From the NCBI GenBank assembly GCA_045568475.1, contig JBJLAY010000047.1:1-54935 (forward strand): 54,935 bases of DNA, read 5' to 3'. The translations under genes were made by a program, and so were the position numbers. Origin of the DNA: Candidatus Poseidoniaceae archaeon (GTDB taxonomy: Archaea > Thermoplasmatota > Poseidoniia > Poseidoniales > Poseidoniaceae). The notes under the pieces are model-generated. The model made no database searches and was not told the origin of the DNA. It worked only from the letters and a program-made list of their open reading frames with translations. This document shows, one piece after another, positions 1 through 54,935 of this stretch. Numbering within the stretch: position 1 is the first letter of the stretch; the number at the start of each line of letters is the position of its first letter.

Positions 1-290
1 CCTTCACTCATCTCATCATCTGCATCTAGACCTAGTTGAGTTGGCAAATCGAAAGCTACCGAGAGACCTTTTTGACCTCTGTCCAATAGCAATTTGAAAC
101 GTTCGTTTGTTTCTTCTGCACTACTGAAGCCAGCATACTGACGCATTGTCCATAATCTTGAACGATACATCGTGTCATGAATACCACGTGTATAGGGTGG
201 TTTTCCAGCAACATCTGGGCCAGCGATTTTGGGGACCTCGATTCCACCAAGTGTCCGCCAGTCTTCCCTACGCTGGCTACTCATTGACAT
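1..290 (-). CDS. Methylmalonyl-CoA mutase family, substrate-binding (large) subunit; 5' part only, runs off window start
   Basis: Not in ORF track. Manual translation from ATG 290: [20 protein letters not shown]...[35 protein letters not shown]...[15 protein letters not shown], the classic MCM N-terminal motifs. Confidence 0.93.
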
Positions 291-363
291 CTCTCCAATC
301 GTTATACTTTCATGCGTGCGTATAAATCCTCATACTAAATTTTAGAAAAACAACATATTAATT

Positions 364-890
364 TCAACAGCAACCGTCGTCATTACACTCTTTAGTTGGC
401 TCTTTGGTAGTCTTTTCTTCATGGACCACTCCACCTACTCCGTGAACATGCCCGTGTAAAATCTCTTCTTGCTCTGCATCTCTGATATCAATAACTTCAA
501 CATTAAATGTCAGTGATTGACCTGCAAGTGCGTGATTGAAATCAACAGTCACTGAATCTTCAGCAACAGCAGTAACCCTAAATGGCCCCATGTCGCTCAT
601 CAGAGTCATACCTACTTCCGGAGTTATTTCACCAAACATTTCTGTAGGAACTTGTTGAACAGCATCTGGATTGTGGTTGCCATATGCATCCTCTGATGAA
701 AGCGTGAATTCTACTTTGTCACCAGTTTTCGCACCCATTAACTCTCTTTCAAAACCGGAATCATCTGTTTGTGTCCTACTAAGAAAACGAGAGGTTCTCT
801 ATCCTTGCTTGAATCAAAAACTTCCCCTGAATCCGGGAGTGTTCCAGTATAATGTACAGTTGCTACTTTGTTATTTGCGATTTCCGACAT
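364..890 (-). pseudogene. slyD: FKBP-type peptidyl-prolyl isomerase (SlyD-like), split by a 1-bp frameshift near 755 (pseudogene or sequence error)
   Basis: ORF 738..938 gives VHYTGTL..GEVFDSS..EPLVFLVGHKQMIP. ORF 364..738 gives DAYG...VDFNHALAGQSLTFNVEV and a His/Cys tail. Adding one G to CCG GTT TTG restores MIPGFERELMGAK. Confidence 0.88.
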
Positions 891-894
891 ATCA

Positions 895-1749
895 TCATCT
901 CTTCGTTGTATATTTTTTAACCATCTTCCTGAATTCATCAGCGATATTTTCTGGAATAATTAGTTCTGCCTCTTTTTGATTAATGAATTCAATGGCTTCA
1001 GACACACCCATTCTTTCTCCCTTAGCCCATATTTGGCCTAGGACATTTGAGCGGTGCTCTTCACTAACTTCATCAACATCCAGTAATTCTCTTGCAGCAT
1101 ACTTGTACTCCAAGTATTTACGACGATCGAGTTTTCTAGATTGAGGTTGTCTACCTCCACCTTTCTTATCACCTGGTCGTCGACGCTTCGGCCTACGATC
1201 AGCCTTTTTCTTTTCAGTTTTGATAGTCTTGAATACATTAGCAGGGTTAGGTTTTACTAAATTACTAACTGGTTCAGCTATGACTTCTTCCTCGACAACT
1301 TCAGTTACAACATCGTCCTCTTTGAGAATTTCAACTTCGGCTACAGGTGTTTCTTCAGTTTTCTTAGCATCCTTAGCATCTTTTGCGAATTGAGCAGTAG
1401 CTGCTGATTTCGCTCTTAATGCGGCCAATCTGTCCTCACGATTTTCAGGTTTCTTAATCGATGTTTTAGGAGCAGGTTTGGGTTGAGGAGATGGCTTATG
1501 GACAGGAGTTGCTTTCGGGGCATCAATTTTTCCAGCAGAATTTTTCTCATCTTCTAATTCCTTACGCTTACGCATTGCCTCCATGGCGGCCTTTTGTTTA
1601 GCAGCTAAATCATTGGTTGGTTTAACCGGCTCAGGAGTGCGTGTACGACTTGGTTGACGCTGCACTTTTTCTTTCCTATCACGTGCTTTTTGACTAGCAT
1701 TTGGTGCAAATGGATTGAATGGCTCATCCTTGCGCCGTCGCCCGTTCAT
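895..1749 (-). CDS. Hypothetical protein; long Lys/Arg/Glu/Pro-rich low-complexity region and a short helical C-terminal domain
   Basis: Long ORF tiling between kae1 and slyD. ATG 1749 (MNGRRRK) preferred over GTG 1791. Confidence 0.75.
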   Translation of the reverse strand: MNGRRRKDEPFNPFAPNASQKARDRKEKVQRQPSRTRTPEPVKPTNDLAAKQKAAMEAMRKRKELEDEKNSAGKIDAPKATPVHKPSPQPKPAPKTSIKKPENREDRLAALRAKSAATAQFAKDAKDAKKTEETPVAEVEILKEDDVVTEVVEEEVIAEPVSNLVKPNPANVFKTIKTEKKKADRRPKRRRPGDKKGGGRQPQSRKLDRRKYLEYKYAARELLDVDEVSEEHRSNVLGQIWAKGERMGVSEAIEFINQKEAELIIPENIADEFRKMVKKYTTKR

Positions 1750-1791
1750 ATTGGTGCGGCTATTCGGCCTCTCATAACCCTTGGCATCCAC

Positions 1792-2805
1792 TCAAGGCCA
1801 CGAAATCGGTGTTTGGTCTGTACGCATTTCCTGATCGATTCCAGAATGTGTTAATGACGTAGTCCTTCCACTTTGAATTTCGAGCCAACCTAATCTTGCA
1901 ATCATGGTTCCATTATCAATGCAATACATCTTCGGCGGGCAGTGGCTACTTGCGTCTCTTTCAGCGCACATGATAGAGGACATTTCCCGTAATCTCTGGT
2001 TGCAAGCTACCCCGCCACCCAATAAAATCTCAGTTTTTCCAGTATGAGCCAGAGCCCTTTCAGCAACTTCTATACAAGCCGCAAATGCATGTTCTTGAAG
2101 ACTCCAACATACCGCTTCAAATGGAGAACCTTGACTTACTAATTTATTGGCAGCACTCATTAGACCAGAGAATGCCAAGTCCATTCCATGCACTGCATAT
2201 GGCAACTCCAGTCCTTCTAACGATGGATTTGGATTTTTTGCAATCCATTCCAATGACTTCTGCTCAATAACTGGCCCTCCCGGGAATGGGATACCATGCT
2301 TTCTTGCAAATTTATCAAGCATATTGCCAATTCCAATATCCAATGTTTCACCGAGAACCCGGTACCTCCCATCCAACCTTGCAATTACTTGTGTATTACC
2401 TCCACTTACGTAGAGGAGTATCGGATCATCACAACCACATTGCTCACGGCCTATCTCAATATGTGCCACACAATGATTAACTCCGATTAATGGAACTCCG
2501 AGGTATTCAGAAATACTCCTAGCGGCTGCAGCACCGGTTCTAAGGCATGCACCCATCCCTGGTCCCTGAGAAAAAGCTACTGCGCCAATTTCACTAGGTG
2601 TGATGTCGTTGTCACTCAATATTTTAGAAAAAAGTTTAGTTGATAAATCTACATGATGGTCTGCAGCTTCTCTGGGATGTATGCCGCCTTCAGTTGGCCG
2701 CAATGTGTCTGAAGCAGATGGTCTTGGCCTTCCATTCGAATCTACTAGGCCGAAAGAAAAGGTATGCGCAGTTGATTCAATACCAAGGATCCATCCACCT
2801 CGCAT
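1792..2805 (-). CDS. kae1: tRNA N6-adenosine threonylcarbamoyltransferase Kae1 (KEOPS), stand-alone
   Basis: LGIESTAH, GGIHPREAADHH, VNHCVAHIE, YVSGGNTQ, GETLDIGIGNMLDKFAR, DNGTMIA, RTDQ motifs. Confidence 0.96.
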   Translation of the reverse strand: MRGGWILGIESTAHTFSFGLVDSNGRPRPSASDTLRPTEGGIHPREAADHHVDLSTKLFSKILSDNDITPSEIGAVAFSQGPGMGACLRTGAAAARSISEYLGVPLIGVNHCVAHIEIGREQCGCDDPILLYVSGGNTQVIARLDGRYRVLGETLDIGIGNMLDKFARKHGIPFPGGPVIEQKSLEWIAKNPNPSLEGLELPYAVHGMDLAFSGLMSAANKLVSQGSPFEAVCWSLQEHAFAACIEVAERALAHTGKTEILLGGGVACNQRLREMSSIMCAERDASSHCPPKMYCIDNGTMIARLGWLEIQSGRTTSLTHSGIDQEMRTDQTPISWP

Positions 2806-2857
2806 AATTATTCCTAGTAGGATATACTATCTAACGGTTATACTCTCCCCGTGTTAC

Positions 2858-4099
2858 ATGCAACGACTCTTGACCAACGCTGGACCCATTGCGCACCTTT
2901 CAGGTGAAGGTCCAATAACTGGTGAAATTGCTGATAATTCTAAGCATGTTTTGGGTGCCGGTTCTGGGATTTTAGTCGAGAATGGAGTTATCCAAAGAAT
3001 CGCACAATCGGATGAATTAGTTTCTGAATATACAAATGCCGAAATCATTGATTTAGCAGGTAAGGCGGTAATTCCTGGTTTAGTTGACTCACATGCTCAC
3101 CTACTTTGGGCAGGTGATAGAAGTCGTGAAGTTTCATGGAAGCAGCAAGGTCTCAGCTATCGTGAAATTGCATCTAAAGGCGGAGGGATTAATGCCACCG
3201 TTAAGCCTACTAGGGAATCAAGTGACGAGGAACTAAGACGAGTTGGAACTCAGCGAATGCTTGAAGCCATACGAAACGGAACAACTCACATGGAAGCTAA
3301 ATCCGGCTATGGCTTGGATACGAAAACCGAACTTCGTTTACTTTCAATTGGCAAGCAGTTAAGTGAAATAGAGCAATTACCAACTCTTGATTTAACTTGG
3401 CTAGGAGCCCATGCTGCTCCCCCTGGGTCCAATATTTCTGATTATTGCGAAGAGATTTTGTCTGAACAGCTTCCTGCAATTATCGAACAGGGAATAGCGC
3501 GCAGTGCTGATGTATTCTGCGAACCAGGTTGGTTTAGCGTTGAGCAAAGTGAAGATATACTCAGGGCTAGCCGAAGTGGGGGGTTAGATCTTCGAATTCA
3601 TATCGATGAATTTGTTGATGGAGGTGGAGGTGATTTAGCAGCCGAACTTTCCGTAGTAACTGCTGACCACGCCCACTATACCAATGATAATTCTCGAGAA
3701 TTAATGAGCAATGCAGGCGTAAATACCGGGTTCTTACCCGGAACTCCATATGCCATGGGTGCTGATTACCCCCCATTCCAAGATTGTCTGGATAATAATT
3801 GGGCATGGTCGTTCGCCTCAGATTTCAATCCAAATTGTAGAACTCTAAGTCTACCGTTTCTTGGTTCTATTTTGGTGCAACGTAATGAAATACCGCCAAT
3901 TACTTCTCTAGCGGCTTGTACTAGAAATTCAGCAGAAACTACACCTCACCCTTCTGGATTAATTCATGGCCAGATCTGCGAAGGTGCAATTGCTAACCTT
4001 AACATTGTAAATAGTCCATTTTGGGAAGCTTGGTGTTTGCAGCCTGGTCATTCACCATTTGTATCAACAATGCTTGCTGGTGAAATGATTTATCATTAA
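2858..4099 (+). CDS. hutI: Imidazolonepropionase
   Basis: PGLVDSHAH, GGGINATV, EAKSGYGL, GAHA, DVFCE, SDFNP motifs. Start moved to ATG 2858 to avoid overlap with kae1. Confidence 0.95.
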   Translation: MQRLLTNAGPIAHLSGEGPITGEIADNSKHVLGAGSGILVENGVIQRIAQSDELVSEYTNAEIIDLAGKAVIPGLVDSHAHLLWAGDRSREVSWKQQGLSYREIASKGGGINATVKPTRESSDEELRRVGTQRMLEAIRNGTTHMEAKSGYGLDTKTELRLLSIGKQLSEIEQLPTLDLTWLGAHAAPPGSNISDYCEEILSEQLPAIIEQGIARSADVFCEPGWFSVEQSEDILRASRSGGLDLRIHIDEFVDGGGGDLAAELSVVTADHAHYTNDNSRELMSNAGVNTGFLPGTPYAMGADYPPFQDCLDNNWAWSFASDFNPNCRTLSLPFLGSILVQRNEIPPITSLAACTRNSAETTPHPSGLIHGQICEGAIANLNIVNSPFWEAWCLQPGHSPFVSTMLAGEMIYH

Positions 4100-4122
4100 A
4101 CTCCTATTAGGTGGTATTTATT

Positions 4123-4458
4123 ATGAAATCAAAAAAGAGCTATTGGATGGAAACTGTAGTATGTTCAGCTCGAAGGGGTGTAGATGCAAGACTAGAGCGT
4201 ATGCTTGAAGCTCGTCAAGAAATGCGTCGTAGAACCGATGGATGCATTCGGGCCTGGGTTTCTCGTTCAATTGATAATCAACCAATGTTTTTGTTACAGG
4301 CTATTTACGAAGACGAGGAGTCTTGGCATAATTGTGCTAAAAGAATAGCAGAAGAGTTGGATTCCAGAGATGGCGGTATTGAATCTCTACTCGGCGGACC
4401 ACCTTTAGTTGGAATTTTTGCTTTAGATCCTAAAGATGTTGATTTGGAGGCCCCCTAA
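4123..4458 (+). CDS. Small ABM/dimeric alpha-beta barrel-like protein
   Basis: Pattern DGCIRAWVSRSIDNQPMFLLQAIYEDEESW resembles the ABM fold. SD-like AGGTGG precedes ATG 4123. Confidence 0.6.
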   Translation: MKSKKSYWMETVVCSARRGVDARLERMLEARQEMRRRTDGCIRAWVSRSIDNQPMFLLQAIYEDEESWHNCAKRIAEELDSRDGGIESLLGGPPLVGIFALDPKDVDLEAP

Positions 4459-4486
4459 TTGTCGCATAACGTACATTATGCGACGC
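4459..4486. other. dif-like Xer recombination site (11-6-11)
   Basis: TTGTCGCATAA-CGTACA-TTATGCGACGC: intergenic inverted arms (9 bp perfect) around a 6-bp spacer, with the GCATAA-N6-TTATG core typical of dif sites. Confidence 0.75.
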
Positions 4487-4659
4487 CGTAAATTAGTCTC
4501 ATGTGCTTTATGTGGCGCAGTGTGCCGTTTATGGGCCATATTTTGCAAACTTTTAGAAATTACACCCTTGAATGGGGGGGTTTTAGGGTAAAAAAGCAAA
4601 AAAATAGTTTTCTCAATCATAGGATTCATTACTATGAATATACAGGGGTGTCTGTTCTT

Positions 4660-4812
4660 ATGGCTGAAGTTAGCGGATTCTGTTTGAAATGCAAAACCTA
4701 TGGTCCTATCAAAGATGGTAAGATGATTGTAATGAGCAATGGGCGCACACGGTGCGCTGGTTTCTGCTCCCAAAACGGCTGTACTGGGAAAATTTCGAAG
4801 ATTGTATCTTGA
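4660..4812 (+). CDS. 50-aa basic zinc-ribbon protein (DUF5679-like)
   Basis: MAEVSGFCLKCKTYGPIKDGKMIVMSNGRTRCAGFCSQNGCTGKISKIVS: CxxC, MxNGR, second Cys pair. GGGGTG SD upstream. Confidence 0.8.
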   Translation: MAEVSGFCLKCKTYGPIKDGKMIVMSNGRTRCAGFCSQNGCTGKISKIVS

Positions 4813-4861
4813 CTGAGCTACCGATTCGGATATATACCGAATCACAGTGGCCAAGTTGCAA

Positions 4862-4934
4862 GGGCTCGTGGTCTAGGGGTTATGACGTTGCCTTGACATG
4901 GCAAAGATCGCCAGTTCAATTCTGGCCGAGCCCA
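4862..4934 (+). tRNA. tRNA-Val(GAC), intronless, CCA not encoded
   Basis: Acceptor stem GGGCTCG/CGAGCCC-A, anticodon arm TTGCC-TTGACAT-GGCAA, T arm GCCAG-TTCAATT-CTGGC. TATATA about 30 nt upstream. Confidence 0.97.
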
Positions 4935-4996
4935 CCTTGCAATAACTATCTAATGATTTTCAATTATTAACTTTTCAATAAGTGATTAATGTATAA

Positions 4997-5347
4997 TCAA
5001 TCAGACTCTATTTCTTCAGATTCAGGGATTTTGTTTTTTTCTTTTGCGACTGGCTTTTCATCAATGAATGAAAAATCAGTAGATCCACCAACCCAGTTTC
5101 TAACGTTACTATCGTCTCCCTCAAAATCTTCATCTGCTATTGCAGTCCCTGGGTTTATCGAATAATCGGTGGGGTCAACCTCTCTGGAAATAGCGCGTTC
5201 TTCAGGCGAAGGTGCAGCTCTTTCCTCCAAGTGTACGCCTGAATGAAATGTTCCACATTCTGGGCATCTAGCTGTTCCTTTTTGTGAAATTGTGCCACAA
5301 ACAGGACAGGATTCTTTTCCAACTAGGGCATCGAGCCTGTCAGACAT
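4997..5347 (-). CDS. Double zinc-ribbon protein with acidic tail
   Basis: CPVCG...CPECG. Start ATG 5347 lies 4 bp after the upstream gene's stop. Confidence 0.8.
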   Translation of the reverse strand: MSDRLDALVGKESCPVCGTISQKGTARCPECGTFHSGVHLEERAAPSPEERAISREVDPTDYSINPGTAIADEDFEGDDSNVRNWVGGSTDFSFIDEKPVAKEKNKIPESEEIESD

Positions 5348-5351
5348 AGAA

Positions 5352-7217
5352 TCACGCGTCGTCGTCATCATCTTCTAAGAACATGTCATCCTGGTCGCCG
5401 GTAACTTCATCGCCGTCATCAGTTTCAATGGTTACAGTTCCTTCATCATCATCGAATTCTATGATTTCACCAAAGAATTCTTCTCCATCTACATCAATTC
5501 CAACCCAGTCCCCAATGTCGATATCGTCATCATCGTCATCATCATCTTCAGTTTCATCCTCTTCATCATCTTCGAACTCATCTTCTTCATCAGAATCATC
5601 GTCATATGGACTTTCAATTTCTAGATCTTTTGGAGCATCTAACGCATCTTCATCCTCGCCCTCATCATCAGCGTTTTCCTCTTCAGATTCTGATGAATCT
5701 TCAACGGATTTGTCATCCCCCTTGACCCTCTTACGAAGGCTTGGAGCGTATACCATGTGCAAGTAAGCAGTTGCTCCAAGTCCAATAATTCCTAGAATAA
5801 TGAACATTATACCATCAAGATAGAATCCCTTAGGCATTGAATTAAAAGTGCCATCACTACTTTCACCAGAGAATATAGTTATTGAATTCCTACATTCATT
5901 TGGATCGATGGATGCCTCACATGGATAGGTTTCTCCATCGCTAACATATCCTGAGCAGGTATCGCCCAAACTATCTCCTATTTCGGTTCCACAATGGTTC
6001 CAATTATCACCACTTCCCTCATAGACAATAGTTCCTCCTTCTCCTGATGCACCGGGTATTGCAAAGCCATTGGCAATAAACAAACCAATCATGGTCACCA
6101 TTATGAAATACGCAACTGGATAAAAGATGTCATTTGCAGATTTACCCATCAAGAATTTTTGTAACTTCGATGGGAATTCTTTGACTTTCTTCGACTTAGG
6201 GAACTTACCTGGCTTGATTCCAATTTTCAAATCATCAAGTGCATTGACTAATTCAGAAGGATCAACACGATTATTTTCATTGGTATCTAAGTATTCCAAT
6301 ATCGCCTTAACTTGATTTGGAGTTAGCCATTCGCCACTGATTTTCTCGATACCTTTCTGAAGTTCTGGCGCATCTATCAGGTTGTCGTCATTACCGTCAA
6401 CGGCCATGAAAGCCTCGCTTGCGGTCATTCCTGATTCAGCTATTGCCAATGCAAGATTTTCAAACGCCATAACTACAGTACTGCGCCAGTACTCTAAATT
6501 CTTCAAATCCTCTTCTTCAGGAATCTCTTCTCCGGTTTCATCATCAGAGGAATCTTCTTCCGCCTCATTGTCTTCTGACTCTTCCACTGTGACCTCATCT
6601 GAATCTTCTTTGATTTCATCATCAGAAACTTCTTCGTGCTCCTCATCAGAATCCATTTCATCTTCAACATCAGAAATTTCATCTAAATCCTCTACCTCTT
6701 TATTCTCTTCAATTTCTTCTTCAGAATCAACTTGAACTTCATCGTCAGAAACGTCTTCAATTACTTCTTCGACTACTGAATCTTCTTCATCACTTTCAGC
6801 GGTTTCCGCATCGCTTGAACCAGGTTCCTCTTCCGAGTCATGATCTTCAATTTCCGATTCCTCTTCATCTGATGAATCCTCGGTAATGGCTTCTGTTTCT
6901 ACATCAGCTATTTCATCTTCAACAATCTCAGAATCCTCGGATTCCTCTTCGCTTTCAGTAGTTGCTTCTGTTTCATCATTAGCAACAAATGAGGCCCCAC
7001 ATTCAGGGCAAGATTCACTGTCTGCTGGAATGATTGCGCTACAGGCACCACATTCTCCTAATTCTTCTTCTGTAACTCCGCCAAAACGAACTCCACAGCT
7101 TGGGCATGATTCACTATCCAGGGCAACAATAGCATTGCAAGCACCACATTGTCCCATCGGAATTTCTTCTATTTCTTCGTCTGACAATGCCGCCACCGAA
7201 GAATCCCAGTTCAACAC
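5352..7217 (-). CDS. Acidic membrane protein: N-terminal zinc ribbons, EF-hand pair, two TM helices, C-terminal small beta-barrel-like domain
   Basis: Four CxxC (CGAC/CPSC/CGAC/CPEC), loops DGNDDNLIDAPE and DTNENNRVDPSE, two hydrophobic segments, long D/E tracts. Start uncertain. Confidence 0.82.
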   Translation of the reverse strand: MLNWDSSVAALSDEEIEEIPMGQCGACNAIVALDSESCPSCGVRFGGVTEEELGECGACSAIIPADSESCPECGASFVANDETEATTESEEESEDSEIVEDEIADVETEAITEDSSDEEESEIEDHDSEEEPGSSDAETAESDEEDSVVEEVIEDVSDDEVQVDSEEEIEENKEVEDLDEISDVEDEMDSDEEHEEVSDDEIKEDSDEVTVEESEDNEAEEDSSDDETGEEIPEEEDLKNLEYWRSTVVMAFENLALAIAESGMTASEAFMAVDGNDDNLIDAPELQKGIEKISGEWLTPNQVKAILEYLDTNENNRVDPSELVNALDDLKIGIKPGKFPKSKKVKEFPSKLQKFLMGKSANDIFYPVAYFIMVTMIGLFIANGFAIPGASGEGGTIVYEGSGDNWNHCGTEIGDSLGDTCSGYVSDGETYPCEASIDPNECRNSITIFSGESSDGTFNSMPKGFYLDGIMFIILGIIGLGATAYLHMVYAPSLRKRVKGDDKSVEDSSESEEENADDEGEDEDALDAPKDLEIESPYDDDSDEEDEFEDDEEDETEDDDDDDDDIDIGDWVGIDVDGEEFFGEIIEFDDDEGTVTIETDDGDEVTGDQDDMFLEDDDDDA

Positions 7218-7283
7218 ACGATATAATGGTTCATGGACTTGAAGCGTTACGGACTACATAGCCGGGGGCTAGGAGGTTGGCGA

Positions 7284-8153
7284 ATGAGCGATTTAGAGTT
7301 AGGACATGCGTACACACTTGATCTTGTTTCTCAAGATGAGATGTTAGCATTTGTTGATGCGTCCTCAATGAGGGACGAAGGACATGTATTACTACTTTCT
7401 AGACTTCCTCAGCGACGGCTTCTTGAGCATGTTGATTTAGATAAAGTAGAGGCTTATTGGGTTACTTCACAGGATGTGAATGGTTCAATTCAACCATCTT
7501 TGGACCAAATATTTGATTTGGTGTCGAAACGGTTTGAAAATCATACAGGATTGGCAGTCATAGAAGGTATAGAATGGCTAATTTCAATTCATGGATTCCC
7601 TGATGTGCTTAATCTTATTATGAGATTAAAAGATTCTTTACATCGTAAACCTTGGTCTCTATTATTGGTCGTTGTTGGCGACGTATTAAATCCGGTTCAG
7701 TATTCTCAGTGGCAAAAAGAAGCTCCATTTTGGTTGATTCCAAAGAAGGTTGAACTTAAGGATGTAGAAGTAATAGATTCTAATTCTATCGTGGAACAAA
7801 TTGTAGAAGATATTTCAGATGAATCAGAAAATAATAATTCACTTTCCTTCTTGGTTAGAATTCCGCGAGAAGGTTATTCTGTAGAAGTAGTCAGAAGAAG
7901 GATCCTTCAATGGAGGCGTATGGGCTTAGATGTCTCTTCGGCAGAGCCAGCACTTTTCCAAGAATCAGATGATTTAGGTTTTGAAATTTATAAATCGGTA
8001 GAAGATAAAGTCAGAAGGGCAGTTGAACTAGATAACCGATTAGATATTTTAATGGAAAGAGGTTATGCTTCCGAAGTTACAAAAATGCGATTTAGAGTAC
8101 GGCAATTAACTGGACTAGAGGACATAGAGTCGAAAATAGATGAACTCATCTAG
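7284..8153 (+). CDS. DUF835 (inactive RecA/KaiC-like) domain protein with helical C-terminus
   Basis: YWVT..., VIEGIEWLISIHGFPDVLNLIMRLKD resembles DUF835. AGGAGG SD precedes ATG 7284. Confidence 0.75.
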   Translation: MSDLELGHAYTLDLVSQDEMLAFVDASSMRDEGHVLLLSRLPQRRLLEHVDLDKVEAYWVTSQDVNGSIQPSLDQIFDLVSKRFENHTGLAVIEGIEWLISIHGFPDVLNLIMRLKDSLHRKPWSLLLVVVGDVLNPVQYSQWQKEAPFWLIPKKVELKDVEVIDSNSIVEQIVEDISDESENNNSLSFLVRIPREGYSVEVVRRRILQWRRMGLDVSSAEPALFQESDDLGFEIYKSVEDKVRRAVELDNRLDILMERGYASEVTKMRFRVRQLTGLEDIESKIDELI

Positions 8154-9687
8154 GTAGTCGTCCGCATTCTGCCTCTACCCTTGCTAGCCAGCCTCCTTCG
8201 CCTAGCTTTTCAGCAACAATTTCAATTTCCTTAGAAGTAGAACGATCTTCAGTCAATCGTCCGCAAACATTTCTCACTAAATTGTAGAGCGATTTTACAT
8301 GTTCAGCCGGTTCGCAATCTCTGTACTCTAATGCTTCGCATGCAATGATTAATTCACAGGCGAGTACTTGTGATAGGTGCTTACATGTTTCGAGTAAATT
8401 CCAACAGGAAGTCGCACCCATAGAAACGTGATCTTCCTGTCCTGCCGATGTAGGTGTAGAAAAGGCAGAACGCGGCATTGCTCTCCCATGCATCTCTGCC
8501 AATGCCGCTGCTGCAACATAATGTACAATCATCATACCTGATTCGAGACCAGAGTTAACTGCCAAAAACGGAGGTAAATCATTACGTGACGGATCAACCA
8601 TTTGATCAATTCTTCTCTCACTTATGTGCCCCAGCTCAAACAAAGCGTGCGACATGCCGTCTGCTGCAAGTGCCAGAACCTCTCCATGGAAGTTACCTTG
8701 ACTGATTACTTCATCATGCCCGGGATTTGATGGGTTTGGGAAGATTAAGGGGTTATCAGTCGCGCTATTAATTTCAATAGATAATGTATCTGAAAGATTT
8801 CTAAATCTTTCAAGGACTGCACCATGTACTTGAGGTATGCATCTGAATGAATATGCATCTTGTACTCGATCACAATCAGCATGAGAATCCAATATTGGGG
8901 AATCAATCATTACTTTGGTAATTCTCTCTGCAACCAGAGATTGGCCATGATGAGGCCTTGCTTGATGTACTCGCGGGTCCATCGGCTTGATAGAGCATTT
9001 TCTTGCTTCCATCGATACACATGCAACTAAATCAGCCATAGGAATTAGATTAGATAATTGATTTTCAACATTAACTAAGAATGAACACATTTGACTCGTA
9101 CCATTAATCAATGACAAACCATCTTTAGCAGCCAAATCAACAGGTATTAGCCCATTTTTCTTAAGTAAATCTGCTGTTGGAATTGGTCCATTTTCGCCCC
9201 AGACTTCACCCTCTCCAATCAGTGTAAGTGCCATATGCGAAAGTGGTGCTAAGTCGCCAGATGCTCCCAATGAACCAATTCTGGGGACAACTGGAATTAT
9301 GTCATTATTAAGATAAGAAATTATTTGTTCGATAACAGTTCTTTGTATACCTGAACAACCCTTGACCAATGAATTAGCTCTCACACACATCATCGCTCTT
9401 GTATCTTTTATTGACATAGGTTCGCCTATTGCACAAGCATGTGATCTAATCAGGTTTACTTGGAGGGACGCTAAATCTCCAGGAGATATATTCTCGCTAA
9501 CCAAGGCCCCAAATCCAGTATTTATTCCATAAACGGTTTCACCGCGCCTCAAAATCCCTTCAACAACATCCCTAGCAGCCTTTACCTTAGGCCATGCATC
9601 TGAAGCAACTTCTACCTTTTCACCACGTGAAACTAATACAATCTCTGTTGGGCTCAGAGTATTACCGTCTAATTTGATAGTCCCCAT
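8146..9687 (-). CDS. hutH: Histidine ammonia-lyase
   Basis: YGINTGFG, NLIRSHA, GSLGASGDL (MIO ASG), QDAYSFRC, GNFHG, QEDHVSMG. Confidence 0.97.
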   Translation of the reverse strand: MGTIKLDGNTLSPTEIVLVSRGEKVEVASDAWPKVKAARDVVEGILRRGETVYGINTGFGALVSENISPGDLASLQVNLIRSHACAIGEPMSIKDTRAMMCVRANSLVKGCSGIQRTVIEQIISYLNNDIIPVVPRIGSLGASGDLAPLSHMALTLIGEGEVWGENGPIPTADLLKKNGLIPVDLAAKDGLSLINGTSQMCSFLVNVENQLSNLIPMADLVACVSMEARKCSIKPMDPRVHQARPHHGQSLVAERITKVMIDSPILDSHADCDRVQDAYSFRCIPQVHGAVLERFRNLSDTLSIEINSATDNPLIFPNPSNPGHDEVISQGNFHGEVLALAADGMSHALFELGHISERRIDQMVDPSRNDLPPFLAVNSGLESGMMIVHYVAAAALAEMHGRAMPRSAFSTPTSAGQEDHVSMGATSCWNLLETCKHLSQVLACELIIACEALEYRDCEPAEHVKSLYNLVRNVCGRLTEDRSTSKEIEIVAEKLGEGGWLARVEAECGRLPR

Positions 9688-11717
9688 TATTCATCACCAG
9701 TAAACATCGAGTCAATGAGGTTGTCTGCCGCAAGGTTTGGAAGTGTTACGGTGAGGTTAGGGTTACTTTCCATAGCGCGTTTAATGGCATAAATGGCACC
9801 ATCATTACGTGCCCATGCTCTCCTTGAAACACCATTGTTGACATCCCAATCAAGCATAGACAGAAGTTTCTTTTCGCTTTCAGGACTGCCATCAATCAGC
9901 ATTCCAAATCCGCCATTAATCACTTCTCCCCATCCTACACCTCCTCCGTTGTGTAAACTAATCCAAGTAGCACCTCTGAAAGAATCACCTACGAAGTTCT
10001 GTACTGCCATATCTGCAGTAAACATAGAACCATCCCTGATATTGGCCGTTTCCCTGTATGGTGAATCAGTACCTGAAACATCGTGATGATCTCTGCCTAG
10101 TATCACAGGGCCACTAAGTCTACCGGAAAAAATCGCATCATTGAACGCTTTAGCAATCCTCTTTCTACCATCTGCATCTGCATATAGAATCCTAGCCTGG
10201 CTCCCAACTACCATCTTGTTTTTGGAAGCCTGTTCAATCCACCTGATGTTATCTAACATTTGTTGTTTGATTTCATTTGGTGAATCTTTAGCCATTTCAG
10301 TTAATACTTCAGATGCTATTTCATCAGTAACCTGCAGGTCGCGAGGGCTTCCTGAAGCACAAACCCACCTGAATGGACCAAAACCATAATCGAAGCACAT
10401 TGGCCCCATAATATCTTCAACATAACTTGGATATCTGAATCCACTACCATCTTTGTCCATTACATCGGCACCAGCTCTGGATGCTTCCAGCAAGAATGCA
10501 TTACCGTAATCCCAGAAATATGTTCCATTGGAAACTAAGCTGTTTACAGCAGCAGCGTGCCTTCGGAGTGTTTTTTGAACTTCATCTTTGAATTGTTTAG
10601 GATTAGTAGACATCATCTTTTTGCTATCTTCAAAAGATAGTGTTACTGGATAATATCCTCCTTGCCATGGGTTGTGTAGGCTAGTTTGATCCGATAACAA
10701 ATCAACACTGATTCCTCTTTCGACCATTCTTTCTAGAAGTTCAACGATATTACCTATATGCCCAATTGAAATTGCTTCACGCATTTCTTTTGCATCTACC
10801 ATTCTGTCGATAGCATCATCCGTTGATTCAGCAATTACCGATAACCATCCTTGTTCATGACGTTTGTGAGCTGCATGAGGATTGATTTCACTTACGATGC
10901 ATGCAGCACCTGCGATAACTCCTGCTTTGGCTTGAGCACCACTCATGCCTCCAAGACCTGATGTTACGAACGAAATACCCGAAAGAGAATCCCTTGCTCC
11001 ACAAAACATACGTCCAGCATTAAGGACTGTAATTGTAGTTCCATGAACAATACCTTGTGGACCAATATACATGTATGATCCAGCAGTCATCTGGCCGTAT
11101 TGGCTAACGCCTAGTGTATTCATTCGATCATAATCATCCTGGCTAGAATAGTTAGGAATGACCATGCCATTAGTAACAACAACTCTCGGTGCATCTCTAG
11201 ATGATGGGAATAGGCCAAGTGGATGTCCAGAATACATTACAAGAGTCTGTTCATCATTCATTTCACATAGATATTTCATTACCAATCTATATTGAGCCCA
11301 GTTTTGGAAAACAGAACCATTTCCACCGTATGTGATAAGTTCATGAGGGAATTGAGCCACATCGACATCCAGATTATTATGAATCATTAGCATAATAGCC
11401 GCCGCTTCAATGGATTTAGCTGGGTAAGATTCTATTGGGTATGATTTTATTTCATACTCGGTGGGTCTGTATCGCATCATCCATATACGGCCGTAAGTAT
11501 TCAATTCTTGAGCAAATTCCGATGCTAATTCACTATGAAGGTGCTTTGGAAAATACCGTAAAGCATTACGCAACGCCAATTTCTTCTCTTCTTGCGTTAA
11601 AATTTGACGTCTCGCTGGAGCGTGATCGACATCAACAGAAATACCGGGGTGTTCAGGCAACAGTGTAGGAATACCGGCTCCAATATGGTTGCGCATTGCA
11701 TCAACATCGGTTGCCAT
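9687..11717 (-). CDS. hutU: Urocanate hydratase, long (~676 aa, UROC1-like) form
   Basis: YGQMTAGSYMYIGPQGIVHGT, GLGGMSGAQ, DQTSLHN, GRDHHD, HNGGGVGWG. Start ATG 11717. Confidence 0.97.
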   Translation of the reverse strand: MATDVDAMRNHIGAGIPTLLPEHPGISVDVDHAPARRQILTQEEKKLALRNALRYFPKHLHSELASEFAQELNTYGRIWMMRYRPTEYEIKSYPIESYPAKSIEAAAIMLMIHNNLDVDVAQFPHELITYGGNGSVFQNWAQYRLVMKYLCEMNDEQTLVMYSGHPLGLFPSSRDAPRVVVTNGMVIPNYSSQDDYDRMNTLGVSQYGQMTAGSYMYIGPQGIVHGTTITVLNAGRMFCGARDSLSGISFVTSGLGGMSGAQAKAGVIAGAACIVSEINPHAAHKRHEQGWLSVIAESTDDAIDRMVDAKEMREAISIGHIGNIVELLERMVERGISVDLLSDQTSLHNPWQGGYYPVTLSFEDSKKMMSTNPKQFKDEVQKTLRRHAAAVNSLVSNGTYFWDYGNAFLLEASRAGADVMDKDGSGFRYPSYVEDIMGPMCFDYGFGPFRWVCASGSPRDLQVTDEIASEVLTEMAKDSPNEIKQQMLDNIRWIEQASKNKMVVGSQARILYADADGRKRIAKAFNDAIFSGRLSGPVILGRDHHDVSGTDSPYRETANIRDGSMFTADMAVQNFVGDSFRGATWISLHNGGGVGWGEVINGGFGMLIDGSPESEKKLLSMLDWDVNNGVSRRAWARNDGAIYAIKRAMESNPNLTVTLPNLAADNLIDSMFTGDE

Positions 11718-11797
11718 GTTATGTCGGATAGTGACGGACTTATTGATTGTTGTAGTCAAGCGTCATTTCTATCAGTAATCACCTTTAGGGGATATAC

Positions 11798-13666
11798 ATG
11801 GAGGAGGATGTATTTGAAGCGGAATTGCTTCGCGACAGTAATCAAAATCGTTATTTTGCTGGAATTGCGAGTGTGACTATTGCTGTTTCCATCGCCTTCC
11901 TTATGGTTTCAATTGTATTTACTGAGGTTGCTGACAAATCAATCGTAAATGAGAGTGTCGATTACGGGGTTAGAGTTCCAGTTTGGGAACGAGGCAACTT
12001 GGATTACATCACTAATCAGTCGAATGGTTTCGTAATGGAATTTGGCGATTTGGAGGTTCGAGAAACTGATAATGAATGGAATTCAACTCACGTATTTGTA
12101 GAATACGAGCTTCCTATCGAAGAAGGAGGAGCTGCACCTAATGGTAAAATCTCCTTGGCTTATTGGAGGCCAAATGTACCGGAAGGAGTACAAGTACCAG
12201 TAATTGCAGAGTTTGGCCCATATTTCCAAGAGCCGAGTGTTGAAACTCCAACAATAGAAGTTCCCGGTAGTTGGCTGGGAGAAATGATAATCGATCAAAT
12301 TCTACCTCACGGTTACGCTTTCGCACAAATATCTGTTACAGGCACCGGACGTTCTAATCATTGCATGGACTTGATGGGCACTGCAGAACAATTAGGCAAT
12401 GATGCAGCTGTAAGTTGGTTGGGTAGCCAAGATTGGTCTAATGGTAATGTCGCCATGATTGGAAAATCGTATGATGGCTCCACGCCTTGGCAAGCAGCAA
12501 TGTTTGGCAACGAACATCTCAAAACAATAGTTCCAATATCTGGCCTCATTGGGGTGAAAGAATTGATGTGGAAAAACGGTTCTTCTGAAGCAAGAGCACC
12601 AATTATGCACAATGGCGTCTATGGCTCATATGGGTTCGATGGTGACGAAGAAGACTATGGTAACTTGTGCCCAGATTACCTAATTGGCCCTGGAACCGGA
12701 GTATCAGCCTGGATGTTTGGCTCTGAAATAGCAGGAGATTATTGGGCAGAGAGATACTTCCTCGATAGAGTATTGGAGAACTACGGAGGTTCTGTTTATC
12801 TTATCCAAGGTATGCATGACTGGAATGTTGATCCACATATGGCGGTACCGACAATCAATTTGTTAAAGGATAATGACATAGAATCCAAAGGACTTTTCGG
12901 ACAATGGGACCACGACTATCCCGATAGGGCGATACAGTTAGATGATCGTTCGGAATTGGGTGGAAGAGGTGGCGAAGCATTCCCTGAAATGATTCGTTTT
13001 GATTGGATGCAAGACTTGTTGGAATGGTTTGATTGGTATCTGAAGGGAGAGGGTAGATCCCCTGAGTTACATGTTGAAATACAATCTAATCAAGGCTCAT
13101 GGAGAATTGAAGACAGATATCCTGCAAGCGATACGACAGAATTAGTAATGTCCCTCGGTACTGAACTCGAGAGGGTATCTGGTAGCCAGAATGTACTGCC
13201 TGATGCCACAACAGGACCCGTTTACCAAAGCAGTCCTTTGACTCAAGACTTGTACATTCAAGGAATGCCAAGGTTGCATGTAGAGGTGTCAACAACTACA
13301 GTCGGTGGGCAGTTATACGCACTGTTAGAGGATTGTGATGGCACGAACTGTATACACATTGGTCACGCAATAATGGATCTAAGATATCATGAAGGTGGCG
13401 AAGATTTGTCCTCAACATGGACTCCAATTGTTGGTACTATTACTGCAAAGATGGAATTCTTCGCACTGGATGCAGAAATAGCCGAAGGGCATACGATTAG
13501 ACTTTCATTACTTTCAACGGGTGAAGATTATTTGCCAGCATCTACATCTTCAATCGTTACAGTTGCAGAAGGAGATGGAAGCACGCTTCAATTAGACATA
13601 TTCAATCCTGAAGATAAGTTGTATTGGCAACCTCCGGTTTGTACTCATGATGTTTGTGCACTGTGA
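11798..13666 (+). CDS. Membrane-anchored CocE/NonD (peptidase S15, X-Pro dipeptidyl-peptidase-like) hydrolase
   Basis: N-terminal TM helix, WSNGNVAMIGKSYDG nucleophile motif, DWNV, WDH, C-terminal PepX_C-like jelly roll. Confidence 0.9.
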   Translation: MEEDVFEAELLRDSNQNRYFAGIASVTIAVSIAFLMVSIVFTEVADKSIVNESVDYGVRVPVWERGNLDYITNQSNGFVMEFGDLEVRETDNEWNSTHVFVEYELPIEEGGAAPNGKISLAYWRPNVPEGVQVPVIAEFGPYFQEPSVETPTIEVPGSWLGEMIIDQILPHGYAFAQISVTGTGRSNHCMDLMGTAEQLGNDAAVSWLGSQDWSNGNVAMIGKSYDGSTPWQAAMFGNEHLKTIVPISGLIGVKELMWKNGSSEARAPIMHNGVYGSYGFDGDEEDYGNLCPDYLIGPGTGVSAWMFGSEIAGDYWAERYFLDRVLENYGGSVYLIQGMHDWNVDPHMAVPTINLLKDNDIESKGLFGQWDHDYPDRAIQLDDRSELGGRGGEAFPEMIRFDWMQDLLEWFDWYLKGEGRSPELHVEIQSNQGSWRIEDRYPASDTTELVMSLGTELERVSGSQNVLPDATTGPVYQSSPLTQDLYIQGMPRLHVEVSTTTVGGQLYALLEDCDGTNCIHIGHAIMDLRYHEGGEDLSSTWTPIVGTITAKMEFFALDAEIAEGHTIRLSLLSTGEDYLPASTSSIVTVAEGDGSTLQLDIFNPEDKLYWQPPVCTHDVCAL

Positions 13667-14901
13667 GCACCAGGTCTCCACATAGTGAAGATTATTCCGA
13701 AAGCAATCATTGCGCAAGAAAACCAAATCATTCCCAATTTAAGTGTTAGTTCTGTATTATTCAAAAGCCATCCAGCAGTGAATGTACTAAAGCTAAACGA
13801 GACCGACATAAGCAACATATCAATACTGAAAACTCGGCCTCTAACCTCATCTTCTACCCATTGTTGAGTAAGAATGGTCGATAGTACCCAGTTTGCCCCA
13901 CTAGCTGCATGAGCTAGAATAATTAATGCGATTGTTAGGTATAGGTTTTCGAATAATGTAATTCCGATTATTAGGTAGAAAAATCCAGATACAGAAACAA
14001 GAATTCCAACTAATGCTGGCCACTTACTCTTGTTTATCAGATATTTTCTAGCGATTATCGGACCAATTCCAGTTCCAATTCCCCGAGCCATGAAAAATAA
14101 GCCGATTCCGGCAGCCATTTCACCAGGAGACATTCTTGAACCTGCAATGACCAAAAATACTGCCGCAAGACCTCCACCTGCTAAGTTCCAAGTTGTTTTA
14201 GCAAATACGATTCTTTTCAATCTTGGTTCGTCAATTAATCTTACAAATCCAGCCTTAATATTTTGAAATGCTGTTCTAAATATCGGCCCTTTCATATCTT
14301 TACTTACTGTTTGTGGTAGATTGAGGGGGAGTAGTATAAGTGCGCCAATAAGGAATGTTATCGAGTCTATGATGAATGCAGTATTTACACCATATGTCGA
14401 TACAACGATGCCGCCTAAGAATGCCCCTGTTGCTAAGGCAGTAGACCATGTTGCAGCATCTAATGCATTGGCTGTTGCTAACTCTTCTTCAGCCACAATA
14501 TTTGGTAAAGCGGCTCTTTCTGCAGTCATGTACGCACCATGTAGAATCATCATTACCCCTGATAATCCAACCAACCACCACATATCCTCTGGCCCATCTA
14601 CCATCAGGAAACACAGTGCGAGCCCAACTTGAACCAAGTTGGAAATGATCATTATCCATTTTCTTGACCATCTATCTGCTAGTAAGCCAGTGATTGGCTG
14701 TAGTATTGCAAATCCTAACATTCTGATCGTAAATAGCAAACCAAGCATGGCTTCAGAACCAGAGTGTTGTAGAATCAGAGTGAATAGCGCTATTGTATTG
14801 AACCATTCCCCCATCATCGAAATGACTGCTGCCGCCCAAAATATTCGAAATCTAGAGTTATTCTTTAGTAATTCGAAATAACCAATTTCTTTCAAAATCA
14901 C
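13645..14901 (-). CDS. MFS transporter
   Basis: About 12 hydrophobic segments; motif A GLLADRWSRK; RGRVFS. Confidence 0.92.
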   Translation of the reverse strand: MILKEIGYFELLKNNSRFRIFWAAAVISMMGEWFNTIALFTLILQHSGSEAMLGLLFTIRMLGFAILQPITGLLADRWSRKWIMIISNLVQVGLALCFLMVDGPEDMWWLVGLSGVMMILHGAYMTAERAALPNIVAEEELATANALDAATWSTALATGAFLGGIVVSTYGVNTAFIIDSITFLIGALILLPLNLPQTVSKDMKGPIFRTAFQNIKAGFVRLIDEPRLKRIVFAKTTWNLAGGGLAAVFLVIAGSRMSPGEMAAGIGLFFMARGIGTGIGPIIARKYLINKSKWPALVGILVSVSGFFYLIIGITLFENLYLTIALIILAHAASGANWVLSTILTQQWVEDEVRGRVFSIDMLLMSVSFSFSTFTAGWLLNNTELTLKLGMIWFSCAMIAFGIIFTMWRPGAHSAQTS

Positions 14902-17192
14902 TCCTCCTCAGAAATCCCTGTGCCGGGTTCCAGGAGACTGCATATTATCCACTTTGATGTTGGAGTATTGGATTTCGCAGCTGTGGATTTGAGTGGAACT
15001 AGTACATTTGCTTCTGGGAAATAGGTTGCGATGTTCCCCCTTGGTATATCATATGCGACTAATCTCCAGCCGTCGCTTCTTCTTTCCTCGCCCTCGAAAT
15101 GCGAAACAATATCTACAATGTGTCTTGATTTCCAACCGCGCTCAATCATATCAGTTGCATTCATCAATACAATTCTACGATTTCCATGAACTCCGCGATA
15201 TCTATCATGAAGGTCATAGATAGTGGTGTTGTACTGATCGTGAGACCTAATTGTCATCATTACAAATTTATCATCCGGAATTGTCACATCTGGTAGTTTG
15301 TGAGCAACAAAATGCGCTTTTTTATCAGGAGTATCAAATGATCGTGAATCCCTTGGGGGATTTGGTAATGCAAAACCATTGGGCGTATTAACACGCTGAT
15401 TGTAATTTTCAAAACCAACTAAGGCTTTGCTCATCAAATCCCTAACATTATCATAATTTTCAACAAGTTTCATCCAATCTCTTCCATCATCAAGAGCAGT
15501 GCTTGCCAAAGCAGCAACAATCCAAGGCTCGCTCTTTAGATTGCTACTGGAGGGTTTTAGATTTCCTTTTGATGTATGCACAATACCCATTGAGTTTTCA
15601 ACAGTGACAAATTGTTTACCACCCTCCTGAATATCTAATTCAGTTCGACCAAGGCATGGTAATATGATAGCAGTCTCGCCGGTTACTAAGTGTGATCTGT
15701 TTAATTTGGTTGAAACCTGTACAGTCAACTTTACCCTTCTAAGTGCTTCTGCGGTAGCCTCTGTATCCGGCGTAGCAGATATGAAATTACCACCCATACA
15801 CATGAAAAGATCAGTTTCGCCCCTTAACATCTGAGATATAGCCTCGACAACGTCGACCCCATGTTCTCTTGGACTAGTTATGTCACAGGCTTTATCCAAT
15901 CTTTGCAAGAATGCTTCTGAAGGGCGCTCCCAGATACCTACTGTTCTATCACCTTGGACATTTGAATGACCTCTGACTGGACATAAACCCGCACCCTTTC
16001 TGCCAATATGCCCACCCATCAACATAAGATTCGATACTTCCTGAATAACAGCAACTCCATTCTTATGCTGAGTTAAACCCATTGCCCAACAAGCAATTGA
16101 AGCCTTAGATTTAGCAATTATTCTACCAGCATTTTCAATTTGGAATCTAGTCAAACCTGTATCGGATTCGATATCTTCCCAACTTGTTTCACTTACAGTT
16201 TCAAGAACATCATCGAATCCGGTAGTTGAATTTTTGATGAAATCATGATCGAAGGCTTCCAACTCAATCTGCACTTTCATTAGCCCATGCATCAGGGCAG
16301 CATCTCCACCGATCTTTACCTGCAGGTGCATGTCAGCAAGTTGTTCACTTCCGAATGACATTTTCATGTAATCTTGGGGATGCTTGAATCTAGCTAATCC
16401 AGTTTCAGGTAATGGATTAACATGAATAATTGATGCACCATTGCGCTTGGCGTCTCTTAGCGCTGTTAGCATTCGCGGGTGATTAGTTCCAGGGTTTTGT
16501 CCAATAACCAATATCAAATCTGAATGATTGAAATCCTCTAAACTAACTGTACCCTTGCCAATTCCAATAGTTTCTCCTAACCCTCTGCCACTTGACTCAT
16601 GGCACATGTTTGAACAATCTGGCATATTGTTAGTTCCAAGACTTCTTGCAAATAGTTGGTACATGAAAGCGGCTTCATTAGAAGTCCGACCCGATGTGTA
16701 AAAAATTGACTTGTTAGGATCATTGCTTGACCTTATGTTTTCTGAGACTACTCCTATTGCATCTTCCCAGGAAATTGACTCATAATTATTCATTCCCTCT
16801 CGCAGTATTACTGGATGTGATATTCTACCCTGCTTGTTAAGCCAGAAATCACTTTGTTCTGACAAAAATTGAACACTGTTCTTTGAAAAGAATTCAGGTG
16901 TAACCTTTGCTTTCATAGATTCATCGGCTACTGCCTTTGCACCATTCTCACAAAATTCGAACATAGTGGCATGCTCAGGATCTGGCCAAGCACAACCGGG
17001 GCAATCGAAACCATCGGATTGGTTTACAGTTGTTAGTGTCTTTATTGTCTTTGTAATACCCATACGTGTAATTCCATGTAGCATGGAAGAAGTAGCCGCT
17101 GGAATACCAGCAGCTATTGATTTTGGCTTACCGATTTTAAGAGCATTATTGTCTGGGGGAGTAGTTGCCCTGGTTCTCTTCCTTACAGACAT
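14898..17192 (-). CDS. FdhF/YdeP family molybdopterin oxidoreductase
   Basis: GFDCPGCAWPD, EFCENGAKA, YTSGRTSNE, CSNMCHE (Cys, not Sec), RGHSNVQG, RSHDQYNTT. Start ATG 17192. Confidence 0.95.
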   Translation of the reverse strand: MSVRKRTRATTPPDNNALKIGKPKSIAAGIPAATSSMLHGITRMGITKTIKTLTTVNQSDGFDCPGCAWPDPEHATMFEFCENGAKAVADESMKAKVTPEFFSKNSVQFLSEQSDFWLNKQGRISHPVILREGMNNYESISWEDAIGVVSENIRSSNDPNKSIFYTSGRTSNEAAFMYQLFARSLGTNNMPDCSNMCHESSGRGLGETIGIGKGTVSLEDFNHSDLILVIGQNPGTNHPRMLTALRDAKRNGASIIHVNPLPETGLARFKHPQDYMKMSFGSEQLADMHLQVKIGGDAALMHGLMKVQIELEAFDHDFIKNSTTGFDDVLETVSETSWEDIESDTGLTRFQIENAGRIIAKSKASIACWAMGLTQHKNGVAVIQEVSNLMLMGGHIGRKGAGLCPVRGHSNVQGDRTVGIWERPSEAFLQRLDKACDITSPREHGVDVVEAISQMLRGETDLFMCMGGNFISATPDTEATAEALRRVKLTVQVSTKLNRSHLVTGETAIILPCLGRTELDIQEGGKQFVTVENSMGIVHTSKGNLKPSSSNLKSEPWIVAALASTALDDGRDWMKLVENYDNVRDLMSKALVGFENYNQRVNTPNGFALPNPPRDSRSFDTPDKKAHFVAHKLPDVTIPDDKFVMMTIRSHDQYNTTIYDLHDRYRGVHGNRRIVLMNATDMIERGWKSRHIVDIVSHFEGEERRSDGWRLVAYDIPRGNIATYFPEANVLVPLKSTAAKSNTPTSKWIICSLLEPGTGISEEE

Positions 17193-17193
17193 A

Positions 17194-17940
17194 TCATGCC
17201 GGATTCGACGAGGGCTTGTCAATGATGCGGCTCAAATTACCTATTACAGACGGTCTTTTGCTCGCAGCGAAGGCAACCAAAGTGATTCCACTGGAACGCG
17301 ATAGGTTTTCTGCTGCAGAAGTAATTGATCCTGCAGCAACGACTATTTCCACACCTACTCTTACTGCTTTTGCCACGAGTTCCCAACTAATTCTGCTAGA
17401 TAATGCAATTATCTTAGGTTCAATGCCTTTGCGGAAAGAACCACCTATTACCTTGTCAAATGCATTATGCCTACCCACATCTTCACGTATGAGTAATAAT
17501 TTTCCAGACTCATCAAATACAGCAGCAGCGTGAGTACCTCCTGTTGCCTTGAACCATGGCTGATTGGACTTCATATCATCCATCATGACACTTATATCAG
17601 CATTCAAAATCACTGAATTAGGAACATCCCCTGTTGGCATTTCAACATCTCCCGTGGTGCAGGCTCCGCATGAAGCAGTCAACAAATCATCTTTAGGCCT
17701 GTTACGCACATCTCCGGATATTGTTACATCATGACCTTGGACAGAAACTGAATTTACCTCTCCTCTACCTTCGCATAATATATGTCCATATGCTAAATCC
17801 CCTAAATCCATAGGAGATGCTAGTAACCTTACTACAGTTTTGTTATTACTGAGCAATGTAATAATCGATTCTTCTGCTAATTCATCCATTTCCGGTACAG
17901 GAGCGTGACCCCCGAGACGGTGAATCGGCCTCTTGACCAT
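17194..17940 (-). CDS. fdhD: Formate dehydrogenase accessory sulfurtransferase
   Basis: SCGAC, FKATGGTHAA, EDVGRHNAFDK, SRISWELV. Confidence 0.94.
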   Translation of the reverse strand: MVKRPIHRLGGHAPVPEMDELAEESIITLLSNNKTVVRLLASPMDLGDLAYGHILCEGRGEVNSVSVQGHDVTISGDVRNRPKDDLLTASCGACTTGDVEMPTGDVPNSVILNADISVMMDDMKSNQPWFKATGGTHAAAVFDESGKLLLIREDVGRHNAFDKVIGGSFRKGIEPKIIALSSRISWELVAKAVRVGVEIVVAAGSITSAAENLSRSSGITLVAFAASKRPSVIGNLSRIIDKPSSNPA

Positions 17941-17987
17941 GAGACTTCCTTGAGCAGGTACACATTAGTGATTGCCATAATGAGGTT

Positions 17988-18539
17988 TCATTCAGGCCTG
18001 CTGATATCGAAAAATTCGAACTGTAATTCAACTAATTCAGCAGATGATTTTGCTTCTTTATATGCATCGAGTGGCTCTTTATTCAATATGAAAAATTGCT
18101 CCCCCCACCTAAATGCGCCGAGTAATTTACGAGCCTGCTCTTCTTTTCCAATTAGATAAAGTGAAGCTGCAAGAGCCTCTGCTGTGGTCATCTTTCCTGG
18201 TTTCCCCCAGTTAACTGGATTTGCAGCCAACAATAGAGGTAACATCCTTCCCTTAAGTTTGGTCTTTTTCATGACCTGAGAAACTGAATCCTCAATCTGG
18301 GCCCACGAACAGTCAAGTCCAACCAATGCACCACCTTCTTTGAGTAGTAATTCATGATCTTCAGGACCTAATACCTTGCCACACAATGGCTCGAGTATAA
18401 TCCCTCTCTTTGGTAGTTGGTTGAACCTCTCATGTAATTTCAAATCACCCCTGCGAGATAATCTTACAGCAGTATTTTTCTTGGGATCGTCTTGAGCTAG
18501 CCAAATGGCATGCACAGGTATTATTTGATCCATATTCAT
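17988..18539 (-). CDS. tsr3: 16S rRNA aminocarboxypropyltransferase
   Basis: DDPKKNT, LDCSW, LPLLLAANPVNWGKP, AEALAA, FRWGEQF. Confidence 0.94.
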   Translation of the reverse strand: MNMDQIIPVHAIWLAQDDPKKNTAVRLSRRGDLKLHERFNQLPKRGIILEPLCGKVLGPEDHELLLKEGGALVGLDCSWAQIEDSVSQVMKKTKLKGRMLPLLLAANPVNWGKPGKMTTAEALAASLYLIGKEEQARKLLGAFRWGEQFFILNKEPLDAYKEAKSSAELVELQFEFFDISRPE

Positions 18540-19036
18540 TCCTTACCGCCTAGTAAGAAATCTCCAAGAGTGAGTCCACGGCCATCGCCAGAATTGACGT
18601 GTCGGTTTTGGTCAGGAGTTACGTCGACCATTAATGTGATTCCAAGTGTGCGTTCTAGTTTTCTAATCACCGAATCTGTGGGTCTTTTCCCCGATTCAAC
18701 ATTACTGATTACATTGACCTTCTCAGCCATCTTACGGGCTAACTGATGCTTGTCCCATCCTTTAGAATTACGTGCTTGAGACACACGCTTTGAGAAGTCT
18801 GAGGCTAATTCTTTCTCCCCTCTTAGCATAATGTCCTTTCCCTTTCGTCCTTTACCAGCATAGCCACCCGAAGAAGGAGCAGGTGTGTTCCTTGCTTTAG
18901 AAAGACCAGGTGCGACTTTCTTCTCATCAAGTCCCATCTTCTCAGTGCAACGTTTGCAAGCCTGAACATCTGCTTTACCCATCAATACTGAACGAGTACT
19001 AACTTTCATTGCTCCACATAGTTCACAATCTGCCAT
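18536..19036 (-). CDS. mbf1: Archaeal multiprotein bridging factor (Zn ribbon + HTH)
   Basis: MADCELCG...CKRC, Cro-like HTH, C-terminal LTLGD. Lies next to pan, a known neighbourhood. Confidence 0.93.
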   Translation of the reverse strand: MADCELCGAMKVSTRSVLMGKADVQACKRCTEKMGLDEKKVAPGLSKARNTPAPSSGGYAGKGRKGKDIMLRGEKELASDFSKRVSQARNSKGWDKHQLARKMAEKVNVISNVESGKRPTDSVIRKLERTLGITLMVDVTPDQNRHVNSGDGRGLTLGDFLLGGKE

Positions 19037-19144
19037 TTCGCCACCAGTCCGTTGTTGTGGCGGTGCTTCATCAAGCCTTCGTATACAAAATTTAGATGCA
19101 AAATACACGGATAGTTGAAGAAGTACGGGCATTGGACAATAAAC

Positions 19145-20365
19145 ATGGGGACCGAAGTAGACAAAGGGAGTATTGAACCTCATGGCTCCGATGACAGTGA
19201 ATTGAAGGCGTTAGCTATCGATTTCAAAAATCTTCAAGATGAGGCACAAAGACTTCTTACTGAACGAGTTCACTTAGAAAATGACTTGGCTTCTGTCAAA
19301 AAAAGGGCTAGCCGTTTAGATGAAGAGGTTCGTATACTGAAAAGCCCACCACTGATAGTTGGACACCTACAGGATGTTTTGGATGATGAAAGAGCTATTG
19401 TTCGTTCATCAAATGGTACTGTATTCCAGGTTTCAATAAATCAACGAATCGATCCTGATAAATTAAGGCCAGGAACTAGAATTGCATTAAATCAGGATAC
19501 ACTGTCCATCATCGAAGTACTTCACGATGCATGGGACCCTATGGTCTCTGGGGCAGAAATGGTTGAAAATCCTAATGTCGATTACGATAGTGTTGGGGGC
19601 TTAGACGAACAGATACTACAAGTTAGAGAGGCTATAGAATTGCCTTTAGAAAGACCAGATTTATTCAAAAAAGTAGGTATTCAACCGCCTAAAGGCATTC
19701 TCCTTGTAGGCCCACCTGGCTGCGGTAAAACAATGCTGGCAAAAGCAGTTGCAAGTCAAACCGAAGCATCATTCATCAGGATGGTTGGCTCTGAATTGGC
19801 ACAGAAGTATATTGGCGAAGGTGGAAGGATGGTTAGAGAACTATTTTCACTTGCCAAGGATAGATCACCTGCAATCATTTTCTTGGACGAAATTGATGCT
19901 ATTGGTGCAAAGAGATTAGATTCTGCAACTAGCGGTGACAGGGAGGTGCAGCGAACATTGATGCAATTACTAGCTGAACTGGATGGATTTGATGCATTGG
20001 AAGATGTGAAAATTATTGCAGCAACAAACCGGCCGGATATTCTTGACGATGCTTTGTTGCGACCTGGACGTTTTGACAGGGTAATTGAAATTCCTTTACC
20101 GGATGAAAACGGACGTAAGACTATACTTTCAATCCATTTCGATAAGATGTCAACATCCAGAATTAATGTTGGTAAAATTGTAGAACTGACCGAAGGGTTC
20201 AGTGGTGCTGAACTTAAGGCTACAACTGTTGAAGCAGGTATGATAGCCATACGCGAAGGGCGTTCCAAAGTAAAACAAGATGATGCAATTACTGCTGTTT
20301 TACGGATTAAAAAGAAACGTGAGTCGAACGGCATTTCTTCCTCTCCTGACGCACTTTACGGCTGA
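19145..20365 (+). CDS. pan: Proteasome-activating nucleotidase
   Basis: Coiled coil and OB domain, GPPGCGKT, KYIGEG, DEIDAIG, RPGRFDR, C-terminal HbYX (LYG). Confidence 0.96.
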   Translation: MGTEVDKGSIEPHGSDDSELKALAIDFKNLQDEAQRLLTERVHLENDLASVKKRASRLDEEVRILKSPPLIVGHLQDVLDDERAIVRSSNGTVFQVSINQRIDPDKLRPGTRIALNQDTLSIIEVLHDAWDPMVSGAEMVENPNVDYDSVGGLDEQILQVREAIELPLERPDLFKKVGIQPPKGILLVGPPGCGKTMLAKAVASQTEASFIRMVGSELAQKYIGEGGRMVRELFSLAKDRSPAIIFLDEIDAIGAKRLDSATSGDREVQRTLMQLLAELDGFDALEDVKIIAATNRPDILDDALLRPGRFDRVIEIPLPDENGRKTILSIHFDKMSTSRINVGKIVELTEGFSGAELKATTVEAGMIAIREGRSKVKQDDAITAVLRIKKKRESNGISSSPDALYG

Positions 20366-20409
20366 ATACTTCGGGAATGTTCATCAGTCTCCTTCGCAGG
20401 CATTTCACC

Positions 20410-21441
20410 ATGTCCAACAGGATTGTTGAGTGTGTACCTAATTTTTCAGAAGGTACTAATCTAGATGTCATCAAGAAGATTAGTGATTCAGGTAGAGGTG
20501 TTGACGGTGCTAGAGTATTGGGGATTGAGCCAGATAGCGATTATAATCGTACTGTTCTCACAATTGCAGGAGAACCTGATGCAGTGCTTGAATCTGCGTT
20601 TCGTGTGATCAAATCTGCTTCAGAAAATATCGATATGCGCAATCATGAAGGCGAACATCCGCGTATAGGTGCTGTTGATGTTTGTCCATTTATCCCATTA
20701 GAAGGGGTAACAATGGATGATTGTGTAGAATTATCTAACCGATTAGCAAAAAGAGTTTCCAGCGAACTTGGATTATGCACATTCCTCTATGGTGCTGCAG
20801 CAAGTTCTCCGGATAGAGAGTTATTATCGGATTTAAGAAAAGGACAATATGAAAGTCTTGAAGATCGATTGCACAATGGTGGTCCACATTTGCCTGATTT
20901 TGGGCCAATGGAATGGAATGAGAAGACTGCTAAGTTTGGTGCAGTCGTAATAGGAGCGAGAAAGATTCTGGTAGCATACAATGTTAATGTCGATGAAGTA
21001 GATGCAAGGTCTGCGAAAATGGCGGGGTCGCTAGTACGTTCATCTGGTCGTTTGTTAAAACATGACGATGGTAAAAGAACTAGGATACCCGGGATGCTTT
21101 CAATGGTTCAGGGCATGGGTTTACCACTGGAATCACACAATATTTCTCAGGTATCTATGAATCTTAGAGATGTCTCAATCACACCAATGCATATTGCGTT
21201 TGAAGCTGTAAAATCAATAGTCAACGACCATGGAGTTCAGACTTGTGGCTCTGAATTAGTTGGGCTAGTGCCATTATCTGCAATGCTTGAGGCGGGGCGT
21301 TGGTATTCAACAGGAGATGTTAATGATGAAACTGAACTTGTTAATGCTGCCATTAGCGGTTTAGGGCTCGAATATCTTGGCCCGTTCAATCCTAAAGAAC
21401 GAATAATTGAATGGGCACTTGATAGTGGGGTGGAAGCATGA
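20410..21441 (+). CDS. Glutamate formiminotransferase
   Basis: IVECVPNFSEG, DYNRTV, HPRIGAVDVCPF, GARKILVAYN, QVSMNL, SELVGLVP. Confidence 0.94.
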   Translation: MSNRIVECVPNFSEGTNLDVIKKISDSGRGVDGARVLGIEPDSDYNRTVLTIAGEPDAVLESAFRVIKSASENIDMRNHEGEHPRIGAVDVCPFIPLEGVTMDDCVELSNRLAKRVSSELGLCTFLYGAAASSPDRELLSDLRKGQYESLEDRLHNGGPHLPDFGPMEWNEKTAKFGAVVIGARKILVAYNVNVDEVDARSAKMAGSLVRSSGRLLKHDDGKRTRIPGMLSMVQGMGLPLESHNISQVSMNLRDVSITPMHIAFEAVKSIVNDHGVQTCGSELVGLVPLSAMLEAGRWYSTGDVNDETELVNAAISGLGLEYLGPFNPKERIIEWALDSGVEA

Positions 21442-22067
21442 AGACACCTTGGATGGAGATGACAGTTAGAGATTTCCAGTCTGCATTAGCATCATCCTCA
21501 CCAACACCTGGTGGCGGTACTGCTGCAGCAATTGCTTTGGGTCAAGCATCAGCTCTAACCATAATGGTATGCGATTTAACATTAGGTAAAGATAAGTGGC
21601 AAGATGGGTGGAGTGCAGCAGAATCTGCATTGTCTACATCTGTTAGTACTATGTCCAGAGCGGGATTATTGGCTGATGAAGATAGCAATGCATTTGATGG
21701 CGTTATGAATTCATTCAAGTTACCCAAAGAGTCTGATGAACAAAAGTCTGCAAGGAGGCAAGCGATTAGAAGCGCAACTCTAATTGCAACTGAAAAACCA
21801 TTTGAAACTGCTCAATTGGCACTAAAACTCCTTACAGTTCTACCTGAATTAGCTGCGACTGGAAATGCAAATGCCGTTTCTGATGTAGGAGTTGCAGGTT
21901 TATTGGCCAGTGCTGCATGTAAAGGGGCCTTGTTCAATGTAGACATTAATCTTGATAGTTTGCCGGAAGATATGGCTGTAGATATTAGGAAAGAAGCCCC
22001 TAAAATACAGGATGAGGCAAGAATTCTATCTCGCAAAGTAATGGATGCTGTAAGGGATAGGCTTTGA
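21438..22067 (+). CDS. Formiminotetrahydrofolate cyclodeaminase/cyclohydrolase (FTCD_C)
   Basis: ASSSPTPGGGTAAA, GNANAVSDVGV, NVDINL. ATGA overlap with the transferase. Confidence 0.93.
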   Translation: MKTPWMEMTVRDFQSALASSSPTPGGGTAAAIALGQASALTIMVCDLTLGKDKWQDGWSAAESALSTSVSTMSRAGLLADEDSNAFDGVMNSFKLPKESDEQKSARRQAIRSATLIATEKPFETAQLALKLLTVLPELAATGNANAVSDVGVAGLLASAACKGALFNVDINLDSLPEDMAVDIRKEAPKIQDEARILSRKVMDAVRDRL

Positions 22068-24299
22068 TCATCTAACTTGAGACCCTGGCGATATTTCACC
22101 ATCTAAAGTAACTAGGGTTACGCCACCTTTACCATCATCCGCGGCCAACATCATTCCTTCACTCATTACTCCACGTAACTTACGTGGTTTCAAATTCGCC
22201 ACGAAAACGACTGATTTACCCATCATTTGCTCCGCCGTATAATATTCCTTGAGACCAGCACAAATGGTTCGACCATCTTCTGTTCCGTCGTCAATAGTGA
22301 CTACGAATAATTTGTCAGCGTTTTCATGATCAGTTACATTCATGATTTTGCCGACTTTCAATTCAACTTCCATAAAAGTTTCAAAATCTAGGTGTGTTGT
22401 TCCTTCTGGCATTTTTATTTCCTCCTTCTTCTTATTTTTCTTACTACCCTTGACTGCGTGTGTCGGGTCTGAATTATTATCAGAATTGTCGCTGGCTAAG
22501 TCTTGTTCTTGAGCTAGAATCTCTTCCAAGTCAAGTCTCTTGAACAATGGCTCTGCTAAATCGTCAGACCATTTGAACTTAGTACTCCAATCAATGGCCG
22601 ATTGCCAAGAAATTTGCGATACATCTCCTTCCTCGCCCAAAGCCTTCCATAATTTCTGTGCACTAAATGGTAGGAATGGTTGAGTCATAATCGAAAGGAA
22701 TCTAGAGATTCGCCAGCCGAATGATAACTTAGCCATTGAGACATTAGCCCCTTCCCCATCTAGGTCCTTAAGGTACTTCCAAGGAGTGGCAGATTGTAGC
22801 ATCTGGTTACCTAATTGTGCTGCACGCATCACATTACGCAGTGCTTCTTTGTAACGATGCTTTTCTAAACTCGCTGTAATTTCATTGTGTAAATCTTCGA
22901 GTTTAACCATTTCTTCATTGCAGTAACTAAGATTTTCAAAGGATTCTAACTCTCGGCCTTGTGGAAGTCTAGCCCCGAGTGTAAGAACACGATGGACAAA
23001 ATTTCCGTAGGCAGCAATGAGTTCAGAATTTATTTTTTCAACGAAATCAGGCCAATTAAAATCAGTATCATGATTTTCTGGCATATTTATCGAAAGATAA
23101 TATCTCAGTGTATCAGGATCAAACCTTTCTAGGAATGATGGTAGCCAAACCGCATGTTTTCTGGATTTTGAGAATTGCCCACCTGCTAACATCAGATACT
23201 CCATTGCAGGCACATTATCTTCTAATTGCAGTTCGCCCAGTCTTGGAAGAGATGGCTTATCATTAGATGTTAGGCCTTTAGATGCATGATTAAGACCCAT
23301 AATCAAGGCAGGCCAAATGACGGTGTGGAATGGAATGTTATCCTTTCCTAAGAAATACAAATGACGAGGTTTTCCTCCCTCCTCATCTCCCTTCCACCAT
23401 TTCTTCCAATCATGTTCAGAAGCATATCTTTCAGACCATAGTTTCGCGCACGAATAATATCCTTGCACTGCCTCAAACCACACATAGATGCATTTTCCAT
23501 CCCATTCATTACCTTCCAAGGGAAGAGGGATACCCCAATCTAAGTCCCTAGTTACAGCACGAGGTCTTAGACCCATGTCTAGCCATTGTTTTGTCATAGC
23601 CTTAACATTGGATTTCCAGACTGATTGGCGCTGCTTCGCATGTTCTTCAAGAGCCTCTTGAAACAAGTCCAATCGATAAAAGAAATGTTCTGTATCTCTG
23701 ATCTCAATAGTTGCTTCAGGATTCATTTTAGACTTTGGATTTTTTAGTTCATGTGCCTCGTACGTAACTCCGCATTCATCACACTGATCACCTCTGGCTC
23801 CAGACTCACCGCAGTTAGGGCAATCACCCTCAACATATCGATCCGGTAGGAATCTACCTCCGTCTTCGCGAATCTCGTAATATTGCTGCATAACTTTCTT
23901 TTCGAAAAGTCCTGCATTTAACAATGAAATAAAATTCTCTGAAACTATTTTGTGGTGGTCATCATCACTAGTTCTATTGAATAATGATCCTCCATATTCA
24001 ACACCTCTAGGATCGACATTAGGTTCCCATGAGCATCCAAGGTCGATCAAAGCCTTCGAGTTAATCGCATGGTACTTGTCTACAACATCTTGTGGTGAAA
24101 TTCCGTTTGTTTCAGCAGACACAGTAATCGGAGTACCGTGCTCGTCAGAACCTGATACCATCAATACTTTATTCCCCTTAGCTCGCTCAAAACGTGCTTG
24201 TATATCCGGTGGTAAATAACATCCAGCAACATGTCCCAAATGCAGAGGGCCATTTGCATATGGCCATGCGACACAAATTAGGACATGCTCTCCGGTCAT
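22068..24299 (-). CDS. metG: Methionine--tRNA ligase with C-terminal tRNA-binding OB domain
   Basis: PYANGPLHLGH, zinc knuckles, GKDNIPFH, QFSKS, C-terminal NLKPRKLRGVMSEGM. Confidence 0.97.
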   Translation of the reverse strand: MTGEHVLICVAWPYANGPLHLGHVAGCYLPPDIQARFERAKGNKVLMVSGSDEHGTPITVSAETNGISPQDVVDKYHAINSKALIDLGCSWEPNVDPRGVEYGGSLFNRTSDDDHHKIVSENFISLLNAGLFEKKVMQQYYEIREDGGRFLPDRYVEGDCPNCGESGARGDQCDECGVTYEAHELKNPKSKMNPEATIEIRDTEHFFYRLDLFQEALEEHAKQRQSVWKSNVKAMTKQWLDMGLRPRAVTRDLDWGIPLPLEGNEWDGKCIYVWFEAVQGYYSCAKLWSERYASEHDWKKWWKGDEEGGKPRHLYFLGKDNIPFHTVIWPALIMGLNHASKGLTSNDKPSLPRLGELQLEDNVPAMEYLMLAGGQFSKSRKHAVWLPSFLERFDPDTLRYYLSINMPENHDTDFNWPDFVEKINSELIAAYGNFVHRVLTLGARLPQGRELESFENLSYCNEEMVKLEDLHNEITASLEKHRYKEALRNVMRAAQLGNQMLQSATPWKYLKDLDGEGANVSMAKLSFGWRISRFLSIMTQPFLPFSAQKLWKALGEEGDVSQISWQSAIDWSTKFKWSDDLAEPLFKRLDLEEILAQEQDLASDNSDNNSDPTHAVKGSKKNKKKEEIKMPEGTTHLDFETFMEVELKVGKIMNVTDHENADKLFVVTIDDGTEDGRTICAGLKEYYTAEQMMGKSVVFVANLKPRKLRGVMSEGMMLAADDGKGGVTLVTLDGEISPGSQVR

Positions 24300-24428
24300 C
24301 TAGGGTGTCACCTATCCTGTCGGATGCAATGAACTACATGAGTGCTATCATTGTTTCATTGCGAAGCCTCAAGAACTTGATGCTATACACACCAAATGGG
24401 CCGATTGGCCGAGGATTCGTTGAACCCT

Positions 24429-25466
24429 ATGGCAGATTACACAATGCTTGTCGTTTATGCATCCGTAGCATTGGGTGTATCATTTCTATGTTCTATGCTA
24501 GAAGCGGTACTTCTCTCTATGTCTCTTTCACACGTAAGTGTAATCAATAAGGCAGGAGATAAAAATGGTGCAAGATGGGCCAAACTGAAAGAAGATGACT
24601 CAGTAAAACCGCTCACAGCAATATTGACACTCAATACCATTGCTCACACAATGGGTGCCGCTGGTGTTGGTGCAGAGGTATCTGACAAATTTGGTGATGA
24701 CAAATTAACGATCGCTTCAATAATTCTGACTTTAGCAGTATTGTTCCTGTCCGAAATCATCCCCAAAACTCTTGGATCTGCATACTGGAGAATGCTTTCC
24801 GGGCCTTCAGGACTAATACTATCTGGTATGACAAAGTTGTTGACGCCATTCTTCATTCCACTTTTATGGTTCAAACGCATGTTACCTAAGGCAGAAACGG
24901 CACTAGTAACGCGTGATGAGTTACATGCTCTAGCAGATATCAGTGAGGAAGAGGGTGAATTAGACGAGGATGAAGAAGCGGTAATTCATAATTTATTGGC
25001 GCTGAGAGAAATTCCAGTAAAGGACGTGATGACTCCAAGAACTGTAACTCTTGCATTTGCTCAAGATTGGACCATTAGACAGGTATTAGACGATACTAAG
25101 ATTCTAAGATTTGGAAGGATGCCAGTTTATGCAGAAACTATCGATTCTTTGTCTGGTTTCGTATTACGTTCCGATATTCTAATGGCTGCATCTATGGATG
25201 AATGGGACAAGGTATTGTCGGAAATGAGGAAGCCATTACTTACGATAAACATGGATGAAAGTGTAGATTTGGCACTAGATCGATTCCTTCAATCAAAAGT
25301 ACAGATATTGGCTGTTCTTGATGAATTCGGTGGTACCGCTGGAATTATTACAATGGAGGATGCAATTGAAACCCTCTTAGGCGAGGAAATTGTTGATGAA
25401 TTGGATGAGCATGAGGACATGCGCGAACTAGCCAGAGAACAGGCTGAAATTAGTGAAGAAGAGTGA
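24429..25466 (+). CDS. CNNM/HlyC-CorC family (DUF21 + CBS) Mg2+ homeostasis protein
   Basis: SFLCSMLEA, ILTLNTIAHT, SEIIPKT, VMTPR, DEFGGTAGIITMED. Start 24429 or 24396. Confidence 0.92.
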   Translation: MADYTMLVVYASVALGVSFLCSMLEAVLLSMSLSHVSVINKAGDKNGARWAKLKEDDSVKPLTAILTLNTIAHTMGAAGVGAEVSDKFGDDKLTIASIILTLAVLFLSEIIPKTLGSAYWRMLSGPSGLILSGMTKLLTPFFIPLLWFKRMLPKAETALVTRDELHALADISEEEGELDEDEEAVIHNLLALREIPVKDVMTPRTVTLAFAQDWTIRQVLDDTKILRFGRMPVYAETIDSLSGFVLRSDILMAASMDEWDKVLSEMRKPLLTINMDESVDLALDRFLQSKVQILAVLDEFGGTAGIITMEDAIETLLGEEIVDELDEHEDMRELAREQAEISEEE

Positions 25467-26402
25467 TTATAATATCCTACTTTCTATCCAATTTATTATC
25501 AAATCATCTCTTTCTTTATTCAATCGGTTCTTTGAATGTGTAAGTGATTCAATTAGGTGAGGATAGATTTCGACGTCTTGCTTCAACAACAAATCATAAT
25601 GGAATCTGCCCAATCTCCTATCGTTAGCAGATTGTAACAACAGTATGGGCACTTTAGGAAGCCCCCATGATGGTATATCGATATCTTTCCATTCTAGTTC
25701 TCCGATTTCAGGATGGATTTTCTTGAACCCCTTTAGTGCCCATCTTTTCAATAAAGGTAACATGAACGATATCTTACCTGACATTTCCTCCATTATTGGA
25801 GAATAAGCAACCATTGGAGACTCCAACATGATTGTTGAACATCGTTCTTTCCACCAGCCCTGGTGCCTCTCATGTTGCATGCCAAGACAAATGAAAGCTC
25901 CTAGACTGTGTCCATAAAAATGAATGTTTTTTACACTTGAATTATCAATAGAAGATAGCATTGATTTTACATCACCTATGACTTTACCTGCAGTCCATTC
26001 AGGAGTTGCTGGTGCAATGCCATGGCCACGCATGTCGATGGCTAATGTATGCAATCCCTTATTTTGAAATATTTTCATTCTTTCAATGAACTTGTCACTA
26101 GATGATTGCCATCCATGGATAAAAACTACAAGATCTGCTTTGTAACTTTGGAAGTTTGAAAAACCATAAACATCTACTCCGTCGTTAGTGGTATGGACTA
26201 AATCCCATCCTGGTTCTGATAGAACGTCACTTCTACTACTTGGGCCGCTGAAAATTATTCTGAGTAAAGATTGGTGAACCAGAATAACAATTAGTAACAA
26301 AATAAAGATGAAACCATATGGTAAAAAAACAGCAGCTAGAGATGTAATCAGAATAGATGTGAGAATTGATTTACCATCCCAAGTCGCCTTACGGCGAGGC
26401 AT
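25467..26402 (-). CDS. Membrane-anchored alpha/beta hydrolase
   Basis: N-terminal TM, HGWQS, DMRGHG, GHSLG nucleophile elbow. Confidence 0.9.
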   Translation of the reverse strand: MPRRKATWDGKSILTSILITSLAAVFLPYGFIFILLLIVILVHQSLLRIIFSGPSSRSDVLSEPGWDLVHTTNDGVDVYGFSNFQSYKADLVVFIHGWQSSSDKFIERMKIFQNKGLHTLAIDMRGHGIAPATPEWTAGKVIGDVKSMLSSIDNSSVKNIHFYGHSLGAFICLGMQHERHQGWWKERCSTIMLESPMVAYSPIMEEMSGKISFMLPLLKRWALKGFKKIHPEIGELEWKDIDIPSWGLPKVPILLLQSANDRRLGRFHYDLLLKQDVEIYPHLIESLTHSKNRLNKERDDLIINWIESRIL

Positions 26403-26404
26403 AT

Positions 26405-27292
26405 TCAATCCTCAGAATCTGAAGATTCTTCTTCACTAGTAGAATCTTCTTCTTCATTTGACTCATCCGCGGCATTGGCTTTCATTTCAGCCTTCTTAGC
26501 AGCCTTTTCTCGGCGTGCCTCTTGCCTCTGTTCGAATTTGTCGCCAAAGTCACCTAAACCTTCGAACTTAGCCAACCAGCCGGTCTCACTACCGGTGGAA
26601 ACGTGGTTTACAGAATATGCACTGAATAATAGGTCAAACATACCTTGAGAATAGTCTGAGTTCTTCTTCAGGAAGAAATTCACCACCCAAATAATTATCA
26701 TCAAAAAGCCAACTGCAACCCATGTTTTTCCGTTTGAGGTTGAAAAATTGGATACATTAACTGCGATTAATATGAAGCCAATCAAAAACATAAATCCAAG
26801 GCTGTTATTCAGAACAGCATGTACCGGATTAGGTTTTGATCCACTTGAATTGATATATTTAGTTCGTGAAACGAATTCTCCAATATTCCGGCCTAGCCAT
26901 ATTGGTATTACCAACCAATTCAAAATAATCATCAAAGCAGCTCCTAGGAAGGGATATGTAAAGTCCCCTTCACTAAAGGCGAATATTGACAATGTCCCAA
27001 TTAGTACACCAAAGTTCCATCCGAAATTAATCAACCAACCGATGTATCTAGGCATAGTACCGGATAACTCAAAACCTTCTGGAAGGCCTGTAGGTCGTAT
27101 TTTTTCAGGCTTTTCCTTTCGCGGACTCTTTTTTGCTGCTGCTTTAGGAGTTGCTTTCTTTGCAACTGCTTTCTTAGGAGTTGCTTTCTTTGCAACTGCT
27201 TTTGGAGTTGCTTTCTTTGCAACCGCTTTCTTAGGAGTTGCTTTTGCCGGTTTTGTTTCTTCAAGATTGTCAACTTTGTCAAGTAATCCCAT
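26405..27292 (-). CDS. RDD-like membrane protein with histone-H1-like N-terminal repeats
   Basis: KKAVAKKATP repeats, then about 4 TM segments with GRNIGEFVSRTKYINSSG (RDD-like) and an acidic tail. Confidence 0.7.
   Translation of the reverse strand: MGLLDKVDNLEETKPAKATPKKAVAKKATPKAVAKKATPKKAVAKKATPKAAAKKSPRKEKPEKIRPTGLPEGFELSGTMPRYIGWLINFGWNFGVLIGTLSIFAFSEGDFTYPFLGAALMIILNWLVIPIWLGRNIGEFVSRTKYINSSGSKPNPVHAVLNNSLGFMFLIGFILIAVNVSNFSTSNGKTWVAVGFLMIIIWVVNFFLKKNSDYSQGMFDLLFSAYSVNHVSTGSETGWLAKFEGLGDFGDKFEQRQEARREKAAKKAEMKANAADESNEEEDSTSEEESSDSED
27141..27246. repeat. Coding tandem repeat, 27-30-bp unit, about 3.5 copies
   Basis: TTAGGAGTTGCTTTCTTTGCAACTGCT(TTC) repeated; encodes (K)KAVAKKATP. 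Confidence 0.9.
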
Positions 27293-27302
27293 ATTTTACA
27301 CC

Positions 27303-28445
27303 TCAATTATACATTGCACCTATGGTGCGATATGTTTCGAAATCTTCAGATTTTACGAAATCATCTACTGCTTCATCAGGTAGTTTTCCAAGTAATGTGT
27401 CAACTACACTAAAGAATTCAGCACGCTCATCGTCATCAGCATCAGCTGGCGATGATCCTACGGACTGGTATATTGCGAAGCCATCTGATTTAGAGAATTC
27501 ATCTATTTCAGAAGCAGACAAGTTCGAACCAAGCAAATTGTCAACAATAGATGTGAATTCAAGGAATAGATCTTCTTCTTCATCTTCCTCCTCATATTCT
27601 TCTTCCTCCTCATATTCTTCTTCCTCCTCATATTCTTCTACTTCATCCTCGTCTTCGTCTTCATCGGAATCTGAGCCTAATAATTCATCTAAATCTGCTT
27701 CACCAGCGATTACAGCCTTCAACAGTTTCCTTTCTGACATCAATGTTTCCAGGGATGGTCTTAACTCACGTAAAACTTCACGGTCACCACTTGACTTTGC
27801 CGCTTGGTACTCGGGTTTAATACGTCGAAGTTCATCTTCAACGGTCTTAAGCTGAGCATTTAATTCAACTAAAGTTTCCCCATCCAATGAACCATCATCA
27901 ACCTCGTCTTCTTCGTCTTGATTCAGTAATTGAACAGTAGGAGAATCTCGGACTTCTGCAATTTTGTCATCACGTTCATCTTTACGCATTACAATAATAT
28001 CTCGGTCCAACTCATGACCGAAACGATCAGAATATCTATCAAGAAGACTTCCAATATCTCCTTGACTTATTCGGTCTATGTGTCCATACACCTGTTGTAG
28101 TGGCTTCCCGCTTCTTTTAGCATAAAGTCCGGAATAAGATTCAGAATCATCTTCTGGCTCTACCACTGCTTCAACTTCAGGAGAAGGGCTTGGAGGGAGT
28201 GCTTCGATAGCAGGGAGGGGGGCTGGCTCAGGTGCGGGAATTGCAGTAGGAGTTGGTGCTGCTGGAAGTGGAGCAGGTGCGGGTGCTGCTGGGAGAGGTG
28301 CAGGCGGCAATGGTGCACCAGAAGGTAATGGCATGCCTGGAGGAGGCGGCAATGGTAGTCCGGGCGCAGGTGGCGCTGGCATAGGTGGCAAGCCTGGTGG
28401 AGTGGGTAATTTACTGCCAATCTTCCTCTTCTTACCGAGCCCCAT
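27303..28445 (-). CDS. Hypothetical protein: polyproline N-terminus, coiled coil, acidic repeats
   Basis: Long ORF. GAGGTG SD 6 nt before ATG 28445 (MGLGKKRK). Confidence 0.8.
   Translation of the reverse strand: MGLGKKRKIGSKLPTPPGLPPMPAPPAPGLPLPPPPGMPLPSGAPLPPAPLPAAPAPAPLPAAPTPTAIPAPEPAPLPAIEALPPSPSPEVEAVVEPEDDSESYSGLYAKRSGKPLQQVYGHIDRISQGDIGSLLDRYSDRFGHELDRDIIVMRKDERDDKIAEVRDSPTVQLLNQDEEDEVDDGSLDGETLVELNAQLKTVEDELRRIKPEYQAAKSSGDREVLRELRPSLETLMSERKLLKAVIAGEADLDELLGSDSDEDEDEDEVEEYEEEEEYEEEEEYEEEDEEEDLFLEFTSIVDNLLGSNLSASEIDEFSKSDGFAIYQSVGSSPADADDDERAEFFSVVDTLLGKLPDEAVDDFVKSEDFETYRTIGAMYN
27583..27636. repeat. Perfect 18-bp x3 coding tandem repeat
   Basis: TCTTCCTCCTCATATTCT x3, encoding (EYEEEE)3 on the minus strand. 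Confidence 0.92.
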
Positions 28446-28528
28446 ACTATGCACCTCATACTAGGTGGGTAGCAATCTACCCTTGAACGTTGCCATTGTT
28501 AGAACCATACGTAGTATGGTATTGCTAC

Positions 28529-29719
28529 TTATGGACATAGCCGGGCCCACCCCTTCAAAATCAAGAATGTCGCACCAGCTTCATGGATCTCAAATATATC
28601 ACCAATTGATGCATCTATGACGTTGTTATCGAATCTTGCAATGGCATCATCAACTATCATCTCTACCTTTACTGTTTCTTGCCTTGACAGAGCTATCCCC
28701 TCACTAAGGCAATCGAATGGATTTGAACCATCGGGATCTAAGCGCGAAAGTGGAAATTCAGTGACTCTCATCCCGCTTTTACCGTGTAGTGAACCCGGCC
28801 ACCTTATTTGCCTCCTAGTATCGATAGTCACTACTTCGTCAGTCTCTCCTGCATTACCTAACACAACGCTCGAATCTGCGCGAATTAGATTCTGGAAGAG
28901 CAAAGCATGGTTGTTCAAAGCAGCAAGCCTCCCGTCTAATACGCGGGCTCTACGACTGGGTTCTTGCATCAATTCTGCCAATTTTTCAACACTAGTCTTA
29001 CCACGAAGGCCCTTAAGACCTTCACGTTCCATCATATCTTTGAGTGCGGCAGTAGAGGTTGTCAGTAGTTTAGTATCTCCTTCATGGATGGCATCTAGTT
29101 TCTCAACTACCGATTCAATTCCTAAACCTACACGCTTGGCCCAGCCAGTAGCATTGGGTTTCCTAGAACGCTCCAACAAATCACTTACCTCAACTCCTTC
29201 GCCACGGATATGGCTTACCATTTCTCGGCGTGACTCAGAACCCAAGTGGAAATATGAAGGGTCACGGTAATGTAAATGAAATCCTCTATGGCCGGAAAAT
29301 GTAACTTGGAGGTGTTCTTCTTTGAATCCAAAATCGGGCTCCAAGAAATCATTCCAAAGCGACCAAGCTTGTTCTTGGATTACTTCTATCATTCCGGGAA
29401 AGTCTCTATCTGTTACACCAGGCAGGTGATCTCCGTCTAAGTCAAAAATCAGATCTGCACCAAGCCAGTGCTTGTCATCCATTTTTAGTTCATGTGGCTT
29501 TTTCCAATATGCAGTTGAATAAAAACAAGAGTGTTGAGGTCTTTCACAAATAAATCGACGAACACTATCCATGTCTGAAAATGCTTTGTGGCGCAGAGGC
29601 ATTCCTCCTCCAAATGGAATAAACATCCATTCTCTAGTTCTCAGACGAGGAGGTGTCCATAACTCTGCAGTACGATAGTACTGAGTGAAACGATGTGCGA
29701 ACCTTGCCCAGCCAGAAAT
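28529..29719 (-). CDS. priS: DNA primase small (catalytic) subunit; probable ATT start
   Basis: FYSTAYW, ADLIFDLDGD, FSGHRGFH, DEVVTIDTRRQIRWPGSLHGKS. The frame stays open upstream of ATG 29626 through conserved FTQYYR..LWTPPRL..REW to ATT 29719. Confidence 0.93.
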   Translation of the reverse strand: MSGWARFAHRFTQYYRTAELWTPPRLRTREWMFIPFGGGMPLRHKAFSDMDSVRRFICERPQHSCFYSTAYWKKPHELKMDDKHWLGADLIFDLDGDHLPGVTDRDFPGMIEVIQEQAWSLWNDFLEPDFGFKEEHLQVTFSGHRGFHLHYRDPSYFHLGSESRREMVSHIRGEGVEVSDLLERSRKPNATGWAKRVGLGIESVVEKLDAIHEGDTKLLTTSTAALKDMMEREGLKGLRGKTSVEKLAELMQEPSRRARVLDGRLAALNNHALLFQNLIRADSSVVLGNAGETDEVVTIDTRRQIRWPGSLHGKSGMRVTEFPLSRLDPDGSNPFDCLSEGIALSRQETVKVEMIVDDAIARFDNNVIDASIGDIFEIHEAGATFLILKGWARLCP

Positions 29720-29763
29720 AATGCCACCTCAGATGAAGGTGAGCAGTGGAGACCTTTGAATCT

Positions 29764-29967
29764 TCACTCTTTCCAAAAGCGGGTCTCGCGTTGAATTTCA
29801 ACAGTGGCTGAACCTGCACCGGTTTTTTCAACATAGTGTTCCCAACAAAAATAATGCTTGTCGTGAACCATTGCTTCGCCAAAAGTAAGTCTAGTGCCAC
29901 ATGCTTTACAGCGAGGGCCTAGTTCGCCGTTTGGCGTCTGTGCGAGAGGAATATGTTCGTGTGGCAT
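29764..29967 (-). CDS. 67-aa zinc-finger protein (LIM/treble-clef-like CxxC...CxxH)
   Basis: RCKACGTRLTFGEAMVHDKHYFCWEHY; ATG 29967. Confidence 0.75.
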   Translation of the reverse strand: MPHEHIPLAQTPNGELGPRCKACGTRLTFGEAMVHDKHYFCWEHYVEKTGAGSATVEIQRETRFWKE

Positions 29968-30016
29968 AGTACTTACCAGTTGATGCGTAGAGGATGAAGT
30001 CTTTGAATGTGGCGTA

Positions 30017-30496
30017 TTACCAAGAGATTTCATTAGCATCATCACACAATGCTAGCAAATCCAATGCTACTTCACAGGATTCTGCAACTTCTGGTAAATC
30101 ATCATTGAGAAAACTTTGGAGAATTGGTCTTGCCCGTCGGTCACCAATAGCACCTAATGCCTCTGCAGCCTCGTGTCTAACCATGACGTGTTCTGTTGGG
30201 TCACTGAGAGTCTGAATTAGTTTTGGAACAGCCAATGGGTCTTGCATTTGACCAAGAACATAAGCCAATTCGTGCTTCAATAATGCACTTTTAGAAACAA
30301 AAGCATCACATAGTGCCTGAACTGCATCAGGTGTTCTATTGTTACGTAAGCTGAATACAACGCGCATTCTGTGGAACATCTTTTCGTTCTCATCAAGCAA
30401 TATTGATCGTAGAATACTGACATTTGTTTCCTCAGATGGAGGTGCAGGATCTACTGAGCCATATTCGGATATCCCGGGAATACGGCCTTCGCTCAT
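30017..30496 (-). CDS. HEAT-repeat protein, half-length deoxyhypusine hydroxylase (DOHH)-like
   Basis: SALLKHELAYVLGQMQD, MVRHEAAEALGAIGD, EVAESCEVALD: two His-Glu motifs as in one DOHH half. Confidence 0.85.
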   Translation of the reverse strand: MSEGRIPGISEYGSVDPAPPSEETNVSILRSILLDENEKMFHRMRVVFSLRNNRTPDAVQALCDAFVSKSALLKHELAYVLGQMQDPLAVPKLIQTLSDPTEHVMVRHEAAEALGAIGDRRARPILQSFLNDDLPEVAESCEVALDLLALCDDANEISW

Positions 30497-30501
30497 TGTA
30501 A

Positions 30502-31389
30502 TCACTCCGAGGGAGCACCGATGAAATGCAGACCATCAACATCGAAATTAGGATCTATTAATCCGATTTTTTGGCCTTCTTTCAAGAACAATCTAATTGA
30601 TTCTCTACCTTCAGGCTTGTAATCTATAGTTCTGTCATTAACATACATTGTAACAAATTCTCGATTGGTTTCGTCATCAATTCCACGGCCCCATTTCTTT
30701 GCAAATTCTAATGCGACATCGGGGTTAGCGATAGAATGCTCGATACTCATTTTTGTGTAAAGTGTAACATCTTCCATCACTTCCTGCCCGAGATCTCTTC
30801 GGACTACATTTCCTCCGAGCGGCATTGGTAAACCTCCTGTCTTGTCATTCCACCAGACACCTAGATTCAATAATACATCCAAATCATGATCAACATAAGT
30901 CAATTGGCCTTCATGAATAATTAGGCCGGAAACATATGTTCCATCTAGGATACGAGGAATTATCTCATCGAATGGTACCACTTCATACACCAAGTCTCCC
31001 CAACATAGCCGTATACCCATGTATGCACTAGTTTTGAGGCCGGGTACTGCTATTGGGTTTGACTTTGCAACCTCTTCTGTCACTCCGCTTTTTGCAACAA
31101 CCATCGGCCCGTACCCTTCACCCATAGATGCACCACAATTCATCAGAGCGTAATCAGCAGCAATATCAGGGAATGCGTGAATACTAACTGCTGAAACTTC
31201 CAATTCTTTCCTCATTGCGCGGTGGTTTAGGGTCTCAATATCCTGCAACTCGTGTACAAAATTATACCCAGGTGTTTTGAATGCATTTGTAGTCATTGCA
31301 TGGAACATAAAGGCATCATCGGGGTCAGGAGAATGTCCAATTCTGACAATCATGTTTCCGTCTTCGTCTCTTGGTAATTTCATATCCAT
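30502..31389 (-). CDS. mqnD: 1,4-dihydroxy-6-naphthoate synthase
   Basis: GHSPDPDDAFMF, DIETLN, SMGEGYGP, IIHEGQLTY, PMPLGGN, MYVN. Confidence 0.93.
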   Translation of the reverse strand: MDMKLPRDEDGNMIVRIGHSPDPDDAFMFHAMTTNAFKTPGYNFVHELQDIETLNHRAMRKELEVSAVSIHAFPDIAADYALMNCGASMGEGYGPMVVAKSGVTEEVAKSNPIAVPGLKTSAYMGIRLCWGDLVYEVVPFDEIIPRILDGTYVSGLIIHEGQLTYVDHDLDVLLNLGVWWNDKTGGLPMPLGGNVVRRDLGQEVMEDVTLYTKMSIEHSIANPDVALEFAKKWGRGIDDETNREFVTMYVNDRTIDYKPEGRESIRLFLKEGQKIGLIDPNFDVDGLHFIGAPSE

Positions 31390-31398
31390 AGTAGCACC

Positions 31399-32058
31399 TC
31401 AATGGCATGCTTTGCCGTATTTCTTTAGCCTCCAATAATTGTAAGGCCATGGAGTGATAAAACCTACGAAAAGCATGATTGGAATGACCCACCAAGTCAA
31501 CATGGCTCCTCCAGTCATCAAATAATCCGTAATATTCATCGCCGATTCCATGGCAATCATGGAGATTAATGACATCCCTATTGCTACTTTGAAACCTTCG
31601 TATAACCCCAGTTGCTTGGATAAAATAACAGTTTCAAGTGCGATAGAGGTCAATAAACCGTTAATCATTGCTAAGATCATGATGCTCATCGTGCTCCACC
31701 CCGAATCTGTGAAAACGAATTGGAAGGCGGCAATAGTTCCAAAGTCTCCTATTGAACACCCGATTAGACACCACATGGTGTTGTAAGCAGATTGTTTCCA
31801 AACGCTAATATCGCTCCAATTAAAATCTAATCCCAAACCATCCACAGTATAGCCAGAACTCCTAATTGCCTGCGACAAAGTTTTCCTATCTATTCCAATT
31901 GAAGATATAGTTGCAGAGGATTCTTCAAGGGATACAGATGCTGAAGATACTCCATTGATTGAAATTAAGGCGTCATGAACTGTCTTTACACAAGCTTCGC
32001 AAGTCATGCCACCTACGTTGAGTGTAATGGTATTAGATTCCAAGACACTGCCGTCCAT
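31399..32058 (-). CDS. Heavy-metal-associated (HMA) domain fused to DUF4396 membrane domain
   Basis: GMTCEAC, then TMWCLIGCSIGD, SMIAME, GFITPWPYNYW. Confidence 0.88.
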   Translation of the reverse strand: MDGSVLESNTITLNVGGMTCEACVKTVHDALISINGVSSASVSLEESSATISSIGIDRKTLSQAIRSSGYTVDGLGLDFNWSDISVWKQSAYNTMWCLIGCSIGDFGTIAAFQFVFTDSGWSTMSIMILAMINGLLTSIALETVILSKQLGLYEGFKVAIGMSLISMIAMESAMNITDYLMTGGAMLTWWVIPIMLFVGFITPWPYNYWRLKKYGKACH

Positions 32059-32213
32059 GTATCAGCCAAAAGAATGGGGTTTTTGAATAGTGGTATCTCG
32101 TCCCGCTCGGAATAATCAGTCATTTACAGTAAATTAGCACAAATAATCACCTAATCCGCCGTCATATTTTCAAGGTTGATGGGTTGTACAAGTAACATGC
32201 AGGGGGCTATCGA

Positions 32214-34538
32214 GTGAGAATCAAACTTTTATTGATGCTCGCGATATTGGTTTTAATGCCAATTGCATCCGCAAATCCTACTGGACTAACATATATGGAT
32301 TCAACATGGTCAACATATGATGCAGACGATGGAGATTTAATTGCTCTGAATTCAAATAAGACAATTCTTGCATCATATCATGATGATTCAGTAATACTTT
32401 TCAACGCTACATCATTGGAAAAAATTACTACATTTAGTATGAAGAGAGTTGCAGCACTAGAATTCTCACCCGATGGTACATTGTTGGCTGTAAACAAAGG
32501 TTCGACAGTTCAACTTAAAGAATCAATTAAATTAATTGACATTCCATCACTTTCAGTACTAGATGTTGGAGTGCTAGCTGATGACAAAGCAACAGATATT
32601 GCTTGGAGTTCAGATGGTCAAGTTATCGCAGCTCCTGGATCAGAAGGAGATGTAGAATTATACAGAGTGGAAGATCTTTCCCTTAAGACGACCTTGGGGG
32701 GTGTACACAATGTCGATGTCATATGTATCGATTATAGCTCAGATGGAACCCATATAATCACAGGTGATGAATCAGGAAGGTATGCGATATGGAATTCTCA
32801 GGGAGTTCGACAAGGAGACTACAGGGATTTTGGACAACCATTAATCGACTGCAAATTCACTCCAGACGGATCAGATTATGTGCTTTTAGATGAAAATGGA
32901 AAAATATCCTCAAAATCAACAGATGGTTCAGATAAACTTACGATTAATGTTGATGGTGCAAATAAAATCATGTTCTCTGAATCAGGTACTAGAATGCACG
33001 TAGTCACATACTCTGAAGAATTCAAAGGACTACTAACTTACGAATATGATTCGTTTTTAGTTGCAAAAAGAACAACATTTTTCCATAGAGCAGAAGATGT
33101 AGAATTCAAAGAAGATGCAAATAGTAGGTTGCAAACATTGTATGTGGCGGGAGGAACCGGACAAATTGCAGTATATCTAAGAGATATGATTCCATTTGGA
33201 TTTAATCAACCTGGGGCTGATTTAGATGGAGATTTAGTCCCAGATAACCTTGATGATGATGATGACGGAGATGGAATAATTGATGAGTGGGACGAAGACT
33301 ATGGGTGCGATGCTCCCGAAGGTACACCTTGCTCAAGATATCCAGATTTGGACAAGATAAGAAGTATTGAAATTAGTATTGGTAGTAAGTTTATCATAAC
33401 AGACACAGTTACACTTCCACCAGAAGAATCCAGCAACATACGTAACCTAAGTAGAATGTCAATTGCTAAAGATCAGATTCTGAGTAAGCATGAAACTGAA
33501 TTATTTGCTGATGCCATGTGCGCTAATATTGATCACGGAGATGTAGTAGACCAATGGCTTGAGTCGGTTTCATTGTCAAATGGGGAACTGGGAGATGGAG
33601 TGGTAACTTGCAAAGTCAATTCTGGGATGGAACTTATTCAATCAGCAGATTCAACAACACAAATATCAATATCGATAATTACTACCTTTTCTTACAAGAA
33701 TAGGGTCACATTCCCTGTGGACATTTCCCTTTCCGAACAAACACTTCCAACAGATGGCTCCATATCCTGGTTAGCTCCTGCACATCCGATTGCAGTTGAA
33801 TTCAATGGAGATGGAGCCAAGAAACATCAAATACCTCTTTGGTGGAATAATGGTGAAGATTTAGCATCAGCAACATTAGAAGAAGAAATTTTACCCGACC
33901 CGACCTTAGCCGAAAACCTGGTTAAATGGTCACTACACCCGATCGCTTTCGTACTTTATGCAGGTATATTGGCTATTGGATTACTACTATTAATCAGGCG
34001 TGAAAACAAAATCGATATAGACTTAGATTATGATGAGTTAGCAGAAGAACGACCAGATAATGATGAGGAAGATGATGAAGATATTGAGGAATCTACAGTA
34101 ATTGCTGACAGAACTCACAAAAGAACACCTCCTAGAAAGCAACGTAATCTCGAATCTAAAAATATGGCTAATGACGCGCCTCCAAAGAGGCGTAAGACTG
34201 CAAATTCTAGTGACATAAACAAAGATGGTCCTATTATGAAAACTAAGAGAAAAAGATTAGTTTCAAATATTGAAGAAAATATTGTAGTTTCAAAGAAAAA
34301 AGTGGTTCCTTCAAGTACAAATCCAGTCAAGACTCGTAAGGTAAAACAGAAAACAGTTACAAGTGAGCCAACGGTTACTAAGCGTAAAACCGTGAAAAAG
34401 GAAGTGACCAAGGAAAAGAAAAAGACGACTAAGAAGCGTAAACCCGTTAAAAGAAAGAAGAAGCCTTCAGAAGTTAAACTGGTTGACGAAGATAAATTGC
34501 AAGAAGATCTTGCTTCAGATTTCCTAAACAGTGACTGA
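32214..34538 (+). CDS. Surface protein: signal peptide, WD40 beta-propeller, TSP3-like Ca-binding repeats, TM anchor, Lys-rich cytoplasmic tail
   Basis: FSPDG/WSSDG/YSSDG/FTPDG repeats, DLDGDLVPDNLDDDDDGDGIIDEWD, a TM segment and a highly basic C-terminus. Confidence 0.85.
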   Translation: MRIKLLLMLAILVLMPIASANPTGLTYMDSTWSTYDADDGDLIALNSNKTILASYHDDSVILFNATSLEKITTFSMKRVAALEFSPDGTLLAVNKGSTVQLKESIKLIDIPSLSVLDVGVLADDKATDIAWSSDGQVIAAPGSEGDVELYRVEDLSLKTTLGGVHNVDVICIDYSSDGTHIITGDESGRYAIWNSQGVRQGDYRDFGQPLIDCKFTPDGSDYVLLDENGKISSKSTDGSDKLTINVDGANKIMFSESGTRMHVVTYSEEFKGLLTYEYDSFLVAKRTTFFHRAEDVEFKEDANSRLQTLYVAGGTGQIAVYLRDMIPFGFNQPGADLDGDLVPDNLDDDDDGDGIIDEWDEDYGCDAPEGTPCSRYPDLDKIRSIEISIGSKFIITDTVTLPPEESSNIRNLSRMSIAKDQILSKHETELFADAMCANIDHGDVVDQWLESVSLSNGELGDGVVTCKVNSGMELIQSADSTTQISISIITTFSYKNRVTFPVDISLSEQTLPTDGSISWLAPAHPIAVEFNGDGAKKHQIPLWWNNGEDLASATLEEEILPDPTLAENLVKWSLHPIAFVLYAGILAIGLLLLIRRENKIDIDLDYDELAEERPDNDEEDDEDIEESTVIADRTHKRTPPRKQRNLESKNMANDAPPKRRKTANSSDINKDGPIMKTKRKRLVSNIEENIVVSKKKVVPSSTNPVKTRKVKQKTVTSEPTVTKRKTVKKEVTKEKKKTTKKRKPVKRKKKPSEVKLVDEDKLQEDLASDFLNSD

Positions 34539-35327
34539 CTACCAAGCCATAGTTGGTTCTTCATCCATCCCACATGCAGTTTTCAAGAATGTCCTCAATC
34601 CTTCCATGTCTTTCGAATCCATACGGTTGATGACTTCGCCAAAATATCTCTCAAGTCTTTCCGGGCTTTGAGCAGACTTTGTTTCACTGACGGCGATTAC
34701 TTGTTTACGAACCTCTGAATCTCCCTCAAAAGCCTCTAGTCGTGTAAGAAGAGCATCATATGCCGATCTAATCAAATCGACATTGGAATCTCTACGTGCA
34801 GCAAATACACCGAATACCATAGGGTTACCCGTTACTTGGAGCCATTCTGCTCCCAAATCCATTATTACTAGTTCTGGATGTGCCCTTGCCCCTTCAAGAG
34901 CACGATCACCGATTAACAAACATCCATCACAGGAATCTAACATTCCGTCTAAATCAGGCCCCATCTCTAAGTAATCAGGTCTGAGGCCTCTCTTGGAAAT
35001 AAGGTGGCGAAGTAGTGCCACGGAAGATGATGAATCGGAAGGTAATGCAATCGTATTCATCGATTCAATAGGAACAGACCCGAAAAGAAGCACACTGCCG
35101 ACTTCTCCACGACTTGAAATTGCTAAATCAGGCACTAGTACAAGTTCACTGGAATTCTTGGCGTAAGCTGCTGCTGGTATGGGGGCCAAAATACAATCCT
35201 TACGAAGAAGATGCCCTGTTAGCCACGAAGGTGGAGCGGGTAAAACATCCCATGAATCATCAAGACCGTGGAATAAAGGCTCACAGTTGATGAACGAAAC
35301 ACGTCCAATCGTTCGCTCCCACGACAT
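34539..35327 (-). CDS. mqnA: Chorismate dehydratase
   Basis: GRVSFINCEPL, GEVGSV, SSSSVAL, LLIGDRAL, DLGAEW, PMVFGVF. Confidence 0.92.
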   Translation of the reverse strand: MSWERTIGRVSFINCEPLFHGLDDSWDVLPAPPSWLTGHLLRKDCILAPIPAAAYAKNSSELVLVPDLAISSRGEVGSVLLFGSVPIESMNTIALPSDSSSSVALLRHLISKRGLRPDYLEMGPDLDGMLDSCDGCLLIGDRALEGARAHPELVIMDLGAEWLQVTGNPMVFGVFAARRDSNVDLIRSAYDALLTRLEAFEGDSEVRKQVIAVSETKSAQSPERLERYFGEVINRMDSKDMEGLRTFLKTACGMDEEPTMAW

Positions 35328-36517
35328 TATTCACCAGCCGCCATGCGTAAGTGTCGGCGTGCAGGTGCTTTTGGTAGTATGTATTCTTCAAAGCGAGTGT
35401 ATGTCGTATTTCTTTGAACAGGTTTCGAACCCGAATTAATAACGATCTTAGCTAACTTTTCCTTATCATGGTCAAGTGGTGCTTTAGAACCGGCCAAGTG
35501 CATAATGGATTCTTTCTGAACTGTGCCATCAATATCGTCTGCACCGAATTGAAGTGCCAGTTCTGCGATTTCATCGCCGATATTCATTCTGTAGGCTTTG
35601 ATGTGAGGTATATTGTCGAGCATTAGCCTTGATATGGCAATCATGCGTAAAATCTCAGTTCCACTAGCAAGTTGTGCCTGTGGAAGGCGTGAATCATCCG
35701 GCAAGAATGGATATGGGACGAAACATTGGAATCCTCCTGTCGTATTCTGTAGTTCTCGTAATCTCAACAAATGCGTGATGCGTTGATCTATTGTTTCAAC
35801 TGTTCCAAATAACATAGTACAGTTTGTTGGTATTCCTAATTCATGTGCAGTTTGGTGAATTTCTAAATATTCTGATGATGATTCTTTACCCCTACATATT
35901 ATTGCTCGAACATCATCATCCAATATTTCTGCGCCGCCTCCAGGTAAGGAACCCAATCCAGCGGATTGAAGTCTTTCCAGGGTAGAACGAATAGAGATGC
36001 CAGATAGTTTGGAGATATGCTTTATCTCCACCGCGGTTAGTGCTTTGATATGAATTTCAGGGAACTCTTGCTTTACACGAGCAAACAGGGCTTCGTAGTG
36101 CAATATATCCCAATCAGGATGCAAACCACCTACAGAATGAACTTCATCAACATGGGAAGCATAATTTCGCAAATCAGTAACATATTCTTCGATATCCATT
36201 GAATAAGCATCAACAGCCCTTCTTCCTCTTCTGAATGCACAGAATTTGCAAGCTAGTGTGCAAATGTTGGTCTGGTTAATATGTACATTTACATTAAAGA
36301 AAGCACTGTTATCAAATCTAGCAAATTTGACTAAATTTGCAATCCTCCCTATAGTATCAAGATCTTTACTATTGAACAAAAAGTGACCATCTTCTCTTGA
36401 TAATTCCTCGCCAATAGATAATTTATTGATGATTGAATTAAATTCATCAGGCCATTCATTTGACAATAGTGAGCGGGAAAGTTGCTCTTGCCAGTCCAAT
36501 GATTCACCCGCTGGCAT
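35327..36517 (-). CDS. mqnE: Aminofutalosine synthase (CofH/MqnE radical SAM)
   Basis: TNICTLACKFCAF, HIKALTAVEI, PGGGAEI, HIKAY, GADDIDGTV..ESIMHLAG (MqnE rather than MqnC signature); adjacent to mqnA. Confidence 0.85.
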   Translation of the reverse strand: MPAGESLDWQEQLSRSLLSNEWPDEFNSIINKLSIGEELSREDGHFLFNSKDLDTIGRIANLVKFARFDNSAFFNVNVHINQTNICTLACKFCAFRRGRRAVDAYSMDIEEYVTDLRNYASHVDEVHSVGGLHPDWDILHYEALFARVKQEFPEIHIKALTAVEIKHISKLSGISIRSTLERLQSAGLGSLPGGGAEILDDDVRAIICRGKESSSEYLEIHQTAHELGIPTNCTMLFGTVETIDQRITHLLRLRELQNTTGGFQCFVPYPFLPDDSRLPQAQLASGTEILRMIAISRLMLDNIPHIKAYRMNIGDEIAELALQFGADDIDGTVQKESIMHLAGSKAPLDHDKEKLAKIVINSGSKPVQRNTTYTRFEEYILPKAPARRHLRMAAGE

Positions 36518-36557
36518 GTATCTGTCGCAGTGACGGTTATTATTGAATACAACCCTT

Positions 36558-39341
36558 TCAAGTTCGACGGCTAGTTCTAACTCGGAAGATACCTTTGCTA
36601 AGAAACAGTTTGCGGAATTCTTCTACCATAAACACAGTACTTGAAACTAATATGATAACAAACCAATCAGATCTTTCAAGTTGAGTTGTGGACAATAACT
36701 CTCCTATGTTGAATGAGGTAAGCGGTATTGTCCATTCGGCTCCTTGCACGGCGATGAGTAAAAGTGTGCTAGAAAAGAAAATCGCCAGATATATTGCTCG
36801 ATTAGAGAATAATCCCAGTTTGAAAACACTGTCTTCACTACTGCGACAATTCATTACATTGAACAGTTGGAATAGAATGAATACGCTGAAACACATTGTT
36901 CTAGCATATTCATCTGTGCCGTTACTTAATGCCAGATAGTAGACAATAAGTGTCCCAGTAACCATTACTGCTCCTAGATAGAAAATTAATGCTAAATCCA
37001 TGAGGTTTGGCAAAGGTTCAGCTACAGGTCGCGGAGGTCGATCCATGACATTCGAATGCATTCTTTCTACACCTAGAGCAACAGCTGGCGGACCATCCAT
37101 TAGGATGTTGATAACAAGAATCTGGGTTGCTGTTAGCGGTAAAGGCATACCGAATGCAACGTTTGCCAATAATAGTAGAGCTACAGCGGCAACGTTAGTC
37201 GAAACCTGGTAGCGAACGAAATTACGGATATTTGCATATATCTTACGACCTTCTTCAACTGCATTGACTATATTTGCAAAGTTATCATCTTGAAGTACCA
37301 TATCCGATGCATCTTTTGCAACATCAGTTCCTGCAATTCCCATTGAAATTCCAATGTTAGCGCGGGATAGAGCAGGGGCATCGTTGACACCATCTCCAGT
37401 CATAGCAACGACTTCTCCCTCATCCTGTAATGCTGTTACAATGCGCATCTTCTGTTCCGGAGTAACACGGCTGAAAATAGCAGTAGCGCCAACAATATCG
37501 CGCATTGCTTCATCATCAAGTATCTCTAACCTTTCACCACCGATAGCATCAATGTGAGGCTTAGTAATATTGAGATCTTCACCAATCGATTGAGCAGTCA
37601 TGTGTTGGTCGCCAGTAATCATCTTTACACGGATTCCTGCTTTCTGACACCTCTTGATAGCGTCATAAACTTCAGCACGTGGTGGGTCCATAATTCCAAC
37701 CATTCCTAAGAAAATTAAATTATCTTCAATCGATTCCATATTAGTGGTATCCTCTCCTTCTTCTACTCTTCGAGCACAGAGAGCGATTACACGCATTGCT
37801 TTACTAGCCATCATTTGATTAGCATCCGTGGCTTGTTTGATATCCCCTTCATCGATAGGAACGATTTCACCATTGGATACCTTCCATTTTACAAGATCCC
37901 TGTATCCTCCAGCGCCACCTTTGGAGAAAACCCAGTCCTCGCCTTCGTATTCGTGAATCACTGACATTCTCTTACGATCTGTATTGAAGAAGAATTCATG
38001 CTTACGAGGATGTCTCTGTGCGAATTTAGCAACATCACCGTTTATTTTGTACCCCAATACTGCACAGGCACTATCTGTTGGGTCTCCAATTGCAGACCAT
38101 TGCTCATCAACCTCTGCAATCTGCGAGTTGTGGCACAATGAAAGACAAGTGGCTGCTAATCTAAACCCAAGGTCTCTTTGTAATTCAGACATCGCCTCAT
38201 CACTAAGTTCAGAATCATCTAACATCAGTTTACCTTCTGGTTTGAATCCTTCACCACTAATTCCAAAGGTGTTTTCTGAAAGCATTAATTCACGTACAGT
38301 CATTTGGTTTTTGGTTAATGTTCCAGTCTTATCTGTACAAATTACGGTGGTGGAACCAAGTGTTTCAACAGCCTTCATTCGACGAATTATCGCTTTGTGC
38401 CTAGCCATATTCCTCATTCCAATAGCAAGAGTAGTTACCAGAATAATAGGCAACCCTTCTGGAACAATTGCTACGAATATTGCTATAGCTACTAGAAGTT
38501 GTTCTTTAGCAGCACCCCATAAGTCCCCACCACCAACATATGTTACTATCAATTCAATAGATACAATTAATGCAGCAACAATTAGTGCGATGAAACCTAG
38601 GAATTTACCAAGAGATTCTAATTTGTGTTCTAAAGGTGTTTTAGGAGTTTCTGCTTCAGCAATGTCGCTAGCGATTTTACCTAATTCTGTCTGCATCCCT
38701 ATAGAGGTAACAATGCCTACAGCCCTACCTGTTGAAATGGTTGTACCCATGTACAACATGTTTCTTCTATCTGCTAATAGCGTCTCAGGAGGTAGAAGGT
38801 CAGCATGAACTTTAGTTGGCATTGATTCCCCAGTCAATGCAGATTCATCGACCTTACACTGCCAGGATTCGCTTACACGCAAATCAGCCGGAACATTGAG
38901 GCCCTCCTCCATTTTTACGATATCACCTGGAACAAGCTCAGTAGTACTGATTTCCATTTCCATTCCGTCTCTACAAACAACACACCGAGAAATTGTCATT
39001 TGTTTTAATGCACCCATTTCCTGTTCTGCTTTATTTTCCTGCCAAAAACCAAAGAATGCATTTGCAGTTAGAACTATTCCAATAAATATGGCATCGCCAG
39101 GTTGATCTGGATGAGTTGCAAGCGCTAGCAAACCAGCACCTATTAACAAATAATTAAGCGGATCATGATATTGCGATAAAAAGCGTAAAAATGCAGAAGT
39201 TTTCTCAGGCTCCCTTAACTTATTCTCGCCATATTTAAGTTGCCTAGATTTAGCCTCTTCAGACGATAGACCACCTAGTGGAGTGTCCATTTCAAGCAGT
39301 ACATCTTCACCACTTTTGGTATGCCACAAATGTTCGGACAT
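36558..39341 (-). CDS. P-type (IIA, Ca2+-like) cation-transporting ATPase
   Basis: TGES, VPEGLP, DKTGTLT, TGDGVNDAPAL, NILMDGPPA. Confidence 0.95.
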   Translation of the reverse strand: MSEHLWHTKSGEDVLLEMDTPLGGLSSEEAKSRQLKYGENKLREPEKTSAFLRFLSQYHDPLNYLLIGAGLLALATHPDQPGDAIFIGIVLTANAFFGFWQENKAEQEMGALKQMTISRCVVCRDGMEMEISTTELVPGDIVKMEEGLNVPADLRVSESWQCKVDESALTGESMPTKVHADLLPPETLLADRRNMLYMGTTISTGRAVGIVTSIGMQTELGKIASDIAEAETPKTPLEHKLESLGKFLGFIALIVAALIVSIELIVTYVGGGDLWGAAKEQLLVAIAIFVAIVPEGLPIILVTTLAIGMRNMARHKAIIRRMKAVETLGSTTVICTDKTGTLTKNQMTVRELMLSENTFGISGEGFKPEGKLMLDDSELSDEAMSELQRDLGFRLAATCLSLCHNSQIAEVDEQWSAIGDPTDSACAVLGYKINGDVAKFAQRHPRKHEFFFNTDRKRMSVIHEYEGEDWVFSKGGAGGYRDLVKWKVSNGEIVPIDEGDIKQATDANQMMASKAMRVIALCARRVEEGEDTTNMESIEDNLIFLGMVGIMDPPRAEVYDAIKRCQKAGIRVKMITGDQHMTAQSIGEDLNITKPHIDAIGGERLEILDDEAMRDIVGATAIFSRVTPEQKMRIVTALQDEGEVVAMTGDGVNDAPALSRANIGISMGIAGTDVAKDASDMVLQDDNFANIVNAVEEGRKIYANIRNFVRYQVSTNVAAVALLLLANVAFGMPLPLTATQILVINILMDGPPAVALGVERMHSNVMDRPPRPVAEPLPNLMDLALIFYLGAVMVTGTLIVYYLALSNGTDEYARTMCFSVFILFQLFNVMNCRSSEDSVFKLGLFSNRAIYLAIFFSSTLLLIAVQGAEWTIPLTSFNIGELLSTTQLERSDWFVIILVSSTVFMVEEFRKLFLSKGIFRVRTSRRT

Positions 39342-39462
39342 GAAATCACCCCGAGCAGACTGCTCTTATTGTCCGGTAATACAGGGACTTATGATTATAC
39401 GGGTGGGTGTTCCAAATTCAACAGCCGATTATTTGACAAGCCGGACACTTCTCCCAGAATGT

Positions 39463-41580
39463 ATGTCCGGACTCGGAGAGCCGTGGATTCCTGCTGATAG
39501 TGATGTCAAGGAATTAACTGTCCGCGTCATTGTAATCGGCATACTACTCGGCGGTTTGATGACTGCAGCTAATGCCTATTTGGGATTGTATGTCGGTATG
39601 ACAGTATCTGCATCGATCCCCGCTGCAGTAATGAGTATGCTAATATTACGCGGATTAAAGTTTCAAGATGTAACAATACTTGAGAATAATTCCGTACAGA
39701 CAATGGCTAGTGCTGGAGAATCATTAGCGGCAGGTGTTATATTCACCGTTCCAGCATTACTAGTTCTAGGGATTTGGAATGATATTCAATGGATGGAAAC
39801 ATTCCTAATTGCGATATTGGGGGGTTTGCTTGGAACCATGTTTACTATTGCTCTTCGAAGATTATTCATTGTCGAAGAAGCACTTCCGTACCCAGAAGGA
39901 GTCGCATGTAGGGAAGTTTTAGTGGCTGGGGAAAAAGGTGGAAGTGGATTAACAGCAATTGTTTACGCACTTTTGATAGGTGCAACTTATGGATGGATGG
40001 TGAAAGCATTTGGTTCGACAAAAGCTAAGGTGGAAGGTGTTGCTTCTGCATTCGGAACTAAATTCTATGGCGGAATCGATCTTTCGTTGGCGCTACTTTC
40101 TGTTGGATACATAGTTGGAATCAGAATTGCTGCATTCATTTTCATGGGAGGAGTACTAGGTTATGGAGTTCTAGTACCAATATACGGATTTGTATATGGT
40201 TTCCCTGACGTATCAAATAGCTTTGGAATAGGATTGGCAGATTACAAGGAAATATGGGTTTCACAAATACGCTATGCGGGTGTTGGGGCAATGGTTGTAG
40301 GAGGAATTTACACTCTGTGGTCTATGCGTAAGACGATTGCTGATGGTCTTGGTAAGGCATTCAAAAAATCAGAAAATAGCGATGAAGTATTACGAACTGA
40401 AATGGATCTTCCTCTCAATAAAGTAATGATGTTCTGTGGAGTATTAGTCGTATTGATTTTCATATTCTATTGGTATGCAACAGGGAATATTATTATGGCT
40501 TTAGCCGGTGCATTATTCCTTGCAGTTGTATCATTTTTCTTTGCAGCAGTTGCCGGATATATCGCAGGCGTGGTTGGGTCATCTAATTCTCCTGTTTCAG
40601 GAATGACAATTGCAACATTGCTTTTCACTATAGGATTAGTATGGATAGTTGGTGGATTAATTCTAGGTATGGAAGAAAAAGAAATGATGGTAGCTACAAT
40701 GTTCATCGCAGCCATTGTAGCCACATCAGCAGCAATTGCAGGAGATGTAATGCAGGATTTGAAGACTGGGCACATGGTTGGTGCAACACCCTGGAAACAA
40801 CAAACTGCAGAGATTGTAGGCGTTACTGTAGGAGCACTTGTCATTGGTCCTGTCCTTTCATTATTACACGATGCTTTTAGAATAACCAACACAGCATGTA
40901 TGGAAAATCCGTTACCAAATGATCCTGAATGCAAAAATGCACTTTTCGCACCACAAGCAGAACTGATAGGAGCGATTGTGGAAGGTGCTTTTGGAGGAAA
41001 TATGAACCTTCCAATGGTAATATTAGGAGGAATTATTGCAATTATCTTAATTCGTTTAGCAATGCCTGTGATGAGCGTTGCAATCGGAATTTACCTGCCA
41101 TTGTACCTATCCGTACCAATTATGGCGGGTGGAATCATCTCACATATCCTACTTTCAAGCGCACGATTGAGAGTCGACGGTACTTTGGAAGGCAAACCAA
41201 GTAATGAGGCCAAATTAGCGATAAAGGAAGTTCAGGACAAAGGTGTCCTAATAGGTGCTGGATTCATTGCAGGTGAATCGCTGATGGGCGTTCTATTGGC
41301 TGTATTCATCGTTGCTGATAACAAATGGAAAGACCAAGGTATTCTCCCAGAAGATTGGTTTGGCGGAATTGGAACACTAGGAAATTTCGCATCTTTGTTG
41401 TTCTTTGGTTGGTTCGTTGCAGTTTTCATTATGCTATCGGCTCGAGCTTTACCAAAGAAAGGAAATCTAATGGGAGATTTAGTGTTTGTACTATCTGATG
41501 CAGCAAAGCGTTTGAGCGGAGTGTTAAAGCCTCCATCTTTGCCAGTTTTGGGCAAAACAACTAATCAAAATGACGATTAA
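39463..41580 (+). CDS. OPT family oligopeptide transporter
   Basis: ELTVR, YLGLYVG, ENNSVQT, LPYPEG, SSNSPVSG, MQDLKTG, GFIAGES. Start ATG 39463. Confidence 0.95.
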   Translation: MSGLGEPWIPADSDVKELTVRVIVIGILLGGLMTAANAYLGLYVGMTVSASIPAAVMSMLILRGLKFQDVTILENNSVQTMASAGESLAAGVIFTVPALLVLGIWNDIQWMETFLIAILGGLLGTMFTIALRRLFIVEEALPYPEGVACREVLVAGEKGGSGLTAIVYALLIGATYGWMVKAFGSTKAKVEGVASAFGTKFYGGIDLSLALLSVGYIVGIRIAAFIFMGGVLGYGVLVPIYGFVYGFPDVSNSFGIGLADYKEIWVSQIRYAGVGAMVVGGIYTLWSMRKTIADGLGKAFKKSENSDEVLRTEMDLPLNKVMMFCGVLVVLIFIFYWYATGNIIMALAGALFLAVVSFFFAAVAGYIAGVVGSSNSPVSGMTIATLLFTIGLVWIVGGLILGMEEKEMMVATMFIAAIVATSAAIAGDVMQDLKTGHMVGATPWKQQTAEIVGVTVGALVIGPVLSLLHDAFRITNTACMENPLPNDPECKNALFAPQAELIGAIVEGAFGGNMNLPMVILGGIIAIILIRLAMPVMSVAIGIYLPLYLSVPIMAGGIISHILLSSARLRVDGTLEGKPSNEAKLAIKEVQDKGVLIGAGFIAGESLMGVLLAVFIVADNKWKDQGILPEDWFGGIGTLGNFASLLFFGWFVAVFIMLSARALPKKGNLMGDLVFVLSDAAKRLSGVLKPPSLPVLGKTTNQNDD

Positions 41581-41648
41581 AGTCTATTTGAAATGAGCAC
41601 AAGCATCAAAGGCCATAGTCTTAGGCCCATATTTCGGAAGCGGTATTG

Positions 41649-42476
41649 ATGACTGGTATGAGCATCTCTGAATTAGAAGAAATGGCTAGAAAATGTCGTA
41701 TTGAGATATGTAAAATGACTCATAGGGCTCAAGCAGGCCATCCAGGTGGCTCTCTGTCAGAAGTTGATATTCTATGTGCACTATATGGGCACAGGCTTCG
41801 TGCTAGAAGTGATGATCCTGATTGGGACGACCGAGACCGATTCATTCTGTCAAAGGGCCATGCATCACCAGGAATGTACGCAGTATTAGCAGAGATGGGT
41901 TTCATCACACACGCTGATTTAGAAACTTATCGAGTTAAAGGCGGTGTATGCCAAGGACACGTGGACATGAAATGGTGCCCGGGTGTTGACTTCTCTGCCG
42001 GCAGTCTTGGAATGGGGCTTTCATTTGGAATGGGTTGCGCAGTAGCAGCCAAGATAGACGGCTCACAAAGAAACGCGTATGTCATGGTTGGAGATGGTGA
42101 AATTCAGGAAGGAAGTGTTTGGGAAGCAGCAATGGCTGCAGCGCACCATGAACTTGGAAATCTGAAACTATTTGTCGACTGTAACGGTATTCAAAATGAT
42201 GATTTTTGTGAAGCACAGATGAGAATGTTTGACATCCCTGCTAAATGGAACGCATTTGGTTGGGCTGTGAAAGTAATCGACGGACACAACATGAGTGAAA
42301 TTGTGGACGCAATTGATTGGATGGATTCAATAACTGACAAACCTGCAGTTGTTATAGCAAAGACTGTCAAAGGAAAGGGTGTTTCTTTCATGGAAAACAA
42401 TCCAGCATTCCATGGTGCTGCACCATCGGATGAGCAATTGGCAATCGCACTATCTGAACTGGGGGTGAACGCATGA
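41649..42476 (+). CDS. Transketolase, N-terminal subunit
   Basis: GHPGGSLS, DRFILSKGH, GSLGMG, GDGEIQEG ThDP motif. Confidence 0.95.
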   Translation: MTGMSISELEEMARKCRIEICKMTHRAQAGHPGGSLSEVDILCALYGHRLRARSDDPDWDDRDRFILSKGHASPGMYAVLAEMGFITHADLETYRVKGGVCQGHVDMKWCPGVDFSAGSLGMGLSFGMGCAVAAKIDGSQRNAYVMVGDGEIQEGSVWEAAMAAAHHELGNLKLFVDCNGIQNDDFCEAQMRMFDIPAKWNAFGWAVKVIDGHNMSEIVDAIDWMDSITDKPAVVIAKTVKGKGVSFMENNPAFHGAAPSDEQLAIALSELGVNA

Positions 42477-43411
42477 CCAGAATGGCAGCGACTAGAGATG
42501 GATATGGAGAGGCACTACTTGCACTAGCTGAAAATCCGAAAGTCGTAGTTCTTGAAGCAGATCTTGGTAAATCAACCAAATCCCTACACTTTAGGAAAGC
42601 GCATCCTGAAAGAACTGTTTCTTGTGGAATCGGAGAACAAAATATGCTATTGGTAGGTGCTGGTTTGGCATCAAGTGGATACATTCCGTTTGCAAGTACA
42701 TTTGCAATATTTACTGAAAGGGCATTCGAACAGATGAGAAATGGAATTGCAAGACCAAACCTTGCAGTGCATCTTTGTGGATCGCACGGAGGTACTCACA
42801 CAGGCACAGATGGTTCAAGTGCTCAATCTATTGAAGACTTGGCAATATATCGTACTCTTCCAAATGTTGTTGTTATGCACCCTTGCGATGACATTTCAAC
42901 AAAGGAACTTACGATGCAATTACCCGGACTAGGTGGACCATCTTACATGCGTACAGCCAGAAATAAAACGCCAGTATTGTATGAAGGTAAGGAAGATCAA
43001 ATAAAAATTGGAAAAGGAATTACATTGACTGAAGGTAATGATGTTGCAATCATTGCTTGTGGGGTGCTAGTTCACGAAGCAATGGAGGCTGCAAAGTCAT
43101 TAGAGTCTGAAGGAATCAATGCAACGGTAGTAGACATGCATACAATCAAGCCTCTGGACACTGAACTAATCAATCAATTATCTGCTAAATGTGGAGCGAT
43201 TGTTACCGCAGAAGATCATTCGGTTATCGGAGGCCTTGGAGGCGCAGTGGCAGAACATGTCGTGTCAAATCAACCTGTGCCAATGGAGAAAATAGGAGTT
43301 CAAGATAGGTTCGGAGAATCGGCTGGTTCAGAAGAAATGTTGGAAATGATGGGATTGAAATCACATCACATTTCTGAGGCAGTCAAGAAGGTAATCGCGA
43401 GGAAGGCTTGA
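42473..43411 (+). CDS. Transketolase, C-terminal subunit
   Basis: ATRDGYG, GIGEQNM, RAFEQ, EDHSVIGGLG, DRFGES. Confidence 0.95.
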   Translation: MTRMAATRDGYGEALLALAENPKVVVLEADLGKSTKSLHFRKAHPERTVSCGIGEQNMLLVGAGLASSGYIPFASTFAIFTERAFEQMRNGIARPNLAVHLCGSHGGTHTGTDGSSAQSIEDLAIYRTLPNVVVMHPCDDISTKELTMQLPGLGGPSYMRTARNKTPVLYEGKEDQIKIGKGITLTEGNDVAIIACGVLVHEAMEAAKSLESEGINATVVDMHTIKPLDTELINQLSAKCGAIVTAEDHSVIGGLGGAVAEHVVSNQPVPMEKIGVQDRFGESAGSEEMLEMMGLKSHHISEAVKKVIARKA

Positions 43412-43437
43412 AGCACCTCCTACTATGACACCCTCAC

Positions 43438-44097
43438 ATGGAGTTCTTCCTAGACACCGCCGACGTAGATGAAATTAGAGAGATTGCCTCATGGGGTATT
43501 CTTGACGGAGTAACCACAAACCCATCCTTAATTAAAAAGAGTGGAAGGGATTTCAAAACAGTAGTAGCTGAAATCGCATCAATATGTGATGGGCCGATTT
43601 CTGCAGAAGTTACTGCTTTGGATACCGATGGGATGGTTGAGCAAGGAAGACTATTGAAAGAGGAGTTGCCTCCAAACGTCATTATCAAGATCCCTTGTAC
43701 TCCAGAAGGACTTGCTGCGACAAAGATTCTTACTGCGGATGGAATCAAGACGAATGTAACTTTGATTTTCTCTGCATCACAAGCATTGATGGCTGCCAAA
43801 GCAGGTGCTACATATGTTTCACCTTTTATCGGAAGAATCGATGATACTGGAGCAGATGGAATGACTTTGATTGCAGAAATTATGTCTACTTGGGATAATT
43901 ATAATGTTGATACAAAGGTACTGGCTGCGTCCATTCGCCATCCAACCCATGTTCTAGCTTGTATGCAAATGGGTGCTCATACCGTGACAATGCCAACTAA
44001 AATCTTCCGTCAACTAATGACACATCCACTAACAGATAAGGGACTTGCTGGATTCATGAAAGATTGGGCTGAGGTCGAAGCAGCCGGTAATGCTTGA
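43438..44097 (+). CDS. tal: Transaldolase (TalC/FSA short type)
   Basis: FLDTA, GVTTNPS, IKIP, NVTLIFS, YVSPFIGR, AASIR. Confidence 0.93.
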   Translation: MEFFLDTADVDEIREIASWGILDGVTTNPSLIKKSGRDFKTVVAEIASICDGPISAEVTALDTDGMVEQGRLLKEELPPNVIIKIPCTPEGLAATKILTADGIKTNVTLIFSASQALMAAKAGATYVSPFIGRIDDTGADGMTLIAEIMSTWDNYNVDTKVLAASIRHPTHVLACMQMGAHTVTMPTKIFRQLMTHPLTDKGLAGFMKDWAEVEAAGNA

Positions 44098-44149
44098 GGC
44101 GAACGCTTGATAATGAGCACCTGCCCACATCGATTTGCGAGGCGATTGC

Positions 44150-44677
44150 ATGGCCAGTCATGAAGATAAACTCAAACGTCTTCTTGATGGCGATATTGAT
44201 GAGTCTGAAATCGCCGCAGACCCTATTTTAGCGAGTCTCGCTGAGCGTATTTTTGGATTAAATATTGAACCAATTATCCCTAGTAAACCGAGTCAAGGTA
44301 CAATGTTACCAGAAGTTGAAGTTGTTACTGCGGTTACAACACAGGACTCAATGATCGAAGTTGTACCAGGTGCAGCACCAATTGATGCGATGCCATTGCC
44401 ATCACTGCCATCCATTCCTAAACAAGATGTGACTAATGATGGTGGAGGATTGCTCAAAGCATTTGGTATAATTTCGCTATTAACCGCTGTTGCTAACATA
44501 TTCGGGGCATTCGGATTCTTAAATGGCGGAGAGGGAAGTAGAATTAATTGGGCTGGCATCCATGATATTAATAATGAAATGGGATGGTCTGAGCCCTTCC
44601 CTGTTCTAGGTATTCCAGATTATGTTGCTGTGGCATGTAGCATTATTGTCATCATTCTTGCTTTCCGTCGCAAGTAA
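44150..44677 (+). CDS. Hypothetical membrane protein (two C-terminal TM helices)
   Basis: Fills the gap between tal and proS; SD-like GAGG upstream; two hydrophobic segments. Confidence 0.75.
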   Translation: MASHEDKLKRLLDGDIDESEIAADPILASLAERIFGLNIEPIIPSKPSQGTMLPEVEVVTAVTTQDSMIEVVPGAAPIDAMPLPSLPSIPKQDVTNDGGGLLKAFGIISLLTAVANIFGAFGFLNGGEGSRINWAGIHDINNEMGWSEPFPVLGIPDYVAVACSIIVIILAFRRK

Positions 44678-44715
44678 TGCGGCAATTTGATGAACACCAA
44701 GTATAGGTGAGTAAT

Positions 44716-46209
44716 ATGGGCAAAGGTAAAGCAAAGCGCGGCATCCCTTCAAAAGTTGATGATTTCAACTCTTGGTACCCATTTATTGTTGAAGCTTCAG
44801 AATTGGTTGACAAAAGATATCCAATCAAAGGAATGGATGTATGGAGGCCATATGGATGGCGAACAATGAAGTTGATTGATTCACTTACTCATGAGGAAAT
44901 GGAGAGGACTGAGCATGAAGAAGTCAATTTCCCATTACTGATACCTGAAAATCTTCTCGAAAAGGAAAATGCCCTAGTGGCGCGATTGAAAAGGGCAAGA
45001 GAAGAAGGAGTTGATCCTGATGATCTTCGTGATGAAGATGAAGAAGGTGGATTCAAAAAAGAGGTTTACTGGGTGAAGCACGCTGGTGAAAATGAATTAG
45101 ACATACCTATGTTCTTACGGCCTACAAGTGAGACTGCAATGTATACTATGTTCCCATTATGGGTTCGCTCACACAAAGATTTACCATTGAAGGTTTATCA
45201 AATGGTGAATACATTCCGGTATGAAACCAAACAAACTCGATCATTCATTCGTGTTAGAGAAATACACTTCTTTGAAGCACATACAGCTCACGTTGACGAA
45301 GCTTGTGCAACTAGACAAATCGAACAAGATTTAGAAATTGTAGACAATCTAATGCACAAACTATGTCTACCTGTAATCAAGGCAAAGAGGCCCGTATGGG
45401 ACACATTCCCTGGTGCATGGTACACAATTGGAATAGATGCAATCATGCCTAATGGAAGGACACTACAGGTGGCATCATGTCACCATTATAGAGACCAATG
45501 GGCAAAGGCATTCGATCTAACATACGAAAATCTAGATGCCGAGCAACAACACTGCCACCAAACAACATATGGAATGTCGGAAAGGCTTCTTGGTGCAGTA
45601 GTAGGGATGCACGGAGATGACAATGGACTGATTATGCCGCCTGCAATTGCGCCGCACCAAGTTGTTATTTGTCCTATGATAAGGAAGAATTCAGAAGTTG
45701 ATACAGTGTCAAAAGCAGATGAAGTTGCAGCAATACTGAAATCTGCTGGATTAAGAGTGAAGGTCGACTCAAGAGATATTCATGCTGGACAGAAATATTT
45801 TGATTGGGAAATTAAAGGTGTTCCACTAAGGTTAGACATAGGTCCACGCGACATAGAAAATGACTGCGCTTTTGCTGCGAGGAGAACTGGAGGTAAAGAG
45901 CCACTTCCTCTAGCCAATATTGCTGAAGAATGCAAACGCCTGTTGAATGAAATTTCTGATGAATTACGTGCAAGGGCTGATGCCCATGCTGACAATGTAA
46001 TTGTTCCATTGACTAGTTTGGATGATGTTGAGGATGGTAAGATCTATGAAATGGCATTTGATGGTACCGACTCACATGCTGAAACTATAGAAAGAACCAC
46101 TGGGATGTCATTCCTAGGAGATGCAACCGAACCATATGAAGATGAAAGGCCTTGCTTCATGTCAGGCAAACCAACAACAAGAAGGGTGCTGTTAGCTAAG
46201 AGTTACTGA
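44716..46209 (+). CDS. proS: Proline--tRNA ligase, archaeal/eukaryotic type
   Basis: LRPTSET, FRYETKQTR, HQTTYGMSER, GVPLRLDIGPRD, C-terminal AKSY. Start ATG 44716 (or GTG 44707). Confidence 0.96.
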   Translation: MGKGKAKRGIPSKVDDFNSWYPFIVEASELVDKRYPIKGMDVWRPYGWRTMKLIDSLTHEEMERTEHEEVNFPLLIPENLLEKENALVARLKRAREEGVDPDDLRDEDEEGGFKKEVYWVKHAGENELDIPMFLRPTSETAMYTMFPLWVRSHKDLPLKVYQMVNTFRYETKQTRSFIRVREIHFFEAHTAHVDEACATRQIEQDLEIVDNLMHKLCLPVIKAKRPVWDTFPGAWYTIGIDAIMPNGRTLQVASCHHYRDQWAKAFDLTYENLDAEQQHCHQTTYGMSERLLGAVVGMHGDDNGLIMPPAIAPHQVVICPMIRKNSEVDTVSKADEVAAILKSAGLRVKVDSRDIHAGQKYFDWEIKGVPLRLDIGPRDIENDCAFAARRTGGKEPLPLANIAEECKRLLNEISDELRARADAHADNVIVPLTSLDDVEDGKIYEMAFDGTDSHAETIERTTGMSFLGDATEPYEDERPCFMSGKPTTRRVLLAKSY

Positions 46210-47574
46210 TTACATTTCGAGTCCGTCGAAATCCATTTCAGAATCTCGCATCATGCGCTTCATCTGCTTGTTCATCTTACGGTTACCACTCATTCCCTTC
46301 ATCATCTTTCGAGAACGATTCCATTGACCAATTAACTCTCTAACATCTTTTTCCATAACTCCAGAACCACGAGCGATTCTACGGATACGGTCAGCCTTAA
46401 TCTTAGCAGGCTCGTCTTTCTCGTAAGTAGTCATTGAATCCATAATGACTTGGTAACGATCTAAATTACCTTGCATAGCTTCTTTCTGATTCTTACCCAT
46501 GGCTCCCATTCCACCAAACATTCCAGAAGGTAAGAAAGAAAGTAACTTGTCAATTGTTCCAACTTTAGACATCATTTCCATCTGAGAATACATGTCATTC
46601 AAAGTAAAGCGTCCGGACATCATTCGTTGCGTAATCCTCATTGCTTCTTCTTCATCCATATCTTCAGGAGCTAAATCGATTAATCCTCGAATGTCACCCA
46701 TTCCTAGAAGTCGTGAAATAAATCTGTCCGATTCGAACTTTTCCAAATCGCTTACTTTCTCTCCAGTACCGATATACATTACTGGTGCGCCAGTAGTAGC
46801 AACAGCTGAAAGTGCACCTCCACCTCGAGCAGTACCGTCCAACTTGGTGATGACTATACCTGTAACTCCGGCAAGGTCATGGAAATTCGCAGCAACTGGT
46901 CCAGCAGATTGACCAACTTGTGCATCGATTACCAAAAATCTCTCATTAGCATTAGAAACCTCTGATATCTGCTCCAATTCTACTACAAGTTCTTCATCGA
47001 GTTTATGTCGTCCAGCAGTGTCTATGATCACCAAATCTGCAGAAGCATGTTCCTTCAAACCATTACGAACAATTTCAACAGCACTCTTGTTGTCTGGCTC
47101 ACCATATACTTCAACAGTTGAGTCTTCCAAGAGTTGTGTAAGTTGATTATAGGCTCCTGGTCTGTGAACGTCAGCCTCGATTACAGCGACTCTAACACCG
47201 TGCTTTCTACGATACCATTCAGCTAACTTAGCAGTGCTAGTTGTTTTTCCATTACCGTAAAGTCCAACCATCAGAATAGTAGATTGGTGTGGTCTAACTT
47301 CTCGAGACGGACCTAGAAGTCTAACCAACTCCGTGTACAGGATATTCATTGCATGTGTTTGTAATGTAATTCCTGGACGCGGCTCTTCTTCACGAAGTCG
47401 CATTTCGAGTTTCTCGGTAATTTCTTTGGTCTGACGTACATTGAAATCTGCTTCCTGTAAAGCCCTTCTCAAAGACCGAAGCATCTCCTTCAATTCGTCT
47501 TCGTCTAACTTTCTTTTATTCTTCAGCAGACCGAGAGCAGAGAAGATTCCCCTGGAAAGTGACTCGAGTGCCAT
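46210..47574 (-). CDS. srp54: Signal recognition particle protein Srp54
   Basis: GLYGNGKTT, DTAGR, TKLDG, Met-rich M domain with RIARGSG. Confidence 0.97.
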   Translation of the reverse strand: MALESLSRGIFSALGLLKNKRKLDEDELKEMLRSLRRALQEADFNVRQTKEITEKLEMRLREEEPRPGITLQTHAMNILYTELVRLLGPSREVRPHQSTILMVGLYGNGKTTSTAKLAEWYRRKHGVRVAVIEADVHRPGAYNQLTQLLEDSTVEVYGEPDNKSAVEIVRNGLKEHASADLVIIDTAGRHKLDEELVVELEQISEVSNANERFLVIDAQVGQSAGPVAANFHDLAGVTGIVITKLDGTARGGGALSAVATTGAPVMYIGTGEKVSDLEKFESDRFISRLLGMGDIRGLIDLAPEDMDEEEAMRITQRMMSGRFTLNDMYSQMEMMSKVGTIDKLLSFLPSGMFGGMGAMGKNQKEAMQGNLDRYQVIMDSMTTYEKDEPAKIKADRIRRIARGSGVMEKDVRELIGQWNRSRKMMKGMSGNRKMNKQMKRMMRDSEMDFDGLEM

Positions 47575-47615
47575 ACTCTGCCCAAAAGCGCATTGTGTTT
47601 GAACCCAACGGATGA

Positions 47616-48779
47616 TTACTCAGGAGGGAATGTCAATTTCAACACATCATTTTCCAATTTCGCATTGACTTCACTAGCCTTTGCAGGGCGTGAAAATGGA
47701 ACAGGGTGTTCTCTAGAATTTATCCCAACATATACTGTACCTGATTCACTTCTCAATGAAAGGTCATCCCTGACAATGCCAGGTAAATGCAGTAACACAT
47801 CATCACCTTCTGCCCAAGTTCCTCTATGAACTTCCAAACCCAGACCGATACTAAATGGACCCAGTCCATTTGACACAGTAATCTCACCATGCAATTCTTT
47901 GCTAATACTCCTTAGGGATTCAAGACCATGGATATCTGTATCTTTGAGTTCCACTTCATGCAGATGTAAATCAGGTAATTGTGATTTTAGTGATTTCACA
48001 TTTGTTGCTTCGTTTTTTCTCCTAGTGCGGATGAAGTCATGATCTAAGTCAGGAGTCATACGGTTAATCACACACCCTGATACAGGTAACTCGAACTCAG
48101 CAAGTGATTCATGAGCTCGTACTGTCTCATTAATACCCATTTTTTCGGGAATAGTAACTAATGTGAAACGTGTAACATCCGGATTACATAGTATTCTACG
48201 GACATGCAGAACTCTTCGTCTGAACTTTTCAAGTTCTTCACGCATCTTCTCGCCATCTTTAGAACCAAACATCATAGCCCTAAGACCACCAGTTAGGCGA
48301 TGCATTTTGATAATTTTATCAGCCCACTTCTCGATTATCTCCGGTAATGCAAGGAATCTCAAAGTGTGGCCAGTAGGGGCGGTATCGAATACAATTACAT
48401 CCCAATCAGGGTTTTCAAGATGTTTCAATAACTCATCGAAAGCCATGGCTTCATCAAGTCCAGGCAGTACCATTTCTGATGCGTTTAAGTCCGGATCTTC
48501 ACCTCCCATTAGTGGGCCCAAAGTATCAGTCAATTTTGGAATATGGTCTGAAATTCTTGCTTCAGGGTCTAACTCCAGACCCCAAAGACCAGGCACACCT
48601 TCAACTTCAGTTGGTGACGAACTTAACTGAACCCCAAGACTATCAGAAGTACTGTGAGCCGGGTCGCTGCTAACAAGAAGCACCTTGAATCCTGAATCTG
48701 CTAATCCAACTGCAGTTGAAGTGGAAGTCGTAGTTTTACCAACACCACCTTTGCCACCGAACAACAGTAGTCGTGCCAT
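47616..48779 (-). CDS. ArsA/GET3 ATPase with C-terminal HSP20-like (alpha-crystallin) domain
   Basis: GKGGVGKTT, SSDPAHS, PGLDE, DTAPTGH; tail LHLPG..RDDLSL...AKLENDVLKLTF. Confidence 0.9.
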   Translation of the reverse strand: MARLLLFGGKGGVGKTTTSTSTAVGLADSGFKVLLVSSDPAHSTSDSLGVQLSSSPTEVEGVPGLWGLELDPEARISDHIPKLTDTLGPLMGGEDPDLNASEMVLPGLDEAMAFDELLKHLENPDWDVIVFDTAPTGHTLRFLALPEIIEKWADKIIKMHRLTGGLRAMMFGSKDGEKMREELEKFRRRVLHVRRILCNPDVTRFTLVTIPEKMGINETVRAHESLAEFELPVSGCVINRMTPDLDHDFIRTRRKNEATNVKSLKSQLPDLHLHEVELKDTDIHGLESLRSISKELHGEITVSNGLGPFSIGLGLEVHRGTWAEGDDVLLHLPGIVRDDLSLRSESGTVYVGINSREHPVPFSRPAKASEVNAKLENDVLKLTFPPE

Positions 48780-48833
48780 GTCACAGCGTCAAGTTGGCCA
48801 TATTCAAGCCTTAGGCTTACAAAACTCACTTCA

Positions 48834-49574
48834 ATGGTGATTATCAGGGCCACATGCATGGCAGCCTTAGCCCTATTCCAAGTCGCATCCATCCTTGCTT
48901 TAGTTGGCATGGGATTAGGATGGCGTGGAGTGATGACCAAATATTCAGGTTTTTACGATCTTCCAACGGCATGGAGTATGATGTTTTGGGGGATACTACT
49001 GGGCGGATTCTACGGGAAAATGGCGGATGAATTTATTCTATTACCGCTTATTTCTGAAGGAGGATTTCCTTTCACTAATTTCATCTTGTGCTTGGTACTT
49101 GGCGTCATAGTACACTTAATTCTTAGAAGAGAGCGAGTTAGAAAAACCGGATCTCAACCAACCACAGGGTGGGCATTAGGATTATCTGTCGGTGGAATGA
49201 TAGGAATGTATACGATTTATCGAGTCATAGAAAATGAGCCTGATATCTCAATTTTTTTGGTTATTACTGTAGTACTGATAGCATTGTTGAGCCCAAGAGG
49301 ACACGCACTAATTTTCAGTAGACATGGATATGAAATGTTACAAGATAAGAGATGGCGGGCTACATTCAAGACATTCGTTCTATGTTCTGTTTTCTTAGTA
49401 GCTCTGTACTCATCTATGTTTGATGTCCGGACATGGATATTTGTAATTCCGGTTCTTATGATTGCTGAAAGAAAGGCTCATGATTGGGTTTGGGCAGCTG
49501 TACCTAGGCCAGCAAGAAGAAGGCTTAGGCGAATATGGGCTGATGCTTCGCGGAATATAGTTGAAGAAGAGTAG
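48834..49574 (+). CDS. Hypothetical multi-pass membrane protein
   Basis: About 7 hydrophobic segments; start 48834 or 48858. Confidence 0.75.
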   Translation: MVIIRATCMAALALFQVASILALVGMGLGWRGVMTKYSGFYDLPTAWSMMFWGILLGGFYGKMADEFILLPLISEGGFPFTNFILCLVLGVIVHLILRRERVRKTGSQPTTGWALGLSVGGMIGMYTIYRVIENEPDISIFLVITVVLIALLSPRGHALIFSRHGYEMLQDKRWRATFKTFVLCSVFLVALYSSMFDVRTWIFVIPVLMIAERKAHDWVWAAVPRPARRRLRRIWADASRNIVEEE

Positions 49575-49687
49575 TAATTGACTACTTACAAAGGATACTA
49601 ATGAGTAATAATTCATTTATTTCTACAGTATTTTCACTTTTAGTGATGGGCAGAACCTTCATGGGGGTACCGCACAGGGAGACAACG

Positions 49688-51250
49688 ATGGGAACCTGTC
49701 CCTTCTGCCGTGCCCAAACCTTGCCGGGCGATTCGATATGCTACAGTTGTGGTAGGGTCATGACTGGCGCATCTGGAATGGATTCAAGAGCACGAGGAGA
49801 ATTTAACAGATCTCCTACCCGAAAGGCAAGAAAAGGTCGTGCTCCGAGACATGCTAGGAGTGAGAATAAAATTAGGAGGGGCGGAAAGAAGAAGAGAAGT
49901 AGAATCAACCAACTAGGATTGATTGCTCTCATTGCATTCGTATTCTTCACACCTGACGCAAAACAATTCGTTCTAGCTAAATGGGCTGAAATCGAAGATT
50001 ACATCAATGATGCTCTTGCACCACGCCAAATCTACCCATTGGAAGCAGATTATACAGTCATCAGAAGTATAGATTTGTGGAATAATGGTTCAGGTATTGG
50101 GCATCTCGAAGAATCGATACCTCTACCTGTTGATGTCACAAGTAACGAAGGAGGTGCAGTTGCACTAGCATTCTCTGATGGAACGGAAGTTGAGAAATCA
50201 AAGATTCAGGATATTCAATCTATGGAATTACGGATAGATGGCGACATTATCGATATACCAATAGAAGGGTTGCCAACAAAAAGTAAAGATCAGGCTGTAA
50301 TTACCTCCGATGGAAACCAAGTTTGGTGGCCAGGTAAGGGAGTGGGTTCAGATAAATGTCCTCACGGGCCTTGTGTACGCGTATCAATCGATGTCCCCGG
50401 CGGCACTCATGAGAGTGTTGATTTCGCTGTGACACTGAAATCCACTACACACACTTGGTGGCATTCAACCAAAATGAATGGAAAAATCGACGGGAAGTCC
50501 GAAGGAAATAGCCTATCTCGTTCAGGAACATTTGATGATATTGCAGATAGAGGAATGGGTTCTAGAGCAAACACATATGCTTCAACACAGTACTGGTATG
50601 ATAGAAATGATGGCGCCAACCCCTCAAACTGGGCTATAGATGGAAGACAACAAACAGCACCCACTGTTTACCAAACAGCTGCAAGTATCAAAGCATCATT
50701 ACCTAGTGATTTGAAAGACAATGTCTATGCATATGCTAGGGCAACTTTCGATTGGCTCAATGACAATGTACCTTATGATGTGAGTGCACCTAATGTCGCA
50801 AGAAGTGGAGAGCAATGTCTGGACACAGGAATTGGAGATTGTGATGAGCAGTCAAATGCATTCATGAGTATTATGCGTGTCCAAGGTGTCCCTACATGGT
50901 ATGTATTTGGAGCTCTAGCAGACCCACAATTCGAATCATGGCAAGGTCACGCTTGGGCTTACATCATGATCCCGATGTCGGATGAATGGTGTGAAGATAA
51001 TGGTGTGATTCTAGATACGTGCTATATTGAAGGCTCTGTAGATGTGGTTAATCACAAATGGCTAGTTCACACACCTACTGCGTACATAGATTGGGTCGAA
51101 AAGGCACCTTGGTCAAATGTTGACGGGTACTATTCCGGCGGTTCTATTTCGGGTAGTGATTTCAAGAGAGTTCGTTCGTTTACTACCGAAAGTTACGATG
51201 TATCCGGTGGAGATTGGGAAAATATCTGGGCTGGTGAAGATCTATCATGA
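49688..51250 (+). CDS. Zinc ribbon + TM + transglutaminase-like domain protein
   Basis: MGTCPFC...CYSC, basic linker, TM, then FDWLNDNVPYD, GDCDEQS, GHAW. Confidence 0.85.
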   Translation: MGTCPFCRAQTLPGDSICYSCGRVMTGASGMDSRARGEFNRSPTRKARKGRAPRHARSENKIRRGGKKKRSRINQLGLIALIAFVFFTPDAKQFVLAKWAEIEDYINDALAPRQIYPLEADYTVIRSIDLWNNGSGIGHLEESIPLPVDVTSNEGGAVALAFSDGTEVEKSKIQDIQSMELRIDGDIIDIPIEGLPTKSKDQAVITSDGNQVWWPGKGVGSDKCPHGPCVRVSIDVPGGTHESVDFAVTLKSTTHTWWHSTKMNGKIDGKSEGNSLSRSGTFDDIADRGMGSRANTYASTQYWYDRNDGANPSNWAIDGRQQTAPTVYQTAASIKASLPSDLKDNVYAYARATFDWLNDNVPYDVSAPNVARSGEQCLDTGIGDCDEQSNAFMSIMRVQGVPTWYVFGALADPQFESWQGHAWAYIMIPMSDEWCEDNGVILDTCYIEGSVDVVNHKWLVHTPTAYIDWVEKAPWSNVDGYYSGGSISGSDFKRVRSFTTESYDVSGGDWENIWAGEDLS

Positions 51251-52662
51251 GGGTAATAATTGGTGGGGGAGGCAGAGTAGGCACTGGCCTAGCTCGAGCT
51301 TTACGCAGTGAAGACAAGGAAGTTGTCCTTGTGGATAATAGTGCAAGGGCTGTCAAAAACTCTCAAGGTATGGATATTCTAGTATTACATGGAGATGTTA
51401 CTGATAGAATGAAATTTGTTGAGGCTGGTATCGAAACAACTCAAGTCTATGTTGCAGCAACAAACTCTGACGAAAGGAATATCCTTTCTTGTGCCTTAGC
51501 CAAACATGTTCATGCTGAAGAGACAAATGGCAAGGGTAAGTTGATGACAATTTGTCGTGTTAGGAATCCAATGTTTGTTGATGAATACAAATCTGGAAAG
51601 TTAGCAAAGTGGGCAGGTGTAGATCACGTCGTTCATCCAGTTGATGGTGCCATTGAAAGGCTAATGTCTGGGCTGAGGTCATCTTCTTTGACCGAAGTTA
51701 TTCCATTTGAAGCGGATGCTTACATCGTAGAACTCGATGTTAAATCAAAAGCTGGCGGAGTTGTTCATAGAACACTTAGAGAGTCTGGAGCAAAGGTCGA
51801 AGGTGGAATGCCGCTATTAGTGGGGCTGAAGCGCGACGGTATGCAAGGAAAGGTACCTACTGCTGATGACCAAATACTTCCAAATGACAGAGTCGCAATT
51901 GCTACTGCTGGTGAGTCATCATTCAATCGTATTCTGAGAATATTCGGACACGATCCAATTGATTTCCCAGATAATCCAAAGGTCGCAATTTTCGGAGCCG
52001 GTTTGATAGGCACAAGATTGGCTAAGGCATGGTTAGATGCAGAAGGAACTGTAACCGTAGTTGAAAGAGATTTAGAAAGAGCAAACAATTTGGCAGGATC
52101 AGACATTGGTAACCGACACGGTATAGAAATCATTCATGGTGACCACTTAGACAAGGATTTACTTTCGGAAATAGAGATAGGATCTCATGATATCGCAATA
52201 TCTGCATTAGATAATGACCACGCATCGATTGCAGCAGCCCTGCTAGCAAGTGACATGGGTGTCGAAAGGACTGGCCTGATAATGTATGATGCGGATTTAG
52301 TAAGTGTAGTTCGAAGGATGGGAATTACATTTTCAGTAGACAGGAAACGTGTTGCAATAGATTCAATTCTAGCCAGAATTCATTCTGAATTACCAGGCCC
52401 TTATGCAGTACTTTCAACAGTACCGGATGTAATTGGTATCTGTTTGCCAATCAATTCGAAAGTCAAATTTGCTGGTAAAACAATCGCAGATGCGGGTTTG
52501 CCTGAATGGTGTAAAGTTGCATTTATTCAAAGACAAAACATACATGATGAATGGGAAACTATGCGCCCCTCTTCTACAAAAACCATACTCGAAGGTGATC
52601 GCTTGACTATATTCTTGCCTCCTGATCGAGTTGATGATTTGGAAAAGAAATTCAAGGTGTGA
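51247..52662 (+). CDS. trkA: Trk system NAD-binding (double RCK) subunit
   Basis: Two Rossmann GxGxxG motifs (GGGRVG, GAGLIG), TNSDERN; upstream of trkH. Confidence 0.92.
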   Translation: MRVIIGGGGRVGTGLARALRSEDKEVVLVDNSARAVKNSQGMDILVLHGDVTDRMKFVEAGIETTQVYVAATNSDERNILSCALAKHVHAEETNGKGKLMTICRVRNPMFVDEYKSGKLAKWAGVDHVVHPVDGAIERLMSGLRSSSLTEVIPFEADAYIVELDVKSKAGGVVHRTLRESGAKVEGGMPLLVGLKRDGMQGKVPTADDQILPNDRVAIATAGESSFNRILRIFGHDPIDFPDNPKVAIFGAGLIGTRLAKAWLDAEGTVTVVERDLERANNLAGSDIGNRHGIEIIHGDHLDKDLLSEIEIGSHDIAISALDNDHASIAAALLASDMGVERTGLIMYDADLVSVVRRMGITFSVDRKRVAIDSILARIHSELPGPYAVLSTVPDVIGICLPINSKVKFAGKTIADAGLPEWCKVAFIQRQNIHDEWETMRPSSTKTILEGDRLTIFLPPDRVDDLEKKFKV

Positions 52663-52668
52663 TGAAAA

Positions 52669-54306
52669 ATGCGTCGAGACGTACTATCACTCATCGTCGG
52701 ATGGACGATGATGGCAATGATTATTCCATTGTCATTCAGTTTCATCATTACCTGGTGGCTTGACGGTTTTGGAACCGCCTCGGTTGCATTTTTGCTTCCG
52801 ATATTAATTTCAGGATTTGTTGGAGTTTCGCTTCTAAGCCTAGGGGTGCGTTCAGATACAACTCAAAGACTGAGAGATAGAGAAGCATTTGCAGCAGTTG
52901 CTTTAGCATGGCCAGTGGCTGTGTTCATTGGAAGTTTTCCGTTCTGGTTGGGTGGAGTATTTCATGGCCCATTCACCGATGGTTCGGAAATGTCCGACAT
53001 AGCAAGAGGGTTTGTCAACTCCTGGTTTGAATCTATGTCTGGATTTACTACTACTGGTGCTACTGTTATCGAACATTCGATGAGTCCGAATTGTATTCCA
53101 GGAACAACACCAGATTGTATTAACGCTCAACCAAAAGGGATTTTGATTTGGAGATCACTTACACAATGGCTAGGTGGCATGGGAATAATTATGCTAGGAT
53201 TAATGCTCCTTTCGAGAGTTCTTGGTGGTGGAATGGCTCTTGCACGTGCTGAGTTAACTGGTCCATCTCTTTCTCGCCTAAGGCCTAAGTTACAGCAAAC
53301 TGCAATCGCATTGTGGACTATTTACATCGTTCTAACCACATTGGAAATTCTTCTCTTGTGGGGCGTAGCCGACCTTACGATGTTTGATGCCTTTAATCAT
53401 GGATTAACCACTATGCCATCTGGTGGTTTTTCTACACATGATGCATCTATTGGCTACTATGATAGCTTCATTGTTGAATCAATAATCATATTTTTCATGT
53501 TCTTTGCTGGAGTGAATTTCACACTGATTTGGCTAGCCTGGGAAAGGCAATGGGACAAGGTGTTTGGTGACCAAGAAGGTCGTAGTTATGTTTTGTTAAT
53601 CTTAGTTACAACAGCATTTGTTTTCATTGCATTGATGTCACAAGGAAGTAATGTTGATGATGGTTTCTTTGATTCATTATTCACTGTAATATCTATAGGA
53701 ACTTCTACTGGATATACAACTACAGACTACATGATGTGGCCAGTAGTCACTCACATACTTCTATTTCTTCTGATGATTGTGGGTGCTTGCGCTGGTTCAA
53801 CAAGTGGTGGATTGAAGTTGATGCGAGTAAAACTTGCTCTCAAAATTGCATGGAGAGAAATTGGCAGAATCGCACAGCCAAAAAGAATTTTTAGAATCAG
53901 AATGAATAATGAGGTTGTTGAGAATGATCGACTTGGATTAATCATAGGTATGCTATTTGTTTGGACTGGAGTATTTGCATTATCTTGCATTCTATTGGCA
54001 GTTACAATGCCCAACTCTGATTTTGAATCGGTTGTAGCTGTAGTAGCTTCTGCATTGGGCAATACTGGACCAACTTTAGGGGACTATGGTCCGTCTAATA
54101 CCTGGGCTTCAATGGGTACTCCATCTTTATTGATAACATCTGTATTGATGTGGTTTGGACGACTTGAATTGATGACTGCTTTACTTTTGCTACACCCACG
54201 TACATGGAAGAGAGAAGAAAGAGAAGCACCAGACCGAGCATCGGTCAAGTTGATCAAGGAACTATTTGAAAAAATGGAAGATAAAGCGGTGGACAAAGAA
54301 AAATAA
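52669..54306 (+). CDS. trkH: Trk potassium uptake membrane subunit
   Basis: FESMSGFTTTG, QWLGGMG, GGFS, GSTSGG, LGNTGP, GRLE. Confidence 0.96.
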   Translation: MRRDVLSLIVGWTMMAMIIPLSFSFIITWWLDGFGTASVAFLLPILISGFVGVSLLSLGVRSDTTQRLRDREAFAAVALAWPVAVFIGSFPFWLGGVFHGPFTDGSEMSDIARGFVNSWFESMSGFTTTGATVIEHSMSPNCIPGTTPDCINAQPKGILIWRSLTQWLGGMGIIMLGLMLLSRVLGGGMALARAELTGPSLSRLRPKLQQTAIALWTIYIVLTTLEILLLWGVADLTMFDAFNHGLTTMPSGGFSTHDASIGYYDSFIVESIIIFFMFFAGVNFTLIWLAWERQWDKVFGDQEGRSYVLLILVTTAFVFIALMSQGSNVDDGFFDSLFTVISIGTSTGYTTTDYMMWPVVTHILLFLLMIVGACAGSTSGGLKLMRVKLALKIAWREIGRIAQPKRIFRIRMNNEVVENDRLGLIIGMLFVWTGVFALSCILLAVTMPNSDFESVVAVVASALGNTGPTLGDYGPSNTWASMGTPSLLITSVLMWFGRLELMTALLLLHPRTWKREEREAPDRASVKLIKELFEKMEDKAVDKEK

Positions 54307-54935
54307 TCAGAACAAAGTTTTCTGCCCTACGTCTTTTACCTCATCATCGATTTTCTCAACTTCTATTTCTTTGATTACTTCATCAATGGATTCAACTACT
54401 AATTCAGGTTCCATAATCAACTTCTCTAACTCTTTTGAATAGCGCTCCATCAAGTCCTTAGTAGAACGATGAGATACTTTGAGCCCACAAATTGCGGCAT
54501 GTTCTTCAGGAGAGAGTTGTAATGCGAGTGAAATCGAAAAATCTTCACTATTTTCAGACTGGACTGCTACTAGTGATGGCAAAAGTTCCTCACGAACTGC
54601 CTTAATTGAACAACCACATGTCTCAGCAAGGCGTTCTACAACTGAACGCTTAACCCAAGATGATCCTCTTCTTAGGAACCCAGGATATGTACAGAAAATC
54701 CTACCTTCAATAGGTTTAGAGGATGTTACACTAGCGGATAATCCCGCTAGATTAGATGACCAATACCATGAACGGTGAGCTGTATTTCTAAACCTAGTTG
54801 TGAGCAAAGTATCAGCTAATGACAGAGATGATGATCCTCTTCTTACTGCTTTGTTATCTGTGAAAACAACACCATTATTCCATGAAATCCAAGCAACCAT
54901 ATCATCAGGGCTTTTGTCTAGAGAACGTGTCGCAG
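54307..54935 (-). CDS. rfcL: Replication factor C large subunit; C-terminal part, runs off window end
   Basis: Frame open to the window edge (ATRSLDKSPDDMVAWISWN...LSLAD...WYW...VREELLP); ends in PIP-box-like QKTLF. Confidence 0.75.
   Translation of the reverse strand, partial: ATRSLDKSPDDMVAWISWNNGVVFTDNKAVRRGSSSLSLADTLLTTRFRNTAHRSWYWSSNLAGLSASVTSSKPIEGRIFCTYPGFLRRGSSWVKRSVVERLAETCGCSIKAVREELLPSLVAVQSENSEDFSISLALQLSPEEHAAICGLKVSHRSTKDLMERYSKELEKLIMEPELVVESIDEVIKEIEVEKIDDEVKDVGQKTLF

What the first reader, a model, noticed from the sequence alone, without database searches (positions are those of the whole stretch)
30017..30496. Half-length deoxyhypusine hydroxylase (DOHH) homologue: candidate archaeal aIF5A hypusination enzyme
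Seen: a 159-aa HEAT protein with LLDENEKMFHRMRVVFSLRN, SALLKHELAYVLGQMQD, MVRHEAAEALGAIGD and EVAESCEVALD. Known: eukaryotic DOHH/Lia1 is a di-iron monooxygenase made of two similar 4-HEAT halves, each with two His-Glu iron/substrate motifs. From memory those halves read SALLKHELAYCLGQMQD, MVRHEAGEALGAIGD and ESCEVALD, far closer than generic PBS-lyase HEAT proteins. Archaea have deoxyhypusine synthase, but as far as I know no archaeal DOHH has been characterised. Inference: this is one DOHH half that homodimerises to rebuild the di-iron site and hydroxylates aIF5A in an aerobic archaeon. It could be the pre-duplication ancestor or a transferred half. It is the last gene of an apparent operon (HMA-DUF4396, mqnD, this gene; gaps of 9 and 5 bp).
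Basis: partly seen in the sequence, partly recalled or inferred. Interest (0 to 1): 0.88.

Follow-up and report, generated by a model that had tools for sequence, protein, structure and literature searches.

The report
Half-size archaeal deoxyhypusine hydroxylase homologue
A marine archaeon carries a conserved gene for exactly one half of the enzyme that eukaryotes use to finish the hypusine modification of translation factor 5A, which probably works as a pair and could be the archaeal version of an enzyme the papers read here say is missing from archaea.

Summary
Window 30017-30496 (minus strand) encodes a 159-aa protein that matches human deoxyhypusine hydroxylase (DOHH, PDB 4D4Z) at E=6.4e-65. 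It aligns to both halves of that enzyme.

It has four HEAT repeats. Its two His-Glu motifs, H75-E76 and H108-E109, are invariant in 43 of 43 archaeal homologues.

The window comes from a Poseidoniales (Marine Group II) genome. The half-size gene was found in 118 of 151 genomes of that order and in other Thermoplasmatota families. It was always a single half. The only longer relatives found are eukaryotic DOHHs of about 300 aa.

A symmetric homodimer is predicted: score 0.91 against 0.01 for the best control, with both histidines at the interface. This pass may reflect likeness to 4D4Z.

Deoxyhypusine synthase, an aIF5A with the target lysine loop, and a haem-copper oxidase are all encoded in the genome. 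In the phylum sample, 73 of 76 genomes with the gene also encode the oxidase.

In trees the archaeal halves are never nested inside the eukaryotic N- or C-half groups. The root is unresolved.

Enzyme activity is untested. Annotation pipelines already call the protein DOHH, but no paper found here describes it.

The parts
30017..30496 (-). Coding sequence of the 159-aa single-half DOHH homologue (ATG at 30496-30494, stop at 30019-30017)
   Evidence: ORF. Matches 4d4z at E=6.4e-65. AF2 model has pLDDT 94.1 and 8 helices, i.e. 4 HEAT hairpins. Foldseek to 4d4z gives TMq 0.87-0.89, rmsd 1.3 A. Coordinates checked.
30437..30478 (-). N-terminal arm (residues 7-20) holding the invariant Asp16-Pro17 of the DPAP motif. 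It matches the linker between the two halves of eukaryotic DOHH
   Evidence: D16 and P17 are invariant in 43 of 43 sequences. The arm is non-helical in the model. Residues 7-20 lie in the predicted dimer interface. DP[AS]P occurs in the linker of 71 of 90 eukaryotic representatives and in 0 of 90 N-terminal leads.
30269..30274 (-). First His-Glu motif (H75-E76). It aligns with human H56-E57 and H207-E208
   Evidence: Alignment (chain index = residue number + 5). Invariant. Residue roles are from passages of PMC9117371. Codons checked.
30170..30175 (-). Second His-Glu motif (H108-E109). It aligns with human H89-E90 and H240-E241
   Evidence: H108 is in the predicted interface.
30502..31389 (-). 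MqnD-like gene (Pfam VitK2_biosynth) directly upstream. The linkage is specific to the order Poseidoniales
   Evidence: Pfam 205 bits. Directly upstream on the same strand in 91 of 93 Poseidoniales loci and in 0 of 19 other Thermoplasmatota loci. Fused in frame in one genome.
31399..32058 (-). HMA + DUF4396 membrane protein, the first gene of the tight cluster
   Evidence: Pfam and NCBIfam CopZ-like N-terminus. Found at this position in only part of the Poseidoniales loci.
29764..30045 (-). Small conserved zinc-ribbon-like ORF between the DOHH half and PriS. The conserved core starts at the Met encoded at 29967
   Evidence: ORF. tblastn hits in 91 loci. Weak LIM hit at E=0.0064, below the cut-off. 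It lies next to PriS, not the DOHH half, in L035.
28529..29626 (-). Archaeal DNA primase small subunit PriS, downstream on the same strand
   Evidence: Pfam and NCBIfam. Conserved downstream in Poseidoniaceae loci.

Best explanation
The gene encodes a true, conserved, single-half homologue of eukaryotic deoxyhypusine hydroxylase: four HEAT repeats, two His-Glu motifs and an N-terminal DPAP arm. It most likely forms a two-fold symmetric homodimer. Each subunit would supply two His and one Glu for one iron, and each arm would lie on the partner the way the inter-half linker does in the eukaryotic enzyme. The dimer would rebuild the four-His-Glu di-iron site and use O2 to hydroxylate the deoxyhypusine that DHS places on the conserved lysine of aIF5A, giving hypusine. 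Shown here: homology, half length, conservation, the fold, the presence of the substrate pathway, and restriction to oxidase-encoding lineages. Predicted only: the dimer. Inferred only: iron binding, the substrate and the reaction.
For: Sequence: 4d4z scores E=6.4e-65. Both halves align at about 50% identity, including the linker stretch. The fold matches 4d4z with TMq 0.87-0.89 and rmsd 1.3 A, against 0.67-0.69 for designed HEAT proteins. H75-E76, H108-E109 and G82 align with the residues that PMC9117371 lists as iron ligands and deoxyhypusine-binding residues, and they are invariant in 43 of 43 archaeal homologues. The gene is single-copy in this genome and in nearly all relatives, so a four-motif site needs two copies of the same chain. 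The homodimer model scores a median ipSAE of 0.91 against 0.01 for the best of 3 controls, with partner pLDDT 94 and runs agreeing in at least 71% of contacts. In the tool's calibration, 20 of 30 proteins solved as pairs of one chain reached the mark, and 1 of 23 solved as single chains did. The interface holds residues 7-20, 75, 108, 112 and 139-147. The gene is under constraint: it was found in 118 of 151 genomes of the order and in 10 families of the phylum sample. Synonymous sites are saturated in 8 of 9 pairs, and the one computable pair gives dN/dS 0.10. The substrate pathway is present: DHS at 308 bits and an aIF5A with the Lys-bearing PGKHG loop. Oxygen context: a haem-copper oxidase is encoded. 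In the phylum sample, 73 of 76 genomes with the half-DOHH have COX1, and only 3 of 178 genomes without COX1 have it (my hand count; relatives are not independent, but all 10 families with the gene also have COX1).
Against: No activity, iron content or hypusine measurement exists for these organisms. The dimer pass may come from the model's memory of the solved human enzyme, whose two halves pack in the same way (caveat printed). DHS and aIF5A are not adjacent to the gene in any of the 112 fetched loci that hold the half-DOHH, so no operon links them. Within Poseidoniales the gene is coupled to an MqnD-like quinone gene and is fused to it in one genome. Many oxidase-encoding Thermoplasmatota families have no copy in the genomes searched, and 33 of 151 Poseidoniales genomes have none, so the function is dispensable. 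The papers read here name no DOHH homologue in the archaea reported to contain hypusine, such as Sulfolobus. At best this protein explains hypusination in one part of the Archaea. An aIF5A C-terminal domain was not detected with PF01287; only the N-domain model hit.
Confidence: 0.62

Rival explanations
1. The protein has the same fold and di-iron chemistry but a different substrate. The homodimer would hydroxylate something other than aIF5A-deoxyhypusine, for example a free polyamine such as homospermidine, another modified lysine, or an intermediate linked to the neighbouring MqnD-like quinone enzyme.
For: The tight coupling to the MqnD-like gene is conserved in 91 of 93 Poseidoniales loci, and one genome has an in-frame MqnD::half-DOHH ORF of 463 aa. 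The genome also has a second DHS-like enzyme, fused to an AdoMet_dc domain and next to an arginase-family gene. That arrangement looks like a homospermidine route. No DHS or aIF5A lies next to the gene.
Against: The MqnD linkage was not found in any of 19 loci from other Thermoplasmatota families. The fusion was seen in one MAG only, and its closest relative, P0386, is a free-standing 159-aa protein. From my own recall, no step of the futalosine pathway needs an O2-dependent hydroxylase. The residues listed as binding the deoxyhypusine side chain (E57/E208, E90/E241, G214) are all kept and invariant. Identity to eukaryotic halves (42-47%) is as high as eukaryotic halves show among themselves, which argues for an unchanged substrate.
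Confidence: 0.2
2. The protein is a non-catalytic HEAT-repeat adaptor. It has kept the DOHH fold but acts only as a binding or scaffolding protein.
For: Pfam and NCBIfam see only generic HEAT/PBS-lyase repeats. Short HEAT proteins without catalysis are common, and many designed and natural ones appear as weaker hits.
Against: Generic HEAT proteins, including the 8-repeat ones in the same phylum, lack the His-Glu pairs. Here both pairs and their flanking residues are invariant in 43 of 43 sequences. The gene is almost confined to oxidase-encoding genomes, which a plain adaptor would not explain.
Confidence: 0.07
3. Rival on origin only (compatible with DOHH function). The archaeal gene is not a pre-duplication form. 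It descends from the linker plus C-terminal half of an early eukaryotic DOHH, was acquired by an ancestor of marine Thermoplasmatota, and then re-adapted to work as a homodimer.
For: The N-terminal DPAP arm matches the eukaryotic inter-half linker that precedes the C-half (71 of 90 eukaryotic representatives) and is found at no eukaryotic N-terminus (0 of 90). Two of the three diagnostic columns and the C-terminal ESCEVALD block are C-half-like. Mean identity to C-halves (43-47%) is a little higher than to N-halves (38-45%). Distribution within the phylum is patchy.
Against: The archaeal halves are never nested inside the C-half clan, which is one clan at 99/95 support. Holding all archaeal rows together is not rejected and gives the best likelihood found. 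They are closer to N-halves (38-45%) than C-halves are to N-halves (37%), and one diagnostic column is N-like, so they sit between the two halves. The gene tree follows the family groupings (Poseidoniales, f29, the deeper families) as vertical descent would. A tandem duplication of an arm-plus-half gene explains the linker just as well.
Confidence: 0.3

Closest known systems
Eukaryotic deoxyhypusine hydroxylase (human DOHH, PDB 4D4Z; yeast Lia1; EC 1.14.99.29)
   Same: HEAT-hairpin fold (TMq 0.87-0.89, rmsd 1.3 A). About 50% identity to each half. His-Glu motifs at the same positions, the conserved Gly of the substrate pocket, and the DPAP segment. The upstream pathway, DHS and a/eIF5A, is present.
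   Different: One chain has four HEAT repeats and two His-Glu motifs, not eight and four. The active site can therefore form only between two identical chains. The DPAP segment is a free N-terminal arm rather than a covalent linker. The host is an archaeon, where the papers read here say no DOHH is known.
Generic PBS-lyase-type HEAT proteins (Pfam HEAT_PBS/HEAT_2; designed alphaRep proteins; MTH187, PDB 1TE4; 8-repeat HEAT proteins of family f16 in the same phylum)
   Same: Same repeat type and Pfam families. Moderate sequence and fold matches.
   Different: They lack both His-Glu pairs and the DPAP arm. They also score far lower (142 bits or less against 221; TMq 0.67-0.69 against 0.87-0.89).
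Other routes to the hydroxylated factor: the bifunctional DHS of Trichomonas vaginalis and the EF-P hydroxylase YfcM/EpmC of bacteria (both as described in passages of PMC6105217)
   Same: They finish the modification of the same conserved loop of the IF5A/EF-P family by hydroxylation.
   Different: They are unrelated proteins. I made no sequence comparison with them here. They show only that the step can be solved in other ways, which is what has been proposed for archaea that lack a DOHH homologue.

Membership tests
Deoxyhypusine hydroxylase (DOHH/Lia1) | Specific sequence similarity to DOHH, well above that to generic HEAT proteins | tested here: met
   4d4z scores E=6.4e-65 and 221 bits, and both halves are hit. 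The next hit is 142 bits. Eukaryotic DOHHs are the only longer relatives, at 45-57% identity.
Deoxyhypusine hydroxylase (DOHH/Lia1) | Eight HEAT repeats in one chain, arranged as two symmetric four-repeat halves | tested here: not met
   One chain has 8 helices, i.e. 4 hairpins. All 32 archaeal loci examined hold one half only. No two-half archaeal form was found. The eight-repeat assembly exists only as a predicted homodimer.
Deoxyhypusine hydroxylase (DOHH/Lia1) | [quoted passage not shown] | tested here: inconclusive
   There are two motifs per chain at the homologous positions, invariant in 43 of 43 sequences. Four would exist only in a dimer, which is predicted but not shown.
Deoxyhypusine hydroxylase (DOHH/Lia1) | Residues that bind the deoxyhypusine side chain (E57, E90, E208, E241 and the conserved Gly, as listed in PMC9117371) | tested here: met
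   E76, E109 and G82 align with them and are invariant. The residue list is from passages read.
Deoxyhypusine hydroxylase (DOHH/Lia1) | The substrate is available: DHS, and IF5A with the target lysine | tested here: met
   DHS at 308 bits on contig C43. aIF5A N-domain at 50.7 bits on C42, with the PGKHG loop.
Deoxyhypusine hydroxylase (DOHH/Lia1) | Binds two Fe and hydroxylates deoxyhypusine with O2 | not testable with these tools
   There is only indirect support: 73 of 76 genomes with the gene encode COX1, and 3 of 178 genomes without COX1 have the gene.
Pfam HEAT_PBS / HEAT_2 repeat proteins | Score above the Pfam gathering cut-off | tested here: met
   HEAT_PBS 63.4 bits (cut-off 20.9) and HEAT_2 61.3 bits (cut-off 27.7). 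This is true but says nothing about function.

The most novel reading that the evidence does not exclude
Aerobic marine Thermoplasmatota (Marine Group II and relatives) make true hypusine with a homodimeric, single-half DOHH, and this protein is a living example of the form that existed before the duplication. On this reading, eukaryotic DOHH arose when an archaeal 'arm + four-HEAT' gene was duplicated in tandem and fused. The second copy's arm became the inter-half linker and the first copy's arm was lost. It would also mean that a protein treated as a eukaryotic invention has an archaeal origin outside the lineages usually considered.
Probability: 0.3. Interest if true: 0.85.

Novelty: new variant of a known kind. 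Interest (0 to 1): 0.72.

Why it matters
Hypusine was reported in some archaea decades ago, yet the papers read here state that no archaeal DOHH orthologue has been identified and that the archaeal pathway is unsolved (PMC5178350, PMC6105217 and PMC3306375; passages read).

This gene is a concrete and easily testable candidate for that enzyme in one of the most abundant archaeal groups of the surface ocean.

It also gives a natural experiment on how an internally duplicated metalloenzyme arises. A 159-aa chain that must pair with itself is exactly the intermediate expected before a duplication and fusion.

It offers a minimal system as well, half the size of the human enzyme, for studying the unusually stable peroxo-diiron centre of DOHH.

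Two limits apply. Annotation pipelines (JGI names, automatic cluster names) already label these proteins as deoxyhypusine monooxygenase, so the similarity itself is not new. What is new is the half-size architecture, its distribution and its implications. The papers read here name no DOHH homologue in Sulfolobus and the other archaea reported to contain hypusine, so this protein would not account for them.

Tried and rejected
1. Rooting the half-DOHH tree with generic HEAT units failed. The four outgroup rows had end branches of 2.7-9 changes per column, they did not stay together, and the position of the archaeal clades changed between runs. I draw no conclusion about the root.

2. AU test on the 107-row set. 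It did not finish in two 288-s runs. I replaced it with a 58-row set.

3. The free search on the 58-row set split the archaeal rows along the path between the N- and C-halves. The constrained tree with the archaeal rows together was 4.0 log-likelihood units better, with p-AU 0.64. I therefore dropped the idea that the N- and C-halves derive from two different archaeal lineages.

4. The third protein search used the alignment of divergent halves (A2) to reach other phyla. It was swamped by two-domain eukaryotic DOHHs because the length window reached 305 aa. It gave no information on other archaeal phyla.

5. The genome-collection scan found 405 loci but lists only the best 80, all Poseidoniales. 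The atlas search lists 164-170-aa HEAT clusters from Bathyarchaeota and Nitrososphaerota at score 0.96. I could not obtain their sequences, so whether half-DOHHs exist outside Thermoplasmatota, including in Asgard archaea, is untested.

6. Weak hits in family f16 (E about 1e-9) are generic 8-repeat HEAT proteins without His-Glu motifs. I removed them from the counts (79 becomes 76).

7. PF01287 (the aIF5A C-domain) found nothing in this 67%-complete genome. PF21485 found the gene.

8. Neither DHS nor aIF5A lies within the fetched loci. No neighbour is conserved across the non-Poseidoniales loci.

9. Long open frames upstream of several high-GC homologues are not fusions. Only L035 is a real fused frame.

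10. Expression. One RNA-library run (X20) holds a 164-nt contig over 30339-30498 with 10 differences. It comes from a relative, and DNA carry-over cannot be excluded. The rest of the gene has no cover in that run. I do not count this as evidence of transcription.

11. dN/dS. Synonymous sites were saturated in 8 of 9 pairs, so only one ratio could be given.

12. Papers. PMC1324997 and PMC2572820 are not held. The original cloning paper and the evolutionary review may discuss prokaryotic relatives, and I could not check them. No paper was found that links DOHH or deoxyhypusine with Marine Group II, Poseidoniales, Thermoplasmatota or Asgard as a hydroxylase (searches; passages read in 67, 68). 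Supplementary files were not requested. Gene tables in the supplements of Marine Group II genome papers may list this annotation.

Full report
**The observation**

The window holds a minus-strand ORF at 30017..30505. Orthologues start at the same Met.

Pfam and NCBIfam see only generic HEAT/PBS-lyase repeats. A search of all solved structures puts human deoxyhypusine hydroxylase first, far ahead of the rest: 4d4z at E=6.4e-65 and 221 bits, against 142 bits for the best designed HEAT protein.

The protein aligns twice to the human chain:
- to the N-terminal half (100 bits);
- to the linker plus C-terminal half (119.5 bits).

The stated 9-bp and 5-bp gene gaps are correct. A metagenome contig from another run covers 29968-30564 without a single difference, so the short gene is not an assembly artefact.

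**Anatomy**

An AlphaFold2 model built on 43 homologues has mean pLDDT 94.1. It shows eight helices, i.e. four HEAT hairpins, behind a non-helical N-terminal arm of about 25 residues. It superposes on 4d4z with TMq 0.87-0.89 and rmsd 1.3 A. Designed HEAT proteins reach only 0.67-0.69.

H75-E76 and H108-E109 align with human H56-E57/H207-E208 and H89-E90/H240-E241 (the chain index is residue number plus 5). [quoted passage not shown] Six of the residues anchor the di-iron centre, and the glutamates and a glycine bind the deoxyhypusine side chain (PMC9117371, passages; also PMC3306375, passages).

In an alignment of 43 archaeal homologues, the following are invariant: both His-Glu pairs, G82, Q83, the MVRHE block, and D16-P17 of the arm. 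Generic HEAT proteins lack these pairs, including 8-repeat ones from the same phylum.

**Whose gene it is, and how widespread**

The genome is a 1.50-Mb, 67%-complete assembly. The closest named records are Candidatus Poseidoniales/Poseidoniaceae, i.e. Marine Group II archaea.

The half-size gene was found in 118 of 151 genomes sampled from the order: family f1 67/74, f2 2/2, f3 48/74. Some genera have none.

In a phylum sample it was found in 79 of 301 genomes. Three of those are generic HEAT hits, which leaves 76 genomes in 10 families.

In all 32 archaeal loci examined there is one half per gene. Nearly all genomes have one copy. The only relatives of 280 aa or more are eukaryotic DOHHs of about 300 aa. 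A search of 1.84 billion cluster representatives likewise returned two-stretch eukaryotic proteins and giant HEAT proteins.

Protein divergence is moderate. Synonymous sites are saturated in 8 of 9 pairs, and the one computable dN/dS is 0.10.

**How it most likely works**

One chain has only half of the ligands, and there is only one gene. The simplest mechanism is therefore a symmetric homodimer that rebuilds the four-motif site.

The complex prediction supports this:
- median ipSAE 0.91 against 0.01 for the best of 3 controls;
- partner pLDDT 94;
- at least 71% of contacts shared between runs.

In the tool's calibration, 20 of 30 proteins solved as pairs of one chain reached the mark, and 1 of 23 solved as single chains did. 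The calibration used no riding ligand and not my own alignment.

The interface contains the arm (residues 7-20), H75, H108, E112 and the ESCEVALD helix. The tool warns that such a pass can come from likeness to a solved structure. Here the human enzyme's two halves pack in the same way, so the result shows compatibility, not binding.

I infer, but have not shown, that each subunit holds one iron through H75, H108 and E109, and that O2 is activated between the two irons as in the human enzyme.

**Substrate and context**

The genome encodes:
- a canonical DHS (308 bits);
- an aIF5A whose N-domain carries the conserved Lys loop;
- a haem-copper oxidase subunit I (475 bits).

Across the phylum sample, 73 of the 76 genomes with the half-DOHH also have COX1. 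The three misses are MAGs that are incomplete (G076 90%, G019 92%) or highly fragmented (G207, 810 contigs). Only 3 of the 178 genomes without COX1 have the half-DOHH (hand count). Related genomes are not independent, but all 10 families that have the gene also have COX1. The large families with no COX1 match over the cut-off (f5, f6, f16, f19) have no half-DOHH. This fits an O2-dependent enzyme.

Many oxidase-bearing families lack the gene (f4, f22, f23, f35 and others), so it is not essential.

**The mqnD linkage**

In Poseidoniales the order is MqnD-like gene, half-DOHH, small zinc-ribbon-like ORF, PriS. This order is almost invariant: MqnD lies directly upstream in 91 of 93 loci. The other two loci have no upstream DNA, and some loci are the same genome fetched twice.

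One genome (G015) has the two genes fused in frame as a 463-aa ORF. Its nearest relative is a free 159-aa protein.

In 19 loci from other families, MqnD was not found within about 3 kb, and no other neighbour is shared. I therefore read the linkage as local gene order, not as a clue to function. It keeps a rival alive, namely a different substrate.

**Origin**

On 133 shared columns, mean identities are:

| Comparison | Identity |
|---|---|
| Archaeal halves vs eukaryotic N-halves | 38-45% |
| Archaeal halves vs eukaryotic C-halves | 43-47% |
| Eukaryotic N-halves vs C-halves | 37% |
| Eukaryotic N-halves among themselves | 41% |
| Eukaryotic C-halves among themselves | 47% |

The archaeal protein therefore sits between the two eukaryotic halves.

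In a tree without outgroups, the N-halves form one clan (98/95) and the C-halves another (99/95). Holding the 22 archaeal rows together gives the best likelihood found (4.0 units higher, p-AU 0.64). The result is a three-clan star whose root cannot be placed, because generic HEAT outgroups were far too long-branched.

The archaeal halves are not nested within the crown diversity of either eukaryotic half.

The DPAP arm is shared with the eukaryotic inter-half linker: 71 of 90 representatives have it there, and 0 of 90 have it at the N-terminus. This fits two scenarios equally well:
- a tandem duplication of an arm-plus-half gene;
- transfer of a linker-plus-C-half fragment.

I put the pre-duplication reading at about 0.3-0.4 and the transferred-half reading at about 0.3.

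**What is known**

Three papers state that no DOHH orthologue is known in archaea, or that DOHH is absent from archaea: PMC5178350, PMC6105217 and PMC3306375 (passages).

Seven full-text searches found no paper that connects DOHH with Marine Group II, Poseidoniales, Thermoplasmatota or Asgard archaea. The original cloning paper and an evolutionary review are not held, and supplements were closed.

JGI names several of these proteins deoxyhypusine monooxygenase, while NCBI calls them HEAT repeat proteins. The protein atlas gives its clusters automatic DOHH names. The similarity has thus been picked up by pipelines, but as far as I could search it has not been described or tested.

**Verdict**

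Homology, half-size architecture, conservation and context are shown. The dimer is predicted. The chemistry and the substrate are inferred.

I file this as a new variant of a known kind: a single-half, presumably homodimeric, archaeal DOHH. Confidence in the functional reading is 0.62 and interest is 0.72.

Noticed in passing
L035:2962-4350 (minus strand; genome G015, contig C2): An uninterrupted 463-aa frame joins an MqnD-like domain (Pfam VitK2_biosynth, residues 27-282) to a half-DOHH (HEAT, residues 362-445). It has no stop and no Met at the junction. It was seen in one MAG only and could be a real fusion or a sequencing error.
   Followed up: partly
L003 (G000 contig C48:3510-7385), ORFs 198..1088(+) and 1045..2388(+): A second DHS-like protein is fused to an N-terminal AdoMet_dc (pyruvoyl decarboxylase) domain (447 aa). 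It overlaps the end of an arginase-family gene. This resembles the SpeDA/SpeY homospermidine clusters described in PMC10407285. Spermidine synthase (PF01564) was not found in this 67%-complete genome, so the aminobutyl donor for DHS may be homospermidine or an agmatine route.
   Followed up: partly
window 29764-30045 (minus strand): A small ORF with a CxxC...CWEH pattern is conserved (core about 67 aa from the Met encoded at 29967). It lies between the half-DOHH and PriS and gives tblastn hits in 91 loci. Its only Pfam hit is a sub-threshold LIM match (E=0.0064). In L035 it sits beside PriS rather than the half-DOHH, so it may be a primase-associated zinc-ribbon protein.
   Followed up: partly
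window 27303-28454 and 26405-27292 (minus strand): Two low-complexity proteins have no Pfam family. One is 383 aa with a Pro/Ala-rich N-terminus and long Glu/Asp runs. The other is 295 aa with repeated KKA(T/V)PK units, predicted membrane segments and an acidic tail.
   Followed up: no
G070:C122:4344-4778: The half-DOHH of this genome reads through two stop codons (1 TAG, 1 TAA) at only 43% identity. It is apparently a decaying copy in a 91%-complete genome of the same family. Together with the genera that lack the gene, this suggests ongoing loss.
   Followed up: no
L072 and L094: Two contigs carry the Poseidoniales gene order MqnD, half-DOHH, PriS but are filed in MAGs labelled Rhodobiaceae bacterium and Salinimicrobium sp. 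These are probably binning errors in the public records.
   Followed up: no
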